From Terriglobales bacterium (GTDB lineage Bacteria; Acidobacteriota; Terriglobia; Terriglobales; Acidobacteriaceae), in contig JBKQLO010000165.1 of assembly GCA_052147055.1 (NCBI GenBank), positions 1,419-65,418 of the forward strand: a stretch of DNA of 64,000 nucleotides, given 5' to 3'. This document shows positions 1 to 64,000 of this stretch, one piece after another. The notes beneath the pieces are model-generated. The model did not search any database and was not told the origin of the DNA. It worked only from the letters and a program-made list of their open reading frames with translations. Each line of letters starts with the position of its first letter. The first letter of the stretch is position 1. The translations under genes and the position numbers were made by a program.

Positions 1-108
1 CGACATTTTGCCTTCTTTGTGTTGGCGCTCGCGGCGTTGCGGGCCGCCGCCGTCTTCGGCGAGTTGATTACGCTTCTGGAGTTCCGCCAGCTTTTGTTCG
101 CGATTCAT
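1..108 (-). CDS. acyl-CoA carboxylase carboxyltransferase (beta) subunit, first 36 codons only; the gene runs off the left edge
   Basis: My translation of the minus strand from the ATG at 108-106 gives MNREQKLAELQKRNQLAEDGGGPQRRERQHKEGKMS. The GGG..R...QH..GK(L/M)(T/S) pattern is the conserved N-terminus of the PccB/AccD5/methylmalonyl-CoA carboxyltransferase family. It is absent from the ORF track because it is under 60 aa in this window. Confidence 0.5.
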   Translation of the reverse strand, partial: MNREQKLAELQKRNQLAEDGGGPQRRERQHKEGKMS

Positions 109-181
109 GGCGAGGAGATTATAGCGGGTGGCGGGGCGCGGAGAGCAGGGATCAGCGCGCTGGGTAGCGTCTTAATTCATC

Positions 182-216
182 AACCACAAAGGACACGAAG
201 GTACACGAAGGAAAAC
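182..216. repeat. periodic repeat family R3 (AACCACAAAGGACACGAAGGTACACGAAGGAAAAC)
   Basis: Three CAC(A/G)AAGG cores start at 185, 194 and 204, a 9-10 bp period. The same motif recurs at 18384, 18462, 44133 and, inverted, at 44184. Confidence 0.8.
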
Positions 217-221
217 CTGCT

Positions 222-262
222 GAGCTTCGCTCGGGGCGGGCCGAGGCGGCTGTCCCCACGTG
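222..262. repeat. repeat family R1, shortened copy (GAGCTTCGCTC...GGCGGCTGTCCCCACGTG)
   Basis: It shares both ends with the full-length copy at 47845-47912 and the right end with 8148-8162. It abuts the stop codon of the 266-841 gene. Confidence 0.7.
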
Positions 263-265
263 AAT

Positions 266-841
266 CTACTCCATGCTGGAGCCCATGGGATCGTAGCGGT
301 ACCTCTTGCCATCCCAGAAGACCATCGAGGTCATGGCCTCGCCGCCGGTTTCTTCGACGTAGATCGCCATGCGGGGTTTCTTTTTCACCTGTAGTTTTCT
401 GATCTTGATGTCGCGGAAGGGAATGTTCACTAACATGAATTTCGCTTTAGGGACAGCAGCATACCAGGCGTCGGGTCCGGCTCCGTGGATCACCAGCAGA
501 GAAAAGCCACGGCGCTGCGGATCGTCGGCCACGAACGCGGTGGTCACCTTGGGATTGCCATAGCCGAAGAAGGAGTCGTAAGGATCGATGACGAGGTAGT
601 TGTTCTGGGCCTGGTCCATCAAGGGACTGTTACAGTGGGCGGGGATGACGATATCTTCCACGCCATCACCGTCGAGGTCTCCGCGCAGCGAAGGCATGCC
701 GACGAGCTTGCAGTTCGAACCAAACTCCTGCTCGACGAATGCATTGTCGACGGTGGGTGCGGAGGTCTTTTGCGCTTGCGCCGTGGCGCCGAGGCACATG
801 CTGGCTGCGAGAAGTACGAAAGCAAATCGAGGGAATGACAT
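266..841 (-). CDS. secreted hypothetical protein
   Basis: 191-aa ORF with a signal-peptide-like N-terminus (MSFPRFAFVLLAASMCLGATAQA) and a GDLDGDGVEDIVIP (FG-GAP/calcium-loop-like) motif. No enzyme motif recognised. Confidence 0.6.
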   Translation of the reverse strand: MSFPRFAFVLLAASMCLGATAQAQKTSAPTVDNAFVEQEFGSNCKLVGMPSLRGDLDGDGVEDIVIPAHCNSPLMDQAQNNYLVIDPYDSFFGYGNPKVTTAFVADDPQRRGFSLLVIHGAGPDAWYAAVPKAKFMLVNIPFRDIKIRKLQVKKKPRMAIYVEETGGEAMTSMVFWDGKRYRYDPMGSSME

Positions 842-948
842 GTTTCTAATCTAGACCCGGCAGCTACGGGGCGATAGAGAAAGAGGAGGTTCCCATAGCA
901 CTAAAGTCACTGGCAGGAGCGCGGTCGTGGGTGGTTCGTCGTCGGTCG

Positions 949-1908
949 TTAGCGGGACTTGAAATGCTCCCAGCCTTGGGGAACAAGGACGCTCTTGGTA
1001 GTCCCATTCATCAGGATCATGTGCTTCTCACGGAGAATATGGCCGATCTGGGTCACCTGAACACCGGCTATCCGCTGCGGGACGCGCTTGCTGGACGGGA
1101 CGGTGAAGAGTAGTTCGTAGTCGTCGCCGCCGTGTAGGGCGGATTTAAGGTCGACTTCGTGACGAGGTTTTCCGATGTGGGCGAGGGGTATGGCTTGGGC
1201 CCGGACTTCCGCACCCACGCCACTCTCTTCGCAAATGTGGGCGAGATCGGTGGAGAGGCCGTCGCTGATGTCAATCATGGCGGAGGCCAGGCGTTTTTCG
1301 CGCAGGAATTCTCCCACGGCGACTCGGGGCTGGGGGTGAAAGTGCTGGGGGAAGTGGGAGGGGCGAAGTTTGCGTTTGGCGAAGAGCAGGCGCAAAGCGG
1401 CGGCGGAGCCGCCGAGTTCCCCAGTCACGTAAATGCGGTCGCCGGGTTTTGCGCCCGAGCGCCGGATGGCTTGGCCCTTTGGGGCGGAGCCGACGACCAC
1501 GATATCGGCCAGAATTCCGCCGGGAGACTGGGCAACGTCGCCGCCGGCGAGGGTCATCTGAAATGCATCGGCCAGCCGGAGCAGGCTGGCGAGAAAACGG
1601 TCGACCCAGTTCTGCGGCAGATTTCGAGGCAAGGCGAGCGACAGAAATGCAGCGATGGGCCGGCCTCCCATGGCGGCAATGTCGCTGAGCCCGCGGGTCA
1701 GGCAGCGATGGCCGACGGCCTCGGGCGTATGCCACTCTCGCCGAAAGTGGATGCCTTCCAGGCTGAAATCGGTGGTCACCAGGGCTTCGTGTCCGGACGG
1801 GATGCGAAGGGCGGCACAGTCGTCACCAATACCGATGCGAACCGCGGCCCGGCGGCGTTTTGCCCGAGAACGCACGCGCTCGATAATCGGCTTTTCTCGG
1901 AGAGGCAA
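949..1908 (-). CDS. thiL: thiamine-monophosphate kinase
   Basis: 319 aa. IGDDCAAL, TTDFSLEGIHF and LSDIAAMGG are the AIR-synthase-like/ThiL signature blocks. Confidence 0.9.
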   Translation of the reverse strand: MPLREKPIIERVRSRAKRRRAAVRIGIGDDCAALRIPSGHEALVTTDFSLEGIHFRREWHTPEAVGHRCLTRGLSDIAAMGGRPIAAFLSLALPRNLPQNWVDRFLASLLRLADAFQMTLAGGDVAQSPGGILADIVVVGSAPKGQAIRRSGAKPGDRIYVTGELGGSAAALRLLFAKRKLRPSHFPQHFHPQPRVAVGEFLREKRLASAMIDISDGLSTDLAHICEESGVGAEVRAQAIPLAHIGKPRHEVDLKSALHGGDDYELLFTVPSSKRVPQRIAGVQVTQIGHILREKHMILMNGTTKSVLVPQGWEHFKSR

Positions 1909-2335
1909 GCGAATTCAATATATAAGAGAGCAGCGTTGTGCGAGCTGACCAGACTGGGAAACCAGTCCCAATATGAGCGCCAAAAGCGCGCCGAGTAACC
2001 CGGCGGAAGACGAGAAAGGTTACCCTACCCTGGGACGATCACCGTTACCCGCCCTTCCGTAACCCGGGGATTGTGCGCTATGTCATTGACAGACATGGAC
2101 CTGCTTTGTTACCGTGACCATGCTGTTCCCAAAAAACCTTTGGCCGACCCTTAGCGCTGCATGGATACTTGATTGCAGCGTACAGCGTTTTCGGACCTGA
2201 GACTGGTTCTGGTAGAGAAAGGCAGTCGCTCAGCTTGCTCCGGTTGAGGGAGCGTGCCGGAATCAGGACGCAGGGATTTTCAATAACCCGAAACGCCGGG
2301 AAATTTGCCGGCCCTGACGACAACAAAGGAGTATA

Positions 2336-3244
2336 TTGCGCAAGCGTTTTTACATTCTTTTCGTAGCCCGCGGTGAAGATGGGCAGTTGCGCAAGATCCC
2401 CATCCCGGTTCACTACCTATACGTGCTGGTGGTGGGGGCGGCGATTGGCGGTCTGAGTCTCACGGGGATTGCCAGTTCCTACTTGCGGATGCTGTTGAAG
2501 GTTTCCCACTTCAATGAACTGCGGGCCCAAAAAGACGAATTGAAGAACCGCTATACCCAACTGGAACAGGTCGCCAAGGAACGCGACATCCAAGTTGCGT
2601 CGCTGGGATCGCTGGCCAACGAGGTTTCTTCGCTTTACGGTTTGAAAACTGATCCGATTCTTACGCCCGCAACCGATACGCTTCAGGACGCGCAGGTCAG
2701 TTCTTCGTTTGACCGCCTGTACACCTTAAAAGACACAGCTTTGAGCGGCGCGGCGGCCACCGGCATTTCTCTTGGGCTGACGCGTGACGCCACCACGGCG
2801 GACTGGCTGCGGGCCAATTCGGCGCCCAGCCTGTGGCCGGTGGAAGGTCCGGTGACGGGATCGTTTGGCGAGCGGACGGATCCGTTCAACGGTGAAGGAG
2901 CGTTCCACAGCGGAGTCGATATCTCGGCTTCTTACGGGCAGCCGGTAATCGCCCCGGCCGACGGCGTGGTGCTATTTGCGGATTTCATGGGCGGTTATGG
3001 ACGGGCCATTGTGATGGACCACGGCCACGGAATCACCACCCGCTACGGACACCTGGCAAACTTCGCGGTGGCGATTGGCCAATACATTCACCGCGGCGAC
3101 ACGATTGGATACGTCGGCCTGAGTGGCCGCAGCACGGGACCACATCTGCATTACGAAGTCCGCATCAACGACACCCCGGTCAATCCCCACAAATACCTTC
3201 GCCTGACCTTCGCGCATAGCGGCGGGTTTGCGGCGGGAAGCTAG
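2336..3244 (+). CDS. M23 family (LytM-type) metallopeptidase with an N-terminal membrane anchor and coiled coil
   Basis: HSGVDISA, the GYGRAIVMDHGHGITTRYGHL block and GPHLHYEV are M23 zinc-ligand blocks. TTG start at 2336, preceded by AAGGAG at 2326-2331. Confidence 0.9.
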   Translation: MRKRFYILFVARGEDGQLRKIPIPVHYLYVLVVGAAIGGLSLTGIASSYLRMLLKVSHFNELRAQKDELKNRYTQLEQVAKERDIQVASLGSLANEVSSLYGLKTDPILTPATDTLQDAQVSSSFDRLYTLKDTALSGAAATGISLGLTRDATTADWLRANSAPSLWPVEGPVTGSFGERTDPFNGEGAFHSGVDISASYGQPVIAPADGVVLFADFMGGYGRAIVMDHGHGITTRYGHLANFAVAIGQYIHRGDTIGYVGLSGRSTGPHLHYEVRINDTPVNPHKYLRLTFAHSGGFAAGS

Positions 3245-3349
3245 GAAGCAGTCAGCAATCAGTAAAAAACTGCAATTGGCATTTGGTCGTCTGGAGTCCG
3301 GCTGAAGGGCTTAGCCGACGGCTGAGAGCTGATGGCTGAGAGCTGGCGA

Positions 3350-3736
3350 CTACCGCAGCCCCATCCATCGTTCCGAAACTACGATCGAGTTGCCGGGATT
3401 CTGCGGGTCGTAGCGGACGGAGGTGGGCAGGCCGAGGCGGCAGGAATGCAGGTTGATGAACTGGCGCAGGTAGGTGACGTCCTGCGAAGCCTCGTAAGAC
3501 ACGCCCGCCACGTCGTATTGGAAGATCAATAAAACAGATTGGGTCTGTTCCTCGCGGGGAAGCTCCTGAACGTCGATGACAGTGCCGTCGGTGATGCGGC
3601 CAACGCGGTCGAGCCACTCGCGGCGCTGGCGTTCAATATCCTCCGGGCGCGGGGGCTTGCGGCGCAGAAGGAAGTAAGCGGCGAATAGCGCAGCGCAACC
3701 TCCCACCGCCACTACATAGAGACGAAATGGATTCAT
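3350..3736 (-). CDS. membrane-anchored hypothetical protein (DUF3592-like)
   Basis: 128 aa with one N-terminal TM helix (LYVVAVGGCAALFAAYFLL) followed by a soluble beta-rich region. The family assignment is tentative. Confidence 0.55.
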   Translation of the reverse strand: MNPFRLYVVAVGGCAALFAAYFLLRRKPPRPEDIERQRREWLDRVGRITDGTVIDVQELPREEQTQSVLLIFQYDVAGVSYEASQDVTYLRQFINLHSCRLGLPTSVRYDPQNPGNSIVVSERWMGLR

Positions 3737-3877
3737 GACTGACGGGAAGGAACCGTCATCTGAGGGCGACGGCCTTCGTATTCAGGATACGACCTGCGGA
3801 GGAATCGGGGAAGTGGCCGGGTGGGGCAGGCGGAACGGCTGCCGGACAGCCGCCGGGTCGGCGTCGCTACCGTGAAC

Positions 3878-4360
3878 CTACGCAGGGCTTTTCTTAGCCA
3901 CAGCCGCAACCACTACGCCGGCTTTTTCCCACGGACGTTTGGGGCGCTCGGGAGCGGGTTTGTCGCGGTTTTCGATGCGGTCGTAGTGGTAGGACTCGCT
4001 GACCGTGCCCAGCGATTCGTTATACAAGCTGGGCAGGCCGAGGCCTTCCTTCAGTTCCTCTGTGAATTGCTGCAAGGCCTTTAGATGGTCGGCAGTGGCT
4101 GCGATTTCGTTCTTGGAAGTTTTCAGAAACTGTTGATATCCGCGGTTGACCAGCTTGGAAATTTCGCTGCCGATCATGTAGCCGGGATGGGCGAAGATCT
4201 TCACTCCGTCGACGCCGTCTTTTTGGATGGCCGCGGAACAACTGTACTTCTTCAGGAATACACGCCCTTGAGTGCCGGGAGCTTCGATGAGGTCAAAGCC
4301 GTGCTCGCGCAGCCAGTTCAAGGCTTCGTCATAGGTCCGAGGTTCTGTCTTGGTGGCCAT
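3878..4360 (-). CDS. hypothetical protein
   Basis: 160-aa ORF of clean coding appearance, divergent from cysM. No motif recognised. Confidence 0.55.
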   Translation of the reverse strand: MATKTEPRTYDEALNWLREHGFDLIEAPGTQGRVFLKKYSCSAAIQKDGVDGVKIFAHPGYMIGSEISKLVNRGYQQFLKTSKNEIAATADHLKALQQFTEELKEGLGLPSLYNESLGTVSESYHYDRIENRDKPAPERPKRPWEKAGVVVAAVAKKSPA

Positions 4361-4540
4361 TTCTTCCTTTGGTCTTCCTTTATTCTACCGGTGGTTAGAT
4401 GCCGATTCCCGCTAAAGGGAGCCAGCGCGCATGTTCTGTGGAACCAACCCACCTTCCTTATAATCTAATTGACCAGTCTTCGTGCGTGGTTTCGCGTCTA
4501 AGTAAGGTTACGTAGGTCACGAAGGCAAAGTTCGTATCCC

Positions 4541-5509
4541 ATGCAAAAAGCGCAACCCAAGTTGGCCCAGGTGCCAGTTTCAGGCGAGCTTGCGGCTCTC
4601 GGTCAAGCCAGTTTGGAACGGATCGGCAACACCCCCCTGTTGCGACTGGCGTACATTGGCCACGCTTTGCCGACGGTCGAAATTCTCGGCAAGGCGGAGT
4701 GGCTGAACCCTGGAGGCTCGGTCAAAGACCGTGCCGCCGTCAACATCGTGGCCCAAGCCCGCGCCAGTGGCAAGTTAACATCCGGTAAAATTTTGCTGGA
4801 CTCGACCAGCGGAAATACCGGGATTGCGTATGCCATGATCGGCGCCGCCCAGGGTTTTCCAGTGACGCTGTGCATGCCGGAAAATGTCTCGGTGGAGCGC
4901 AAACGCATTCTGCACGCCTACGGCGCCAACATCATTTATACCGACCCGGGCGATGGCTCTGATGGCGCCATCCGCAAAGCCCGCGAGCTGGCGGCCGGGC
5001 ATCCCGATTTGTATTTTTACGCCGACCAGTACTCCAACGACGCCAACTGGCAGGCACACTACCATGGCACGGCCAACGAAATCTGGCAACAAACTGAAGG
5101 ACGTATCACGCACTTTGTGGCCATGCTCGGAACCAGCGGGACGTTTGTTGGCACTGCTCGTCGCTTGAAAGAGCTGAATCCGCGAGTGCGCTGCATCTCG
5201 CTGCAACCGGATTCCGCTTTCCATGGAATTGAAGGCACCAAGCACATGGCCAGCGCCATCGTGCCCAGGATTTATGATGCTTCGCTGGCGGATGAAGATC
5301 TCGGCATCTCAACCGAGGATGCCTATGCCATGGCCCGGCGACTGGCGCGGGAAGAGGGCTTGCTGGTGGGAGTTTCTTCGGCGGGGGCGATTGTGGGGTG
5401 CCTGCAAGTGGCGGGACAGCTCAAGAAGAACGCGCAGGCGGTGATGGTGGCAATTCTGCCGGACTCGGGCGACAAGTACTTGAGCGAGAGATTCTGGGAA
5501 GAGGGGTAG
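4541..5509 (+). CDS. cysM: PLP-dependent cysteine synthase (CysM/CysK family, probably CysO-thiocarboxylate dependent)
   Basis: NPGGSVKDRAA (PLP lysine) and the STSGNTGIA loop. The context includes a JAMM protease, a MoaD/ThiS-like carrier and MoeZ. Confidence 0.9.
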   Translation: MQKAQPKLAQVPVSGELAALGQASLERIGNTPLLRLAYIGHALPTVEILGKAEWLNPGGSVKDRAAVNIVAQARASGKLTSGKILLDSTSGNTGIAYAMIGAAQGFPVTLCMPENVSVERKRILHAYGANIIYTDPGDGSDGAIRKARELAAGHPDLYFYADQYSNDANWQAHYHGTANEIWQQTEGRITHFVAMLGTSGTFVGTARRLKELNPRVRCISLQPDSAFHGIEGTKHMASAIVPRIYDASLADEDLGISTEDAYAMARRLAREEGLLVGVSSAGAIVGCLQVAGQLKKNAQAVMVAILPDSGDKYLSERFWEEG

Positions 5510-5516
5510 AACGTCA

Positions 5517-5590
5517 TCACCACAGAGTCACAGAGACACAGAGAAAAGCAAGAAAAGGGGTTCTCTGTGCCTCTGTGTCACTGTGGTGGA
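5517..5590. repeat. imperfect hairpin of tandem CACAGAG units (R3-like variant)
   Basis: The left arm at 5517-5545 (TCACCACAGAGTCACAGAGACACAGAGAA) pairs with the right arm at 5561-5590 (TTCTCTGTGCCTCTGTGTCACTGTGGTGGA). The arms are about 26 nt with 3 mismatches and a 15-nt loop. It lies between cysM and mec. Confidence 0.75.
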
Positions 5591-5596
5591 AGTCTT

Positions 5597-6052
5597 ATGT
5601 TGAAGATTGGCAAAACTGAATTTGACGAGTTGCGCCAGCATGGCGAAGAGACCTATCCGCACGAGTGCTGTGGGGTGCTGCTGGGGCAAGGGGACGGTGA
5701 GGCGCGGGTTGTGACATCGGTGGCGCGTTGCGGAAATACTAGGAACGATTCGCCGCAGAACCGCTACAACATCGATCCTCGTGAGCTGGTTCGCATTCAG
5801 CGCGAAGGGCGGGAACGGGGCGAGGACATTGTCGGTTTCTATCACTCGCATCCAGATCATCCGGCGCGCTGGTCTTCGACGGATTTGGCCGAGGCACATT
5901 GGTTCGGCTGCTCGTATGTGATCACCAGCGTGGAAAAGGGTAAGGCGGCGGTGACGAATTCGTTTGAGCTGACGGGCACGGAGGAGAGCAACAAGAAGCT
6001 GGTGGATGAGGCGATAGAGTGCGTTGAGAGCGGCGGGGAGGGCTACACTTGA
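5597..6052 (+). CDS. mec: Mov34/MPN/JAMM metalloprotease (Mec-type, CysO C-terminal processing)
   Basis: HECCG and the HSHPDHPARWSSTD JAMM motif. I prefer the ATG at 5597 to the GTG at 5567, which lies inside the repeat. Confidence 0.85.
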   Translation: MLKIGKTEFDELRQHGEETYPHECCGVLLGQGDGEARVVTSVARCGNTRNDSPQNRYNIDPRELVRIQREGRERGEDIVGFYHSHPDHPARWSSTDLAEAHWFGCSYVITSVEKGKAAVTNSFELTGTEESNKKLVDEAIECVESGGEGYT

Positions 6053-7038
6053 ATTTGGCGAAACTCGTTAGCTTTCTTGATGAGCTCGGGCAAAGGCCGC
6101 TGGTTTGGATCGGGCGGCAGGAATATCTCTCCGAGTGGCCCGCGGAACGAGTCAATACCACCGCCAACGTTGAGGGCCTGCAAAGCTCGGAGACGCCCTT
6201 CATTCAACCTCATCGAATAGCTTTGATCAAGATAGATTAGCCCCGCATCAAACGCACGGTGGTATGTTGGCGAAAGGGCCAGCCCGTTGCGGACAAGGTC
6301 GTTGCTTCCAGGCGCGCCGACGGGAAGTATGTGGGCCGCGTCTACAAGTTTAAGCTGTATTCGCGTCACCGCACAGCGATTGCCATATGCAAAAAGAACC
6401 TGCTGCTTAAACCGAGCATCTCTGCTCAAGCGGCTAACTTCGCTCACGATTCTCTGACGCTCAACAGAGAGTGATTCAACGTCCTGGTGTCGGATCGGCT
6501 CCGCTACGACCGCTTGCGCTAGCAGTTTTCGGATATTCGAGTCTCGCCCGTACTTGTGCAAGAGGGGAGCGTTCATGGTGTACGCCATAAACATGTCAGG
6601 CCGGATGCCCACGGCGATTTCCTCATTACTTTTGCGGTAGAAGCTCAATCCAGTTGTTTCGGCTTGTCGCAACTCAGCGATACCTATTTGCACCGATGGC
6701 GATCCAACCGTGAATGTCTTGTGTCGCGCGAGGTCAAAGCCAGCAAACAAGTTGTGATCGGCGTCGTATCCGATGAGGATGGTTGGCCCACCAGCCCCCA
6801 TTAAGAGTGGCGAACGAACTGAGGTCATTTGGATGCGATATTCGTTTGGGAGCGAGGGACGCCCCCCGGGCGTGAGGCTCCAGGCGTAGACGGTAAGAGA
6901 CTCGGGCACATTCTGGCCGACGAGGACGAACCGCCTCGGTTGATGTTGCTTGCCAGACACGAGACTGGCAGCACATCCCGACTCCGCCAAGGCATTGATA
7001 ATGGCGGAAACCAGCTGGCTAGGGGCGACGGCGGGCAT
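6043..7038 (-). CDS. HNH-type restriction endonuclease (Type II R-M, R subunit)
   Basis: The C-terminal block NRCAVT...AAHILP...NGLALSPTYHRAFD is an HNH nuclease signature. There is a strong RBS (AGGAGGG) upstream, and the gene overlaps the upstream methyltransferase gene by 20 nt. Confidence 0.75.
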   Translation of the reverse strand: MPAVAPSQLVSAIINALAESGCAASLVSGKQHQPRRFVLVGQNVPESLTVYAWSLTPGGRPSLPNEYRIQMTSVRSPLLMGAGGPTILIGYDADHNLFAGFDLARHKTFTVGSPSVQIGIAELRQAETTGLSFYRKSNEEIAVGIRPDMFMAYTMNAPLLHKYGRDSNIRKLLAQAVVAEPIRHQDVESLSVERQRIVSEVSRLSRDARFKQQVLFAYGNRCAVTRIQLKLVDAAHILPVGAPGSNDLVRNGLALSPTYHRAFDAGLIYLDQSYSMRLNEGRLRALQALNVGGGIDSFRGPLGEIFLPPDPNQRPLPELIKKANEFRQIQV

Positions 7039-8038
7039 CTACCCTCCTAGTTCGGCCTCCGTCCTCTGCCAGCTTATCCTCGCGGCCGTTCCAGAGTGCG
7101 GCGGGATTATTCAGCTTATAGGAAACACCCACGCTCCCGACATCAAACATCGATTCTTGCTGTGGCTGAGGGTTCCGTTCGAAGCGGCCCAAGGCCCCCT
7201 CGACGTATTCCTCGCGCATTTCCACACATGTCCATCTCCGCCCCAGCTTTTCGCAAACCTCCCCGGTGACGCAGCTTCCCGCGAAGGGGTCTAAAACGTT
7301 ATCGCCCCCATTTGTGAGCATTCTGACAAAAAATTCTGGGAGAACGGAGGGAAAGCGCGCCGGATGCACCTTGATGCCGTGCTTCTCGCAGTATCGGAGA
7401 TAGTAGGAGTTACTTTCTGTGTTTGGAATCGCAATGAGATTAGGGGGGATTGCTGCTCCGTTATCTTGGGAAAATTTATTGCTGATGTCGTGTCCGCTGG
7501 GTCGTAGCTTAGCTTTGTATCCGTTCTTTAGCAGGCCCTTCATCGCGTCGCTGTACGGTGCCAAGACCCTTCTATTGCTGGCCTTCGGCCAAGGAGTAAC
7601 GGAAAACCACCAAACAAGGTTTATCGCGTCCTTGACTCGTATTCGCCGTACGGTAACCCATTCAGCGGGGCTCGGAAGCTTCGACGGGTTCCACCAAAAG
7701 AATTCTTGGGCAAGATAAAACCCCAGCTCACGGCAGAGCATTATCGCCAATTCGAAGTGGTACAGGGAACGGGTTGGTTGCCCTGGGAGCCACGCCCCGC
7801 CGATGTCCACCACCAGGGAACCGGAGGACTTCAGCAGGCGCTTAAACTCCCGCCCGAACGGCTTGAACCACTCGATATACTCGCCGCTCTCGACGTTCCC
7901 GTAGTCCTTCTTTCGAAGGAGGCCAAAAGGGGGGCTCGTAACGATGAGGTCGACTGATGCGGCCTTAAGCTTCCGCATGTACTCAAGGGAATCGCCGAGA
8001 ACAATCTGACCGTGCGACGTTCTGTGATAAGGGGGCAT
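7019..8038 (-). CDS. beta-class DNA methyltransferase, SPPF type (probably N4-cytosine, M.PvuII-like)
   Basis: DLIVTSPPFG (motif IV) lies near the N-terminus and LDPFAGSCVTG (motif I) near the C-terminus, which is the beta-class order. SPPF/SPPY is typical of m4C enzymes. Confidence 0.88.
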   Translation of the reverse strand: MPPYHRTSHGQIVLGDSLEYMRKLKAASVDLIVTSPPFGLLRKKDYGNVESGEYIEWFKPFGREFKRLLKSSGSLVVDIGGAWLPGQPTRSLYHFELAIMLCRELGFYLAQEFFWWNPSKLPSPAEWVTVRRIRVKDAINLVWWFSVTPWPKASNRRVLAPYSDAMKGLLKNGYKAKLRPSGHDISNKFSQDNGAAIPPNLIAIPNTESNSYYLRYCEKHGIKVHPARFPSVLPEFFVRMLTNGGDNVLDPFAGSCVTGEVCEKLGRRWTCVEMREEYVEGALGRFERNPQPQQESMFDVGSVGVSYKLNNPAALWNGREDKLAEDGGRTRRVDARRRP

Positions 8039-8057
8039 CGCGCCTCTCTATATTCAC

Positions 8058-8073
8058 ACAATCTCTCGATTGT
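8058..8073. promoter_or_regulatory. palindrome ACAATC-TCTC-GATTGT just upstream of the methyltransferase start
   Basis: 6-bp perfect arms, 20 nt upstream of the start codon at 8038. It could be an autoregulatory operator. Confidence 0.25.
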
Positions 8074-8109
8074 CGCTCGACCAAAAGGTGGAAGCAACGA
8101 GGCTCCGCT

Positions 8110-8162
8110 GGACAGCCCCTTCGACTTCGCTCAAAGCAGGCTTTGGCGGCTGTCCCCACGCG
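8110..8162. repeat. repeat family R1 (GGACAGCCCCTTCGACTTCGCTCAAAGCAGGCTTTGGCGGCTGTCCCCACGCG)
   Basis: The stem GGACAGCC (8110-8117) pairs with GGCTGTCC (8148-8155) and encloses the conserved CCTTCGACTTCGCTCA..GCAGGC core. Related copies are at 222, 13554, 21868, 47845 and 63973. Confidence 0.8.
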
Positions 8163-8213
8163 GATCTTGCCGATCCCTGAATCCTATGGCAGGTGTGAGC
8201 ATCAACTAAGGGT

Positions 8214-8492
8214 ATGACGAAGATCCATATTCCGACGCCGCTGCGTCAGTACACGGGGAAGCAGGCTGACGTCCAGGTCAAGGGCGGCACGGTGGGCGAT
8301 GCCTTGTCTGACTTGACCGTCAAGCATCCCGATCTGCGCCGCCATCTCTATACTGAGGAAGGGAAACTGCGTTCATTTGTGAATGTCTATCTCAACGACG
8401 ATGACGTGCGCTACCTGCAAAAAGAAGCGACGGCGATCAAGGACGGTGATAGCATTTCGATAGTGCCTTCGATCGCTGGAGGCGGGAACTAG
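8214..8492 (+). CDS. cysO: MoaD/ThiS-family sulfur carrier protein (CysO-like)
   Basis: 92 aa of ubiquitin-like beta-grasp size. The C-terminus ...PSIAGGGN carries a di-glycine followed by extra residue(s). The gene sits next to moeZ and near mec and cysM. Confidence 0.85.
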   Translation: MTKIHIPTPLRQYTGKQADVQVKGGTVGDALSDLTVKHPDLRRHLYTEEGKLRSFVNVYLNDDDVRYLQKEATAIKDGDSISIVPSIAGGGN

Positions 8493-8602
8493 ATGGACTG
8501 CTGCTTCATGAGTGCTACCTGTCAAACCCGCCGCTGTTGTGGCTGTTGTCGCTAATTTCAGCTGTTCACAAACCCCCGAAATCCCCAAAAACAGAGGTTA
8601 TT

Positions 8603-9790
<1,188 letters not shown>

Positions 9791-9802
9791 GACGACTGGG
9801 GC

Positions 9803-9833
9803 TGCGGATTTCCACGGATTCGCGCGGATCGAA
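9803..9833. repeat. solo copy of repeat family R4 (three (C/A)GCGGAT cores, about 10-bp period)
   Basis: TGCGGATTTCCACGGATTCGCGCGGATCGAA has the same unit structure and orientation as the left arm at 17419-17448. It begins 13 nt after the moeZ stop. Confidence 0.65.
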
Positions 9834-9985
9834 ACCAATTCCGCCGAAGCAGATTGCTTAACCCCCAAGGCAGCTGCGATGACAAACTCGCGGATGTGAT
9901 GTAAGTCCTTGTTTTTTCCTGCCAAGCATGGATAATGGCACGTTCTTCTTCCCCGGGGGCTTCACAAACTTAAGCAGGAGGCTCC

Positions 9986-12472
9986 ATGCCATCTTCGTTC
10001 CGCATTTTGTACTTTGGCCTCGCGGCGATTTTGACTTTCGCCCCCTGTCTTATGGCTCAAGACTCCACACCTTCGGCGCCGAACTCTGATCCCACCTATC
10101 AACAACTGCGCAATATAGCGCTGGGCAGCGAGGCAGTTTCGGTCAACGATTTCACGTTGAAGCGCGACGCTGCCACCTTCCACCTGCACTCCGGCAACGT
10201 GTGTTTTGTTTCTGCGGTGCAGGGCAAGATCACAGGGGCGGTGTTTGTCGGAGACGGGAACATGATTCTCGAGCCGCCGCTGGCCATTGAGCGCAGCACC
10301 TTGAAGCTTCTGACCAAAGAAAATGAGTTTAGCGAGAAGTTCAGCCAGTTGGTGATGCGCTTCACCGACAACACTTATGAAGAGATCAAGAAAGCCGGCG
10401 GCGTGGCCACCGGCTCTTGCGATCCCGGGCTATTGCGTGATAGTCAGAATGCGCTCCATCACAACCGCGCGTTGAGGTTTAATCTGGACGCGCGCATCCT
10501 GCAGGATGTAGGCGCGACTTCGCCGGGCGGCCTGTTCGTGGCCTTCATTCACGGCCAGCGCTACAACGACAAAGAAGTGTTTGCGATCGATCCTCACGGC
10601 GCACCTCCGTTTTTGTTCAATGTGGCGCCGGAAGAGGTGGAACTGGTCACCTACGACGATAGCAAGATGGGAGTGTGGGCGGCTTTTCATCTTTCCAGCG
10701 AATATAAGCAGGGCACGGCCTCGGGTTCGCAGAACAATGCGTTCACTCACATCGAGCGCCAGCAGCTCGACACCACCATCGAGAAGAATGCCACCCTGAC
10801 TGGCAAAGCGACCACGACTTTTGTTTCCCAGGTGAACGGATTGAGAGTAGTGCCCTTCAGCCTCTTTCCGACATTAAGAGTCCAGAGCGTAAGCGCCGAG
10901 GGCGGGCAGCCGCTCTCCTTCATTCAGGAAGGCAAGGATGAAGACGCCGAGTTTTTCTCGGTGATTTTGCCCAACCCACTGGCGGCTGGCGACCCATTCG
11001 CTATTGTGACCACCTACAGCGGGAAGGATGCGGTCTCGAACGAAGGCAACGGCAACTATTTTCCCATCGCTCGGGGGGACTGGTATCCCAGCGGCACTGG
11101 GGAAGCGTTCGGCGGGTTCAGCAACTACGAGATGACATTCCGCATTGCGAAAGGCATGAAGATCGCGGCCACGGGAACGCTGGTGAGCGAGACCACAGAA
11201 GGCGATCGCGATGTAACCGTGTGGAAGAGCGAGGTGCCGCAAACCGTGGCGGGCTTCAACTTCGGCAACTTCAATGTGCAGGAAGCGAAGATCACGAAGC
11301 CCGATTACGTGGTGCAGTCGTGGGCGAACAAGGAACCTCCGATTTGGGTGCAGCGGATGCAGCACGCGGCGGAGGGTGGCAACGACCTGGAGGTGACGCA
11401 TGATCAAATCGGCGGCCGCCCCGAGGTCACGTTGGGCAACATGAATACCACCCTGATGCAGAAGAAAGCCCTGGCCGACGGCGAAATTTCCATGGAACTT
11501 TACACCGACTATTTCGGTCCGATTCCCTTCAAGCGGCTGGCCATGACCCAGCAAACTGCCTGCAACTTCGGCCAGTCGTGGCCGACGCTGGTCTGGCTGC
11601 CGATTTGCGCATTCTTTGACAGTACCGTCCGCCATCAGCTGGGCCTGGATTTTGGCGATCGCGGATACTGGAAGACCGTGGCTCCGCACGAAGTGGCCCA
11701 CCAGTGGTGGGGGCACACGGTGGGATTCAATTCCTATCGCGATCAATGGATGAGCGAAGGTTTCGCAGACATGTCGGCTTCGCTGTTCCTGCAAGCCGTG
11801 GATAAGAATCCCAAGCGATTCATCGATTTCTGGAATGACGAACGCGAGCTGCTGACGATGAGAAACCCGCAAGGTTATCGCGCCATCGACGCCGGACCAG
11901 TCACGTTGGGATACCGGCTTAGCAACAGCCGGACAGGCGGGAATCTCACCCGCGACCTGATCTATCCCAAGGGGGCCTACATTCTGCATATGGTGCGCAT
12001 GATGATGTGGGACAAGCAGACCGGTGATCAGAACTTTAAGGCCACCATGCAGGACTTCGTCAAGACGTACGCGGGGCGCGCCGCCACCACCGAAGATTTC
12101 AAGGCCATGGTGGAAAAACACATGACCCCGGAGATGGCGGCGTTTGGCGGGGGAAAGATGGACTGGTTCTTCGATGAGTACGTTTATGGGACACAATTGC
12201 CCAGCTATAACATGCAAAGCTCGATCGACAACAACGCCGCCGGCGACATGGAGTTCAGCTTCAAGTTGACGCAGAGCAATGTGGATGCGAATTTCCGCAT
12301 GCTGGTTCCGCTCTACATCGAACTGGCGGATGGCAGCGTGCGTTTTCTGGGCCGCGCGCGTTTGACGGGAGACACTAGCATGGAGCAAAAGATTCCGTTG
12401 AAAGGACTGAAGGACAAACCGCACCGCTTACTGGTGAATTATTACGACGACGTGCTGGCCTCGGCGAACTGA
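9986..12472 (+). CDS. secreted M1-family zinc aminopeptidase
   Basis: HEVAHQWWGH plus WMSEGFA make up the HEXXH-X18-E gluzincin motif. There is an N-terminal signal peptide and an AGGAGG RBS. Confidence 0.9.
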   Translation: MPSSFRILYFGLAAILTFAPCLMAQDSTPSAPNSDPTYQQLRNIALGSEAVSVNDFTLKRDAATFHLHSGNVCFVSAVQGKITGAVFVGDGNMILEPPLAIERSTLKLLTKENEFSEKFSQLVMRFTDNTYEEIKKAGGVATGSCDPGLLRDSQNALHHNRALRFNLDARILQDVGATSPGGLFVAFIHGQRYNDKEVFAIDPHGAPPFLFNVAPEEVELVTYDDSKMGVWAAFHLSSEYKQGTASGSQNNAFTHIERQQLDTTIEKNATLTGKATTTFVSQVNGLRVVPFSLFPTLRVQSVSAEGGQPLSFIQEGKDEDAEFFSVILPNPLAAGDPFAIVTTYSGKDAVSNEGNGNYFPIARGDWYPSGTGEAFGGFSNYEMTFRIAKGMKIAATGTLVSETTEGDRDVTVWKSEVPQTVAGFNFGNFNVQEAKITKPDYVVQSWANKEPPIWVQRMQHAAEGGNDLEVTHDQIGGRPEVTLGNMNTTLMQKKALADGEISMELYTDYFGPIPFKRLAMTQQTACNFGQSWPTLVWLPICAFFDSTVRHQLGLDFGDRGYWKTVAPHEVAHQWWGHTVGFNSYRDQWMSEGFADMSASLFLQAVDKNPKRFIDFWNDERELLTMRNPQGYRAIDAGPVTLGYRLSNSRTGGNLTRDLIYPKGAYILHMVRMMMWDKQTGDQNFKATMQDFVKTYAGRAATTEDFKAMVEKHMTPEMAAFGGGKMDWFFDEYVYGTQLPSYNMQSSIDNNAAGDMEFSFKLTQSNVDANFRMLVPLYIELADGSVRFLGRARLTGDTSMEQKIPLKGLKDKPHRLLVNYYDDVLASAN

Positions 12473-12493
12473 GGCGAGTGGAGAAGGAAATGG

Positions 12494-12520
12494 AAAAGGG
12501 GAGCTTGCGCTCCCCTTTTT
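12494..12520. terminator. bidirectional rho-independent terminator
   Basis: AAAAGGGGAGC-TTGC-GCTCCCCTTTT has a perfect 11-bp stem flanked by A and T runs. It lies between convergent genes. Confidence 0.8.
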
Positions 12521-12534
12521 CTCTCGGCAGAACC

Positions 12535-12936
12535 TTACTTCGAGCTGCCGCTCATTTCCGCGCTGGATGATCCTTCGTCGATGGCCAGCGCGTACTTCTT
12601 GCCATCAAAACGGATTTCAGACAGCGATTTGCTGCCGTCACCGTTGCTCTTGAGCACGGTGGAGTTTGAACCGCTGGACTGGTCCAGGTCTACGATCCGC
12701 GCCGTAGTAGAGGCGACCACGGTGCTGCCTTTGAGAATGTTCAACTGCACGTTGGAACCCGTGCCTTCCCACTTCACGGAGTAATCGCCGGCGGGAACAA
12801 TCTTTCCGCTCACGGTGACGGAGTTCTCGAGTTGAAGCGATCCCTTGTTGTTGTGGATATTGGCTGCGAATACGCTGGTTGCCAGCAGCAAACTCAAGCC
12901 CAGCAGCAAGCCCTTGGAAACATTTGCGAACTTCAT
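12535..12936 (-). CDS. small secreted hypothetical protein
   Basis: 133 aa with a signal peptide (MKFANVSKGLLLGLSLLLATSVFA) and a Ser/Gly-rich beta-type sequence. Confidence 0.7.
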   Translation of the reverse strand: MKFANVSKGLLLGLSLLLATSVFAANIHNNKGSLQLENSVTVSGKIVPAGDYSVKWEGTGSNVQLNILKGSTVVASTTARIVDLDQSSGSNSTVLKSNGDGSKSLSEIRFDGKKYALAIDEGSSSAEMSGSSK

Positions 12937-13010
12937 GCAATTCTCCTTTTTATTTCCCGAACGTCGGGAACCGGTTCTGGGCGGCTTGGACCTGCCTCGT
13001 GCAAAAAAAC

Positions 13011-13038
13011 TTGCGTTTCTCCGCCAAAGGCCTAGAAT
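13011..13038 (+). promoter_or_regulatory. candidate sigma70-type promoter (TTGCGT-16 nt-TAGAAT)
   Basis: -35 at 13011-13016 and -10 at 13033-13038. No convincing ORF follows; see the sRNA finding. Confidence 0.3.
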
Positions 13039-13553
13039 GCTGCGGCGGGGTTAAGGAGAAAGCAACCGGGCCGCAAGGACCTGCTGCTCTCTGCTACAGG
13101 GATTGCGCTCACCTGGGCCGCCAAACCGAGTGTGAGCCAGTCCCTCAACCCCTGAAACTTTTCTTGCGCCGGGCGGGCTGGTTGGTCTGCCCGGCTTTCC
13201 TGTACCTAAACTGATACGCTTCTAGATGCTCGAAAGTTCCTTCCCGGTCTAAATTGCAATCACCCAGTTGGACGGCCTGCCCCACGCAGCGTTAGCAATT
13301 TTGCGATGGCATACAGCCGCCGCTTGTTTAGTCTATTTCAACAAATTGCAATCGCGACAAATCGTGACAAGATTTCACATTTCTTTAACACGAGAGTGCG
13401 AATGCACGCGAGATACCAAGAGTATGGAACGCGCTTTTGTTGATTCCTTGCGAGAAAGCAGGGGAGAGCAGACAACGGGTGTGACCGTTGGCGGGATGCG
13501 GCGTTCGTGAGCGGACAACAGCGGGAGCGGGACGCCCCCGCGACAGCCGGCGA

Positions 13554-13581
13554 GGACCCTTCGACTTCGCTCAGGGCAGGC
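13554..13581. repeat. repeat family R1 core (GGACCCTTCGACTTCGCTCAGGGCAGGC)
   Basis: The core is flanked by a GCCGGCG/CGCCGGC stem. Its right end runs into the qor stop codon at 13590-13592. Confidence 0.75.
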
Positions 13582-13589
13582 CGCCGGCG

Positions 13590-14552
13590 CTACCTTGGGG
13601 TGATTTGCAAAACCACTTTGCCGAAGTTCTTTCCCTCGCCGAGTAACCGGTACGCGTCGGCGGCTTGCTCCATGGGAAACACTCGTCCGATCACGGGATG
13701 CAAATGTCCTTGCGAGGTCCACGCCGAAAGCTGCTTCCAGGCTTGGTTCATCAACTCGCGATTTGCCGAGAGATAGGTCAGCCACAGTCCGTGCACACTG
13801 GCGCCTTTGGCATAGAGCAGGCGGGGATCGAGTGTGGACTTCTCTCCCGTGGCGCTGCCATAGACGATTACGCGGCCGAAATCTCGCAAGCAACGCGCGC
13901 TTTTGTTGGTGTGCTCGCCGCCCAGCATTTCAAACACCGCGTCCACGCCTTCCCCATGGGTGAGATCCCGAATGGATTCCTCGTAATCACGCTGTTTGTA
14001 GTTGATGCCGTGCTGTAGGCCTAGTTCGGCAGTACGCGCGAGCTTGTCATCAGAAGATGAAGTCCCGTACATTTCCATGCCGAGCAGTTTGCCGATCTGC
14101 ACGGCGGCGGTGCCCACCCCGCCAGCGACGGCGTGAATCAGCACGCGCGGCGCCTTCTTTGCCGGAGTCAGCAGGCCGGCCTTCCAGTAGGCGAGGTAGG
14201 CAGTGAAATAGTTAACCGGAAAAGCGGCGCCTTCTTCCGCACTCCATCCCTCGGGCACCGGCCATAGCAACTGCGCCGGGGCGGCGACACGTTCGGCGAA
14301 GGCCGCCCATTGCGTATAGCCCATGACGCGCAGGCCGTCGCTTTGTGTTGCGCCGCAGAATTCACGTCCGGCAATCAACGGTGGTTTCGGAGTCCCTGGG
14401 TAGCCGCCGCTGGCGGTCATGACATCGGCAAAATTCAGGCCGCCAGCCTCGACCTGCACCAGCACTTGACCGGCATTGGCCGCAGGCTCAGGCATGTCGC
14501 GAATCTCAAGCACTTCCGGGCCGCCCAAGCGGCTGATGATGACCGCCTTCAT
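13590..14552 (-). CDS. qor: NADPH:quinone oxidoreductase / zinc-type alcohol dehydrogenase superfamily (MDR)
   Basis: MKAVIISRLGGPEVLEI..., AGGLNFAD, and the VLIHAVAGGVGTAAVQI Rossmann loop. I start at the ATG at 14552 rather than the ORF-track 14729 extension. Confidence 0.88.
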   Translation of the reverse strand: MKAVIISRLGGPEVLEIRDMPEPAANAGQVLVQVEAGGLNFADVMTASGGYPGTPKPPLIAGREFCGATQSDGLRVMGYTQWAAFAERVAAPAQLLWPVPEGWSAEEGAAFPVNYFTAYLAYWKAGLLTPAKKAPRVLIHAVAGGVGTAAVQIGKLLGMEMYGTSSSDDKLARTAELGLQHGINYKQRDYEESIRDLTHGEGVDAVFEMLGGEHTNKSARCLRDFGRVIVYGSATGEKSTLDPRLLYAKGASVHGLWLTYLSANRELMNQAWKQLSAWTSQGHLHPVIGRVFPMEQAADAYRLLGEGKNFGKVVLQITPR

Positions 14553-14782
14553 GGGGAAAAGTCTAACAGCAAGCAGCCCAGGATTGGCAGGCGGCAGTGG
14601 ATCACATGCAATTGTGACCAGTGTAATCGTGACCGTTTTGTTCCGGGTATATACTTCAGGGGAATAATGTTGGTTTCCCGCCGGATGTATGGGCGGGGCG
14701 GAGCGCGGTTTCATAACAGGTTCCCTCATATGCTCCGGAAATAGATCACTGGTTCGCCAATGGCTTTCGGTAGTGGCGGCCG

Positions 14783-15925
14783 GTGCGGGACCGGGTTCAC
14801 CTGGCCTTACGGTCCCGGGAGGAAGTGCCAGTGGACTTAATATTGGTTCGTCTTTTATTTGTTATTTTCGTTGCGGTTACATGCTTTCTGATTCAGCCGT
14901 TCGGCTTGGATGCCTGGAAGGACGCGGGTGTCGGGACTGCGCTGGGCGTCGCGATAGTGATCTTCGAGTGGCGGCTGCGGCTGGTAAGTTTGAAGCGGCT
15001 GATCGGGGCCGCGATTGGCAGCATCCTGGGGATTTTTGGCGCCTATCTCTTCGCCCTGGTGATCCGCAGCAGTATTCCCGCCGGGCACACCCAGAGCTTC
15101 CTGCAAATCATGGTGATGTTGCTGATGGCCTACGTCGGCCTGGTGGTGGGAGCCAACAAGGGCGACCTGCTCAACCTGGCTGCGCTGGGCGGAATTTTTG
15201 GCGGGGAGAAGCAATCCAAGAAGAGCTACAAGATTCTGGACACCAGCGTCATCATTGACGGGCGCATCTCCGACATCGCCGAGACCGGGTTCCTGGACGG
15301 CACGATCGTGATTCCGCAGTTCGTACTGCGCGAGTTGCAACTGGTGGCGGATTCCGCGGATTCTTTGAAGCGCAACCGTGGGCGCCGCGGGCTGGACATC
15401 CTGCAACGGCTGCAAAAGGTCGCTTCGGTTCAGATCCAGATTGTGGAAGATGATTTCCCCGCGGTGCGCGAGGTGGATCTCAAGCTGATTGAACTGGCCA
15501 AGCTGTATGAAGGCAAGATCATCACCAACGATTTCAACCTCAACAAAGTGGCGCAACTCCAAGGCGTGGACGTGTTGAACATCAACGAACTGGCCAACTC
15601 GCTCAAACCGATCGTGCTGCCGGGCGAGATCATGAAGGTGTTCGTGTTGAAGGAAGGCAAAGAATACAACCAGGGCGTGGCTTACCTCGACGACGGAACC
15701 ATGGTGGTGGTGGACAATGCGCGCAAGATGATTGGCAAGACCATCGATATTTCCGTGACCTCAGTGCTGCAAACCACGGCGGGGAAAATGATCTTCGGGA
15801 AGTGGGATGAACGGGCGGCAGCGCGCGGCGAATCGCGGCCAGCGGTGGTGGTGACTACCACGGTAGCTTCCGTCTCCGGAGGCGAACCCAAGAAGCCGGT
15901 GATGGTGGACCGGCCGGCGGAGTAG
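14783..15925 (+). CDS. PIN/TRAM domain protein (YacL-like) with N-terminal TM helices
   Basis: [13 protein letters not shown]...PQFVLRELQ is a PIN domain, and there is a C-terminal TRAM-like beta domain. The B. subtilis yacL-ispD-ispF synteny is echoed here. The start is uncertain (possibly GTG near 14832). Confidence 0.82.
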
Positions 15926-15946
15926 TTAGCCGCGATAGCAGGTGGC

Positions 15947-16366
15947 TCAACGCAGACTGCGAACCGAGACCACTTTGATGGTGCCTCCAGAACGAGTGCC
16001 GGCAATCGTGGCTCTTTGACCGGCCCAGCGGCCGAGTTCATCGGCATTTCCATCCAGTGTGTATTCCTTATCTCCATTGACCAACGAATAGTTTGCGCCG
16101 TTTCGGACGCAAGCCAGCGTACACTCGGAGGGGCTCTTTCCCGAACTTCCAGGATGACGGGCGCCGCATTGACTGTCGGTAATCACACCCGAGAAGGTCG
16201 GCTGCGGGGCCGCGCTGTTAGATTCCTCTGCCGTGGCAGTTGCGGGAGCAGCGGCCGCTAGAACCGCCGAAGCGCCGGTGAACACCGCTGCGAGAGCAAG
16301 CGCCGCGGCCAGCGACGCGCTGGCACAAAAAGCCAGTAACGAAAACCAGGAACGATTCGCTCTCAC
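15947..16366 (-). CDS. small secreted/anchored Cys-containing hypothetical protein
   Basis: GTG at 16366, 4 nt after GGAGG. A hydrophobic N-terminus is followed by ...SQCGARH...ECTLACV...TIKVVSV. The ORF-track version (to 16612) has an implausible Arg/Ser-rich extension. Confidence 0.55.
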   Translation of the reverse strand: MRANRSWFSLLAFCASASLAAALALAAVFTGASAVLAAAAPATATAEESNSAAPQPTFSGVITDSQCGARHPGSSGKSPSECTLACVRNGANYSLVNGDKEYTLDGNADELGRWAGQRATIAGTRSGGTIKVVSVRSLR

Positions 16367-16680
16367 GCTTCCTCCGAGGGTACGCTCAACCGGAACTGGC
16401 AGCGTCGCCTCTCTTGGTTCCGCAAATAAAGTGCCAAGTTGCCACCGCAAAGGAACGTGGCGTAAGTTATGGGCAGTCTTAATCTTGCGAGGGCATGGGT
16501 GGTGCGAGGCGACATGAAGATGCTGGCTCACCCGGCAAGAACTGCTCGGTGCGGCGCAAAATGCCTTCCGGTTAGAAGATCTTAACCGCGAAGGGCGCAA
16601 AGGTGATCGCAAAGATCGCGAGGGAAGTCAGGCCGATGATTTGAAACCCTGCCTTCGACCCTCGTATACTTGCAGCCCCG

Positions 16681-17409
16681 ATGAAGGTCGTCGTCATTAT
16701 TCCGGCTGCGGGCCTGGGCACGCGTATGGCCTCGGCTGCGAGCATCAAGGGCAAGAAGCCTGCCGCTTCCAAACAATTTACTGAACTCGCCGGCACCCCG
16801 ATTCTTATTCACACCCTGCGTAAGTTTGCCGCCAGCGCGGAGGTGACAGAGATCTGCATCGCACTGCGCGCGAACGAAATCGCGGGCTTCCGCACGCGTC
16901 TGGAAAAAGAAGCCAAGGACGTTGTGAAGAAGAAAATTCAGTTCGTGGAAGGCGGTGAGCACCGGCAGCAGTCGGTAGCTCATGCCCTGACAGCAATTTC
17001 GGCGGCGGCGGATGATATTGTTCTGGTCCATGACGCGGTGCGGCCTTTCGTCACGGCGGAAATTATTCATGAAGTAATTGAGGCCGCCCGGAAATATGGC
17101 GCTGCCGTTGCCGGAGTGCCTGCGGTGGACACGATCAAGGAAGTGCAGCGCACGGCGGAAGGCGCAGTGATCACGGCGACCATCCCGCGGGAACGCGTAG
17201 TGATGGCGCAAACGCCGCAAGGCTTCCGTTACGAGGTGCTGAAGAAAGCCTTCGATGAAGCGACCGCCGACGGATTTCTGGGGACTGACGAGGCTTCTCT
17301 GGTGGAGCGATCAGGACATGAAGTGGCGGTGGTGATGGGATCGGCGCGCAATATAAAGATCACCACGCCGGCAGACTTGGAGTTGGCGGAGTTCTATTTG
17401 GGGAAGTGA
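16681..17409 (+). CDS. ispD: 2-C-methyl-D-erythritol 4-phosphate cytidylyltransferase
   Basis: IIPAAGLGTRM, VLVHDAVRP and QTPQGF blocks. Confidence 0.92.
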   Translation: MKVVVIIPAAGLGTRMASAASIKGKKPAASKQFTELAGTPILIHTLRKFAASAEVTEICIALRANEIAGFRTRLEKEAKDVVKKKIQFVEGGEHRQQSVAHALTAISAAADDIVLVHDAVRPFVTAEIIHEVIEAARKYGAAVAGVPAVDTIKEVQRTAEGAVITATIPRERVVMAQTPQGFRYEVLKKAFDEATADGFLGTDEASLVERSGHEVAVVMGSARNIKITTPADLELAEFYLGK

Positions 17410-17416
17410 CCCCGTT

Positions 17417-17905
17417 TTCGCCGCGGATTTACGCGGATGAACGCGGATCAATCTTAGGTCTTTGAGCTTAAACTTGCGGCATGCATTCCGTTATCGGCCT
17501 GAAGCATGCTGAATTGAGTGAGAAGATCATCGGCGTGTTCTTTGATGTCTACAATGAGCTGGGGCACGGTTTTCTGGAAAGCGTGTACGAAGAAGCGATG
17601 GGCATGGCTTTGATTGAAACCGGTATCAGCGTGCAACAGCAGGTTCCGATTAAGGTTTGGTTTCGAGGTCGTCGCATCGGAGATTTCAAGGCAGACATGC
17701 TGGCTGATGGAAAAGTGCTACTGGAACTCAAGGCTGCCCGCGGCGTCGATGTTGCCTACGAAAAGCAGTTGCTGAACTACCTTCGGGCAACGGACGTAGA
17801 AGTTGGATTGCTGCTCAACTTCGGTGTAAAACCTGAGTTCAGGCGTTTCGCCTTTGTGAACCAAAGAAAAGAAATCCGCGTTGATCCGCGTAAATCCGCG
17901 GCGAA
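17417..17905. mobile_element. inverted-repeat-bounded cassette carrying a GxxExxY gene (putative non-canonical mobile insert)
   Basis: The arms at 17419-17448 and 17874-17903 are 29/30 complementary, extendable to 32 bp. Each arm has three CGCGGAT cores at an exact 10-bp spacing. The cassette sits between ispD and ispF. No transposase is present. Confidence 0.5.
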
Positions 17906-17921
17906 CGAGGGGTGGGCTTGA
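17481..17921 (+). CDS. GxxExxY family protein (PD-(D/E)XK-like fold family)
   Basis: GFLESVYEEAM contains GxxExxY. The size and the LELKA... block are typical of the family. The C-terminal 16 aa are encoded by the right repeat arm and flank, and the stop overlaps the ispF start. Confidence 0.8.
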   Translation: MHSVIGLKHAELSEKIIGVFFDVYNELGHGFLESVYEEAMGMALIETGISVQQQVPIKVWFRGRRIGDFKADMLADGKVLLELKAARGVDVAYEKQLLNYLRATDVEVGLLLNFGVKPEFRRFAFVNQRKEIRVDPRKSAANEGWA

Positions 17922-18385
17922 GAATTGGCTATGGGTGGGATTCGCATGAGTTCAAGGCGGGCATTCCGCTGAAGATTGGTGGCGTGACTTTGCCGCACTC
18001 CCACGGCCTGGGCGGACATTCGGATGGCGATGTGCTTTTACATGCTTTGACGGATGCTCTGCTGGGCGCGGTAGCCGCTCCCGACATTGGCACTTTGTTT
18101 CCGCCTTCGGATGCAAAGTGGAAGGGCGCGGACTCGGCAGTGTTTTTGCGGGAAGCGCTGAAGCGGGTGAGCGCTGCGGGTTACACGATTGAAAACGTCG
18201 ATTCCACCTTGATTCTTGCGGCGCCTAAGATTGGGCCACACGCGGTGGCGATTCGTGAGAGCGTCGCGAAGCTGCTTGGCATTTCTACGGATTGCGTTGG
18301 GCTTAAGGCCAAGACTCCAGAAGGTACGGGTACCGATAATGCCGCCATCGCGCATGCGGTGATCTTGCTGGAGAAAGAGCGTTAA
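17912..18385 (+). CDS. ispF: 2-C-methyl-D-erythritol 2,4-cyclodiphosphate synthase
   Basis: RIGYGWDSHEF, GHSDGDVLLHAL and PKIGPH blocks. The true start may be the TTG at 17918, giving (M)RIGYG. Confidence 0.92.
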   Translation: MGLRIGYGWDSHEFKAGIPLKIGGVTLPHSHGLGGHSDGDVLLHALTDALLGAVAAPDIGTLFPPSDAKWKGADSAVFLREALKRVSAAGYTIENVDSTLILAAPKIGPHAVAIRESVAKLLGISTDCVGLKAKTPEGTGTDNAAIAHAVILLEKER

Positions 18386-18417
18386 CCACGAGGGACGCCA
18401 AGGTTCACAAAGGAAGG
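18384..18417. repeat. repeat family R3 copy
   Basis: AACCACGAGGGACGCCAAGGTTCACAAAGGAAGG. It overlaps the ispF stop codon. Confidence 0.75.
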
Positions 18418-18461
18418 CTTTGGGGCGTTCAGGGTTAGGCGCTGTCTAGAAAAAAAGCGCT

Positions 18462-18496
18462 AACCACAAAGGACACCAAGGTTCACAAAGGAAATC
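18462..18496. repeat. repeat family R3 copy (direct orientation relative to 18384)
   Basis: AACCACAAAGGACACCAAGGTTCACAAAGGAAATC. Confidence 0.8.
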
Positions 18497-18529
18497 CCTT
18501 CCGCCGTCATCCTCCGTTACAATTTCGCA

Positions 18530-19684
18530 GTGTCGATTGCCTTCAAAATTGAAGCCACCAGCGGCGAGGCGCGGGCGGGGCGGTTAATTACGCCTCATGG
18601 CGAAGTCGAAACGCCTGTGTTTATGCCGGTGGGGACGCTGGCGTCGGTCAAAGGCGTGTCGCAGGACGTGCTCGAAGAACTGGGCGTCCAAATTCTTCTG
18701 GGCAACACTTATCACCTGTACCTGCGGCCGGGGATCGAGCAGATCAGAAAGCTGGGTGGCCTGCATCGCTTTATGGCGTGGCCGCGGGCGATTCTGACTG
18801 ACTCGGGCGGCTTCCAGGTCTTCAGCCTCAACGAACTGCGCAAGGTCACAGAAGAAGGCGTGACGTTTCGTTCGCATCTGGATGGGTCTTCGCATTTCTT
18901 CAGTCCGGAGAGTGCGATGGAGGCACAGATCGGGCTGGGGGCGGACATTATTATGGCGTTCGACGAGTGCACGGAGTATCCGGCGGATGCAGAGCGGGTG
19001 CGCCAGTCGATGGAGCTGACGCTGCGCTGGGCGGAGCGGAGTAAGAAATGTTTTGAGGAGCATAAGGAAGAAGTGCCGTGGGGGGCGCACTGCGGCTCGC
19101 GGGAGGCGGACAAGAGTGTCCGCCCCACACGAGCGGATCAGACTCAGGCGCTCTTTGGCATTGTCCAAGGTGGAATGGATGCGGCGCTTCGAAAAGAATC
19201 TGCCGAGCGGACCATCGAGATTGGATTCCCCGGTTATGCCATTGGCGGGCTGAGCGTGGGTGAGCCTCGAGCCTTGACTAGAGAGATAGTCGAGTCCACG
19301 GTCGCCCATCTGCCTGCGGACAGGCCCCGCTATCTGATGGGGGTGGGAACTCCGGAGGAAATTGTGGAATACGCCGGTCTGGGCATCGACATGATGGATT
19401 GCGTACTGCCGACGCGGGCGGCGCGGCATGGTTTGCTGTTCACATCGGAGGGGAAAGTCTCAATCAAGCAGGCGCGGTATGCAGGAGATGAAGGTCCGCT
19501 CGATGCCAAATGCGGCTGCCGGGTGTGTTCCCGGTATTCTCGGGCCTACCTCCGGCATTTGTATGCGTCGAACGAGGTCTTGGCCCAGGTTTTGAACACC
19601 GTCCACAACCTGAGCTTCTACCTTGACACGATGCGCGCGGTGCGTCATTCTATTGCACTTGGGAGAGGGGCCCGCTTTCTCTGA
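18530..19684 (+). CDS. tgt: tRNA-guanine transglycosylase (queuine insertion)
   Basis: TPVFMPVGT, ILTDSGGFQVFSL, ALFGIVQGG and the C-terminal CxC..C zinc site. GTG start. The gene contains a repeat-derived insert at 19105-19134. Confidence 0.92.
   Translation: MSIAFKIEATSGEARAGRLITPHGEVETPVFMPVGTLASVKGVSQDVLEELGVQILLGNTYHLYLRPGIEQIRKLGGLHRFMAWPRAILTDSGGFQVFSLNELRKVTEEGVTFRSHLDGSSHFFSPESAMEAQIGLGADIIMAFDECTEYPADAERVRQSMELTLRWAERSKKCFEEHKEEVPWGAHCGSREADKSVRPTRADQTQALFGIVQGGMDAALRKESAERTIEIGFPGYAIGGLSVGEPRALTREIVESTVAHLPADRPRYLMGVGTPEEIVEYAGLGIDMMDCVLPTRAARHGLLFTSEGKVSIKQARYAGDEGPLDAKCGCRVCSRYSRAYLRHLYASNEVLAQVLNTVHNLSFYLDTMRAVRHSIALGRGARFL
19105..19134. repeat. repeat family R2 (GGCGGACAAGAGTGTCCGCCCCACACGAGC) inside tgt
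   Basis: 30/30 identical to 48596-48625. Perfect hairpin GGCGGACA-AGAG-TGTCCGCC. Confidence 0.9.
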
Positions 19685-19849
19685 GGTCTGGTCTCGGCCT
19701 AAACCATAGACCGGCATCCCCTGTTGGTGTCCGAAGCTTAAGGAATCTCCGCCCAGGTACGCGAGAGCCTCCAGCGGTAAATTGCAAAGCAAGTGTGCCC
19801 AGTTGGCTTTAACTCCCAGCCCACGGCAGGGGATGGAACTCTGATCTTG

Positions 19850-20185
19850 ATGAACATACAGCACTTATTGGCGATACAGTTTGGCAGCGGGTCTGCGGGG
19901 CTGTTGGGATTTGCGCCGCTGATCTTCATTTTCGCTATCTTCTACTTCTTGCTGATCATGCCTCAGCAGCGGCGCCAGAAGAAGTGGCAGCGGATGCTGA
20001 GCGAGTTGAAGACGGGGGACAAAGTGGTGACCAGCGGCGGCTTGCGGGGGACTATCATTGCGCTGAGGGACGATTACGTCCACTTGCGGGTTCCGCCGGA
20101 CAATTTGAAAATCGAAGTCAGCCGGGCCTCGGTTTCGTCCGTCTCGACCGCCGACGACGCCGGAAAGTCGGGCGATAAGGCGTAG
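19850..20185 (+). CDS. yajC: preprotein translocase subunit YajC
   Basis: FYFLLIMPQQRRQKK...GDKVVTSGGLRGTI. ATG at 19850. tgt-yajC-secDF synteny. Confidence 0.85.
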   Translation: MNIQHLLAIQFGSGSAGLLGFAPLIFIFAIFYFLLIMPQQRRQKKWQRMLSELKTGDKVVTSGGLRGTIIALRDDYVHLRVPPDNLKIEVSRASVSSVSTADDAGKSGDKA

Positions 20186-20233
20186 GCAGCAAGGGCTCGG
20201 GACGCATCAAAATCTAATAGTGAATTCATCATT

Positions 20234-21853
20234 ATGAACAAGAATTTGGGTTGGAAGATGGGCATCATCGTGGCGACTCTGGTGGTCTTCTTGTTTGGGA
20301 TCATCGGCATACCGGATAGTTGGTCGGGCAAGGGGCTGCTGGCGGCGGTGGGGCACCGCATTAACCTGGGGCTGGACCTCAAAGGCGGCACGCACCTGAT
20401 CCTGCAGGTACAGGTGAACGATGCGGTCACGGTGGATTCAGACAATGCCATTGAGCGGCTGAAAACGGATTTGCGGGTCCGCAAGATCACTTACGCGGAG
20501 ATCACGAAACCCGATCCGGTCAACGCGCCAGAGAAGATCGTGCTCAAGGGGGTGCCACCGGAGTCGCGGTCCGATCTGCTTTCCATCGTGCAGGACCGGC
20601 TTCCGGAATACAGCCTGACCTCAGGCGCGGATAACACCTGGACGGTTGCCATGAAGGCGCAAAACCTGGCGGATCTGAAGAACCGTGCAGTCACCCAGGC
20701 GATTGAAACCATTCGAAACCGGATCGATCAGTTGGGAGTCAGCGAACCCATCATCGAAGAACACGGACTCGGGCGGTATCAGATTCTGGTGCAACTTCCT
20801 GGCATAGACGATCCCGGCCGGGTGAAGGACATCATGCAGTCCACCGCTATGCTGGAGATTCGCCAGTCTATGGGTGGCCCCTATCCCAGCGAACAAGCGG
20901 CGTTACAGCAGAACAATGGCATATTGCCACCGGATACGATGTTGATGCCCGGACGTAGTGTGGGCGCAACCCCGGCGGAGGGTGGTCAGGTCTGGTACTT
21001 GATTTCGCGAGCCTCGGCGGTCACCGGCCGCGACTTGCGTGCCGCCGAACCTTCCCGAGACGAAAACGGCCAGCCTTCGGTCCAGTTCAATCTGACCGGT
21101 GAGGGCGGGAGGCGGTTTGGCGCCTTCACGGGAGCCCACGTCGGGGACAATCTGGCGGTGGTGCTGGACAATAAGGTCCAGGAAGTTGCGGTCATCAAGG
21201 AGCAGATCCACGACACCGGCGTCATTAACGGACGATTTACCGAGCAGGAAGCCAAGGATTTGGCCATGGTGCTGCGTTCGGGTGCGCTGCCTGCCGGGAT
21301 CAAGTATCTGGAAGAGCGTACAGTGGGGCCGTCGCTGGGCACGGATTCCATCCGCGCCGGAGTGACGGCGGCGGTCATCGGCATGCTCGCGGTTCTGATC
21401 TTCATGCTGGTTTACTATCATGCGGCGGGCATCAATGCGGACGTCGCCTTGATTCTGAACCTGATCATTCTGCTGGGATTCCTGGGTTTCAGCGGGGCCA
21501 CGCTGACGCTGCCGGGGATCGCGGGGGTAATTTTGACGGTCGGCATGGGCGTAGACTCGAATGTACTGATCTTCGAGCGTATCCGCGAAGAACTGAGAAG
21601 CGGCAAGACGCCGCCGACGGCGGTGGAGCAGGGATTCAGCCATGCCTGGATCACCATTGTGGATACCCACGTAACCACGATTGTGTCGGCCATCATTCTA
21701 TTTATTTTTGGTACAGGTCCGGTGCGCGGATTTGCGGTGACGCTCAGTTTCGGCTTGTTTGCGAATTTGTTCACGGCGGTGTTTGTGTCACGCGTGATCT
21801 TTGACTGGATCCTGAGCCGAAAGCAGCGCGGCGAAGCATTGAGCATCGGATAA
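20234..21853 (+). CDS. secD: protein translocase subunit SecD
   Basis: 539 aa with the LGLDLKGG block, a large periplasmic domain and six C-terminal TM helices with GMGVDSNVLIFERIREE. Confidence 0.92.
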   Translation: MNKNLGWKMGIIVATLVVFLFGIIGIPDSWSGKGLLAAVGHRINLGLDLKGGTHLILQVQVNDAVTVDSDNAIERLKTDLRVRKITYAEITKPDPVNAPEKIVLKGVPPESRSDLLSIVQDRLPEYSLTSGADNTWTVAMKAQNLADLKNRAVTQAIETIRNRIDQLGVSEPIIEEHGLGRYQILVQLPGIDDPGRVKDIMQSTAMLEIRQSMGGPYPSEQAALQQNNGILPPDTMLMPGRSVGATPAEGGQVWYLISRASAVTGRDLRAAEPSRDENGQPSVQFNLTGEGGRRFGAFTGAHVGDNLAVVLDNKVQEVAVIKEQIHDTGVINGRFTEQEAKDLAMVLRSGALPAGIKYLEERTVGPSLGTDSIRAGVTAAVIGMLAVLIFMLVYYHAAGINADVALILNLIILLGFLGFSGATLTLPGIAGVILTVGMGVDSNVLIFERIREELRSGKTPPTAVEQGFSHAWITIVDTHVTTIVSAIILFIFGTGPVRGFAVTLSFGLFANLFTAVFVSRVIFDWILSRKQRGEALSIG

Positions 21854-21867
21854 GTGCCGGGCAGGGC

Positions 21868-21895
21868 GGACCCTTCGACTTCGCGCAGGGCAGGC
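21868..21895. repeat. repeat family R1 core (GGACCCTTCGACTTCGCGCAGGGCAGGC)
   Basis: Lies in the 97-nt secD-secF spacer. Confidence 0.75.
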
Positions 21896-21950
21896 TAAGG
21901 GCAAACGCCGGTAAGTGAATCGTAATCGTCAAGAAACGGGGTCCTGTTAG

Positions 21951-23159
21951 GTGGAATTTTTTCGCAATGCGGACATCGATTTCCTCGGGAAGAAGTGGTA
22001 CTTCCTCGCGTTTTCTCTGGTCTTCAGCATGGCGGGCCTGTTCTCCATGTTGTTCTGGCACGGCATTCCGTATGGCGTAGACTTTCGCGGCGGAACGCTG
22101 GTGTATGTAAAGTTCGCCCAGTCGCCGGATGACAACGCCATTCGCGCCGCCATGGACCGCGCCGGACTGCGCAACGTGCGCATTCAGCGCTATGGGCAGA
22201 TCAGTAACAACGAAGTCCTGATCGGCGTCTCTGAAGAAGAGACCAACGAGCAGGCGCTTGACCGCAGCAAGCTGCTGATTATCAATGCGCTGGAAACCAA
22301 TGCTCCGGCGGACAAGCAAGACCTGAACAACGCCAGTGTGCTGGGGCTAAAGAGCTATCTGTTGCAGAAAGACCCGCTGCGGGCGGGAACGGACGCAGAG
22401 CAGCGCTATACCGCACAGGCCCAGGCGATTGTGGATTATCGCGACAAGACCAAAGGCGGCGTGCTGACCTCGCTCGACGAGCTGAAAACTGCGGCTGACC
22501 CGGCCGTGGTGGCTTCCCTGGCGGATGGCTTTTTTCTTTCCAGTTTCGCGGTGCGCAACGTGGAAATCGTAGGACCCCAGGTGGGCGGACAGTTGCGCCG
22601 GCAGGCTCTGCTGGCTACGGTCTACTCTTTGGCGGGAATGCTGATCTATCTGGCGGTGCGCTTTGAGTGGATCTACGGCGTGGCCGCGGTGGTAACGGTT
22701 TTCCACGACACGCTGATCACGGTAGGCGCGTTCTCGCTCATGGACAAAGAAATCTCTCTCACCGTGATCGCCGCCATCCTGACCCTGATCGGTTATTCGA
22801 ACAACGACACCATCGTGGTGTTCGACCGCATCCGCGAGAACCTGAAGCTGATGCGGCGCGAGAAGCTTTCTGACATCGTGAACCGCAGTATCAACCAGAC
22901 CCTGAGCCGGACCATCCTGACGGCAGGGCTGACCTTCCTCACCGTGCTGGCGTTGTTTCTGTTCGGGGGCGAGGTATTGCACGGGTTCTCGTTTGCTCTG
23001 GTAATCGGTATTCTGATCGGCACCTATTCTTCGATTGCGATTGCCGCCCCGATCCTGGTGGCTTACCAGGATTGGCGCAGTAATCGCGGGAAACCGCCGA
23101 TGGAAGCGGCCATGCGCAAGGAAAGCGCCCGTGGAGAAAAGGTAAAAGCCAAAGTTTGA
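21951..23159 (+). CDS. secF: protein translocase subunit SecF
   Basis: IDFLGKK...GVDFRGG and YSNNDTIVVFDRIREN. GTG start. Confidence 0.9.
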   Translation: MEFFRNADIDFLGKKWYFLAFSLVFSMAGLFSMLFWHGIPYGVDFRGGTLVYVKFAQSPDDNAIRAAMDRAGLRNVRIQRYGQISNNEVLIGVSEEETNEQALDRSKLLIINALETNAPADKQDLNNASVLGLKSYLLQKDPLRAGTDAEQRYTAQAQAIVDYRDKTKGGVLTSLDELKTAADPAVVASLADGFFLSSFAVRNVEIVGPQVGGQLRRQALLATVYSLAGMLIYLAVRFEWIYGVAAVVTVFHDTLITVGAFSLMDKEISLTVIAAILTLIGYSNNDTIVVFDRIRENLKLMRREKLSDIVNRSINQTLSRTILTAGLTFLTVLALFLFGGEVLHGFSFALVIGILIGTYSSIAIAAPILVAYQDWRSNRGKPPMEAAMRKESARGEKVKAKV

Positions 23160-23316
23160 GGCGGCTGCGGGCGGGTGAGGGGTCCCACAAGTTTGTGATT
23201 GACGGGCATTTGAGGTAGTATTCTGCGGCCTTCAATTCAGGCTTTGTAAAGTGGGTCTGGGAGCAAAGAGGAGGCAGTCGGTGTCTAAGGAATAGTTAGG
23301 GGCAGGAGGGACATTT

Positions 23317-24060
23317 ATGTTTGAAGACAGCCTCATCGAATCGGGCGGAAGGCTGACAACCAAGCGCGGAATGACCACCACGATTTCGTTTGTTTTTCAG
23401 ATGGTGCTGGTGGGGATTCTGGTGTTGATTCCGCTGTTGTTTACGGAAGCCCTCCCTAAGACGCAGTTGATGACGTTCCTGGTCGCTCCACCCCCACCCC
23501 CGCCGCCACCACCGCCACCGGCCGCGGCGCCGGTAAAAGTGGTGAAACAGATCCAAACCGACATCGTAAACGGACAATTGCGGACCCCGACCAAGATTCC
23601 AGAGAAAGTGCAGATGATTAAGGAAGATGAAGCGCCGCCGCCGGTGATGTCGGCCAGCGGTGTAGTGGGCGGCATCCCGGGCGGTGTGCCTGGCGGGCAG
23701 ATGGGCGGAGTAATCGGGGGGATTATCAACTCAACCCCGGTGGCGGTGCCCAAGGTGGCCACGCCGCAGCGTATCCGCGTCTCCCAAGGCGTGACTCAGG
23801 GAATGATTATTCGTCGGGTGCAGCCGTCTTATCCACCCCTGGCCCGGCAAGCGCGCATCCAAGGACCAGTGGTACTGCAAGCCGAGATCGGCAAGGACGG
23901 GTCCATCCAGAACTTGCGGCTGATCAGCGGGCATCCCATGCTGGCGCCGGCGGCGATTGAGGCCATTAAACAGTGGAAGTACAAGCCTTACATTTTGAAT
24001 GGTGAGCCAGTGGAAGTAGAAACCACGATTACGTTTAATTTCACGCTGTCGGGAGGGTAA
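23317..24060 (+). CDS. TonB-family energy transducer
   Basis: An N-terminal anchor, a poly-Pro spacer (PPPPPPPPPPPPAAAP) and a C-terminal TonB domain (YPPLARQARIQGPVVLQAEI...GEPVEV). Confidence 0.85.
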   Translation: MFEDSLIESGGRLTTKRGMTTTISFVFQMVLVGILVLIPLLFTEALPKTQLMTFLVAPPPPPPPPPPPAAAPVKVVKQIQTDIVNGQLRTPTKIPEKVQMIKEDEAPPPVMSASGVVGGIPGGVPGGQMGGVIGGIINSTPVAVPKVATPQRIRVSQGVTQGMIIRRVQPSYPPLARQARIQGPVVLQAEIGKDGSIQNLRLISGHPMLAPAAIEAIKQWKYKPYILNGEPVEVETTITFNFTLSGG

Positions 24061-24105
24061 TCCGGCGGCCAGGTTTTGACCAAGTTCCAGGAGGAAAAGC
24101 AACTC

Positions 24106-24861
24106 ATGTTCGTAGCCAACTTAGCAACCCATACTCTAAGCAATGTGTCCACCATGGCCACCTGGCTTTTCCAGGATCAGCCCGTGGCTTGGGACCCGAT
24201 CTCGCTATGGAAACAGATGGGCTTCATCGCGAGGACCGTGGTCGTGATTCTATTCGTCATGTCCGGTTGGTCGATCGGCGTCATGATTGACCGCTGGATG
24301 GCGTTCAGCGCGGCCCGCAAGCAATCGCGGGCGTTTGCTCCGGCGGTGGCCGGGGCGCTGCGTGATGGCAAGATCGACGAAGCCATCAAAGTGGCGGAAC
24401 GCAACAAGAAAAGCCACCTAGCCAAGGTGGTGACGGCCGGCCTGATGGAGTTCCGCGCTCACCAGGACAGTGCGGACATCCCAGGGGAGACCATCGAAGC
24501 CTCCAAGCGGGCCCTGGAGCGCACGGAGGCCATTGTCCATGCCGAGCTGAAGCGTGGGTTAGGCGGTCTGGCCACCATTGGCTCAACCGCCCCGTTCGTG
24601 GGGCTGTTTGGCACGGTGATGGGCATTCTGAATGCCTTTAAGGGCATCTCGGAACAGAAGGCCACCGGCCTGGGCGCGGTCGCAGGCGGAATCGCGGAAG
24701 CGCTGGTGACCACAGCCGTCGGCCTGTTCGTGGCCATCCCGGCCGTCATGATGTTCAACTATCTGACGGGCCGCGTGGAAGCGTTCGACGTGGAGATGGA
24801 CAACTCCTCGAGCGAACTGATCGACTACTTCCTGAAGCGGCGGGGTATGCGCCGGTCGTAA
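24106..24861 (+). CDS. exbB: MotA/TolQ/ExbB proton channel
   Basis: GLGGLATIGSTAPFVGLFGTVMGI and the ALVTTAVGLFVAIPA helices. I prefer the ATG at 24106 (AGGAGG upstream) to the TTG at 24076. Confidence 0.88.
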   Translation: MFVANLATHTLSNVSTMATWLFQDQPVAWDPISLWKQMGFIARTVVVILFVMSGWSIGVMIDRWMAFSAARKQSRAFAPAVAGALRDGKIDEAIKVAERNKKSHLAKVVTAGLMEFRAHQDSADIPGETIEASKRALERTEAIVHAELKRGLGGLATIGSTAPFVGLFGTVMGILNAFKGISEQKATGLGAVAGGIAEALVTTAVGLFVAIPAVMMFNYLTGRVEAFDVEMDNSSSELIDYFLKRRGMRRS

Positions 24862-24994
24862 GTTTTGGCGGCGCAGCGGGAGCGGGCTTTCGACCTTGAG
24901 TTGCGGCCTGGCGCTGGAGGATGTCTCCAGCGCCGGGCTCGGCAAGAGCGGGAGCGCGAGCGAAATTGAGCGTGGGTGGCAGAGGAACAGCCTT

Positions 24995-25453
24995 ATGTCA
25001 ATGAACAAGAGGAATGAAGGCGCCAAGGTCAACTCCGACATCAACGTCACCCCCATGGTGGACGTGATGCTGGTGCTGCTGATCATCTTCATGGTGATCA
25101 CGCCGATGTTGCAGAAGGGCGTGAGCGTGGATCTGGCCAAGGTAAATAATCCCGAGCAAATGCCGGACGCCGACAAGGAAGATGCCCTGATTGTGGCGAT
25201 CATGCGAGACGGGAAAGTGTTTTTCGGCAACGACCAGACACCACCCGACCAACTGACACAAAAAGTGAAAGACCGTCTGGCCAACCGGCTTGATAAGCGC
25301 GTGTTCGTCCGCGCCGATGCCCGAGCGAAATTCGGATCGGTGGTAGCGGTAGTGGATAACGTCCGTGCCGCAGGAGTCGACGAGTTAGGTTTGTTGACCG
25401 ACCAGAAGAAGCAGACCGGAGCCCCGGCGCCACCAGCGGCGGGCGGGCAATAG
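24995..25453 (+). CDS. exbD: ExbD/TolR biopolymer transport protein
   Basis: INVTPMVDVMLVLLIIFMV signature. ATG at 24995. Confidence 0.88.
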   Translation: MSMNKRNEGAKVNSDINVTPMVDVMLVLLIIFMVITPMLQKGVSVDLAKVNNPEQMPDADKEDALIVAIMRDGKVFFGNDQTPPDQLTQKVKDRLANRLDKRVFVRADARAKFGSVVAVVDNVRAAGVDELGLLTDQKKQTGAPAPPAAGGQ

Positions 25454-25463
25454 AGGAGATCTT

Positions 25464-25904
25464 ATGAGCATGGGAGTGAGCGCGGGCGGGGGCCAAAGCG
25501 CAAATATCAACGTAACCCCCCTGATCGATGTGCTGCTGGTGTTGCTGATCATCTTCATGGTGATCACGCCGCTGACGCCAAAGGGGCTGGAAGCGCTGGT
25601 TCCGCAGCCGCCACCGCCGAATGCGCCCAAGAACAACACTCCGGACCGTACCATCGTGGTGCAGTTGATCGATCTGGGCGCGGGGAATCCGCCGGGGGTG
25701 AAGATCAACAACGAAGACACGACCTGGGACGGCTTGCAGGCGCGCCTCACTGACATCTTTAAGACCCGCGCGGAAAAGGTGATGTTCGTCAAAGGCGATG
25801 ACAATGTGCCCTTTGCCGATGTGGCCAATGTGATTGACATCGCCCACGCTGCGGGAGTCGACAAGGTGGGGTTGATTACCGCCAAGATTGAGGCCGGGGG
25901 ATAG
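25464..25904 (+). CDS. exbD: ExbD/TolR biopolymer transport protein (second paralog)
   Basis: INVTPLIDVLLVLLIIFMV signature. Confidence 0.88.
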   Translation: MSMGVSAGGGQSANINVTPLIDVLLVLLIIFMVITPLTPKGLEALVPQPPPPNAPKNNTPDRTIVVQLIDLGAGNPPGVKINNEDTTWDGLQARLTDIFKTRAEKVMFVKGDDNVPFADVANVIDIAHAAGVDKVGLITAKIEAGG

Positions 25905-26114
25905 CGTCGAGCCGGGAACAGCGCTCCCAGAGCTTAGTCTGGCTCTGGTTTGGAATGTCGCTCAGACGCAGGCTACCGGCAACAGCCGTTTGTTCGCGCA
26001 TCGTTTATTCGCGCACCGTGGATTCGTACGTGATGGTGGCGCGCCGTCGTCTGACGCGAATCGGGGCGGCGAAGCAATTCTTCAGGATTCCTGGCAAGGG
26101 AGACTTATAACGCA

Positions 26115-26936
26115 ATGAAAAACTGCATACGAGTGCTGGCGCTCGCGGCGGTTGCCTCGGTGTTGTTCTCTGGGACGGGCTGCGACAAACTGAAGGCCCG
26201 TGACCAATTGAACAAGGGTGTGAACTCCTACAAGAACGCACGCTATGAAGAGGCCATTGACCACTTTCAGCAAGCGGTAAACCTGGATCCCAAGCTGCTG
26301 AATGCGCGTCTTTACCTGGGGACCGCGCTGGCCAATCAATACATTCCCGGTGTGGACACGGACGATAACAACCGTACGGGCCAGCAGGCCGTGGACGTGT
26401 TTAAAGCGGTACTGGAGACGAATCCTGGGCATGACCAAAAGATAACCAGCCTCAAAGGGATTGCCTCGCTCTATTTCAACATGAAGAAGTTGGATCTGGC
26501 GAAAGAGTACAACCACAAGGTCGCGGAACTTGATCCCAACGACCCGGAAGCGTATTACTCGATCGGCGTGATTGACTGGACGCAGACCTATGTACCGCGT
26601 ATGGAAGAACGCGCCAAGCTCGGCCTCAAGCCGGAAGAGCCGCTGAAAGACAAGAAGGTCTGCGCGGAACTCAAAGACAAGAATTGGGCGAGCGTGCTGG
26701 ACGGGATCGACGAATTGAACAAGGCACTACAGTTGCGTCCGGACTACGACGATGCCATGGCGTACATGAACCTGATGTACCGCGAGAAAGCGGACGTGGA
26801 ATGTGACGATCCAGCGGCCCGTGCCGCCGATCTGAAGTCGGCCGATGAATGGGTGGACAAGACCATGGCCACCAAGAAGGCCAAGGCCGAGAAGCAGCCG
26901 GGACAGCAGGGCATCACTATGGACCAACCAAAGTAG
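26115..26936 (+). CDS. TPR-repeat lipoprotein
   Basis: Lipobox-like LFSGTGC followed by TPR-like Y/A/L periodic helices. Last gene of the TonB-ExbBD cluster. Confidence 0.78.
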   Translation: MKNCIRVLALAAVASVLFSGTGCDKLKARDQLNKGVNSYKNARYEEAIDHFQQAVNLDPKLLNARLYLGTALANQYIPGVDTDDNNRTGQQAVDVFKAVLETNPGHDQKITSLKGIASLYFNMKKLDLAKEYNHKVAELDPNDPEAYYSIGVIDWTQTYVPRMEERAKLGLKPEEPLKDKKVCAELKDKNWASVLDGIDELNKALQLRPDYDDAMAYMNLMYREKADVECDDPAARAADLKSADEWVDKTMATKKAKAEKQPGQQGITMDQPK

Positions 26937-27038
26937 TCTGTTCCTGGTGGATGACAGCCCCTTCCAACCCGGGAGGGGTTTTGTTTTGGGCAATCGAGAG
27001 TTGCACACACCTTGGAAAGCGCGTCGCCACCTGCACTC

Positions 27039-28550
27039 ATGTTCAAAAAAATCCTGATCGCCAATCGCGGGGAAATTGCGGTGCGGGTGATGCGCGCCTG
27101 CCGCGAGATGGGCATCCCGTCCGTGGCGGTGTTCTCTGACGCGGATCGTGCTTCCTTGCACGTGCTGAAGGCGGATGAGGCGTACCCCATCGGGCCGGCG
27201 GCCGCGGCGGAATCCTACTTGAACTCCCACAAGATTTTGGAAGTTGCGAAGCGTAGCGGAGCGGACGCCATCCATCCCGGTTACGGCTTTCTCTCCGAGA
27301 ATGCAAAGTTTGCCCAGGCGTGTGCCGATGCGGGCGTGAAGTTCATTGGCCCCACGGCCGCAGCGATGGAGCTGATGGGGTCAAAAACGCGGGCTCGGCA
27401 GCACATGGAAATCGCGGGAGTTCCATTCGTACCGGGAACTTCGCGCGGGTTGGATTCAGTGGAGCAGGCGCGACAAGTGGCGGGAAAAATCGGCTATCCC
27501 ATCATGCTGAAAGCGGCGGCCGGGGGCGGTGGCAAGGGAATGCGGCTGGTGCACCAGCCGGAGGAGTTGGAGGCTGCGCTTGAATCGGCCAAAAGCGAAG
27601 CCCAGCGTGCCTTTGGCGACGGCGAAGTGTACATCGAGAAAGCCATCGTGAACCCCCGCCACATCGAAATGCAGATCCTTGCCGATGAGCATGGCCACAC
27701 CGTCTATCTGGGGGAGCGTGAGTGCTCAATCCAGCGGCGGCATCAGAAGGTGCTGGAGGAATCTCCTTCCCCCATTGTGAATGCAGAGATGCGGCGCCGC
27801 ATGGGTGAGGTTGCGGTCCGAGTGGCGGAAGCCGCTGGCTACACCAATGCTGGAACAGTCGAGTTTCTTGTAGATCACGAGAAGAATTTCTATTTTCTCG
27901 AGATGAACACCCGGCTGCAAGTGGAGCATCCGGTGACCGAACTGACGACGGGACTGGACCTGGTCCATCTGCAGATTCGCATCGCGGCGGGGGAGAGTCT
28001 GCCTTTCCGGCAGGAGGAGATTGCTGTACGCGGCCACGCCATCGAGTGCCGCATTTATGCCGAAGATCCCGACAACAATTATTTTCCCAGCCCGGGGAAA
28101 ATCACGCTTTTGCTGGCGCCGTCGGGACCGGGAATCCGCAGGGACAGCGGGATGTATGAGGGTTGGACCGTGCCCATCGAATACGATCCCCTGCTGGCCA
28201 AGCTGATCGGCTACGGCAGCGACCGAACCCAGGCGATTTCGCGGTTGGTGCGCGCCATGCACGAGTATTTTGTGGGCGGAATCAAGACCAACATTTCACT
28301 CTTTCAGCGCATTTTGCGCGACCCTGAATTTGTGGCGGGAAGAATCGATACCGGCTATCTTGACCGGCTGCTGAAGTCGGGTGCTCCTGCGGCCCAGCGC
28401 GTCGACGCTGGCATCGCGGCGATTGCGGCAGGCGTGTTCGAGGTGTTGGAGCCAACCGGGAGTTCAACCGCGACCAGCGCCGGGAGTAACGGATCAGGAG
28501 TGTCCGGGTGGAAGCGGGCAGCGAGGGCAGAAGCCACGCGCAATACGTGA
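27039..28550 (+). CDS. accC: biotin carboxylase (acetyl/acyl-CoA carboxylase BC subunit)
   Basis: MFKKILIANRGEIAVRV..., GYPIMLKAAAGGGGKGMR and EMNTRLQVEHPVTE. Confidence 0.92.
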   Translation: MFKKILIANRGEIAVRVMRACREMGIPSVAVFSDADRASLHVLKADEAYPIGPAAAAESYLNSHKILEVAKRSGADAIHPGYGFLSENAKFAQACADAGVKFIGPTAAAMELMGSKTRARQHMEIAGVPFVPGTSRGLDSVEQARQVAGKIGYPIMLKAAAGGGGKGMRLVHQPEELEAALESAKSEAQRAFGDGEVYIEKAIVNPRHIEMQILADEHGHTVYLGERECSIQRRHQKVLEESPSPIVNAEMRRRMGEVAVRVAEAAGYTNAGTVEFLVDHEKNFYFLEMNTRLQVEHPVTELTTGLDLVHLQIRIAAGESLPFRQEEIAVRGHAIECRIYAEDPDNNYFPSPGKITLLLAPSGPGIRRDSGMYEGWTVPIEYDPLLAKLIGYGSDRTQAISRLVRAMHEYFVGGIKTNISLFQRILRDPEFVAGRIDTGYLDRLLKSGAPAAQRVDAGIAAIAAGVFEVLEPTGSSTATSAGSNGSGVSGWKRAARAEATRNT

Positions 28551-28587
28551 GTGGGAATCGACGTTTCCATCAGCTTAGCGAGTCCTT

Positions 28588-29085
28588 ATGCTTTACGACG
28601 TCATCATCGACGGCAAGAATTACCGCTTGGAGCTGGAACGGGCGGACGCAGGTTGGCGATGCCGGCTGGATGGCCGCGAAATCCAGGTGGACGCGGTGCT
28701 GGCGCGGCCCAATGTGCTTTCGGTTCTGATTGAGGGGAAGGCATACGAGATCAAACGCGAACGTACGGCGACCGACTTGCACTTGTGGGTCGGCGGCGTG
28801 CGTTACGCGGCGGAGTTGCACGATCCCCGCTCCCTGCGCAGCCGCAAAGGCGGGACCGGGAACGACACAGGTCCGAGGAAACTGATCGCGCCCATGCCCG
28901 GTAAGGTGATCCGCATTCTGCTTCAGGAGAAGGCTGAGGTCGAGCCCGGGCAAGGCATCCTGGTGATGGAAGCCATGAAAATGCAGAATGAGATCAAGTC
29001 ACCCCGGAAAGGGACGATTCAGAAGATTCTGGCCACTGAAGGCGCAAACGTGAATGCCGGTGACGTGCTGGCAATTGTGGAGTAA
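28588..29085 (+). CDS. biotin carboxyl carrier (biotin/lipoyl attachment domain) protein
   Basis: C-terminal biotinylation motif EAMKMQNEI. The N-terminal 90 aa resemble the linker (BT-like) part of fused acyl-CoA carboxylase alpha chains. Confidence 0.85.
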   Translation: MLYDVIIDGKNYRLELERADAGWRCRLDGREIQVDAVLARPNVLSVLIEGKAYEIKRERTATDLHLWVGGVRYAAELHDPRSLRSRKGGTGNDTGPRKLIAPMPGKVIRILLQEKAEVEPGQGILVMEAMKMQNEIKSPRKGTIQKILATEGANVNAGDVLAIVE

Positions 29086-29090
29086 GACGG

Positions 29091-30152
29091 CTACTGCGCG
29101 CCGTTGCCTTGCAGGATCCTTTCGGCGTAGTAATTCTCCACCTTGGCTTGGTCGCGCAGGACTTCGTAGTACGCCGACTTCAGGAGTTGTTCGCGGCGGT
29201 CGCGCAGTTGGGAGCGGACGGCCTCCTGCACCCGGGGATCGGCCAGCTCGCGTTGTCCGGCAGGCTCCTTGGCGATCAACTTCACGATTCGGAATCCGAC
29301 CAGTTGTTTGGCCATGGGGTTCATCACCGTGATCACCGGGCTGTACTGCCCAGGTTTGAGTTTCATGACCATGTCACGGGTGGTGGGATCGGTGCTCTTC
29401 AAGGAAGACTCGGGTGCGAAGCCCAGATCGCCGCCGTTGCCTGAAGTCTCCGGATCCTCGGAAAAATTCATGGCCAGAGTGGCAAAGTCGTCGCCACTGT
29501 CGAGCCGGTTAAGAACCATCTGTATCTTTTTGCGGGCGTCGGCCTCATTTTGCGCTTTGTCATTCTTGAGGTTGTGTACCTGAGGATTGGGGGCGATGGT
29601 CACAAAAATGTGCGCCAGGTGGTATTGCGGCTCAATCAGATTAAATTCCGCTTTGTGAGCGTTGTAATAGCCGGTGACATCCTGATCGGAAATGTTGATC
29701 TTGGAAGTCACTTCTTTGTTGAGGACCTTGTCGACGGTGAGGGAACGGCGGAGATCGCGCTTGAAGTCTTCCAGCGTAATTTTCTTTTCGGCGAGACGGG
29801 CGTCGAATTCCTCTTTGGTGTAGGGCGACTTGATTTCGTTAAGTTTGCGGTCCACTTCATCGTCGGTGGCCAGCAGGCCGAGCTTCTCGGCGCGGCGCAT
29901 GAGGATCTCGTTGTCAATCAGCTCGCGCAGGATGCTGAGACGCAAACTGGTGGCTTGCTCGCCGACGGGCTGCTGTTGCGACCCGGCGGTCTGGTTCTGG
30001 TAGTACTTCTCCACATCGGTGCGATAGATCTTGCGGCCGTCGACGGAGGCAGCGACGTCATCGCCTACCTGCTTGGTTCCGCACCCGATGCCGGCGGCGA
30101 GCAGCAACGCAAATACGGCTGTGGTCAACCTGTAACTAGATGGCAAGTTCAC
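29091..30152 (-). CDS. SurA/PpiD-like parvulin peptidyl-prolyl isomerase lipoprotein
   Basis: Lipobox LAAGIGC, an N-terminal chaperone-like region and a parvulin block (LAHIFV...GGDLGF). Confidence 0.82.
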   Translation of the reverse strand: MNLPSSYRLTTAVFALLLAAGIGCGTKQVGDDVAASVDGRKIYRTDVEKYYQNQTAGSQQQPVGEQATSLRLSILRELIDNEILMRRAEKLGLLATDDEVDRKLNEIKSPYTKEEFDARLAEKKITLEDFKRDLRRSLTVDKVLNKEVTSKINISDQDVTGYYNAHKAEFNLIEPQYHLAHIFVTIAPNPQVHNLKNDKAQNEADARKKIQMVLNRLDSGDDFATLAMNFSEDPETSGNGGDLGFAPESSLKSTDPTTRDMVMKLKPGQYSPVITVMNPMAKQLVGFRIVKLIAKEPAGQRELADPRVQEAVRSQLRDRREQLLKSAYYEVLRDQAKVENYYAERILQGNGAQ

Positions 30153-30226
30153 TCGATTTTCTCCGCGCTCTTTGCTTCTTGCGTGCTTCTCTCTACACCA
30201 AGGTTCCGCATTGCATTTCTGCCCGG

Positions 30227-31180
30227 CTACTTGCTGGAGGTTTGCGACCCGCCGGGAGTTGCCTGAGCGGAATGAACGGGCACCGGGACGCCGGCCTGCT
30301 GCAAGGCTGCATCCAGCACCGTACGGAATTCTGAGGCCGAAACCACGCCATCGATTTCCTGCCCGTTGACGAACATCGTGGGAGTAGCGCTTACCCCCAG
30401 ACTGTCCGCCTCATGCATGGAAGCTTTGATGGCATCATCGTTCTGCGCCTTGATGCAGGATTGCAGCTTGGTTTGGTCCAGGTTGTGGTTCTGACCTTGC
30501 AGCGTGGTCAAGCGGTCCACGGCAGCGAATTGAAGGTCGCGCGCTTTCTCTCCGCTGATCTCCCGTTGATTGGCGTGTAAGTAGTCGACCAAATCCCAGT
30601 ATGCGTCGCCGTTCTGTGCGGCCAAACAGTTGGCATCGACGGCGGCGTGAGTGGCCCAGGGATGGATCTCCGCCAAAGGATAATCCTTGTACACAAACTC
30701 CACCCGGTCCCCGTATTCCTTCAGCATCTCCGGAAACAGAGTCTGGTGCATGCGGGAGCAAAACGGACACTGGAAGTCGTCATAATTTACCACCACCACC
30801 TTGGCGTCCTTATTGCCGCGAACTGGGCGGTCACCGACGCTGATTTTCTTCGCGTTCTCGGCATAGGGGTCCTTGGTGAGATCCAGTTTGGTCATCCGCA
30901 ACAAAGTTTTGCCATCTTTGGACAGAAGGAACTCGTAATCAGCCTTCTTTCCCTGGCCGTCCATGTTGACGGTAAGGGCGTCATAGTTGGGGAAGTCGCT
31001 GGGGCGAAGCGGCCCCACGGTGATCTTCACTCCGGCAGGCACGGAATAGTAGGTACGCACCTGACGCTCGATGCGCATGACCTGATCGGGAGGCACCGAT
31101 TGGGCGGAGCAACCCAGACAAACCAGCATGAGGACCAGAATCGATCGCCGCACGAACATCGTTAGAAACCGCCTGTACAT
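30227..31180 (-). CDS. DsbA-family thiol:disulfide oxidoreductase
   Basis: FQCPFC thioredoxin-fold CxxC and an N-terminal signal/lipobox (LVCLGCS). The start could be the ATG at 31159. Confidence 0.82.
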   Translation of the reverse strand: MYRRFLTMFVRRSILVLMLVCLGCSAQSVPPDQVMRIERQVRTYYSVPAGVKITVGPLRPSDFPNYDALTVNMDGQGKKADYEFLLSKDGKTLLRMTKLDLTKDPYAENAKKISVGDRPVRGNKDAKVVVVNYDDFQCPFCSRMHQTLFPEMLKEYGDRVEFVYKDYPLAEIHPWATHAAVDANCLAAQNGDAYWDLVDYLHANQREISGEKARDLQFAAVDRLTTLQGQNHNLDQTKLQSCIKAQNDDAIKASMHEADSLGVSATPTMFVNGQEIDGVVSASEFRTVLDAALQQAGVPVPVHSAQATPGGSQTSSK

Positions 31181-31248
31181 TGGGTGTAAACCATGATTAT
31201 CTCACAGGGAGCGAGCTGCCGCGCGCTACACCACGGGCGTGGCGCCGA

Positions 31249-32091
31249 TCAATGCTGGCGCGCAACCTGGCTGACGGGCAGCAGCAAATTCATTGATCCA
31301 GAGCGAAAGCCCTCAAGATCAAGAGTCACGAACTTGAAGCCCAGGGACTTAAAGATGCGCGTGAACTCTGCCGCCATTTCGGCCGCCAGAGCGCGGGGCA
31401 TCTCTTCGGAGGCAATCTCGATGCGAACGATGTCCCCGTGATGTCGTACACGGAACTGGCGGAATCCGAGGGAGCGGAGGGCATCTTCGCCCTGCTCGAC
31501 CACGCTGAGGACGGCGCGGGTCACCGGACGGCCATATTCGATGCGCGAGGACAAACAAGCGGAGGCTGGCTTGTCCCAAATACGCAGACCGGCATCACGG
31601 GCGAGTTCTCGAATCTGCTGCTTGGTCAAACCAGCGTCGAGCAGCGGCGCGGCCACTTGATGACGTTCGGCAGCGATCTGCCCTGGGCGGAAATCACCCT
31701 GATCGTCCTGATTGACACCATAGGCAATGGAGTCGAACCCACGCCGCTGGCAAAGATCCTGCATCACCGTGAACAACTCGTCCTTGCAATGGAAGCAGCG
31801 GGCGCCGTCGTTGCGAACGTAGTCGGGACGGTCGAGCTCGGAGGTGGTAATGATCTCAAGGGGAATTTCCTGTTCGCGGGCGAAGGCGATAGCATCGGCG
31901 AGTTGGGCACGGGCCAGACTGGGGGAATCGGCGATGGCGGCAAGCATGTCCCCTCCCAGCACTTGATGAGCCGACCATGCGAGGAATGCGGAATCGACGC
32001 CGCCGGAATAGGCGACCAGAGTGCGGCCCAGAGCCCGAAGACGCTGCTCGAGCGTGGTGCGTTTGGCGGTGAGATCGGGGGATAGGGGCAC
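31249..32091 (-). CDS. PP-loop ATP pyrophosphatase, LarE-like (TIGR00268-type) sulfur transferase
   Basis: VAYSGGVDSAFLA PP-loop, with cysteines RCFHC and SACLSSR. Confidence 0.78.
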   Translation of the reverse strand: MPLSPDLTAKRTTLEQRLRALGRTLVAYSGGVDSAFLAWSAHQVLGGDMLAAIADSPSLARAQLADAIAFAREQEIPLEIITTSELDRPDYVRNDGARCFHCKDELFTVMQDLCQRRGFDSIAYGVNQDDQGDFRPGQIAAERHQVAAPLLDAGLTKQQIRELARDAGLRIWDKPASACLSSRIEYGRPVTRAVLSVVEQGEDALRSLGFRQFRVRHHGDIVRIEIASEEMPRALAAEMAAEFTRIFKSLGFKFVTLDLEGFRSGSMNLLLPVSQVARQH

Positions 32092-32117
32092 AGGGGTATC
32101 TTAATACGGGAGAGGCA

Positions 32118-34574
32118 TCAAAATAGTCTCTCCGCCCGCCGCAAATTGCCAAGCGATCCGAGATTGGCCAGGGCGAAGGTGAAGCGATATTGGTTCTCGT
32201 TGCGGACCGACCCCAGAGCAAAGCGGCGAAATTCAACATTGAATCCGCAACAGTCCCAATTGTAGGTGGTTTGCACGGCGGCGTACTGTACGAACCCAAG
32301 ATTCGCGTCGAAGCCGAGGTTGGTGGCAGCGCTAAATCCCTGTTTGCCGGTGTGGCCATAACCCAGCAAAAGCCGGAACTGGTTGAACTGTTGCGGCGTG
32401 CTGGCGTTGGCGGTTGACGTGCTGGTATTGGCAATTTCGGGTGGCACTTGCAGGAAGGCATCGCCTCCGCCGAGCGTGAATGGCCCCAGGCGATAGTTAA
32501 CCAGCACGGTGCTGGCCGTCATATGGCCCAGCGTGAAGTCGTAGTCGAGGTCCCACTCGATATCGGTCTTTGAGCTGGTCTGAATGCGCAGGCGCGAGAT
32601 CAACGGTGAAAGACGGCGGGCCGAGCTCAGGAAGGCAATGCCGGTCAGGTCAACGGTGCTGGTCAGCACGTTGCTCCGGCCTGGGAACAGCGCACCTCCG
32701 AATGTGGGATCGAGAAAGTATTTTTGCGCCAGTTCCCAGGTGACAATCTCGCGCACCTGAGTTCCGTCCTGGCAAGCCGCCTCGACGGTGGTTTGTTGCC
32801 GCTCCCAGGGCACGGGGCTGTGGGGAGCTGCGCCCCCGAGGAACAGGGCCGGCATCCCCGGCTCGCCGCAGGAGGAAGGCTGGGTTGAGGTCCGCTTCGC
32901 GTAAAGGCGGTGGACAACGCCGTATTCCACTTCATTGGTATTGCTGAGAATGTCGCGCTGATCGAAGCGAAGAATGTTGGCGAAGTTACTGACCCCGGTG
33001 ACGTAGGTGTAAACCACGCGCGGCTCGATCACGTGCTTCCACTTGCGCCCCAGGAACTCATGGTCAAAAACTCGGCTCAGGGCCGGAGGACGCACTTCCA
33101 GCGAAGCATCCAAAGATTTGCGGTTGATGGTATCGGAGACTGCCTGTCTTTCTCCGCCGGGAAGAACCTCAAGGTTCTGCGTGTAGGCAGTGTCCCGGAC
33201 GGAGAGCTCGGGCCGGAAGGACCACCCACCCAACTGCAACGGCAAGGACAGAGTGGGACTGAGGTCGAACCTCCCGATCAAAGGAGCTGTGCTAAAGGTG
33301 GGCTCACTGCGAGAGAGGCCTTCCAGCGCGGCGTCATACGACCCGTAGAAAGGGGAGCGTCCCAGCGGCTGATCGACACTCGACAACTCCACCCCAGGAG
33401 CGTGGAGGATGGTGATGACGTCGCCAGGAGTCGAGCTTTCGAAGTCCTGGTAGCGGTGCACGGAGAAGTTGTAGAAAAAACCGCGCGTGGCGTTGGAAAG
33501 GAAGGCATCGGACTTGACCTCAGAGTTGACCGCCTGTGTGAAGGTCTCACTGAAGGCGAGGCGAAAGACGAATGAACTGAGATAGTCAATATCGGCGACA
33601 CCACGGAAGTTGTGGCCAAATTCGCCTTCTCCCGTCAGACGCGCTTCCTCACCCCCCTGATTCACGTGGGGATCACCATAGCCGCGGTCCAATACACTGA
33701 AATAGTTCAGATCCACGAACGAGGTGGCGCTGGGGCGAGCACGAAACTCGCCTTGCGGCGCCCACCCTCGCTTGGAGAAGTATTCGGCCCCGATGTGGGC
33801 GTCCATGCTGCGATTGATCGCCCAGAACACCGATTCCCCGAAAATGGTGCCCTTGGTAGAGGAAAACCCGAGGTTGGGGATAAGAAAGCCGGATTGCCGG
33901 GGCAGAGTCTGGGCCGGCAGGGTGGCAAATGGGAAATAAAAAATCGGGACGCCTTCGATGGAAAAGGTGCTGTGGTAGATCTTGGCGGTGCCACCAACTT
34001 CGACCACAACCTTGTGAGCATAAAAGTCCCACTTGGGGCGGGGCAAATCACAAGTGGTCACGATGCCGTCGTAAACCTTGAAATGATCCGGCCCATTTTT
34101 TTCGACGGCTGCGCCAGTGAAGACGAAAGGATTCGGGGAAGTGAGCATGAGCCGGCGCCCGCGGAGGCGCACACCGACGCTTCCGGTCACATTTTCAAAT
34201 CTTCCGATCTGGGAGCGTAGGTTGTAGGTTCCACGGCTGGCTTGAATATGCTCATCATTGGGGCCGCCTTCGAGAACTACGTGACCTTCCGCCTTCGAGT
34301 CGCCGGTCTCGGAGTTGTAGGAGACTTCATCGGCGTGCAGGATGTAGGTCCCGTAATGAATTTCGGCGTTTCCGTGCAGTTGGTAGATCGTGCCTTGCTT
34401 TTCCTGCTGGAGTGCGGTGATGGTAACGTCCTCTTCGCGGAGCGGGGAGGATGGGTTGGGGAGGTCCTGGGCTGCGGCGGATGGAGCAAGCAACTGGCTG
34501 GTAACTAGCGGAAGCGCGAGTATCAGGTGACAGACGAACGTTGCCGTGATAAGAAATCGTGTGCGGGAACTCAT
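32118..34574 (-). CDS. lptD: LPS-assembly outer membrane protein LptD (OstA family)
   Basis: Signal peptide from the ATG at 34574 (MSSRTRFLITATFVCHLILALPLV), an OstA-like N-domain (GNAEIHYG...LHADEV) and a long beta-barrel ending ...RRAERLF. Confidence 0.83.
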   Translation of the reverse strand: MSSRTRFLITATFVCHLILALPLVTSQLLAPSAAAQDLPNPSSPLREEDVTITALQQEKQGTIYQLHGNAEIHYGTYILHADEVSYNSETGDSKAEGHVVLEGGPNDEHIQASRGTYNLRSQIGRFENVTGSVGVRLRGRRLMLTSPNPFVFTGAAVEKNGPDHFKVYDGIVTTCDLPRPKWDFYAHKVVVEVGGTAKIYHSTFSIEGVPIFYFPFATLPAQTLPRQSGFLIPNLGFSSTKGTIFGESVFWAINRSMDAHIGAEYFSKRGWAPQGEFRARPSATSFVDLNYFSVLDRGYGDPHVNQGGEEARLTGEGEFGHNFRGVADIDYLSSFVFRLAFSETFTQAVNSEVKSDAFLSNATRGFFYNFSVHRYQDFESSTPGDVITILHAPGVELSSVDQPLGRSPFYGSYDAALEGLSRSEPTFSTAPLIGRFDLSPTLSLPLQLGGWSFRPELSVRDTAYTQNLEVLPGGERQAVSDTINRKSLDASLEVRPPALSRVFDHEFLGRKWKHVIEPRVVYTYVTGVSNFANILRFDQRDILSNTNEVEYGVVHRLYAKRTSTQPSSCGEPGMPALFLGGAAPHSPVPWERQQTTVEAACQDGTQVREIVTWELAQKYFLDPTFGGALFPGRSNVLTSTVDLTGIAFLSSARRLSPLISRLRIQTSSKTDIEWDLDYDFTLGHMTASTVLVNYRLGPFTLGGGDAFLQVPPEIANTSTSTANASTPQQFNQFRLLLGYGHTGKQGFSAATNLGFDANLGFVQYAAVQTTYNWDCCGFNVEFRRFALGSVRNENQYRFTFALANLGSLGNLRRAERLF

Positions 34575-34724
34575 CGGAAGCGCACGAACTTCCCCAGTGC
34601 CAACTCCACTCGGGGGTACGGTGACGTTAGCACGGAGATGGCCTGACAGGCAAAGTTCGAAGGCAGTCCCATCCCCGCAAACGTGCTGGGCTGCGGTCCC
34701 GATACTGCTGATTTCGCTCCTGCC

Positions 34725-35900
34725 ATGAAATCTCGGTTCCAATTCGATGTGGACTCCGCGCCGGCTCCGACGCTGATTGATCCTGAAGCGTTCGATGTCA
34801 GCGAGCAGCAATTTGCCGCCAGCCTGGAAGAAAAACCCGTGCAACCGCCGGCGCGATTTGTGCCGGATTGCGCCGCACTGCCAGACTCGCCGGTGGCCGA
34901 TGAAGGTGCGAAAAAAACGGCGATCGAGCCGGGCTACGAAAATTCACAGCAAAACATGCCAGTAAGTTTTGATGCCAGCTTTTGCCACTCGCCAGAGCCT
35001 GATTCGTGGCGGCAGGAGGTGGCTGCCCGGGTCAATTACTACCGGGGCAGGCGTCCACGGGCGCCCCGCTATCCTTCGTTGCAGTTGAAGTTTGAATCCC
35101 CGGAGCCGTCGATGGAAACGCAGCCCGCCATCCGCCACCCGACGGGGGTTACGAGTCGTGGACAATTGGCGATTACGATGGATGTCGAGCCGGCTCCGGC
35201 GATGGACTCGCAAGCCACGCCGCCGGTACACGATGTCCCAACCGTTGCGCCGCCGGACGGAACCAAGATTCTGGCGTTCCCCCGTTCCCCGTTCACGCCT
35301 CCGATGGTTGTGGATGAGCTGGCGGAGCCGGTGTTCGACCGCCCGCGCATCCTGGAAGTGCCGGCATTCATGCCTCCTCCTCCGGCCTTGGGCGGCATTT
35401 CGATCGACTCAACGGAAGAGCTGAAGGACGAACGCAGACCAGGTTTTGAGTTGCCCCTGAAGTCGGCGCCGCTGTCGCGACGGATTCTGGCGGGAATGGC
35501 GGACGCGCTGGTGGTAGCAGCCGCATTCGCGGCGTTCGCTTACATATTCTTCCGGATCACGTCGATTGTCCCTCCGCTGCGGCAAGGGCTGAGCATGGCG
35601 GCGGCTCTGCTGGCAGCGTTTTGGGCAGCGTACCAGTATCTTCTGCTGGTACATACCGGCAGCACGCCGGGACTGAAGTTGGCCAAGCTGGAATTGAGCC
35701 GGTTCGACGGCCGACCCGTTCCCCGCGGGCTTCGCCGCTGGCGGGTGCTGGCCTCAATGCTCTCCGGGTTATCGCTGGCCTTGGGATACTTCTGGTGCTT
35801 CATGGATGAGGATGAACTGTGTTGGCATGACCGGATCACCCACACTTATATGGCGCCGAAGGCGGAAAAAACCATCCCCTCGGCTACTTCTCACGGATAA
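34725..35900 (+). CDS. RDD-family membrane protein with a long Pro-rich N-terminal region
   Basis: The C-terminal RRILAGMADALVV...WHDRITHTYM block is an RDD domain with 3 TM helices. The start is uncertain (34683 or 34725). Confidence 0.72.
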   Translation: MKSRFQFDVDSAPAPTLIDPEAFDVSEQQFAASLEEKPVQPPARFVPDCAALPDSPVADEGAKKTAIEPGYENSQQNMPVSFDASFCHSPEPDSWRQEVAARVNYYRGRRPRAPRYPSLQLKFESPEPSMETQPAIRHPTGVTSRGQLAITMDVEPAPAMDSQATPPVHDVPTVAPPDGTKILAFPRSPFTPPMVVDELAEPVFDRPRILEVPAFMPPPPALGGISIDSTEELKDERRPGFELPLKSAPLSRRILAGMADALVVAAAFAAFAYIFFRITSIVPPLRQGLSMAAALLAAFWAAYQYLLLVHTGSTPGLKLAKLELSRFDGRPVPRGLRRWRVLASMLSGLSLALGYFWCFMDEDELCWHDRITHTYMAPKAEKTIPSATSHG

Positions 35901-35954
35901 GCCCCATCCCAATGTGTTAGATTTTTAGGTTTGCGTTCGTTCCAGCCTTCGGGC

Positions 35955-38204
35955 ATGTCATCTCCCATACAAAACGTAGGCCGTCCGGCGGTTAAGGTCT
36001 TCGTCGCCACTACGGTGATGTTGACGTTCATCTCCTTCTGGCGGGCGTCGGCGATCGTGCTGGCCGACCTGGCTTCCTCCGCCTATTACGCCGGTGGTGA
36101 TGCCGAGAAGGTCATCGGCAAGAGCGCACCCTGGTTCATTCTCGCGGTCATGCTGTTCAGCTATGCGGTGCGGGCGCTGTACATCGAATCCAGCAGCATG
36201 TTTGTGCGCGGAGGCGTGTACCGCGTGGTCAAGGAAGCCATGGGCGGCACGCTGGCCAAGATTTCGGTTTCCGCCTTGCTCTTCGATTACGTGTTGACCG
36301 GTCCCATCAGCGCGGTTTCGGCGGGACAGTATTTGGCGGGGTTTATTGAAGACATCGCCCGCTATATTGGTCATCCTTTGCAATCTTTTCCCGAAAATAG
36401 CTTCGCAGCCGTTTTCGCGTGCATCGTGGTTTGCTACTTCTGGTGGAAGAACATTCAGGGCATCCACGAATCGAGCGAGAAGGCGCTTCAGATCATGATC
36501 ATCACGACGGTGATGGTGGTGATCCTGATCGTATGGTGCACCATCACCATCTTCCGCTCTCCGATCCATTTACCGCCGAATCCGTTTCAAGCGGGGGTGG
36601 TCCCGATTACCCGGGAATCGATGGGCTGGTTGCACGGCACCTGGGTCAGCCATTTGACCTGGATCATTCTATTCGTGGGATTCGGGCATTCCGTTCTCGC
36701 CATGAGCGGTGAGGAAACGCTGGCACAAGTTAACCGTGAGATCGAGCATCCCAAGCTGAAGAACCTGGAAAAAACCGGGCTGGTGATTTTTGTTTACAGC
36801 CTGCTATTCACGTCGCTGGTTTCTTTTTTCGCGGTGATGATGATTCCGGACAAAGTCAGGCCCGATTACTTCGCCAATCTAATCGGCGGGATTGCGATGT
36901 ACCTGGCTGGTCCGACCGTGCTGAAACTGTTGTTTCATGGATTTGTGGTGGTGGTGGGAGTTCTGATTCTGGCGGGCGCGCAGAATACCTCGATTGTCGG
37001 CGCCAATGGCGTTCTGAATCGAGTGGCGGAAGACGGCGTGCTCACCGACTGGTTTCAGAAACCGCAGCCCAAGTATGGCACCAGCTATCGCATCATCAAC
37101 CTGATCGTCGGCATGCAACTGCTGACCATCATCCTGAGCAAGGGCAACGTCTATGTGCTGGCGGGTTTGTATGCTTTCGGCGTGATCTGGAGCTTCGCGC
37201 TCAAGTCGTTGGCGGTACTGGTGCTGCGTTACACCGAGCCGCTGAATCGCCAGTGGAAGGTGCCGGGGAACTTCCACCTATTCGGGAAGGAAGTGCCGGC
37301 CGGATTGATCGTGATCTCTGCCGTGCTGCTCACCACAGCCTGCGTGAACCTGCTTACCAAGACGGAGGCCACCATTGCCGGAGTCACATTCAGCGTGGTG
37401 TTTTTTGTTATCTTCGCCTATTCCGAACATCAGGTGACCAAAGCCCGGCATGGCAAGCCGGAGAATCTGGATCAGTTCCGGGTGTACGGAAACCAGGAAC
37501 TGGGCAGCGGCGCGCTGGGAGTTCGCCCAGGGAACGTTTTGGTGGCGGTCCGCGATCCGCGCAATCTCTACTACTTGAGTGACATTCTCCGGAGCACCGA
37601 TACGGTCCGACAGGATGTAGTGGTGATGACGGCGCGTCTGTACCATCGCGAACACACTTTCAGCGGGAGCGCTGTGGTGGAGGCAGCCCGAGTCTTCGAT
37701 CATTACGAGCAGGAGCTGTTTACCGCGGTCGTGGCGGTGGCGGAGAAGGAGGGCAAGCCGGTTTCCCTGTTGGTGGTACCGGCGACCGATGTCTTCGAGG
37801 CGACTGTCCTGACCGCGCAACGGCTGGATTCAAGCCGCCTGGTTTGCGGACTCTCCAACAAGTTAAGCAGCGATGAGCAGGCCAAGCTGACCGGGGATGC
37901 GTGGGAGCGGCTGCCGGAGCCGCGGCCACGCCTCACGGTGGAGGTTCATGAGCCGAATGGGAAAATCCACGAATACTTGCTGGGGCCTCATGCCCCGCGA
38001 ATGCGTCCGCAAGACCTGGAGTTGATGCACAGTCTGTGGCGCGAGATCACGACCGATCCCAAGTACGCCGGGGCGCATCACTACCACATTGTGGCGCTGG
38101 CGCTGGAAGAACTGAAGCGCGAACTCACCACCGAACAACGAGACGAGCTGCTGGCTAAGCTGCTGGATGAAATGCATCGTGATCTGCCGCCGAGTCAGAA
38201 TTAG
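35955..38204 (+). CDS. APC-superfamily permease fused to C-terminal universal-stress-protein-like domain(s)
   Basis: About 12 TM helices are followed by VLVAVRDP...VVVMTARLY...LLVVPATDV (Usp-like alpha/beta pattern). Confidence 0.72.
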   Translation: MSSPIQNVGRPAVKVFVATTVMLTFISFWRASAIVLADLASSAYYAGGDAEKVIGKSAPWFILAVMLFSYAVRALYIESSSMFVRGGVYRVVKEAMGGTLAKISVSALLFDYVLTGPISAVSAGQYLAGFIEDIARYIGHPLQSFPENSFAAVFACIVVCYFWWKNIQGIHESSEKALQIMIITTVMVVILIVWCTITIFRSPIHLPPNPFQAGVVPITRESMGWLHGTWVSHLTWIILFVGFGHSVLAMSGEETLAQVNREIEHPKLKNLEKTGLVIFVYSLLFTSLVSFFAVMMIPDKVRPDYFANLIGGIAMYLAGPTVLKLLFHGFVVVVGVLILAGAQNTSIVGANGVLNRVAEDGVLTDWFQKPQPKYGTSYRIINLIVGMQLLTIILSKGNVYVLAGLYAFGVIWSFALKSLAVLVLRYTEPLNRQWKVPGNFHLFGKEVPAGLIVISAVLLTTACVNLLTKTEATIAGVTFSVVFFVIFAYSEHQVTKARHGKPENLDQFRVYGNQELGSGALGVRPGNVLVAVRDPRNLYYLSDILRSTDTVRQDVVVMTARLYHREHTFSGSAVVEAARVFDHYEQELFTAVVAVAEKEGKPVSLLVVPATDVFEATVLTAQRLDSSRLVCGLSNKLSSDEQAKLTGDAWERLPEPRPRLTVEVHEPNGKIHEYLLGPHAPRMRPQDLELMHSLWREITTDPKYAGAHHYHIVALALEELKRELTTEQRDELLAKLLDEMHRDLPPSQN

Positions 38205-38242
38205 GCTGCGGCCCCGGACGCTTACGGGAAGATCGAAAACAA

Positions 38243-38269
38243 GAAACCCCGGCCCAAGACCGGGGTTTC
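38243..38269. terminator. bidirectional rho-independent terminator
   Basis: GAAACCCCGG-CCCAAGA-CCGGGGTTTC has a perfect 10-bp stem. It lies between convergent genes. Confidence 0.8.
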
Positions 38270-38283
38270 TGTTAAGCGCCGGA

Positions 38284-38730
38284 CTACTTGTTCATCCCGC
38301 CTTGATTGTGCTGATGGTCCATACCACAATGTCCGCCAGCACCGTTGCAGCAAGCCATTGCAGGTTGCTCGCCGCCCTTGCCGGATTTCCCGCAGCAGTC
38401 CTTTTGGTCGCTACCGCAGCACTTTCCGTTGGTGGGAGTGGCATTAGCTGACTCGCCCGGCTTGCTTTTCATGCAGGCCATGGCGGCGTCTTTCCCCTCG
38501 CAGCAGGACATCGCTGCTTTTTCACTCGCCCCAGCCTTCGCAGGATGAGCGCAGCACGACATCTCGGGCTTGACGTCCGCGGCCTTCTGGCAGCAGGGAC
38601 ATTGCGCCTTCGCATCCGACGAGGTCGCAGGAGTCGCTGGTGCCGGCCCTGGATTTGTGGATTGGGTTGCAGTTTGAGCCCACGAAACAACTGTCAGGGC
38701 CAGGATGAGTAGCATTATTTTCGATTTCAT
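38284..38730 (-). CDS. secreted Cys/Met-rich (CC-doublet) protein, putative metal binding
   Basis: ATG at 38730 after AAGGAG, and signal peptide MKSKIMLLILALTVVSWA. About 130 mature residues contain 15 Cys, including CPCC, MSCC x2, KCC, DCC and MACC, with a C-terminal HCGMDHQH. Confidence 0.72.
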   Translation of the reverse strand: MKSKIMLLILALTVVSWAQTATQSTNPGPAPATPATSSDAKAQCPCCQKAADVKPEMSCCAHPAKAGASEKAAMSCCEGKDAAMACMKSKPGESANATPTNGKCCGSDQKDCCGKSGKGGEQPAMACCNGAGGHCGMDHQHNQGGMNK

Positions 38731-38817
38731 GACTGATCTCCTTATGAATGCCGAATTGGTTTTTCGGGTCAAAACCCGACGATAAATTTGGGTGCTTTGA
38801 GATGGTGGCGAGGGTAA

Positions 38818-46314: not shown

Positions 46315-48981
46315 TTGGAATTAAGGGGTCGTTTCTTTATCTTGTCCTTCCTCTCCCAACTTAATCCGCAGCAGCGCGAAGCGGTGGAAACCACCGAGGG
46401 GCCGGTGCTCATTCTGGCGGGCGCGGGAAGCGGCAAGACGCGGGTCATCACCTACCGCATTGCCTATCTGATCGAACACATGAACGCGATGCCGGAATCC
46501 ATTCTGGCGATGACTTTCACCAATAAAGCCGCCTCCGAGATGGTGGAGCGCGTGGACAAACTGGTCGGTGGGTTGTCGATCGCCAAGCCGGTCATTTCTA
46601 CTTTTCATTCTTTTTGCGTGCGGTTGTTGCGGCGGGACGTTGAGGCGCTGCGGATTCCCTCCTCGACTCCCGGCGCTCCCCCGATTGGGCTTACCAAGAG
46701 CTTTGTGATCTATGACGAGAGCGACCAGCAGCAGCTGGTCAAGTCGATCATGAAGCGTCTGGGCATCGACGACAAGCAAACCACGCCGCGTTCGGCCCTC
46801 GGTCACATCTCGTGGGCCAAGAACCATATGCTCGATCCGCAGGAAGCTTACCTGCAATCGGCCGATCCCAAGACTGAGCGCGTGGCGCATATTTATGCGG
46901 AGTATAAGAAAGATCTGGCCAAGGCCAATGCGCTTGATTTCGACGACTTGCTTCTTGAAGCGGTGCGCCTGCTGAAAGCGGTGCCGGCGGTGCGCGACCA
47001 CTACAACCGGCGATTTCAATACATTCTGGTGGATGAGTATCAGGACACCAACCGTCCGCAGTATGAACTGATGCGGCTGCTGGCCGGAGACCGTCACAAC
47101 GTGTGCGCGGTAGGCGATGAAGATCAGTCGATCTATTCCTGGCGGGGCGCGGACATTCGCAACATCCTGGAGTTTGAAGCTGATTTCCCTGAGGCCAAGA
47201 TTGTGCGCCTGGAAGAAAATTACCGTTCGACGCAGAACATTTTGCAGGCGGCGTCGGCGGTGGTTGCCAATAACATCAAGCGCAAGGGCAAGAACCTCTG
47301 GACTGCGCGCCAGGGCGGCACCAAGATCGGATATTACGAAGCTCCGGATGGCGAGAACGAGGCCTTGTTCGCGGCTGACTACCTGGCGAAGTATTTGCGG
47401 GAAACAGTCGAGCGCGGCGAAAACGGGCGGGCGGCGGTGCTGTATCGCACCAACTCGCAGTCGCGGCTGTTTGAAGAGGCCATGCGGCGCTATCAATTGA
47501 AGTATCACGTGGTGGGCGGATTTTCGTTCTATGAACGCACCGAAATTAAGGACATGATTTCGTATTTGAAGGTCATCCACAATGTGGACGACTCGATTGC
47601 ACTGCTGCGGGTGGTTAACACGCCGGTGCGCGGAATCGGCCGGACCACGATGGAAACGGTGGAGCAGATCGCGCTTGAGGGTGGGGTTTCTTTGTGGGGC
47701 GCGATTGGGGAAGCGATCCGGCGGCAGCTATTGCCGCAGCGGGCAGTCGCGGCGCTGAAGAGCTTTCGCAGTTTGATTGAAGATGGGCGGGCGATGCTGG
47801 CAGGGAGCTACTTGGAAAGGTTGGAGACGACAGCGGAATCTGCGGAGCTTCGCTCCTCAGGACAGCCCCTTCGGCCTCACTCAGGGCAGGCTCAGGGGGC
47901 TGTCCCCACGCGAGATGAGGAGACCGACACGGATTTCGATCCGGAGAACTTCAGTTTTGACTTTCACCCAGATGCCGAGCGTAGCGCCGGCGACCCGCCG
48001 GCTGTCGAGGGGGCGTCAACCCCCCCTGACGATGCGATCTCCACGCAACCCTTTCGCACTCCTGGCGCTGCCGCCAATACCGCCGAAATCCTGAAATTCT
48101 TGATTGATCGCACGGGATACATCAAGCAACTGGAGGAAGAAGACACACCGGAAGCGTATTCGCGCATCGAGAACTTGCGCGAACTGGTGAATGCGGCCAT
48201 GGATTCGCGCGACCGCGGCGAGACGCTTGACCAGTTTCTCGACCATGCGGCGCTGGTCAGCGATGCCGATGCCTATGATGAACGGGCCCAGATTACGCTC
48301 ATGACCTTGCATGCGGCCAAGGGGCTGGAGTTTCCGCTGGTATTTCTTTGCGGGCTCGAAGAAGGCTTATTCCCGCACTCACGGACTTTCTTGCAGCCGG
48401 ACGACATTGAGGAAGAACGGCGGTTGTGTTACGTCGGCATGACGCGGGCGATGGACACGCTGATCTTGAGCCGGGCGGTGTACCGTCGGCGCTATGGGAC
48501 AGATTTGCCGGAAGCCAGCGTGCCGTCGCGCTTCTTGGAGGAAATCCCGCCGCAGCTGGTGGAAGAGTTGGGGGCTTCGCGCGGAGCGACGGCGGGGCGG
48601 ACAAGAGTGTCCGCCCCACACGAGCATGGTTCGACCCACTACGCGTATGAAGACGAAGATCAAAGCGCGAACTGGGCTGCGGGCGGCCACGGAAAGGCGG
48701 CTCCGGCTGCGTATTCCGGGCGCAGCTACAATTCGATCGAGAACATTGCTGAGTTTTTTGCGTCGCGAGGCAAGAAGTTCAGCGTGGCCAAGCTGCCGGT
48801 CGAAGAGCCGAAAGGAAGGAAAGGCTTCCGGCCGGGACAGAGAGTGCGGCATCCGAAGTATGGCGAAGGCACGGTGTATCAGCGAGAAGGAGAAGGTGAG
48901 GAAGCCAAAATTACGGTACAATTCCCGAGGTTCGGCTTGAAGAAGCTGGTGGAGAAGTATGCCCAGCTGGAGCGGGCCTAA
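46315..48981 (+). CDS. uvrD: UvrD/PcrA/Rep-family ATP-dependent DNA helicase
   Basis: LNPQQREAV, AGAGSGKT, VDEYQDTN, YRS.Q.I, LMTLHAAKGLEF, VGMTRA and a C-terminal Tudor-like GQRVRHPKYGEGTV. The start is uncertain (TTG at 46315 or TTG at 46342). Two repeat-derived in-frame inserts. Confidence 0.9.
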   Translation: MELRGRFFILSFLSQLNPQQREAVETTEGPVLILAGAGSGKTRVITYRIAYLIEHMNAMPESILAMTFTNKAASEMVERVDKLVGGLSIAKPVISTFHSFCVRLLRRDVEALRIPSSTPGAPPIGLTKSFVIYDESDQQQLVKSIMKRLGIDDKQTTPRSALGHISWAKNHMLDPQEAYLQSADPKTERVAHIYAEYKKDLAKANALDFDDLLLEAVRLLKAVPAVRDHYNRRFQYILVDEYQDTNRPQYELMRLLAGDRHNVCAVGDEDQSIYSWRGADIRNILEFEADFPEAKIVRLEENYRSTQNILQAASAVVANNIKRKGKNLWTARQGGTKIGYYEAPDGENEALFAADYLAKYLRETVERGENGRAAVLYRTNSQSRLFEEAMRRYQLKYHVVGGFSFYERTEIKDMISYLKVIHNVDDSIALLRVVNTPVRGIGRTTMETVEQIALEGGVSLWGAIGEAIRRQLLPQRAVAALKSFRSLIEDGRAMLAGSYLERLETTAESAELRSSGQPLRPHSGQAQGAVPTRDEETDTDFDPENFSFDFHPDAERSAGDPPAVEGASTPPDDAISTQPFRTPGAAANTAEILKFLIDRTGYIKQLEEEDTPEAYSRIENLRELVNAAMDSRDRGETLDQFLDHAALVSDADAYDERAQITLMTLHAAKGLEFPLVFLCGLEEGLFPHSRTFLQPDDIEEERRLCYVGMTRAMDTLILSRAVYRRRYGTDLPEASVPSRFLEEIPPQLVEELGASRGATAGRTRVSAPHEHGSTHYAYEDEDQSANWAAGGHGKAAPAAYSGRSYNSIENIAEFFASRGKKFSVAKLPVEEPKGRKGFRPGQRVRHPKYGEGTVYQREGEGEEAKITVQFPRFGLKKLVEKYAQLERA
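47845..47912. repeat. full-length R1 repeat inside uvrD
   Basis: GAGCTTCGCTCCTCAGGACAGCCCCTTCGGCCTCACTCAGGGCAGGCTCAGGGGGCTGTCCCCACGCG. The stem 47860-47869 pairs with 47896-47905 (10 bp perfect). It is translated as ELRSSGQPLRPHSGQAQGAVPTR. Confidence 0.85.
48596..48625. repeat. R2 repeat inside uvrD
   Basis: 30/30 identical to 19105-19134. Translated here as GRTRVSAPHEH. Confidence 0.9.
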
Positions 48982-48987
48982 TGCACA

Positions 48988-49080
48988 TTTGTGATTTGCA
49001 ATTGAGTAATTGGTAATTTGAGATTGCCCATTGCTGAGTTGCACAATTACCAATTGCAAATTACCAAATTACAAATCAAA
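48988..49080. repeat. AT-rich island of AATT(A/G)C / CAATTG units in inverted orientation (family R5)
   Basis: AATTAC, AATTGC, AATTAC and AATTAC start at 49045, 49052, 59 and 67 (7-8 bp period). Left 49010-49020 pairs with right 49057-49067, giving an 11-bp AT-rich stem. It begins just after the uvrD stop. Confidence 0.7.
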
Positions 49081-49087
49081 AGGACTC

Positions 49088-49249
49088 ATGGCCAATACAT
49101 CGAAGTTAAGCAAAGAAGACCGCAAGAAAGCCAAACGCGCCTCGCGCAAAAAGCACAAAGCGGAAAAGCCGTTGAAGCCGCGGGAGTACGCACGCGGCTC
49201 CAAGAAGCGCAAAGTGAAGAAGCTGGTGCGCGGTCAGGCGAAGCGGTAA
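49088..49249 (+). CDS. possible small highly basic protein (53 aa)
   Basis: ATG after AAAGGA. The sequence is MANTSKLSKEDRKKAKRASRKKHKAEKPLKPREYARGSKKRKVKKLVRGQAKR. No homolog recognised; the composition could also be fortuitous. Confidence 0.35.
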   Translation: MANTSKLSKEDRKKAKRASRKKHKAEKPLKPREYARGSKKRKVKKLVRGQAKR

Positions 49250-49395
49250 CGGCGGCAATTCGCACATAGCACTTGGCATTTAGCCAGTTGACGGTCTGGG
49301 CGATGCCAAGTGCTTGTGCCTCAACCCAACAGCGAGGCCCTTTGGCAGAACCACCAACCAGTATTCGAGTAACCGAGACCATTCGCACCTCAGCG

Positions 49396-50940
49396 GTGCA
49401 GCTCTTTTGCTGCAAATCCATCGACAAGCTGATCTCGGACTCGGAAGAACCGGAGCGCCGGTTAAAGAAAACTCTGGGCCCAGTCTCGCTCACTGCTTTG
49501 GGCATCGGAGCGGTGATTGGCTCCGGGATTTTCACCGTTATTGGAACGGCGATCGGCGGGCAGAAGTTCGATACGTCTTCGATTCTGAATGCTCCGCTCC
49601 TTGATTTCCTGATCAGACACCATGCCACTCAGGGGAGGCCGGGCGCCGGGCCTGCGCTGGCGCTCTCGCTCGTCCTGGTGGCCATCGTCTGCGCGTTTAC
49701 CGGCCTGTGCTACGCCGAGCTGGCGTCGATGATTCCGATTGCCGGCAGCGCCTATACCTACACCTACGCGACCATGGGCGAGTTGGTGGCGTGGATCATT
49801 GGCTGGGATTTGATTTTGGAATACGCGGTCAGCAACATGGCGGTGAGCGTGGGATTTGCCGCCCACTTGGTGGGCATGTTCGACTGGTTCGGCTGGCACC
49901 CCGCCTTGCGTTGGATCTCGCCCGCGTATCTTCCCGGAGGACTCACCAATCTTAAGGGTGAAATGCTGTACGCGCCAGGATTGCACTTCGGTTTCAATAT
50001 TCCTGCGTTCCTGATCGTGATGCTGCTGACCGTTGTGTTGGTGCGCGGCATCCGCGAATCGGCGGAAGCCAACAACGTGATGGTGATTCTGAAAATTGCC
50101 GCGATTCTGGCCTTCGTGATTGTGGGCGCGCACTACGTCAATCCCGGCCTCTGGCATCCCTTCGCGCCCGAGGGGTGGTCCGGCATCCTGACCGGCGGCT
50201 CGATTATTTTCTTCACCTACATTGGCTTCGATTCGGTATCCACCGCGGCTGAGGAAGCACGCAATCCGCAACGCGACCTTCCCATTGGAATCATCGCTAC
50301 TCTGGTGGTCTGCACGGTGTTGTATATCGGCGTGGCCGTCGTGCTCACCGGACTGGTGCCATGGCAAGCGGTGCGGGACGATGCTGCGCCAGTGGTGAAC
50401 AGCATGAAAATGCTGGCCACTAGAACCGGCTCACACACCCTGAACTGGATTGAGTTGGGCGTTCTTTTCGGCGCCATGATGGGAATGATTTCCTCACTGC
50501 TGGTGTTTCAACTAGGGCAGGCTCGGGTATGGTTCTCGATGTCGCGGGATGGCCTGCTGCCCAAGCTGTTCGGGCGCGTGCATCCTCGCTTTCGCACTCC
50601 GGCGACTGCAACCTGGATTGCCGGAGTTCTGGTGGGCGTGCCCGCGGGATTTCTGGACATCGGCACACTCTCTGATCTCTCAAACATTGGAACGCTCTTT
50701 GCTTTTGTATTGGTGTCAGTGGGTGTGATTATTCTGCGTTACCGCGACCCCGGCCGGCATCGCGGTTTCCGCGCCCCCGGCGGGATTGCGGCTCCAGTGT
50801 TGAGCGTGCTCTTTTGCGTTCTGCTGATGTCCGGGCTGCCGATCCTGACTTGGTTGCGATTTTTTGCCTGGCTGGTGATTGGCCTGACCATCTATTACCT
50901 CTACAGCCGGCATCACAGCGAGTTTGCTGGGAAGAGTTAG
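49396..50940 (+). CDS. APC-family amino acid permease (cationic amino acid transporter-like)
   Basis: KSIDKLISDSE...LKKTLGPVSLTALGIGAVIGSGIF is a typical N-terminus, followed by about 12 or more TM helices. The GTG at 49396 is chosen by analogy; the ORF track opens at 49273. Confidence 0.85.
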   Translation: MQLFCCKSIDKLISDSEEPERRLKKTLGPVSLTALGIGAVIGSGIFTVIGTAIGGQKFDTSSILNAPLLDFLIRHHATQGRPGAGPALALSLVLVAIVCAFTGLCYAELASMIPIAGSAYTYTYATMGELVAWIIGWDLILEYAVSNMAVSVGFAAHLVGMFDWFGWHPALRWISPAYLPGGLTNLKGEMLYAPGLHFGFNIPAFLIVMLLTVVLVRGIRESAEANNVMVILKIAAILAFVIVGAHYVNPGLWHPFAPEGWSGILTGGSIIFFTYIGFDSVSTAAEEARNPQRDLPIGIIATLVVCTVLYIGVAVVLTGLVPWQAVRDDAAPVVNSMKMLATRTGSHTLNWIELGVLFGAMMGMISSLLVFQLGQARVWFSMSRDGLLPKLFGRVHPRFRTPATATWIAGVLVGVPAGFLDIGTLSDLSNIGTLFAFVLVSVGVIILRYRDPGRHRGFRAPGGIAAPVLSVLFCVLLMSGLPILTWLRFFAWLVIGLTIYYLYSRHHSEFAGKS

Positions 50941-50942
50941 CC

Positions 50943-51962
50943 GTGCTGCCTCTCGAATCTCCCCGTCCGAGTGCTTTCATTCTTTCGCTTCCCAAAGCTG
51001 AGTTGCATCTGCATCTTGAGGGAACGATTGATCCGGCAACTTTGCTCGAGTTGCGAAAACGACACGGCAAAGAGAGCACTCTGGCGGAGGTCGAAAGCTT
51101 ATATCAATACGAAGACTTCGCCGGTTTTCTGGTGGCGTTCAAGGGGATCACTGAAGATCTGCAAACTGCGGCAGACTACGAGTTGATTACCTATCGTTTG
51201 GTGGAGAAACTCAAGGCAGAAAATGTGTTGCACGCTGAGGTCTATGTGTCGGTGGGCGTGAACCTGTGGCGCAAACAGGATTTTGCGGCGATTTTCGAGG
51301 GTCTGGAACGCGGGCGCGAACGCGGCGAGCGAGACTTTGGTATTTCCCTGCTATGGATTTTTGATGCAGTACGTCATTTTGGGCCGGAAAAGGCGCAGAG
51401 CGTGGCCGAGCTGGCGGTTCGCTACCAAGGGCGGAGCGTGGTGGGATTCGGCATCGGCGGCGACGAAGCTAAGGCAGGGCCAGAGCTGTTTCGTGAAGTC
51501 TATGCTTATGCCTCGGAGAACGGTCTGCGGCTGACCGCTCACGCGGGTGAGTCGGCAGGGCCGGAATCGGTGTGGGGCGCGCTCAACCTTCGAGCGGAAC
51601 GCATCGGCCACGGGTTGACTGCCTGGCACGATCCAGAACTGGTGGAAGAATTATCGAGACGGCAGGTTCCGGTGGAGATCTGCATCACCAGCAATCTGCG
51701 CACGGGAGTGTGTTCGACGCTGGCGGAGCACCCGGTGCGGCGCTACTTTGACCAGGGAATTATGGTCACGCTGAACAGCGATGATCCGGCAATGTTTGGG
51801 ACAACGCTCGCTAGAGAGTATCAGTTGTCGCAAGACGCGTTCGGCTTCACCGATGAGCATTTGCGCGAGCTGGCGCGGAATTCGTTTGAGGCATCGTTTC
51901 TTCCGGCGGAAAAGAAGCTTCAATTCTTGAACCTATTCGATTCGGTGGCGGCACGGTCATAG
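50943..51962 (+). CDS. add: adenosine deaminase
   Basis: LPKAELHLHLEGT, LTAHAGE, RIGHG and the TLNSDDP metal/catalytic blocks. The GTG at 50943 comes immediately after the permease stop. Confidence 0.88.
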   Translation: MLPLESPRPSAFILSLPKAELHLHLEGTIDPATLLELRKRHGKESTLAEVESLYQYEDFAGFLVAFKGITEDLQTAADYELITYRLVEKLKAENVLHAEVYVSVGVNLWRKQDFAAIFEGLERGRERGERDFGISLLWIFDAVRHFGPEKAQSVAELAVRYQGRSVVGFGIGGDEAKAGPELFREVYAYASENGLRLTAHAGESAGPESVWGALNLRAERIGHGLTAWHDPELVEELSRRQVPVEICITSNLRTGVCSTLAEHPVRRYFDQGIMVTLNSDDPAMFGTTLAREYQLSQDAFGFTDEHLRELARNSFEASFLPAEKKLQFLNLFDSVAARS

Positions 51963-51973
51963 AAGCTATCGCT

Positions 51974-54670
51974 TTATTTCTTCAGCTCCGCGGGCCAATT
52001 GACTGCCACAAACAGCGGCGCGGACTCTTGCTCTTCCGCCAGGTCCACCAACAGGCGTTGACCGTCCGTGGAAACGTCATAGGGCACTCCAACTCCGGGC
52101 ACGCTGGCATGAAAAAGCCGTTGCGGCGTGGCCACTTCAATTTCTGAGCCTTTAAAGGTCAGGCGACAGGCGAAGAACTCATCGGTCAGGTTCCGGAAAA
52201 ACAGTTCCTTCATGTTCCCGCTCCAAGCTGGGTTGGATCCCCCGCTGTTTGACACTCGCCATTTTCCCTTGCCTTCAGGGAAGCTGGTGACGTAGACCTC
52301 ATCCTGCCCGGACTCATCCGATGCGTAGGCTACCCAGCGGCTGTCGGGCGAAACCCGATACGTGTAAAGGTTCGATTGCTGCGACGGCGGCTGTACCACG
52401 GTAAATGGCTTGGCCCCTCCGGCGACGGGCATGGCCCAGAGGGAGGTCATCTTCTCGCCTTCACCCCAGAGGTAGGTTAAGTACTTTCCGTCTGGCGACC
52501 ATTCCGGAGAATGATAGTTATTCTGCTCGGCCACCAAAGTCTTCTCCGTCCCACTACCGTCGGCAGTTTTGGAGCGAATTTCAACCGTCCCTCCGCGATT
52601 CGCCAGGTCGGCTGTGAACATGAGCGTCTTGCCGTCCGGGGACCACGAAGGATAACCAACCGTCTGCTGGTCGAAGGTGATGCGAGTCTTGATCTTGCGC
52701 TCCAGGTCGAGCGTCCACACGCCGGACGCCGCGCCCAGCTGTATGAATGCCACCCGCTTGCCATCCGGGGAGAGGCGTACGTCAGTCGCCATGTTCTCGG
52801 GCTCACTGATGGCACCGAGTTGCTTTCCTGAGCGGTCGAACCATACCAGACGCGTTCCCCCGGAGGCGGCGGTGCTGGCCTGGTAAACGATGAGCCCGTT
52901 TTGAGAGACGGCAAAAACGCTGCGCCACACTCCCGCGTCGTAACGGATGTTGTTCACCAGTGGAACCGCCGATCCCGACAACTTGCCCGATTCTGGATCG
53001 AAGGGCTGCGCCACCAGCGCGGTGTTGGCTCGATAAAGCAAGTAGCCTGACCCGTACTCTGCCGCCGAATCCGTTGCCACCACCAGGCGGGCTTCGGTGT
53101 TGTCTACGGACCCAAAGTAGATTCCGCTGGTTTTGGCATCTCCCCCGTTGTGACTGGTCGCCAGAAAGAGAAAGTGTTTGCCGTCGGGAAGGAACCACGG
53201 CCAACGATGGGTGGTGTGCTTCTGTTTGTCCATTACGGTCGCATCGGTCGGCGTTCCGCCCTGCGCACTGACCTTCAACAGCGAGCTTTGAAAGGTTGGA
53301 CTGAACACGATCCAGTCACTGGCGCCCCAGCTCCCACCCCGCGAGGTTGGGGCATCGGCCAAAACGGAAACCGGGCCTCCGGACGCGGCGATCTTGTTCA
53401 ACTTGCCGTTGGCAAAGAACCCCACATACCGTCCGTCCGGCGACCAGAAGGGATGCATCGCACCCAGCGTGCCTTCGAGCTGCTGGGCTGCGTCATTCTT
53501 CAGCGATCGCACCCAAAGGAACTGAGCGTTGGCGGAATGAGCGACGAAGGCCAGCTGATCGCCCTGGGGCGACAGCACCGGCATGCCAGCGTTGTCGCCT
53601 GTGGCATCGAACGGGAACTTGTCCGGGGGCGGTATTTCCGCGTGAATTGCCTCGGCGCTTTCACTTTGCTTCGGCCAATGGTAGCCAGCTATGGCTGCAA
53701 GCGCGACACACACCAGGAAGACTGCGGCAGCTAGGAGCACCCAGGGTTTCTCAAACCTCCGAGTTTCTTTCTGGCTTGCGTCTCCCGCGGAATCCGACAC
53801 CCAGCGGAGGTCCATCGCAACATCGTGTGCGGACTGAAAGCGATCTGCGGGATCTTTTGCGAGACAGGCTCGGATGACCCGATCCAGGGCCGATGGTTGG
53901 CTGGCCGTGATCGGCTCCGGTTCTTTCTCGAGGATCGCGGTGAGCACGCCGAGTTGCGATTTCCCTTCGAAAGCGCGCCGCCCGGCCACCATTTCGTAAA
54001 GCACGCAGCCGAAGCTGAAAATGTCGCTACGAGCGTCGGCTTCAGAGCCTTGCAGCACTTCCGGCGACAGGTACTGGAAAGTTCCAACAATGGAGCCTTT
54101 TTGCGTGAGCGGCGATGCAGCCGATGTGAGTGAAGCCAAGTTCATGGTCGGCGTGGATGGAGTGAGCTGTCCCTTCGCACTGCTTGCGATTGCTAGTTCG
54201 GGTTTCGCCAGGCCGAAGTCCATCAGCTTGGCGCCGGATTTCGTGAGCATGATGTTGCCCGGCTTCAGGTCACGATGGACAATCCCCTGGCGGTGGGCTT
54301 TTTCGAGCGCTTCGGCGATCTCCGTTCCGATCTTCAAAACCTGATCCAGCGGCAACGCGCCTTTCACCAGCCGGTCAGCCAGGGTCTGGCCTTCCAGATA
54401 CTCCATGACCAGGAAGTCCACGCCATCCTGCGAGCCGACGTCATGCAGGGTGCAGATGTTGGGATGTTGCAGCGCCGAAATGGCCTTGGCTTCCCGCTCG
54501 AAGCGCTGCTTCAATTCGGGATCCGCGGAAAGATGGGTTGGCAGAACTTTGATGGCAACGGTGCGGTCGAGGCGAGTGTCACGGGCGCGATAGACCTCGC
54601 CCATCCCGCCCGCGCCTAGCGGCGAGTGGATTTCGTAGGGACCGAGCTTGGTGCCAGAGGTAAGGGCCAT
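51974..54670 (-). CDS. Ser/Thr protein kinase with one TM segment and a C-terminal TolB-like (PD40/WD40-like) beta-propeller
   Basis: GAGGMGEVYRA, AIKVL, HRDLKPGNIM, DFGLAK and repeated SPDG... propeller blades. Confidence 0.88.
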   Translation of the reverse strand: MALTSGTKLGPYEIHSPLGAGGMGEVYRARDTRLDRTVAIKVLPTHLSADPELKQRFEREAKAISALQHPNICTLHDVGSQDGVDFLVMEYLEGQTLADRLVKGALPLDQVLKIGTEIAEALEKAHRQGIVHRDLKPGNIMLTKSGAKLMDFGLAKPELAIASSAKGQLTPSTPTMNLASLTSAASPLTQKGSIVGTFQYLSPEVLQGSEADARSDIFSFGCVLYEMVAGRRAFEGKSQLGVLTAILEKEPEPITASQPSALDRVIRACLAKDPADRFQSAHDVAMDLRWVSDSAGDASQKETRRFEKPWVLLAAAVFLVCVALAAIAGYHWPKQSESAEAIHAEIPPPDKFPFDATGDNAGMPVLSPQGDQLAFVAHSANAQFLWVRSLKNDAAQQLEGTLGAMHPFWSPDGRYVGFFANGKLNKIAASGGPVSVLADAPTSRGGSWGASDWIVFSPTFQSSLLKVSAQGGTPTDATVMDKQKHTTHRWPWFLPDGKHFLFLATSHNGGDAKTSGIYFGSVDNTEARLVVATDSAAEYGSGYLLYRANTALVAQPFDPESGKLSGSAVPLVNNIRYDAGVWRSVFAVSQNGLIVYQASTAASGGTRLVWFDRSGKQLGAISEPENMATDVRLSPDGKRVAFIQLGAASGVWTLDLERKIKTRITFDQQTVGYPSWSPDGKTLMFTADLANRGGTVEIRSKTADGSGTEKTLVAEQNNYHSPEWSPDGKYLTYLWGEGEKMTSLWAMPVAGGAKPFTVVQPPSQQSNLYTYRVSPDSRWVAYASDESGQDEVYVTSFPEGKGKWRVSNSGGSNPAWSGNMKELFFRNLTDEFFACRLTFKGSEIEVATPQRLFHASVPGVGVPYDVSTDGQRLLVDLAEEQESAPLFVAVNWPAELKK

Positions 54671-54805
54671 CCGTGGGCGCAATTATAGCCCGAGTAGCGG
54701 AGGCCGTTCGCCTTGCCGCGAGGCCATTCGCATCGGCAAACATGCCAAACGCTGTCAGAATGATGCACTTGCACGTCGTCTATGGTCTAATGAAAGCATC
54801 GTTTC

Positions 54806-55816
54806 ATGCCCTCTGCCAGCACAATTCTGCGTCGCCGCGTGAAGGCGCTCTACCGGAATGTCCGGGGGGCGAAGATGATGGCCAAGGCGCTGGCTTCGAC
54901 CGAGCATCCGCTGCTGGCGCATATCATTCCCATTCGCCGCTGCAATCTTTCCTGCACCTATTGCAATGAGTTCGACGATTTCTCGAAGCCAGTGGCCACC
55001 GAAGAAATGTTCCGCCGCGTGGACAAGCTGGGCGAACTGGGCACGGCTGTGATTACTATCAGCGGGGGCGAACCGTTGCTGCATCCGGAGCTCGATGACA
55101 TCATTCGGCGGATTCGCAAGAACGGCATGATTGCCGGGCTGATCACCAATGGATATTTCCTGGTACCGGAACGCATTCAGCGGCTCAACCGGGCTGGCCT
55201 CGAGTGGCTCCAGATTTCGATTGATAACGTCACTCCCGATGATGTGTCCAAGAAGAGTCTGAAAGTTTTGGACAAGAAGCTCGAAAATCTTGCCGAGCAT
55301 GCCGACTTTCACGTGAACATCAATTCTGTCGTGGGGGGCGGGGTTTGCAATCCGCAGGACGCGCTGACCATCGGCAAGCGCGCGCTGGAACTGGGATTCA
55401 GTTCGACGGTGGGAATCATTCACGACGGCACCGGCCAGTTGCAGCCTTTGGGCGAAGAGGAGCGGCGGGTGTATCACGAGATGAAGTCGCTCGAAAAGAG
55501 CAGCTTCACCCGCATCAATGCATTTCAGGACAACATTGCGCAGGGGCGGCCGAACCAGTGGCGCTGCCGGGCGGGGTCGCGCTATTTATACATTTGTGAA
55601 GACGGGCTGGTGCACTACTGCTCGCAACAGCGCGGCTATCCCGCGATTCCGCTGGAAAAATACAGTGCTGAAGACCTGCGTCGCGAATATCTGACGGAGA
55701 AATCCTGTGCGCCGCACTGTACAGTATCGTGCGTGCATCAGGTATCGATCTTCGACTCCTGGCGGGCGCCGCAGCATGCTGGGACGGTGGCCGCCGAGTT
55801 CGTGCAGATCGAGTAG
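54806..55816 (+). CDS. radical SAM protein (unassigned subfamily)
   Basis: [11 protein letters not shown] is a CxxxCxxC cluster, followed by [10 protein letters not shown] and extra C-terminal cysteines (CRAG...YCSQ...CAPHCTVSC). The start could be 54875. Confidence 0.82.
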
Positions 55817-55820
55817 CTGC

Positions 55821-64000: not shown

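Follow-up and report, generated by a model that had tools for sequence, protein, structure and literature searches.

In the 64-kb stretch of Terriglobales DNA analyzed here (hereafter the window), ispD and ispF are separated by a gap of 508 bp, in which lies a gene for a 146-aa GxxExxY protein that is bracketed by terminal inverted repeats (Table 1). The left arm starts 8 nt past the ispD stop codon (TGA, 17407-17409), is non-coding and has 3-nt spacers between its three heptamer cores. The right arm lies inside the 3′ end of the open reading frame, where it encodes IRVDPRKSAAN; reading through this arm gives the protein the tail EIRVDPRKSAANEGWA. Core spacing is exactly 10 bp in both arms, and the three-core pattern (up to 3 mismatches allowed) occurs 3 times in the window as compared with 0.03 times expected from shuffles. 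The TGA stop of the cassette (17919-17921) overlaps the TTG start of ispF. Two start codons could serve ispF, a GTG at 17912 and the TTG at 17918; the latter is more likely because of the MRIGYG N-terminus, and a Shine-Dalgarno-like GAGGGG (17906-17911) is found just beyond the right arm. An initial annotation of this DNA had described the 146-aa frame between ispD and ispF, its three-core inverted arms with 10-bp spacing and the run of coding sequence through the right arm to a stop overlapping the ispF start, and all of these features were recovered at the positions it gave. A repeat search on this copy returned arms of 40 nt that are 90% complementary (17409-17448 and 17874-17913). The portion of the arms that is conserved in relatives is 17417-17448 and 17874-17905; the outer complementarity, which in this copy reaches to 17409, is not general. 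The sole promoter-like site of the region (16641-16670) is upstream of ispD. Because a promoter-like site was seen only there, and because the cassette stop overlaps the ispF start, we propose that the cassette would be read through from the host promoter and that its stop would be translationally coupled to the downstream gene, which is consistent with the sequence.

Table 1. Positions of the ispD-ispF cassette, its boundary genes and the related arrays in the window.
Feature	Position	Strand	Details
CGCGAAGG/CGCAAAG-type periodic array upstream of ispD	16583..16630	+	resembles Sphingomonad GxxExxY arms, by inspection only
ispD (2-C-methyl-D-erythritol 4-phosphate cytidylyltransferase), upstream boundary gene	16681..17409	+	PF01128 7e-62, TIGR00453 1e-66
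Left terminal inverted repeat	17417..17448	+	TTCGC, then three CGCGGAT cores (17422-28, 17432-38, 17442-48)
Variable spacer, left arm to start codon	17449..17480	+	unconserved at orthologous loci
GxxExxY protein gene, 146 aa	17481..17921	+	PF13366 2e-36; TIGR04256 6e-35
Right terminal inverted repeat	17874..17905	+	three ATCCGCG cores (17874-80, 17884-90, 17894-900), then GCGAA
ispF (MEcPP synthase), downstream boundary gene	17918..18385	+	PF02542 1.8e-54, TIGR00151 4e-52
Two direct copies, sister-family array	18379..18493 (18379-18415, 18459-18493)	+	directly after ispF
Solo array of the CGCGGAT family	9803..9829	+	TGCGGAT-TTC-CACGGAT-TCG-CGCGGAT; 2 mismatches
Gene-less inverted pair, sister array family	44130..44218	.	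TTAACC-ACAAAGGA-CACTAAGGAT-CACAAAGGA and complement, 5-nt loop
Solo sister-family array	179..213	+	ATCAACC-ACAAAGGA-CACGAAGGTA-CACGAAGGAA

The only Pfam or NCBIfam models matched by the 146-aa protein were PF13366 (125.2 bits against a cut-off of 22, with profile positions 2-117 of 117 covered) and TIGR04256 'GxxExxY' (120.2 bits against a cut-off of 35); neither an HUH/Y1 transposase model nor PF05635 was matched. The PD-(D/E)XK domain comprises residues 11-123 (nt 17511-17849), and residues 127-146 form a disordered tail whose coding DNA is the right arm and its flank. The GxxExxY signature reads GFLESVY (residues 30-36), with G30 and Y36 at least 90% conserved and E33 invariant among 44 homologues. 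The initial annotation had asked whether the active site is intact, and at the sequence level it is: the catalytic residues E33, D72, E82 and K84 (ADM...LELK) are invariant in 44 of 44 orthologues, and among 42 diverged GxxExxY representatives conservation at the corresponding positions is 90% or more. An AlphaFold2 model (pLDDT 82.3, with the tail below 50) has the order H-H-E-E-E-H-E-E. When compared with the PDB by Foldseek, its best matches were Cas4 SSO0001, lambda exonuclease and restriction-endonuclease-like proteins, with E ~1e-3 and TM 0.3-0.5, a generic PD-(D/E)XK likeness. Sequence searches found no relative of solved structure below E = 0.1, and sequence similarity to characterized homing enzymes was not detected. 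By its motif and predicted fold the protein is therefore a member of the PD-(D/E)XK superfamily, and it is predicted to be a nuclease. The dN/dS of the gene is 0.087-0.090, compared with 0.06-0.10 for ispD and ispF, indicating that the gene is under strong purifying selection with its catalytic motif intact. Almost without exception, the 120 closest homologues also have the tail that the right arm encodes. Array-encoded protein termini are common among GxxExxY representatives (MNADERR... and ...IRVHPRESAA). A tblastn search found no second GxxExxY gene within the 64-kb window.

The two arms are complementary at 94% of core positions and at only 63% of spacer positions. Left and right core variants agree at 72% of 61 loci, as compared with 29% expected, and synonymous divergence is lower in the right arm (pS 0.42-0.48) than in the domain (0.74-0.76). 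The left arm is kept at orthologous loci despite being non-coding, and in diverse cassettes it lies 4 to 160 nt away from the domain. As judged from these comparisons, the nucleotide sequence of the arms is itself under constraint, and core variants change jointly in the two arms and follow the lineage of the gene. Co-variation between array sequence and paralogue had been proposed as a test in the initial annotation, and it is borne out by the arm agreement, by two cassette types with different arms in the ispD-ispF slot and by the separate arrays of Sphingomonad and Bacteroides subfamilies (below); it could also reflect co-inheritance of arms and gene together with concerted evolution of the arms. 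In some clades (for example L114, L119 and L172), a single arm has differing bases at core positions 2 and 4, and recognition would therefore need to be degenerate. The initial annotation had equated the 10-bp spacing with one helical turn. This holds for the CGCGGAT family but fails as a general rule, as the repeat period is 8-9 bp in Sphingomonadaceae and 7 bp, as implied by tandem heptamers, in the Coxiella intervening sequence (IVS; PMC4990558); these differences weaken the argument that the motifs share one face of the helix.

Since the arms are complementary, they might instead act as an RNA-level element like the 23S rRNA IVS, such that they pair in the ispD-ispF transcript as a ~32-bp stem, RNase III excises or insulates the cassette RNA, the arms are conserved for the stem, and the nuclease either acts on RNA or comes from a passenger gene. 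When 17400-17925 is folded, the arms do pair in both the MFE and the centroid structure (-219.7 kcal/mol, z = -6.2), and the cassette is apparently co-transcribed with the operon because it has no internal promoter-like site. The Coxiella IVS has the same plan, in which a small ORF lies between 28-bp terminal inverted repeats, GACAGAT heptamers lie at the end of the element and RNase III cleaves in the stem (PMC4990558). However, a stem has no need of an internal periodic motif, and the spacers are less complementary than the cores. Mismatches in the arms give no support for a sense-strand wobble signature, with 22 G·U as compared with 43 A·C. Sequences outside the arrays that had looked like covarying extensions of the stem (ACCCC/GGGGT in the window and AAAACCT/AGGTTTT in L002) were rejected: among 24 distinct loci, the outer 10 nt are complementary to those of their own arm at 3.0 of 10 positions and to mismatched partners at 2.65 of 10 (p = 0.13), so that no locus-specific compensatory pairing is seen there. 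Furthermore, solo arms exist, none of 20 diverse loci lies in rRNA, the arms have no Rfam match, and the stem would melt under translation through the right arm. We consider this RNA-level explanation quite improbable; it could coexist with a model in which the arms act as DNA.

We then turn to the same slot in 80 related Terriglobales species, 77 of which have ispD adjoining ispF. The slot is occupied in 22 species, is gene-less with at least two cores in 12, retains one core in 11 and has no trace in 32. Empty sites, which the initial annotation expected if the cassette were mobile, are thus plentiful, with the gene absent from 55 of the 77 species, 23 of which keep leftover cores. Several of the leftover sites are clear decay products: one (L022) has both arms and the last ~16 nt of the gene, another (L086) has the arms and a gene fragment, and in a third (L021) the arms are fused. 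Conversely, L018 has an intact gene and has lost the left arm. Homologues that are 69-91% identical all lie between ispD and ispF with both arms kept, and this position is conserved down to ~55% protein identity. Two cassette types are found in the slot, type A with CGCGGAT/ATCCGCG arms and type B with CACGGAT/ATCCGTG arms. On a tree of IspD and IspF, sites of both types are intermingled with decayed and empty ones; the trees rest on ~400 aa, and the genomes are mostly metagenome-assembled. Between the window and its nearest relative (L017), the flanks are 83-100% identical (about 90%) and the cassette only 45-65%, and the similarity breaks sharply at the ispD stop and the ispF start. Within each type, cassette dS is approximately that of the flanks, which suggests mostly vertical inheritance with rare turnover. 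Gene-less CACGGAT inverted pairs are found in relatives at the position just after ispF. Arrays outside the slot were present in 8 of 22 occupied genomes as compared with 3 of 55 unoccupied ones (p = 0.0014), a hint that the arrays depend on the gene.

The family extends well beyond this slot. Metagenome loci were scanned with a 14-sequence subset of the GxxExxY alignment, and at 57 of the 67 testable diverged loci the bracketing inverted-repeat score was above that of every shuffled control. Together with two further subfamilies that have different arrays, this agrees with the earlier proposal that other GxxExxY paralogues would be bracketed by inverted arrays. In 847 kb of GxxExxY-locus DNA there are 226 arrays, as compared with 2 after shuffling; 83% of the 226 lie within 250 nt of a GxxExxY gene, a proportion that is biased because the loci had been fetched by the gene itself. 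The cassettes are ~430-600 bp long, with a single gene and three (sometimes four) phased heptamer copies per arm, and the arm consensus of the family found in the window is GCC/CGC-[C(A/G)C(A/G)GAT-NNN]3. Typical sites are very short operon junctions, where the cassette is co-directional with its neighbors and directly follows a stop codon, and the operons are often housekeeping ones (ispD/ispF, fabD/fabG, dapF/ldcA-like, MCCase). Ten gene-less arm pairs were found in related loci, and solo arms also exist.

Cassette genes that are 81-87% identical occupy non-homologous slots, and the target therefore cannot be one long host sequence; in five related cassettes from unrelated slots, homology begins and ends at the arm tips. 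Target-site duplications, which the initial annotation had suggested might be seen, were found neither at 41 cassette boundaries nor in the five-way alignment, and no mechanism for reaching new non-homologous sites is evident from either. No DDE, serine or tyrosine recombinase or transposase was found in the cassette or among neighbors with precomputed or scanned Pfam hits; the neighbors are unrelated housekeeping genes, and no other gene is consistently linked. Spread by phage was rejected on the basis of a single distant match (32% identity) in 2.9 M viral contigs and no PHROG match. Membership in a known defence system was also rejected, as PADLOC gave no match save one weak match to a generic nuclease-domain model. 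Taken together, these sequence comparisons show that the cassette behaves as a unit that includes its arms: it is gained, lost and swapped as a whole and turns up at unrelated sites, as the mobile cassette of the initial annotation would. None of the outcomes that the initial annotation had named as refuting its reading was observed. An ordinary, vertically inherited operon gene without mobility, flanked by regulatory or terminator-like palindromes, would account for the conservation of the ispD-ispF position to ~55% protein identity and for the co-divergence of gene and flanks within each type. It would not account for the patchy presence and absence with types interleaved on the host tree, the sharp-edged swap in the nearest relative, the decay products, the near-identical genes bounded by arms in unrelated slots or the same architecture in different operons of other phyla, and we regard it as highly improbable.

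GxxExxY cassettes in other phyla have arrays of their own. In Sphingomonadaceae, cassettes at fabD/fabG have CGCG(A/G)AG arms, and a Bacteroides cassette at radA has CACAGAGGA arms. There are therefore three array families in three phyla, each tied to its own GxxExxY subfamily, and the only common factor is GxxExxY. Some family members are without such arms: Prevotella has none, those of Treponema are marginal, and a Fusobacteria plasmid has direct, not inverted, repeats. Gene-less arrays are also present in the window (Table 1). The solo arm that had been placed near 9803-9833 is indeed there, 13 nt past the stop of an upstream ORF and without an inverted partner. The gene-less inverted pair comes after a TAA stop at 44124-44126 and is identical to the Bacteroides GxxExxY arms at 24-25 of 35-36 aligned positions, and for the gene-less CACNAAGG-type arrays of the window as a whole this figure is 23-26 of 35-38. 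The TAA stop of ispF sits within the TTAACC terminus of the array that follows it (18379-18415). The suggestion that periodic arrays scattered through the window are tied to GxxExxY-type proteins thus finds support by example, in the likeness of the CACNAAGG-type arrays to the Bacteroides arms. The TAACTGA heptamer repeats of Beggiatoaceae and cyanobacteria (PMC4679880) were considered and set aside as a different phenomenon, being tandem direct repeats with no nuclease link.

These distributions also bear on whether the GxxExxY gene is cargo, with the arrays serving as ends for an unlinked recombinase or transposase, or as host REP-like elements, and the protein benefiting the host, perhaps as a nuclease for repair or for restriction-like defence. 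A host benefit would explain both the housekeeping-level purifying selection (dN/dS ~0.09, equal to that of ispD and ispF) and the two long-lived types at one locus, and a sharp-edged polymorphism of two diverged cassettes is what loci under frequency-dependent selection typically show. The protein consists of a nuclease core alone (~120 aa), in which an additional DNA-binding domain is not obvious, and the missing target-site duplications as well as the gene-less pairs and solo arms are also in line with cargo. We nonetheless think this unlikely, given that no other gene accompanies the arrays consistently, that each of the three array families comes with its own GxxExxY subfamily, that genomes with the gene more often have arrays outside the slot, that PADLOC and PHROGs gave no notable match, and that the subfamily is essentially absent from the viral contigs.

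The cassettes share features with several known systems. As in REPIN-RAYT systems, one small enzyme gene lies between two short repeats in inverted orientation, the repeat also occurs between genes as inverted doublets or singlets that enclose no enzyme gene, and enzyme lineages have differing cognate repeats; REPIN-RAYT systems are also, as here, inherited largely vertically under purifying selection (PMC3116915; bioRxiv 10.1101/2021.07.10.451892). However, the cassette enzyme is a PD-(D/E)XK protein (PF13366) and not an HUH/Y1 transposase, and the REP/RAYT comparison drawn in the initial annotation is for this reason an analogy only. In addition, each cassette arm is a phased array of three heptamers, whereas a REP is one imperfect palindrome tagged by GTAG or CGTC, and the GxxExxY gene is found within operon junctions, where it is exchanged as part of a cassette. 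The ORF-containing 23S rRNA IVS of Coxiella and Leptospira are similar in having a length of ~430-760 bp, one small ORF and terminal inverted repeats of ~28-30 bp, and in being inserted in a transcribed essential locus without destroying its function. The Coxiella IVS also has terminal heptamers, GACAGAT there and C(A/G)C(A/G)GAT here, a likeness taken from the description in the paper and not from an alignment (PMC4990558). In contrast to the IVS, the cassettes lie between protein-coding genes and not in 23S rRNA helices (no rRNA in the region of the window or at any of the 20 loci), they encode a PD-(D/E)XK protein where the IVS ORF encodes the four-helix-bundle S23p (PF05635), and their heptamers are 10 bp apart where those of Coxiella are tandem and hence have a 7-bp period (PMC4990558). 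For the 23S rRNA IVS, too, origin and mobility are unexplained, although the suspicion that it is mobile is an old one (PMC4990558).

With free-standing homing endonuclease genes, the cassettes have in common a nuclease-only gene, presence or absence at one conserved site, sharp edges, degenerate or deleted copies in relatives and a lack of target-site duplication. PD-(D/E)XK homing enzymes exist, for example I-Ssp6803I. Homing endonuclease genes, however, are without terminal inverted repeats or gene-less derivatives, and the occurrence of related cassettes in unrelated sites and the housekeeping-strength purifying selection also set the cassettes apart. MITEs and insertion sequences bounded by inverted repeats resemble them in having terminal inverted repeats made of several binding-site-like motifs and many insertion sites, and MITEs in having short gene-less derivatives composed of two ends and a loop. 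TnsA of Tn7 is a PD-(D/E)XK nuclease, and the ends of Tn7 carry multiple subterminal transposase-binding sites. Unlike such elements, the cassettes have neither a detectable DDE, serine or tyrosine recombinase nor a target-site duplication, their sole protein is a nuclease core of ~120 aa, and their insertion is strongly biased to co-directional operon junctions just past a stop codon. A full-text search of a literature library found no description of an array-bounded GxxExxY cassette, and this type of cassette is apparently undescribed. With over 13,000 clusters at the 50% identity level in a representative sequence library, the PF13366/TIGR04256 family is very large, and its function is listed as 'Unknown' in the only survey we found that covers it (PMC3424549). 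Wrong annotations of its members are frequent, one example being 'iron complex transport substrate-binding protein'.

Based on these results, we favor the explanation that the insert is a copy of a widespread family of compact cassettes that have terminal inverted repeats at their ends and in which the arrays are putative cognate sites of the nuclease, and we consider this probable. The heptamer arrays would be the sites at which the encoded nuclease binds or cleaves, and the nuclease would maintain the element in place. The element would spread when arm pairs or empty alleles are cut and repaired, in a homing-like manner, and not by classical DDE-type transposition; this would explain why target-site duplications are lacking, why cassettes are swapped with sharp edges and why sites cycle between occupied, decayed and empty states. 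The essential-gene neighborhood may protect the cassette from imprecise deletion and may supply conserved homology for exchange between strains. Purifying selection of housekeeping strength is unusual for a purely selfish homing gene, and there may be a benefit to the host. More tentatively, it is quite possible that GxxExxY proteins are the dedicated enzymes of an unrecognized superfamily of prokaryotic mobile or persistent elements, in which a nuclease recognizes inverted termini made of phased arrays. The abundant periodic intergenic arrays of Acidobacteriota, Sphingomonadaceae, Bacteroidota and others would then be gene-less derivatives, and the whole would be a nuclease-based counterpart of REPIN-RAYT, possibly a relative or the origin of the ORF-containing 23S rRNA IVS.

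The cassettes matter for annotation, since they contribute array-encoded protein tails and heads and sit inside essential operons (ispDF, fabDG). Experiments are feasible because the carriers Sphingomonas, Sphingobium and Bacteroides are cultured. If these readings are correct, thousands of hypothetical genes would gain a functional context, there would be an explanation for several periodic repeat families that lie between the genes of soil and gut bacteria, and the 30-year-old question of where the ORF-containing 23S rRNA IVS came from would become testable. Small sequence-specific nucleases with co-evolving 7-bp sites may also serve as tools. The pairing of a nuclease with inverted ends of phased motifs would represent a new enzymology of persistence, beside DDE, HUH, serine and tyrosine enzymes and the classical homing endonucleases.

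In the window, part of a Terriglobales (Acidobacteriota) MAG, the junction between ispD and ispF is opened by 508 bp that hold a GxxExxY gene and its inverted arms; the layout, the heptamer arms, the read-through tail and a solo array near 9803 are all as the initial annotation described them. Each arm consists of three CGCGGAT cores spaced by exactly 10 bp, a pattern found three times in the window where 0.03 would be expected. The right arm lies within the reading frame, whose stop and the TTG at which ispF starts share bases, and the only promoter-like site is upstream of ispD. A search of the full 64 kb gave no second GxxExxY gene.

Features of the window, with positions and supporting details
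Feature	Position	Details
ispD	16681-17409	PF01128, 7e-62
Inverted arms	17409-17448; 17874-17913	40 nt, 90% complementary (repeat search of the window)
GxxExxY ORF	17481-17921	sole ORF of the ispD-ispF gap; 146 aa; PF13366 (PDDEXK_3) 125 bits; TIGR04256 ('GxxExxY protein') 120 bits
ispF	17918-18385, alternative start 17912	PF02542, 1.8e-54
Solo array	9803-9829	third copy of the three-core pattern
Gene-less arrays matching Bacteroides finegoldii arms	179-213; 18379-18415; 18459-18493; 44130-44218	
Post-ispF arrays	18379-18493	two direct CACNAAGG-type arrays; ispF stop TAA inside array terminus TTAACC
Exact 30-nt direct repeat	19105-19134; 48596-48625	GGCGGACAAGAGTGTCCGCCCCACACGAGC, with its own small palindrome inside
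Dispersed repeat family D2/D3	202-262; 8102-8162; 13548-13587; 21862-21901; 47852-47912	~40-60 nt, ...CCCTTCGACTTCGCTCAGGGCAGGC...GGCTGTCCCCACG
AT-rich inverted repeat I6	48987-49076	32-nt arms, 78% complementary, 26-nt loop, ATTTGTGATTTGCAATTGAGTAATTGGTAATT...

The fold of the protein matches generic PD-(D/E)XK nucleases (Cas4 SSO0001 and lambda exonuclease, E ~1e-3); no sequence relative was found among solved structures. Residues E33, D72, E82 and K84 are invariant in homologues and at least 90% conserved over diverged representatives, as an intact PD-(D/E)XK active site would predict, and dN/dS (0.087-0.090) is like that of ispD and ispF. The sequence data thus indicate that the encoded nuclease is functional. 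The protein has no meaningful match to defence systems or phage families, and its subfamily is essentially absent from viral contigs.

Virtually every one of the best 120 homologues (69-100% identical) has the arm-encoded tail ...KIRVDPR(K/E)SAA.... All five homologues inspected sit in the ispD-ispF slot, also where gene order farther out is not the same, and keep both arms, including the non-coding left one. An IspF scan with one genome per species gave 80 Terriglobales loci among the matches listed. The cassette was present in 22 of the 80 species; the gene was absent with at least two cores remaining in 12, with one core in 11 and with no core in 32, and ispD was non-adjacent in 3. The empty sites that the initial annotation had proposed to look for at this junction therefore exist, and some with leftover cores are clear decay products: one locus (L022) retains ~55 nt between both arms, with the final ~16 nt of the coding sequence among them, another (L086) a fragment encoding residues 10-42 enclosed by both arms, and in a third (L021) the last right-arm core is fused to the left arm. 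The gene-less spacers of many relatives (L035-L037, L042-L045, L050, L053, L061, L063, L065, L066, L072, L079-L083) hold other short tandem arrays, such as CCAACGA (7-bp period) and GAAACC(T/A) (8-bp period) just upstream of ispF, which sometimes follow a leftover CACGGAT left arm.

Occupied slots carry one of two cassette types. Type A genes are 75-100% identical to that of the window and have CGCGGAT/ATCCGCG arms; type B genes are 55-63% identical and have CACGGAT/ATCCGTG arms. The change affects the same core position in the left and the right arm and recurs in most or all cores. In a neighbour-joining tree of IspD and IspF, both types and decayed and empty sites are interleaved even inside tight clades. 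The nearest relative of the window, L017, is 83-100% identical to it in the flanks, which end at the ispD stop and resume at the ispF start, but only 45-65% identical across the cassette, which indicates that cassette and arms are exchanged as one sharp-edged unit. The type A locus L001, from a more distant relative, is ~85% identical to the window throughout. Among genes of one type, synonymous divergence approximates that of ispD and ispF, pointing to occasional turnover over a mainly vertical background.

Across 30 loci with an occupied slot, complementarity between the two arms reaches 94% in the cores (526/560) and just 63% in the 3-nt spacers (99/157). G·U pairs on the sense strand are not in excess among the arm mismatches of these loci (22, versus 43 A·C), and locus-specific complementarity farther out than ~4 nt from the outermost core was not significant (p = 0.13). 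Synonymous differences drop in the right arm (pS 0.42-0.48, versus 0.74-0.76 in the domain), and in an AlphaFold2 model residues 6-126 are confident (mean pLDDT 82) while the arm-encoded tail is disordered. Together these data point to conservation of the arms as a repeated motif rather than as a continuous RNA stem. The arms would still pair in a transcript, and the 23S rRNA intervening sequence (IVS) of Coxiella, of unexplained origin, encloses a small ORF between terminal inverted repeats of 28 bp and ends in GACAGAT heptamers (PMC4990558). Even so, we consider it quite improbable that the arms are an IVS-like stem processed by RNase III, a role that could coexist with one at the DNA level.

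Among 1.84 billion representatives, a full HMMER search identified 13,146 related clusters. Many representatives start with MNADERR or MDADQRG and finish with IRVHPRESAA, IRENPRESVA or SAFIRG, peptides that are arrays read in frame. A metagenome scan with a diverse alignment as query yielded, among the matches listed, 80 loci that share 42-61% identity with a distant paralogue. In line with the check that the initial annotation proposed for paralogues, these diverged genes are mostly bracketed by inverted arrays, with a repeat better than every shuffled control in 57 of 67 testable loci, and array sequence tracks the paralogue: besides types A and B and subfamily-specific arrays, left and right arms share the same core variant in 72% of 61 loci (29% expected). 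The arms read GCC, then three to four copies of C(A/G)C(A/G/T)GAT at ~10-bp spacing, with variants including CGCAGAT, CACAGAT, CGCGAAT and CGCTGAT. Tandem fusions of two GxxExxY domains also occur (~250-270 aa, two matched stretches; P0121-P0126, P0195, P0213, P0218, P0253). In records of JGI, UniRef or NCBI, many family members (P0289, P0296, P0301, P0307, P0383 and others) go under the name 'iron complex transport system substrate-binding protein', 'Fe3+ hydroxamate ABC transporter substrate-binding protein' or 'RND transporter', which appears to be propagated mis-annotation.

The median cassette is 483 bp long, and in 19 of the 27 loci with both neighbours callable the cassette lies between two genes of its own direction; the left arm often begins just 2-20 nt past the stop of the preceding gene, and the right arm adjoins the reading frame that follows or runs into it. 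Besides ispD/ispF, the slots include enoyl-CoA hydratase/MCCase-alpha, dapF/LD-carboxypeptidase, PilS-like kinase/sigma-54 regulator and outer-membrane barrel protein/DUF4388. Gene pairs at least 90% identical always share a slot, and genes 81-87% identical occur in non-homologous slots (L114, L119, L157, L171, L172). When these five cassettes were aligned, homology ran from (T)CAGCC-ACAGAT to ATCTGCGGCTG(A) and the flanks were unrelated, so the arms are true terminal inverted repeats of the mobile unit. The mobile cassette initially proposed is thus borne out by similar, arm-bounded genes in unrelated slots, but the five-cassette alignment contained no target-site duplication.

Comparable arrangements occur in other subfamilies. 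In cultured Sphingomonas and Sphingobium the gene lies between fabD and fabG of the core fatty-acid synthesis operon, with arms of three CGCG(A/G)AG cores (8-9 bp period) whose core variant changes jointly in both arms; the conserved tail ...SASSRLRVNQ is arm-encoded. A radA-adjacent gene in Bacteroides finegoldii is bracketed by TTCACC-ACAGAGGA-CGCAGAGGA-CACGGAGGA, which matches gene-less arrays of the window at 23-26 of 35-38 aligned positions. This example supports the wider suggestion that scattered periodic arrays may be cognate DNA of GxxExxY proteins. Arms are not universal in the family, being absent in Prevotella and marginal in Treponema.

Arrays have a second hot spot at the junction that directly follows ispF. 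Several relatives carry gene-less CACGGAT/CGCGGAT inverted pairs there instead (~2967-3085 in L020, L024, L025, L028, L033, L040, L056, L064, L076), and the window and L017 are 22-42% identical across this stretch, with highly conserved flanks around it. Elsewhere in the window, the first copy of the 30-nt repeat lies within the tgt (queuine tRNA-ribosyltransferase) ORF, encoding ...EADKSVRPTRA..., and one D2/D3 copy directly adjoins the array at 179-213.

The gathered DNA (847 kb) contains 226 arrays, against 2 after shuffling, and 83% of these are no more than 250 nt away from a GxxExxY gene in a sample biased toward that gene. The rest comprise solo arms, together with ten inverted pairs that lack a gene and have loops of 15-94 nt. 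Gene-less pairs adjoin full cassettes, in tandem or nested, in L100, L109, L116 and L171; arms point outward relative to the gene in L100, L143, L147 and L152; and three CGCGGAT arrays in the same orientation, repeated every 92 nt downstream of the gene in L122 (1187-1397), look like tandem amplification of one arm plus spacer. That GxxExxY is cargo moved by an unknown enzyme in trans we regard as unlikely. We favor a model in which the heptamer arrays are the cognate sites of the nuclease, and cleavage followed by repair would maintain and spread the element. Such a process would fit the missing target-site duplications, the sharp swaps, the cycle from occupied through decayed to empty sites, and the excess of arrays outside the slot in genomes that carry the gene (8 of 22, versus 3 of 55 gene-less genomes, p = 0.0014, a comparison confounded by clade structure).

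The nearest analogues are REPIN-RAYT, whose enzyme is of a different class, 23S rRNA intervening sequences that contain an ORF, free-standing homing endonuclease genes and MITEs; each has at least one defining feature that the cassette lacks. PF05635, to which the 23S IVS ORF S23p belongs, also includes Avd, the accessory protein of diversity-generating retroelements, and this connects ORFs of the IVS type with a further class of genetic element. A review on these retroelements reportedly takes up the family (PMC10053308). Full-text literature searches by family names and array sequences found no description of the GxxExxY-array architecture, and the one survey found that covers PF13366 gives its function as 'Unknown' (PMC3424549). 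The cassette is compact, ends in terminal inverted repeats, and is gained, lost, swapped and present at different sites, and its arms are constrained and lineage-specific. We rate it as a probable selfish, inverted-repeat-bounded, IVS-like cassette, with a substantial chance of being a member of a separate class of elements based on a nuclease.
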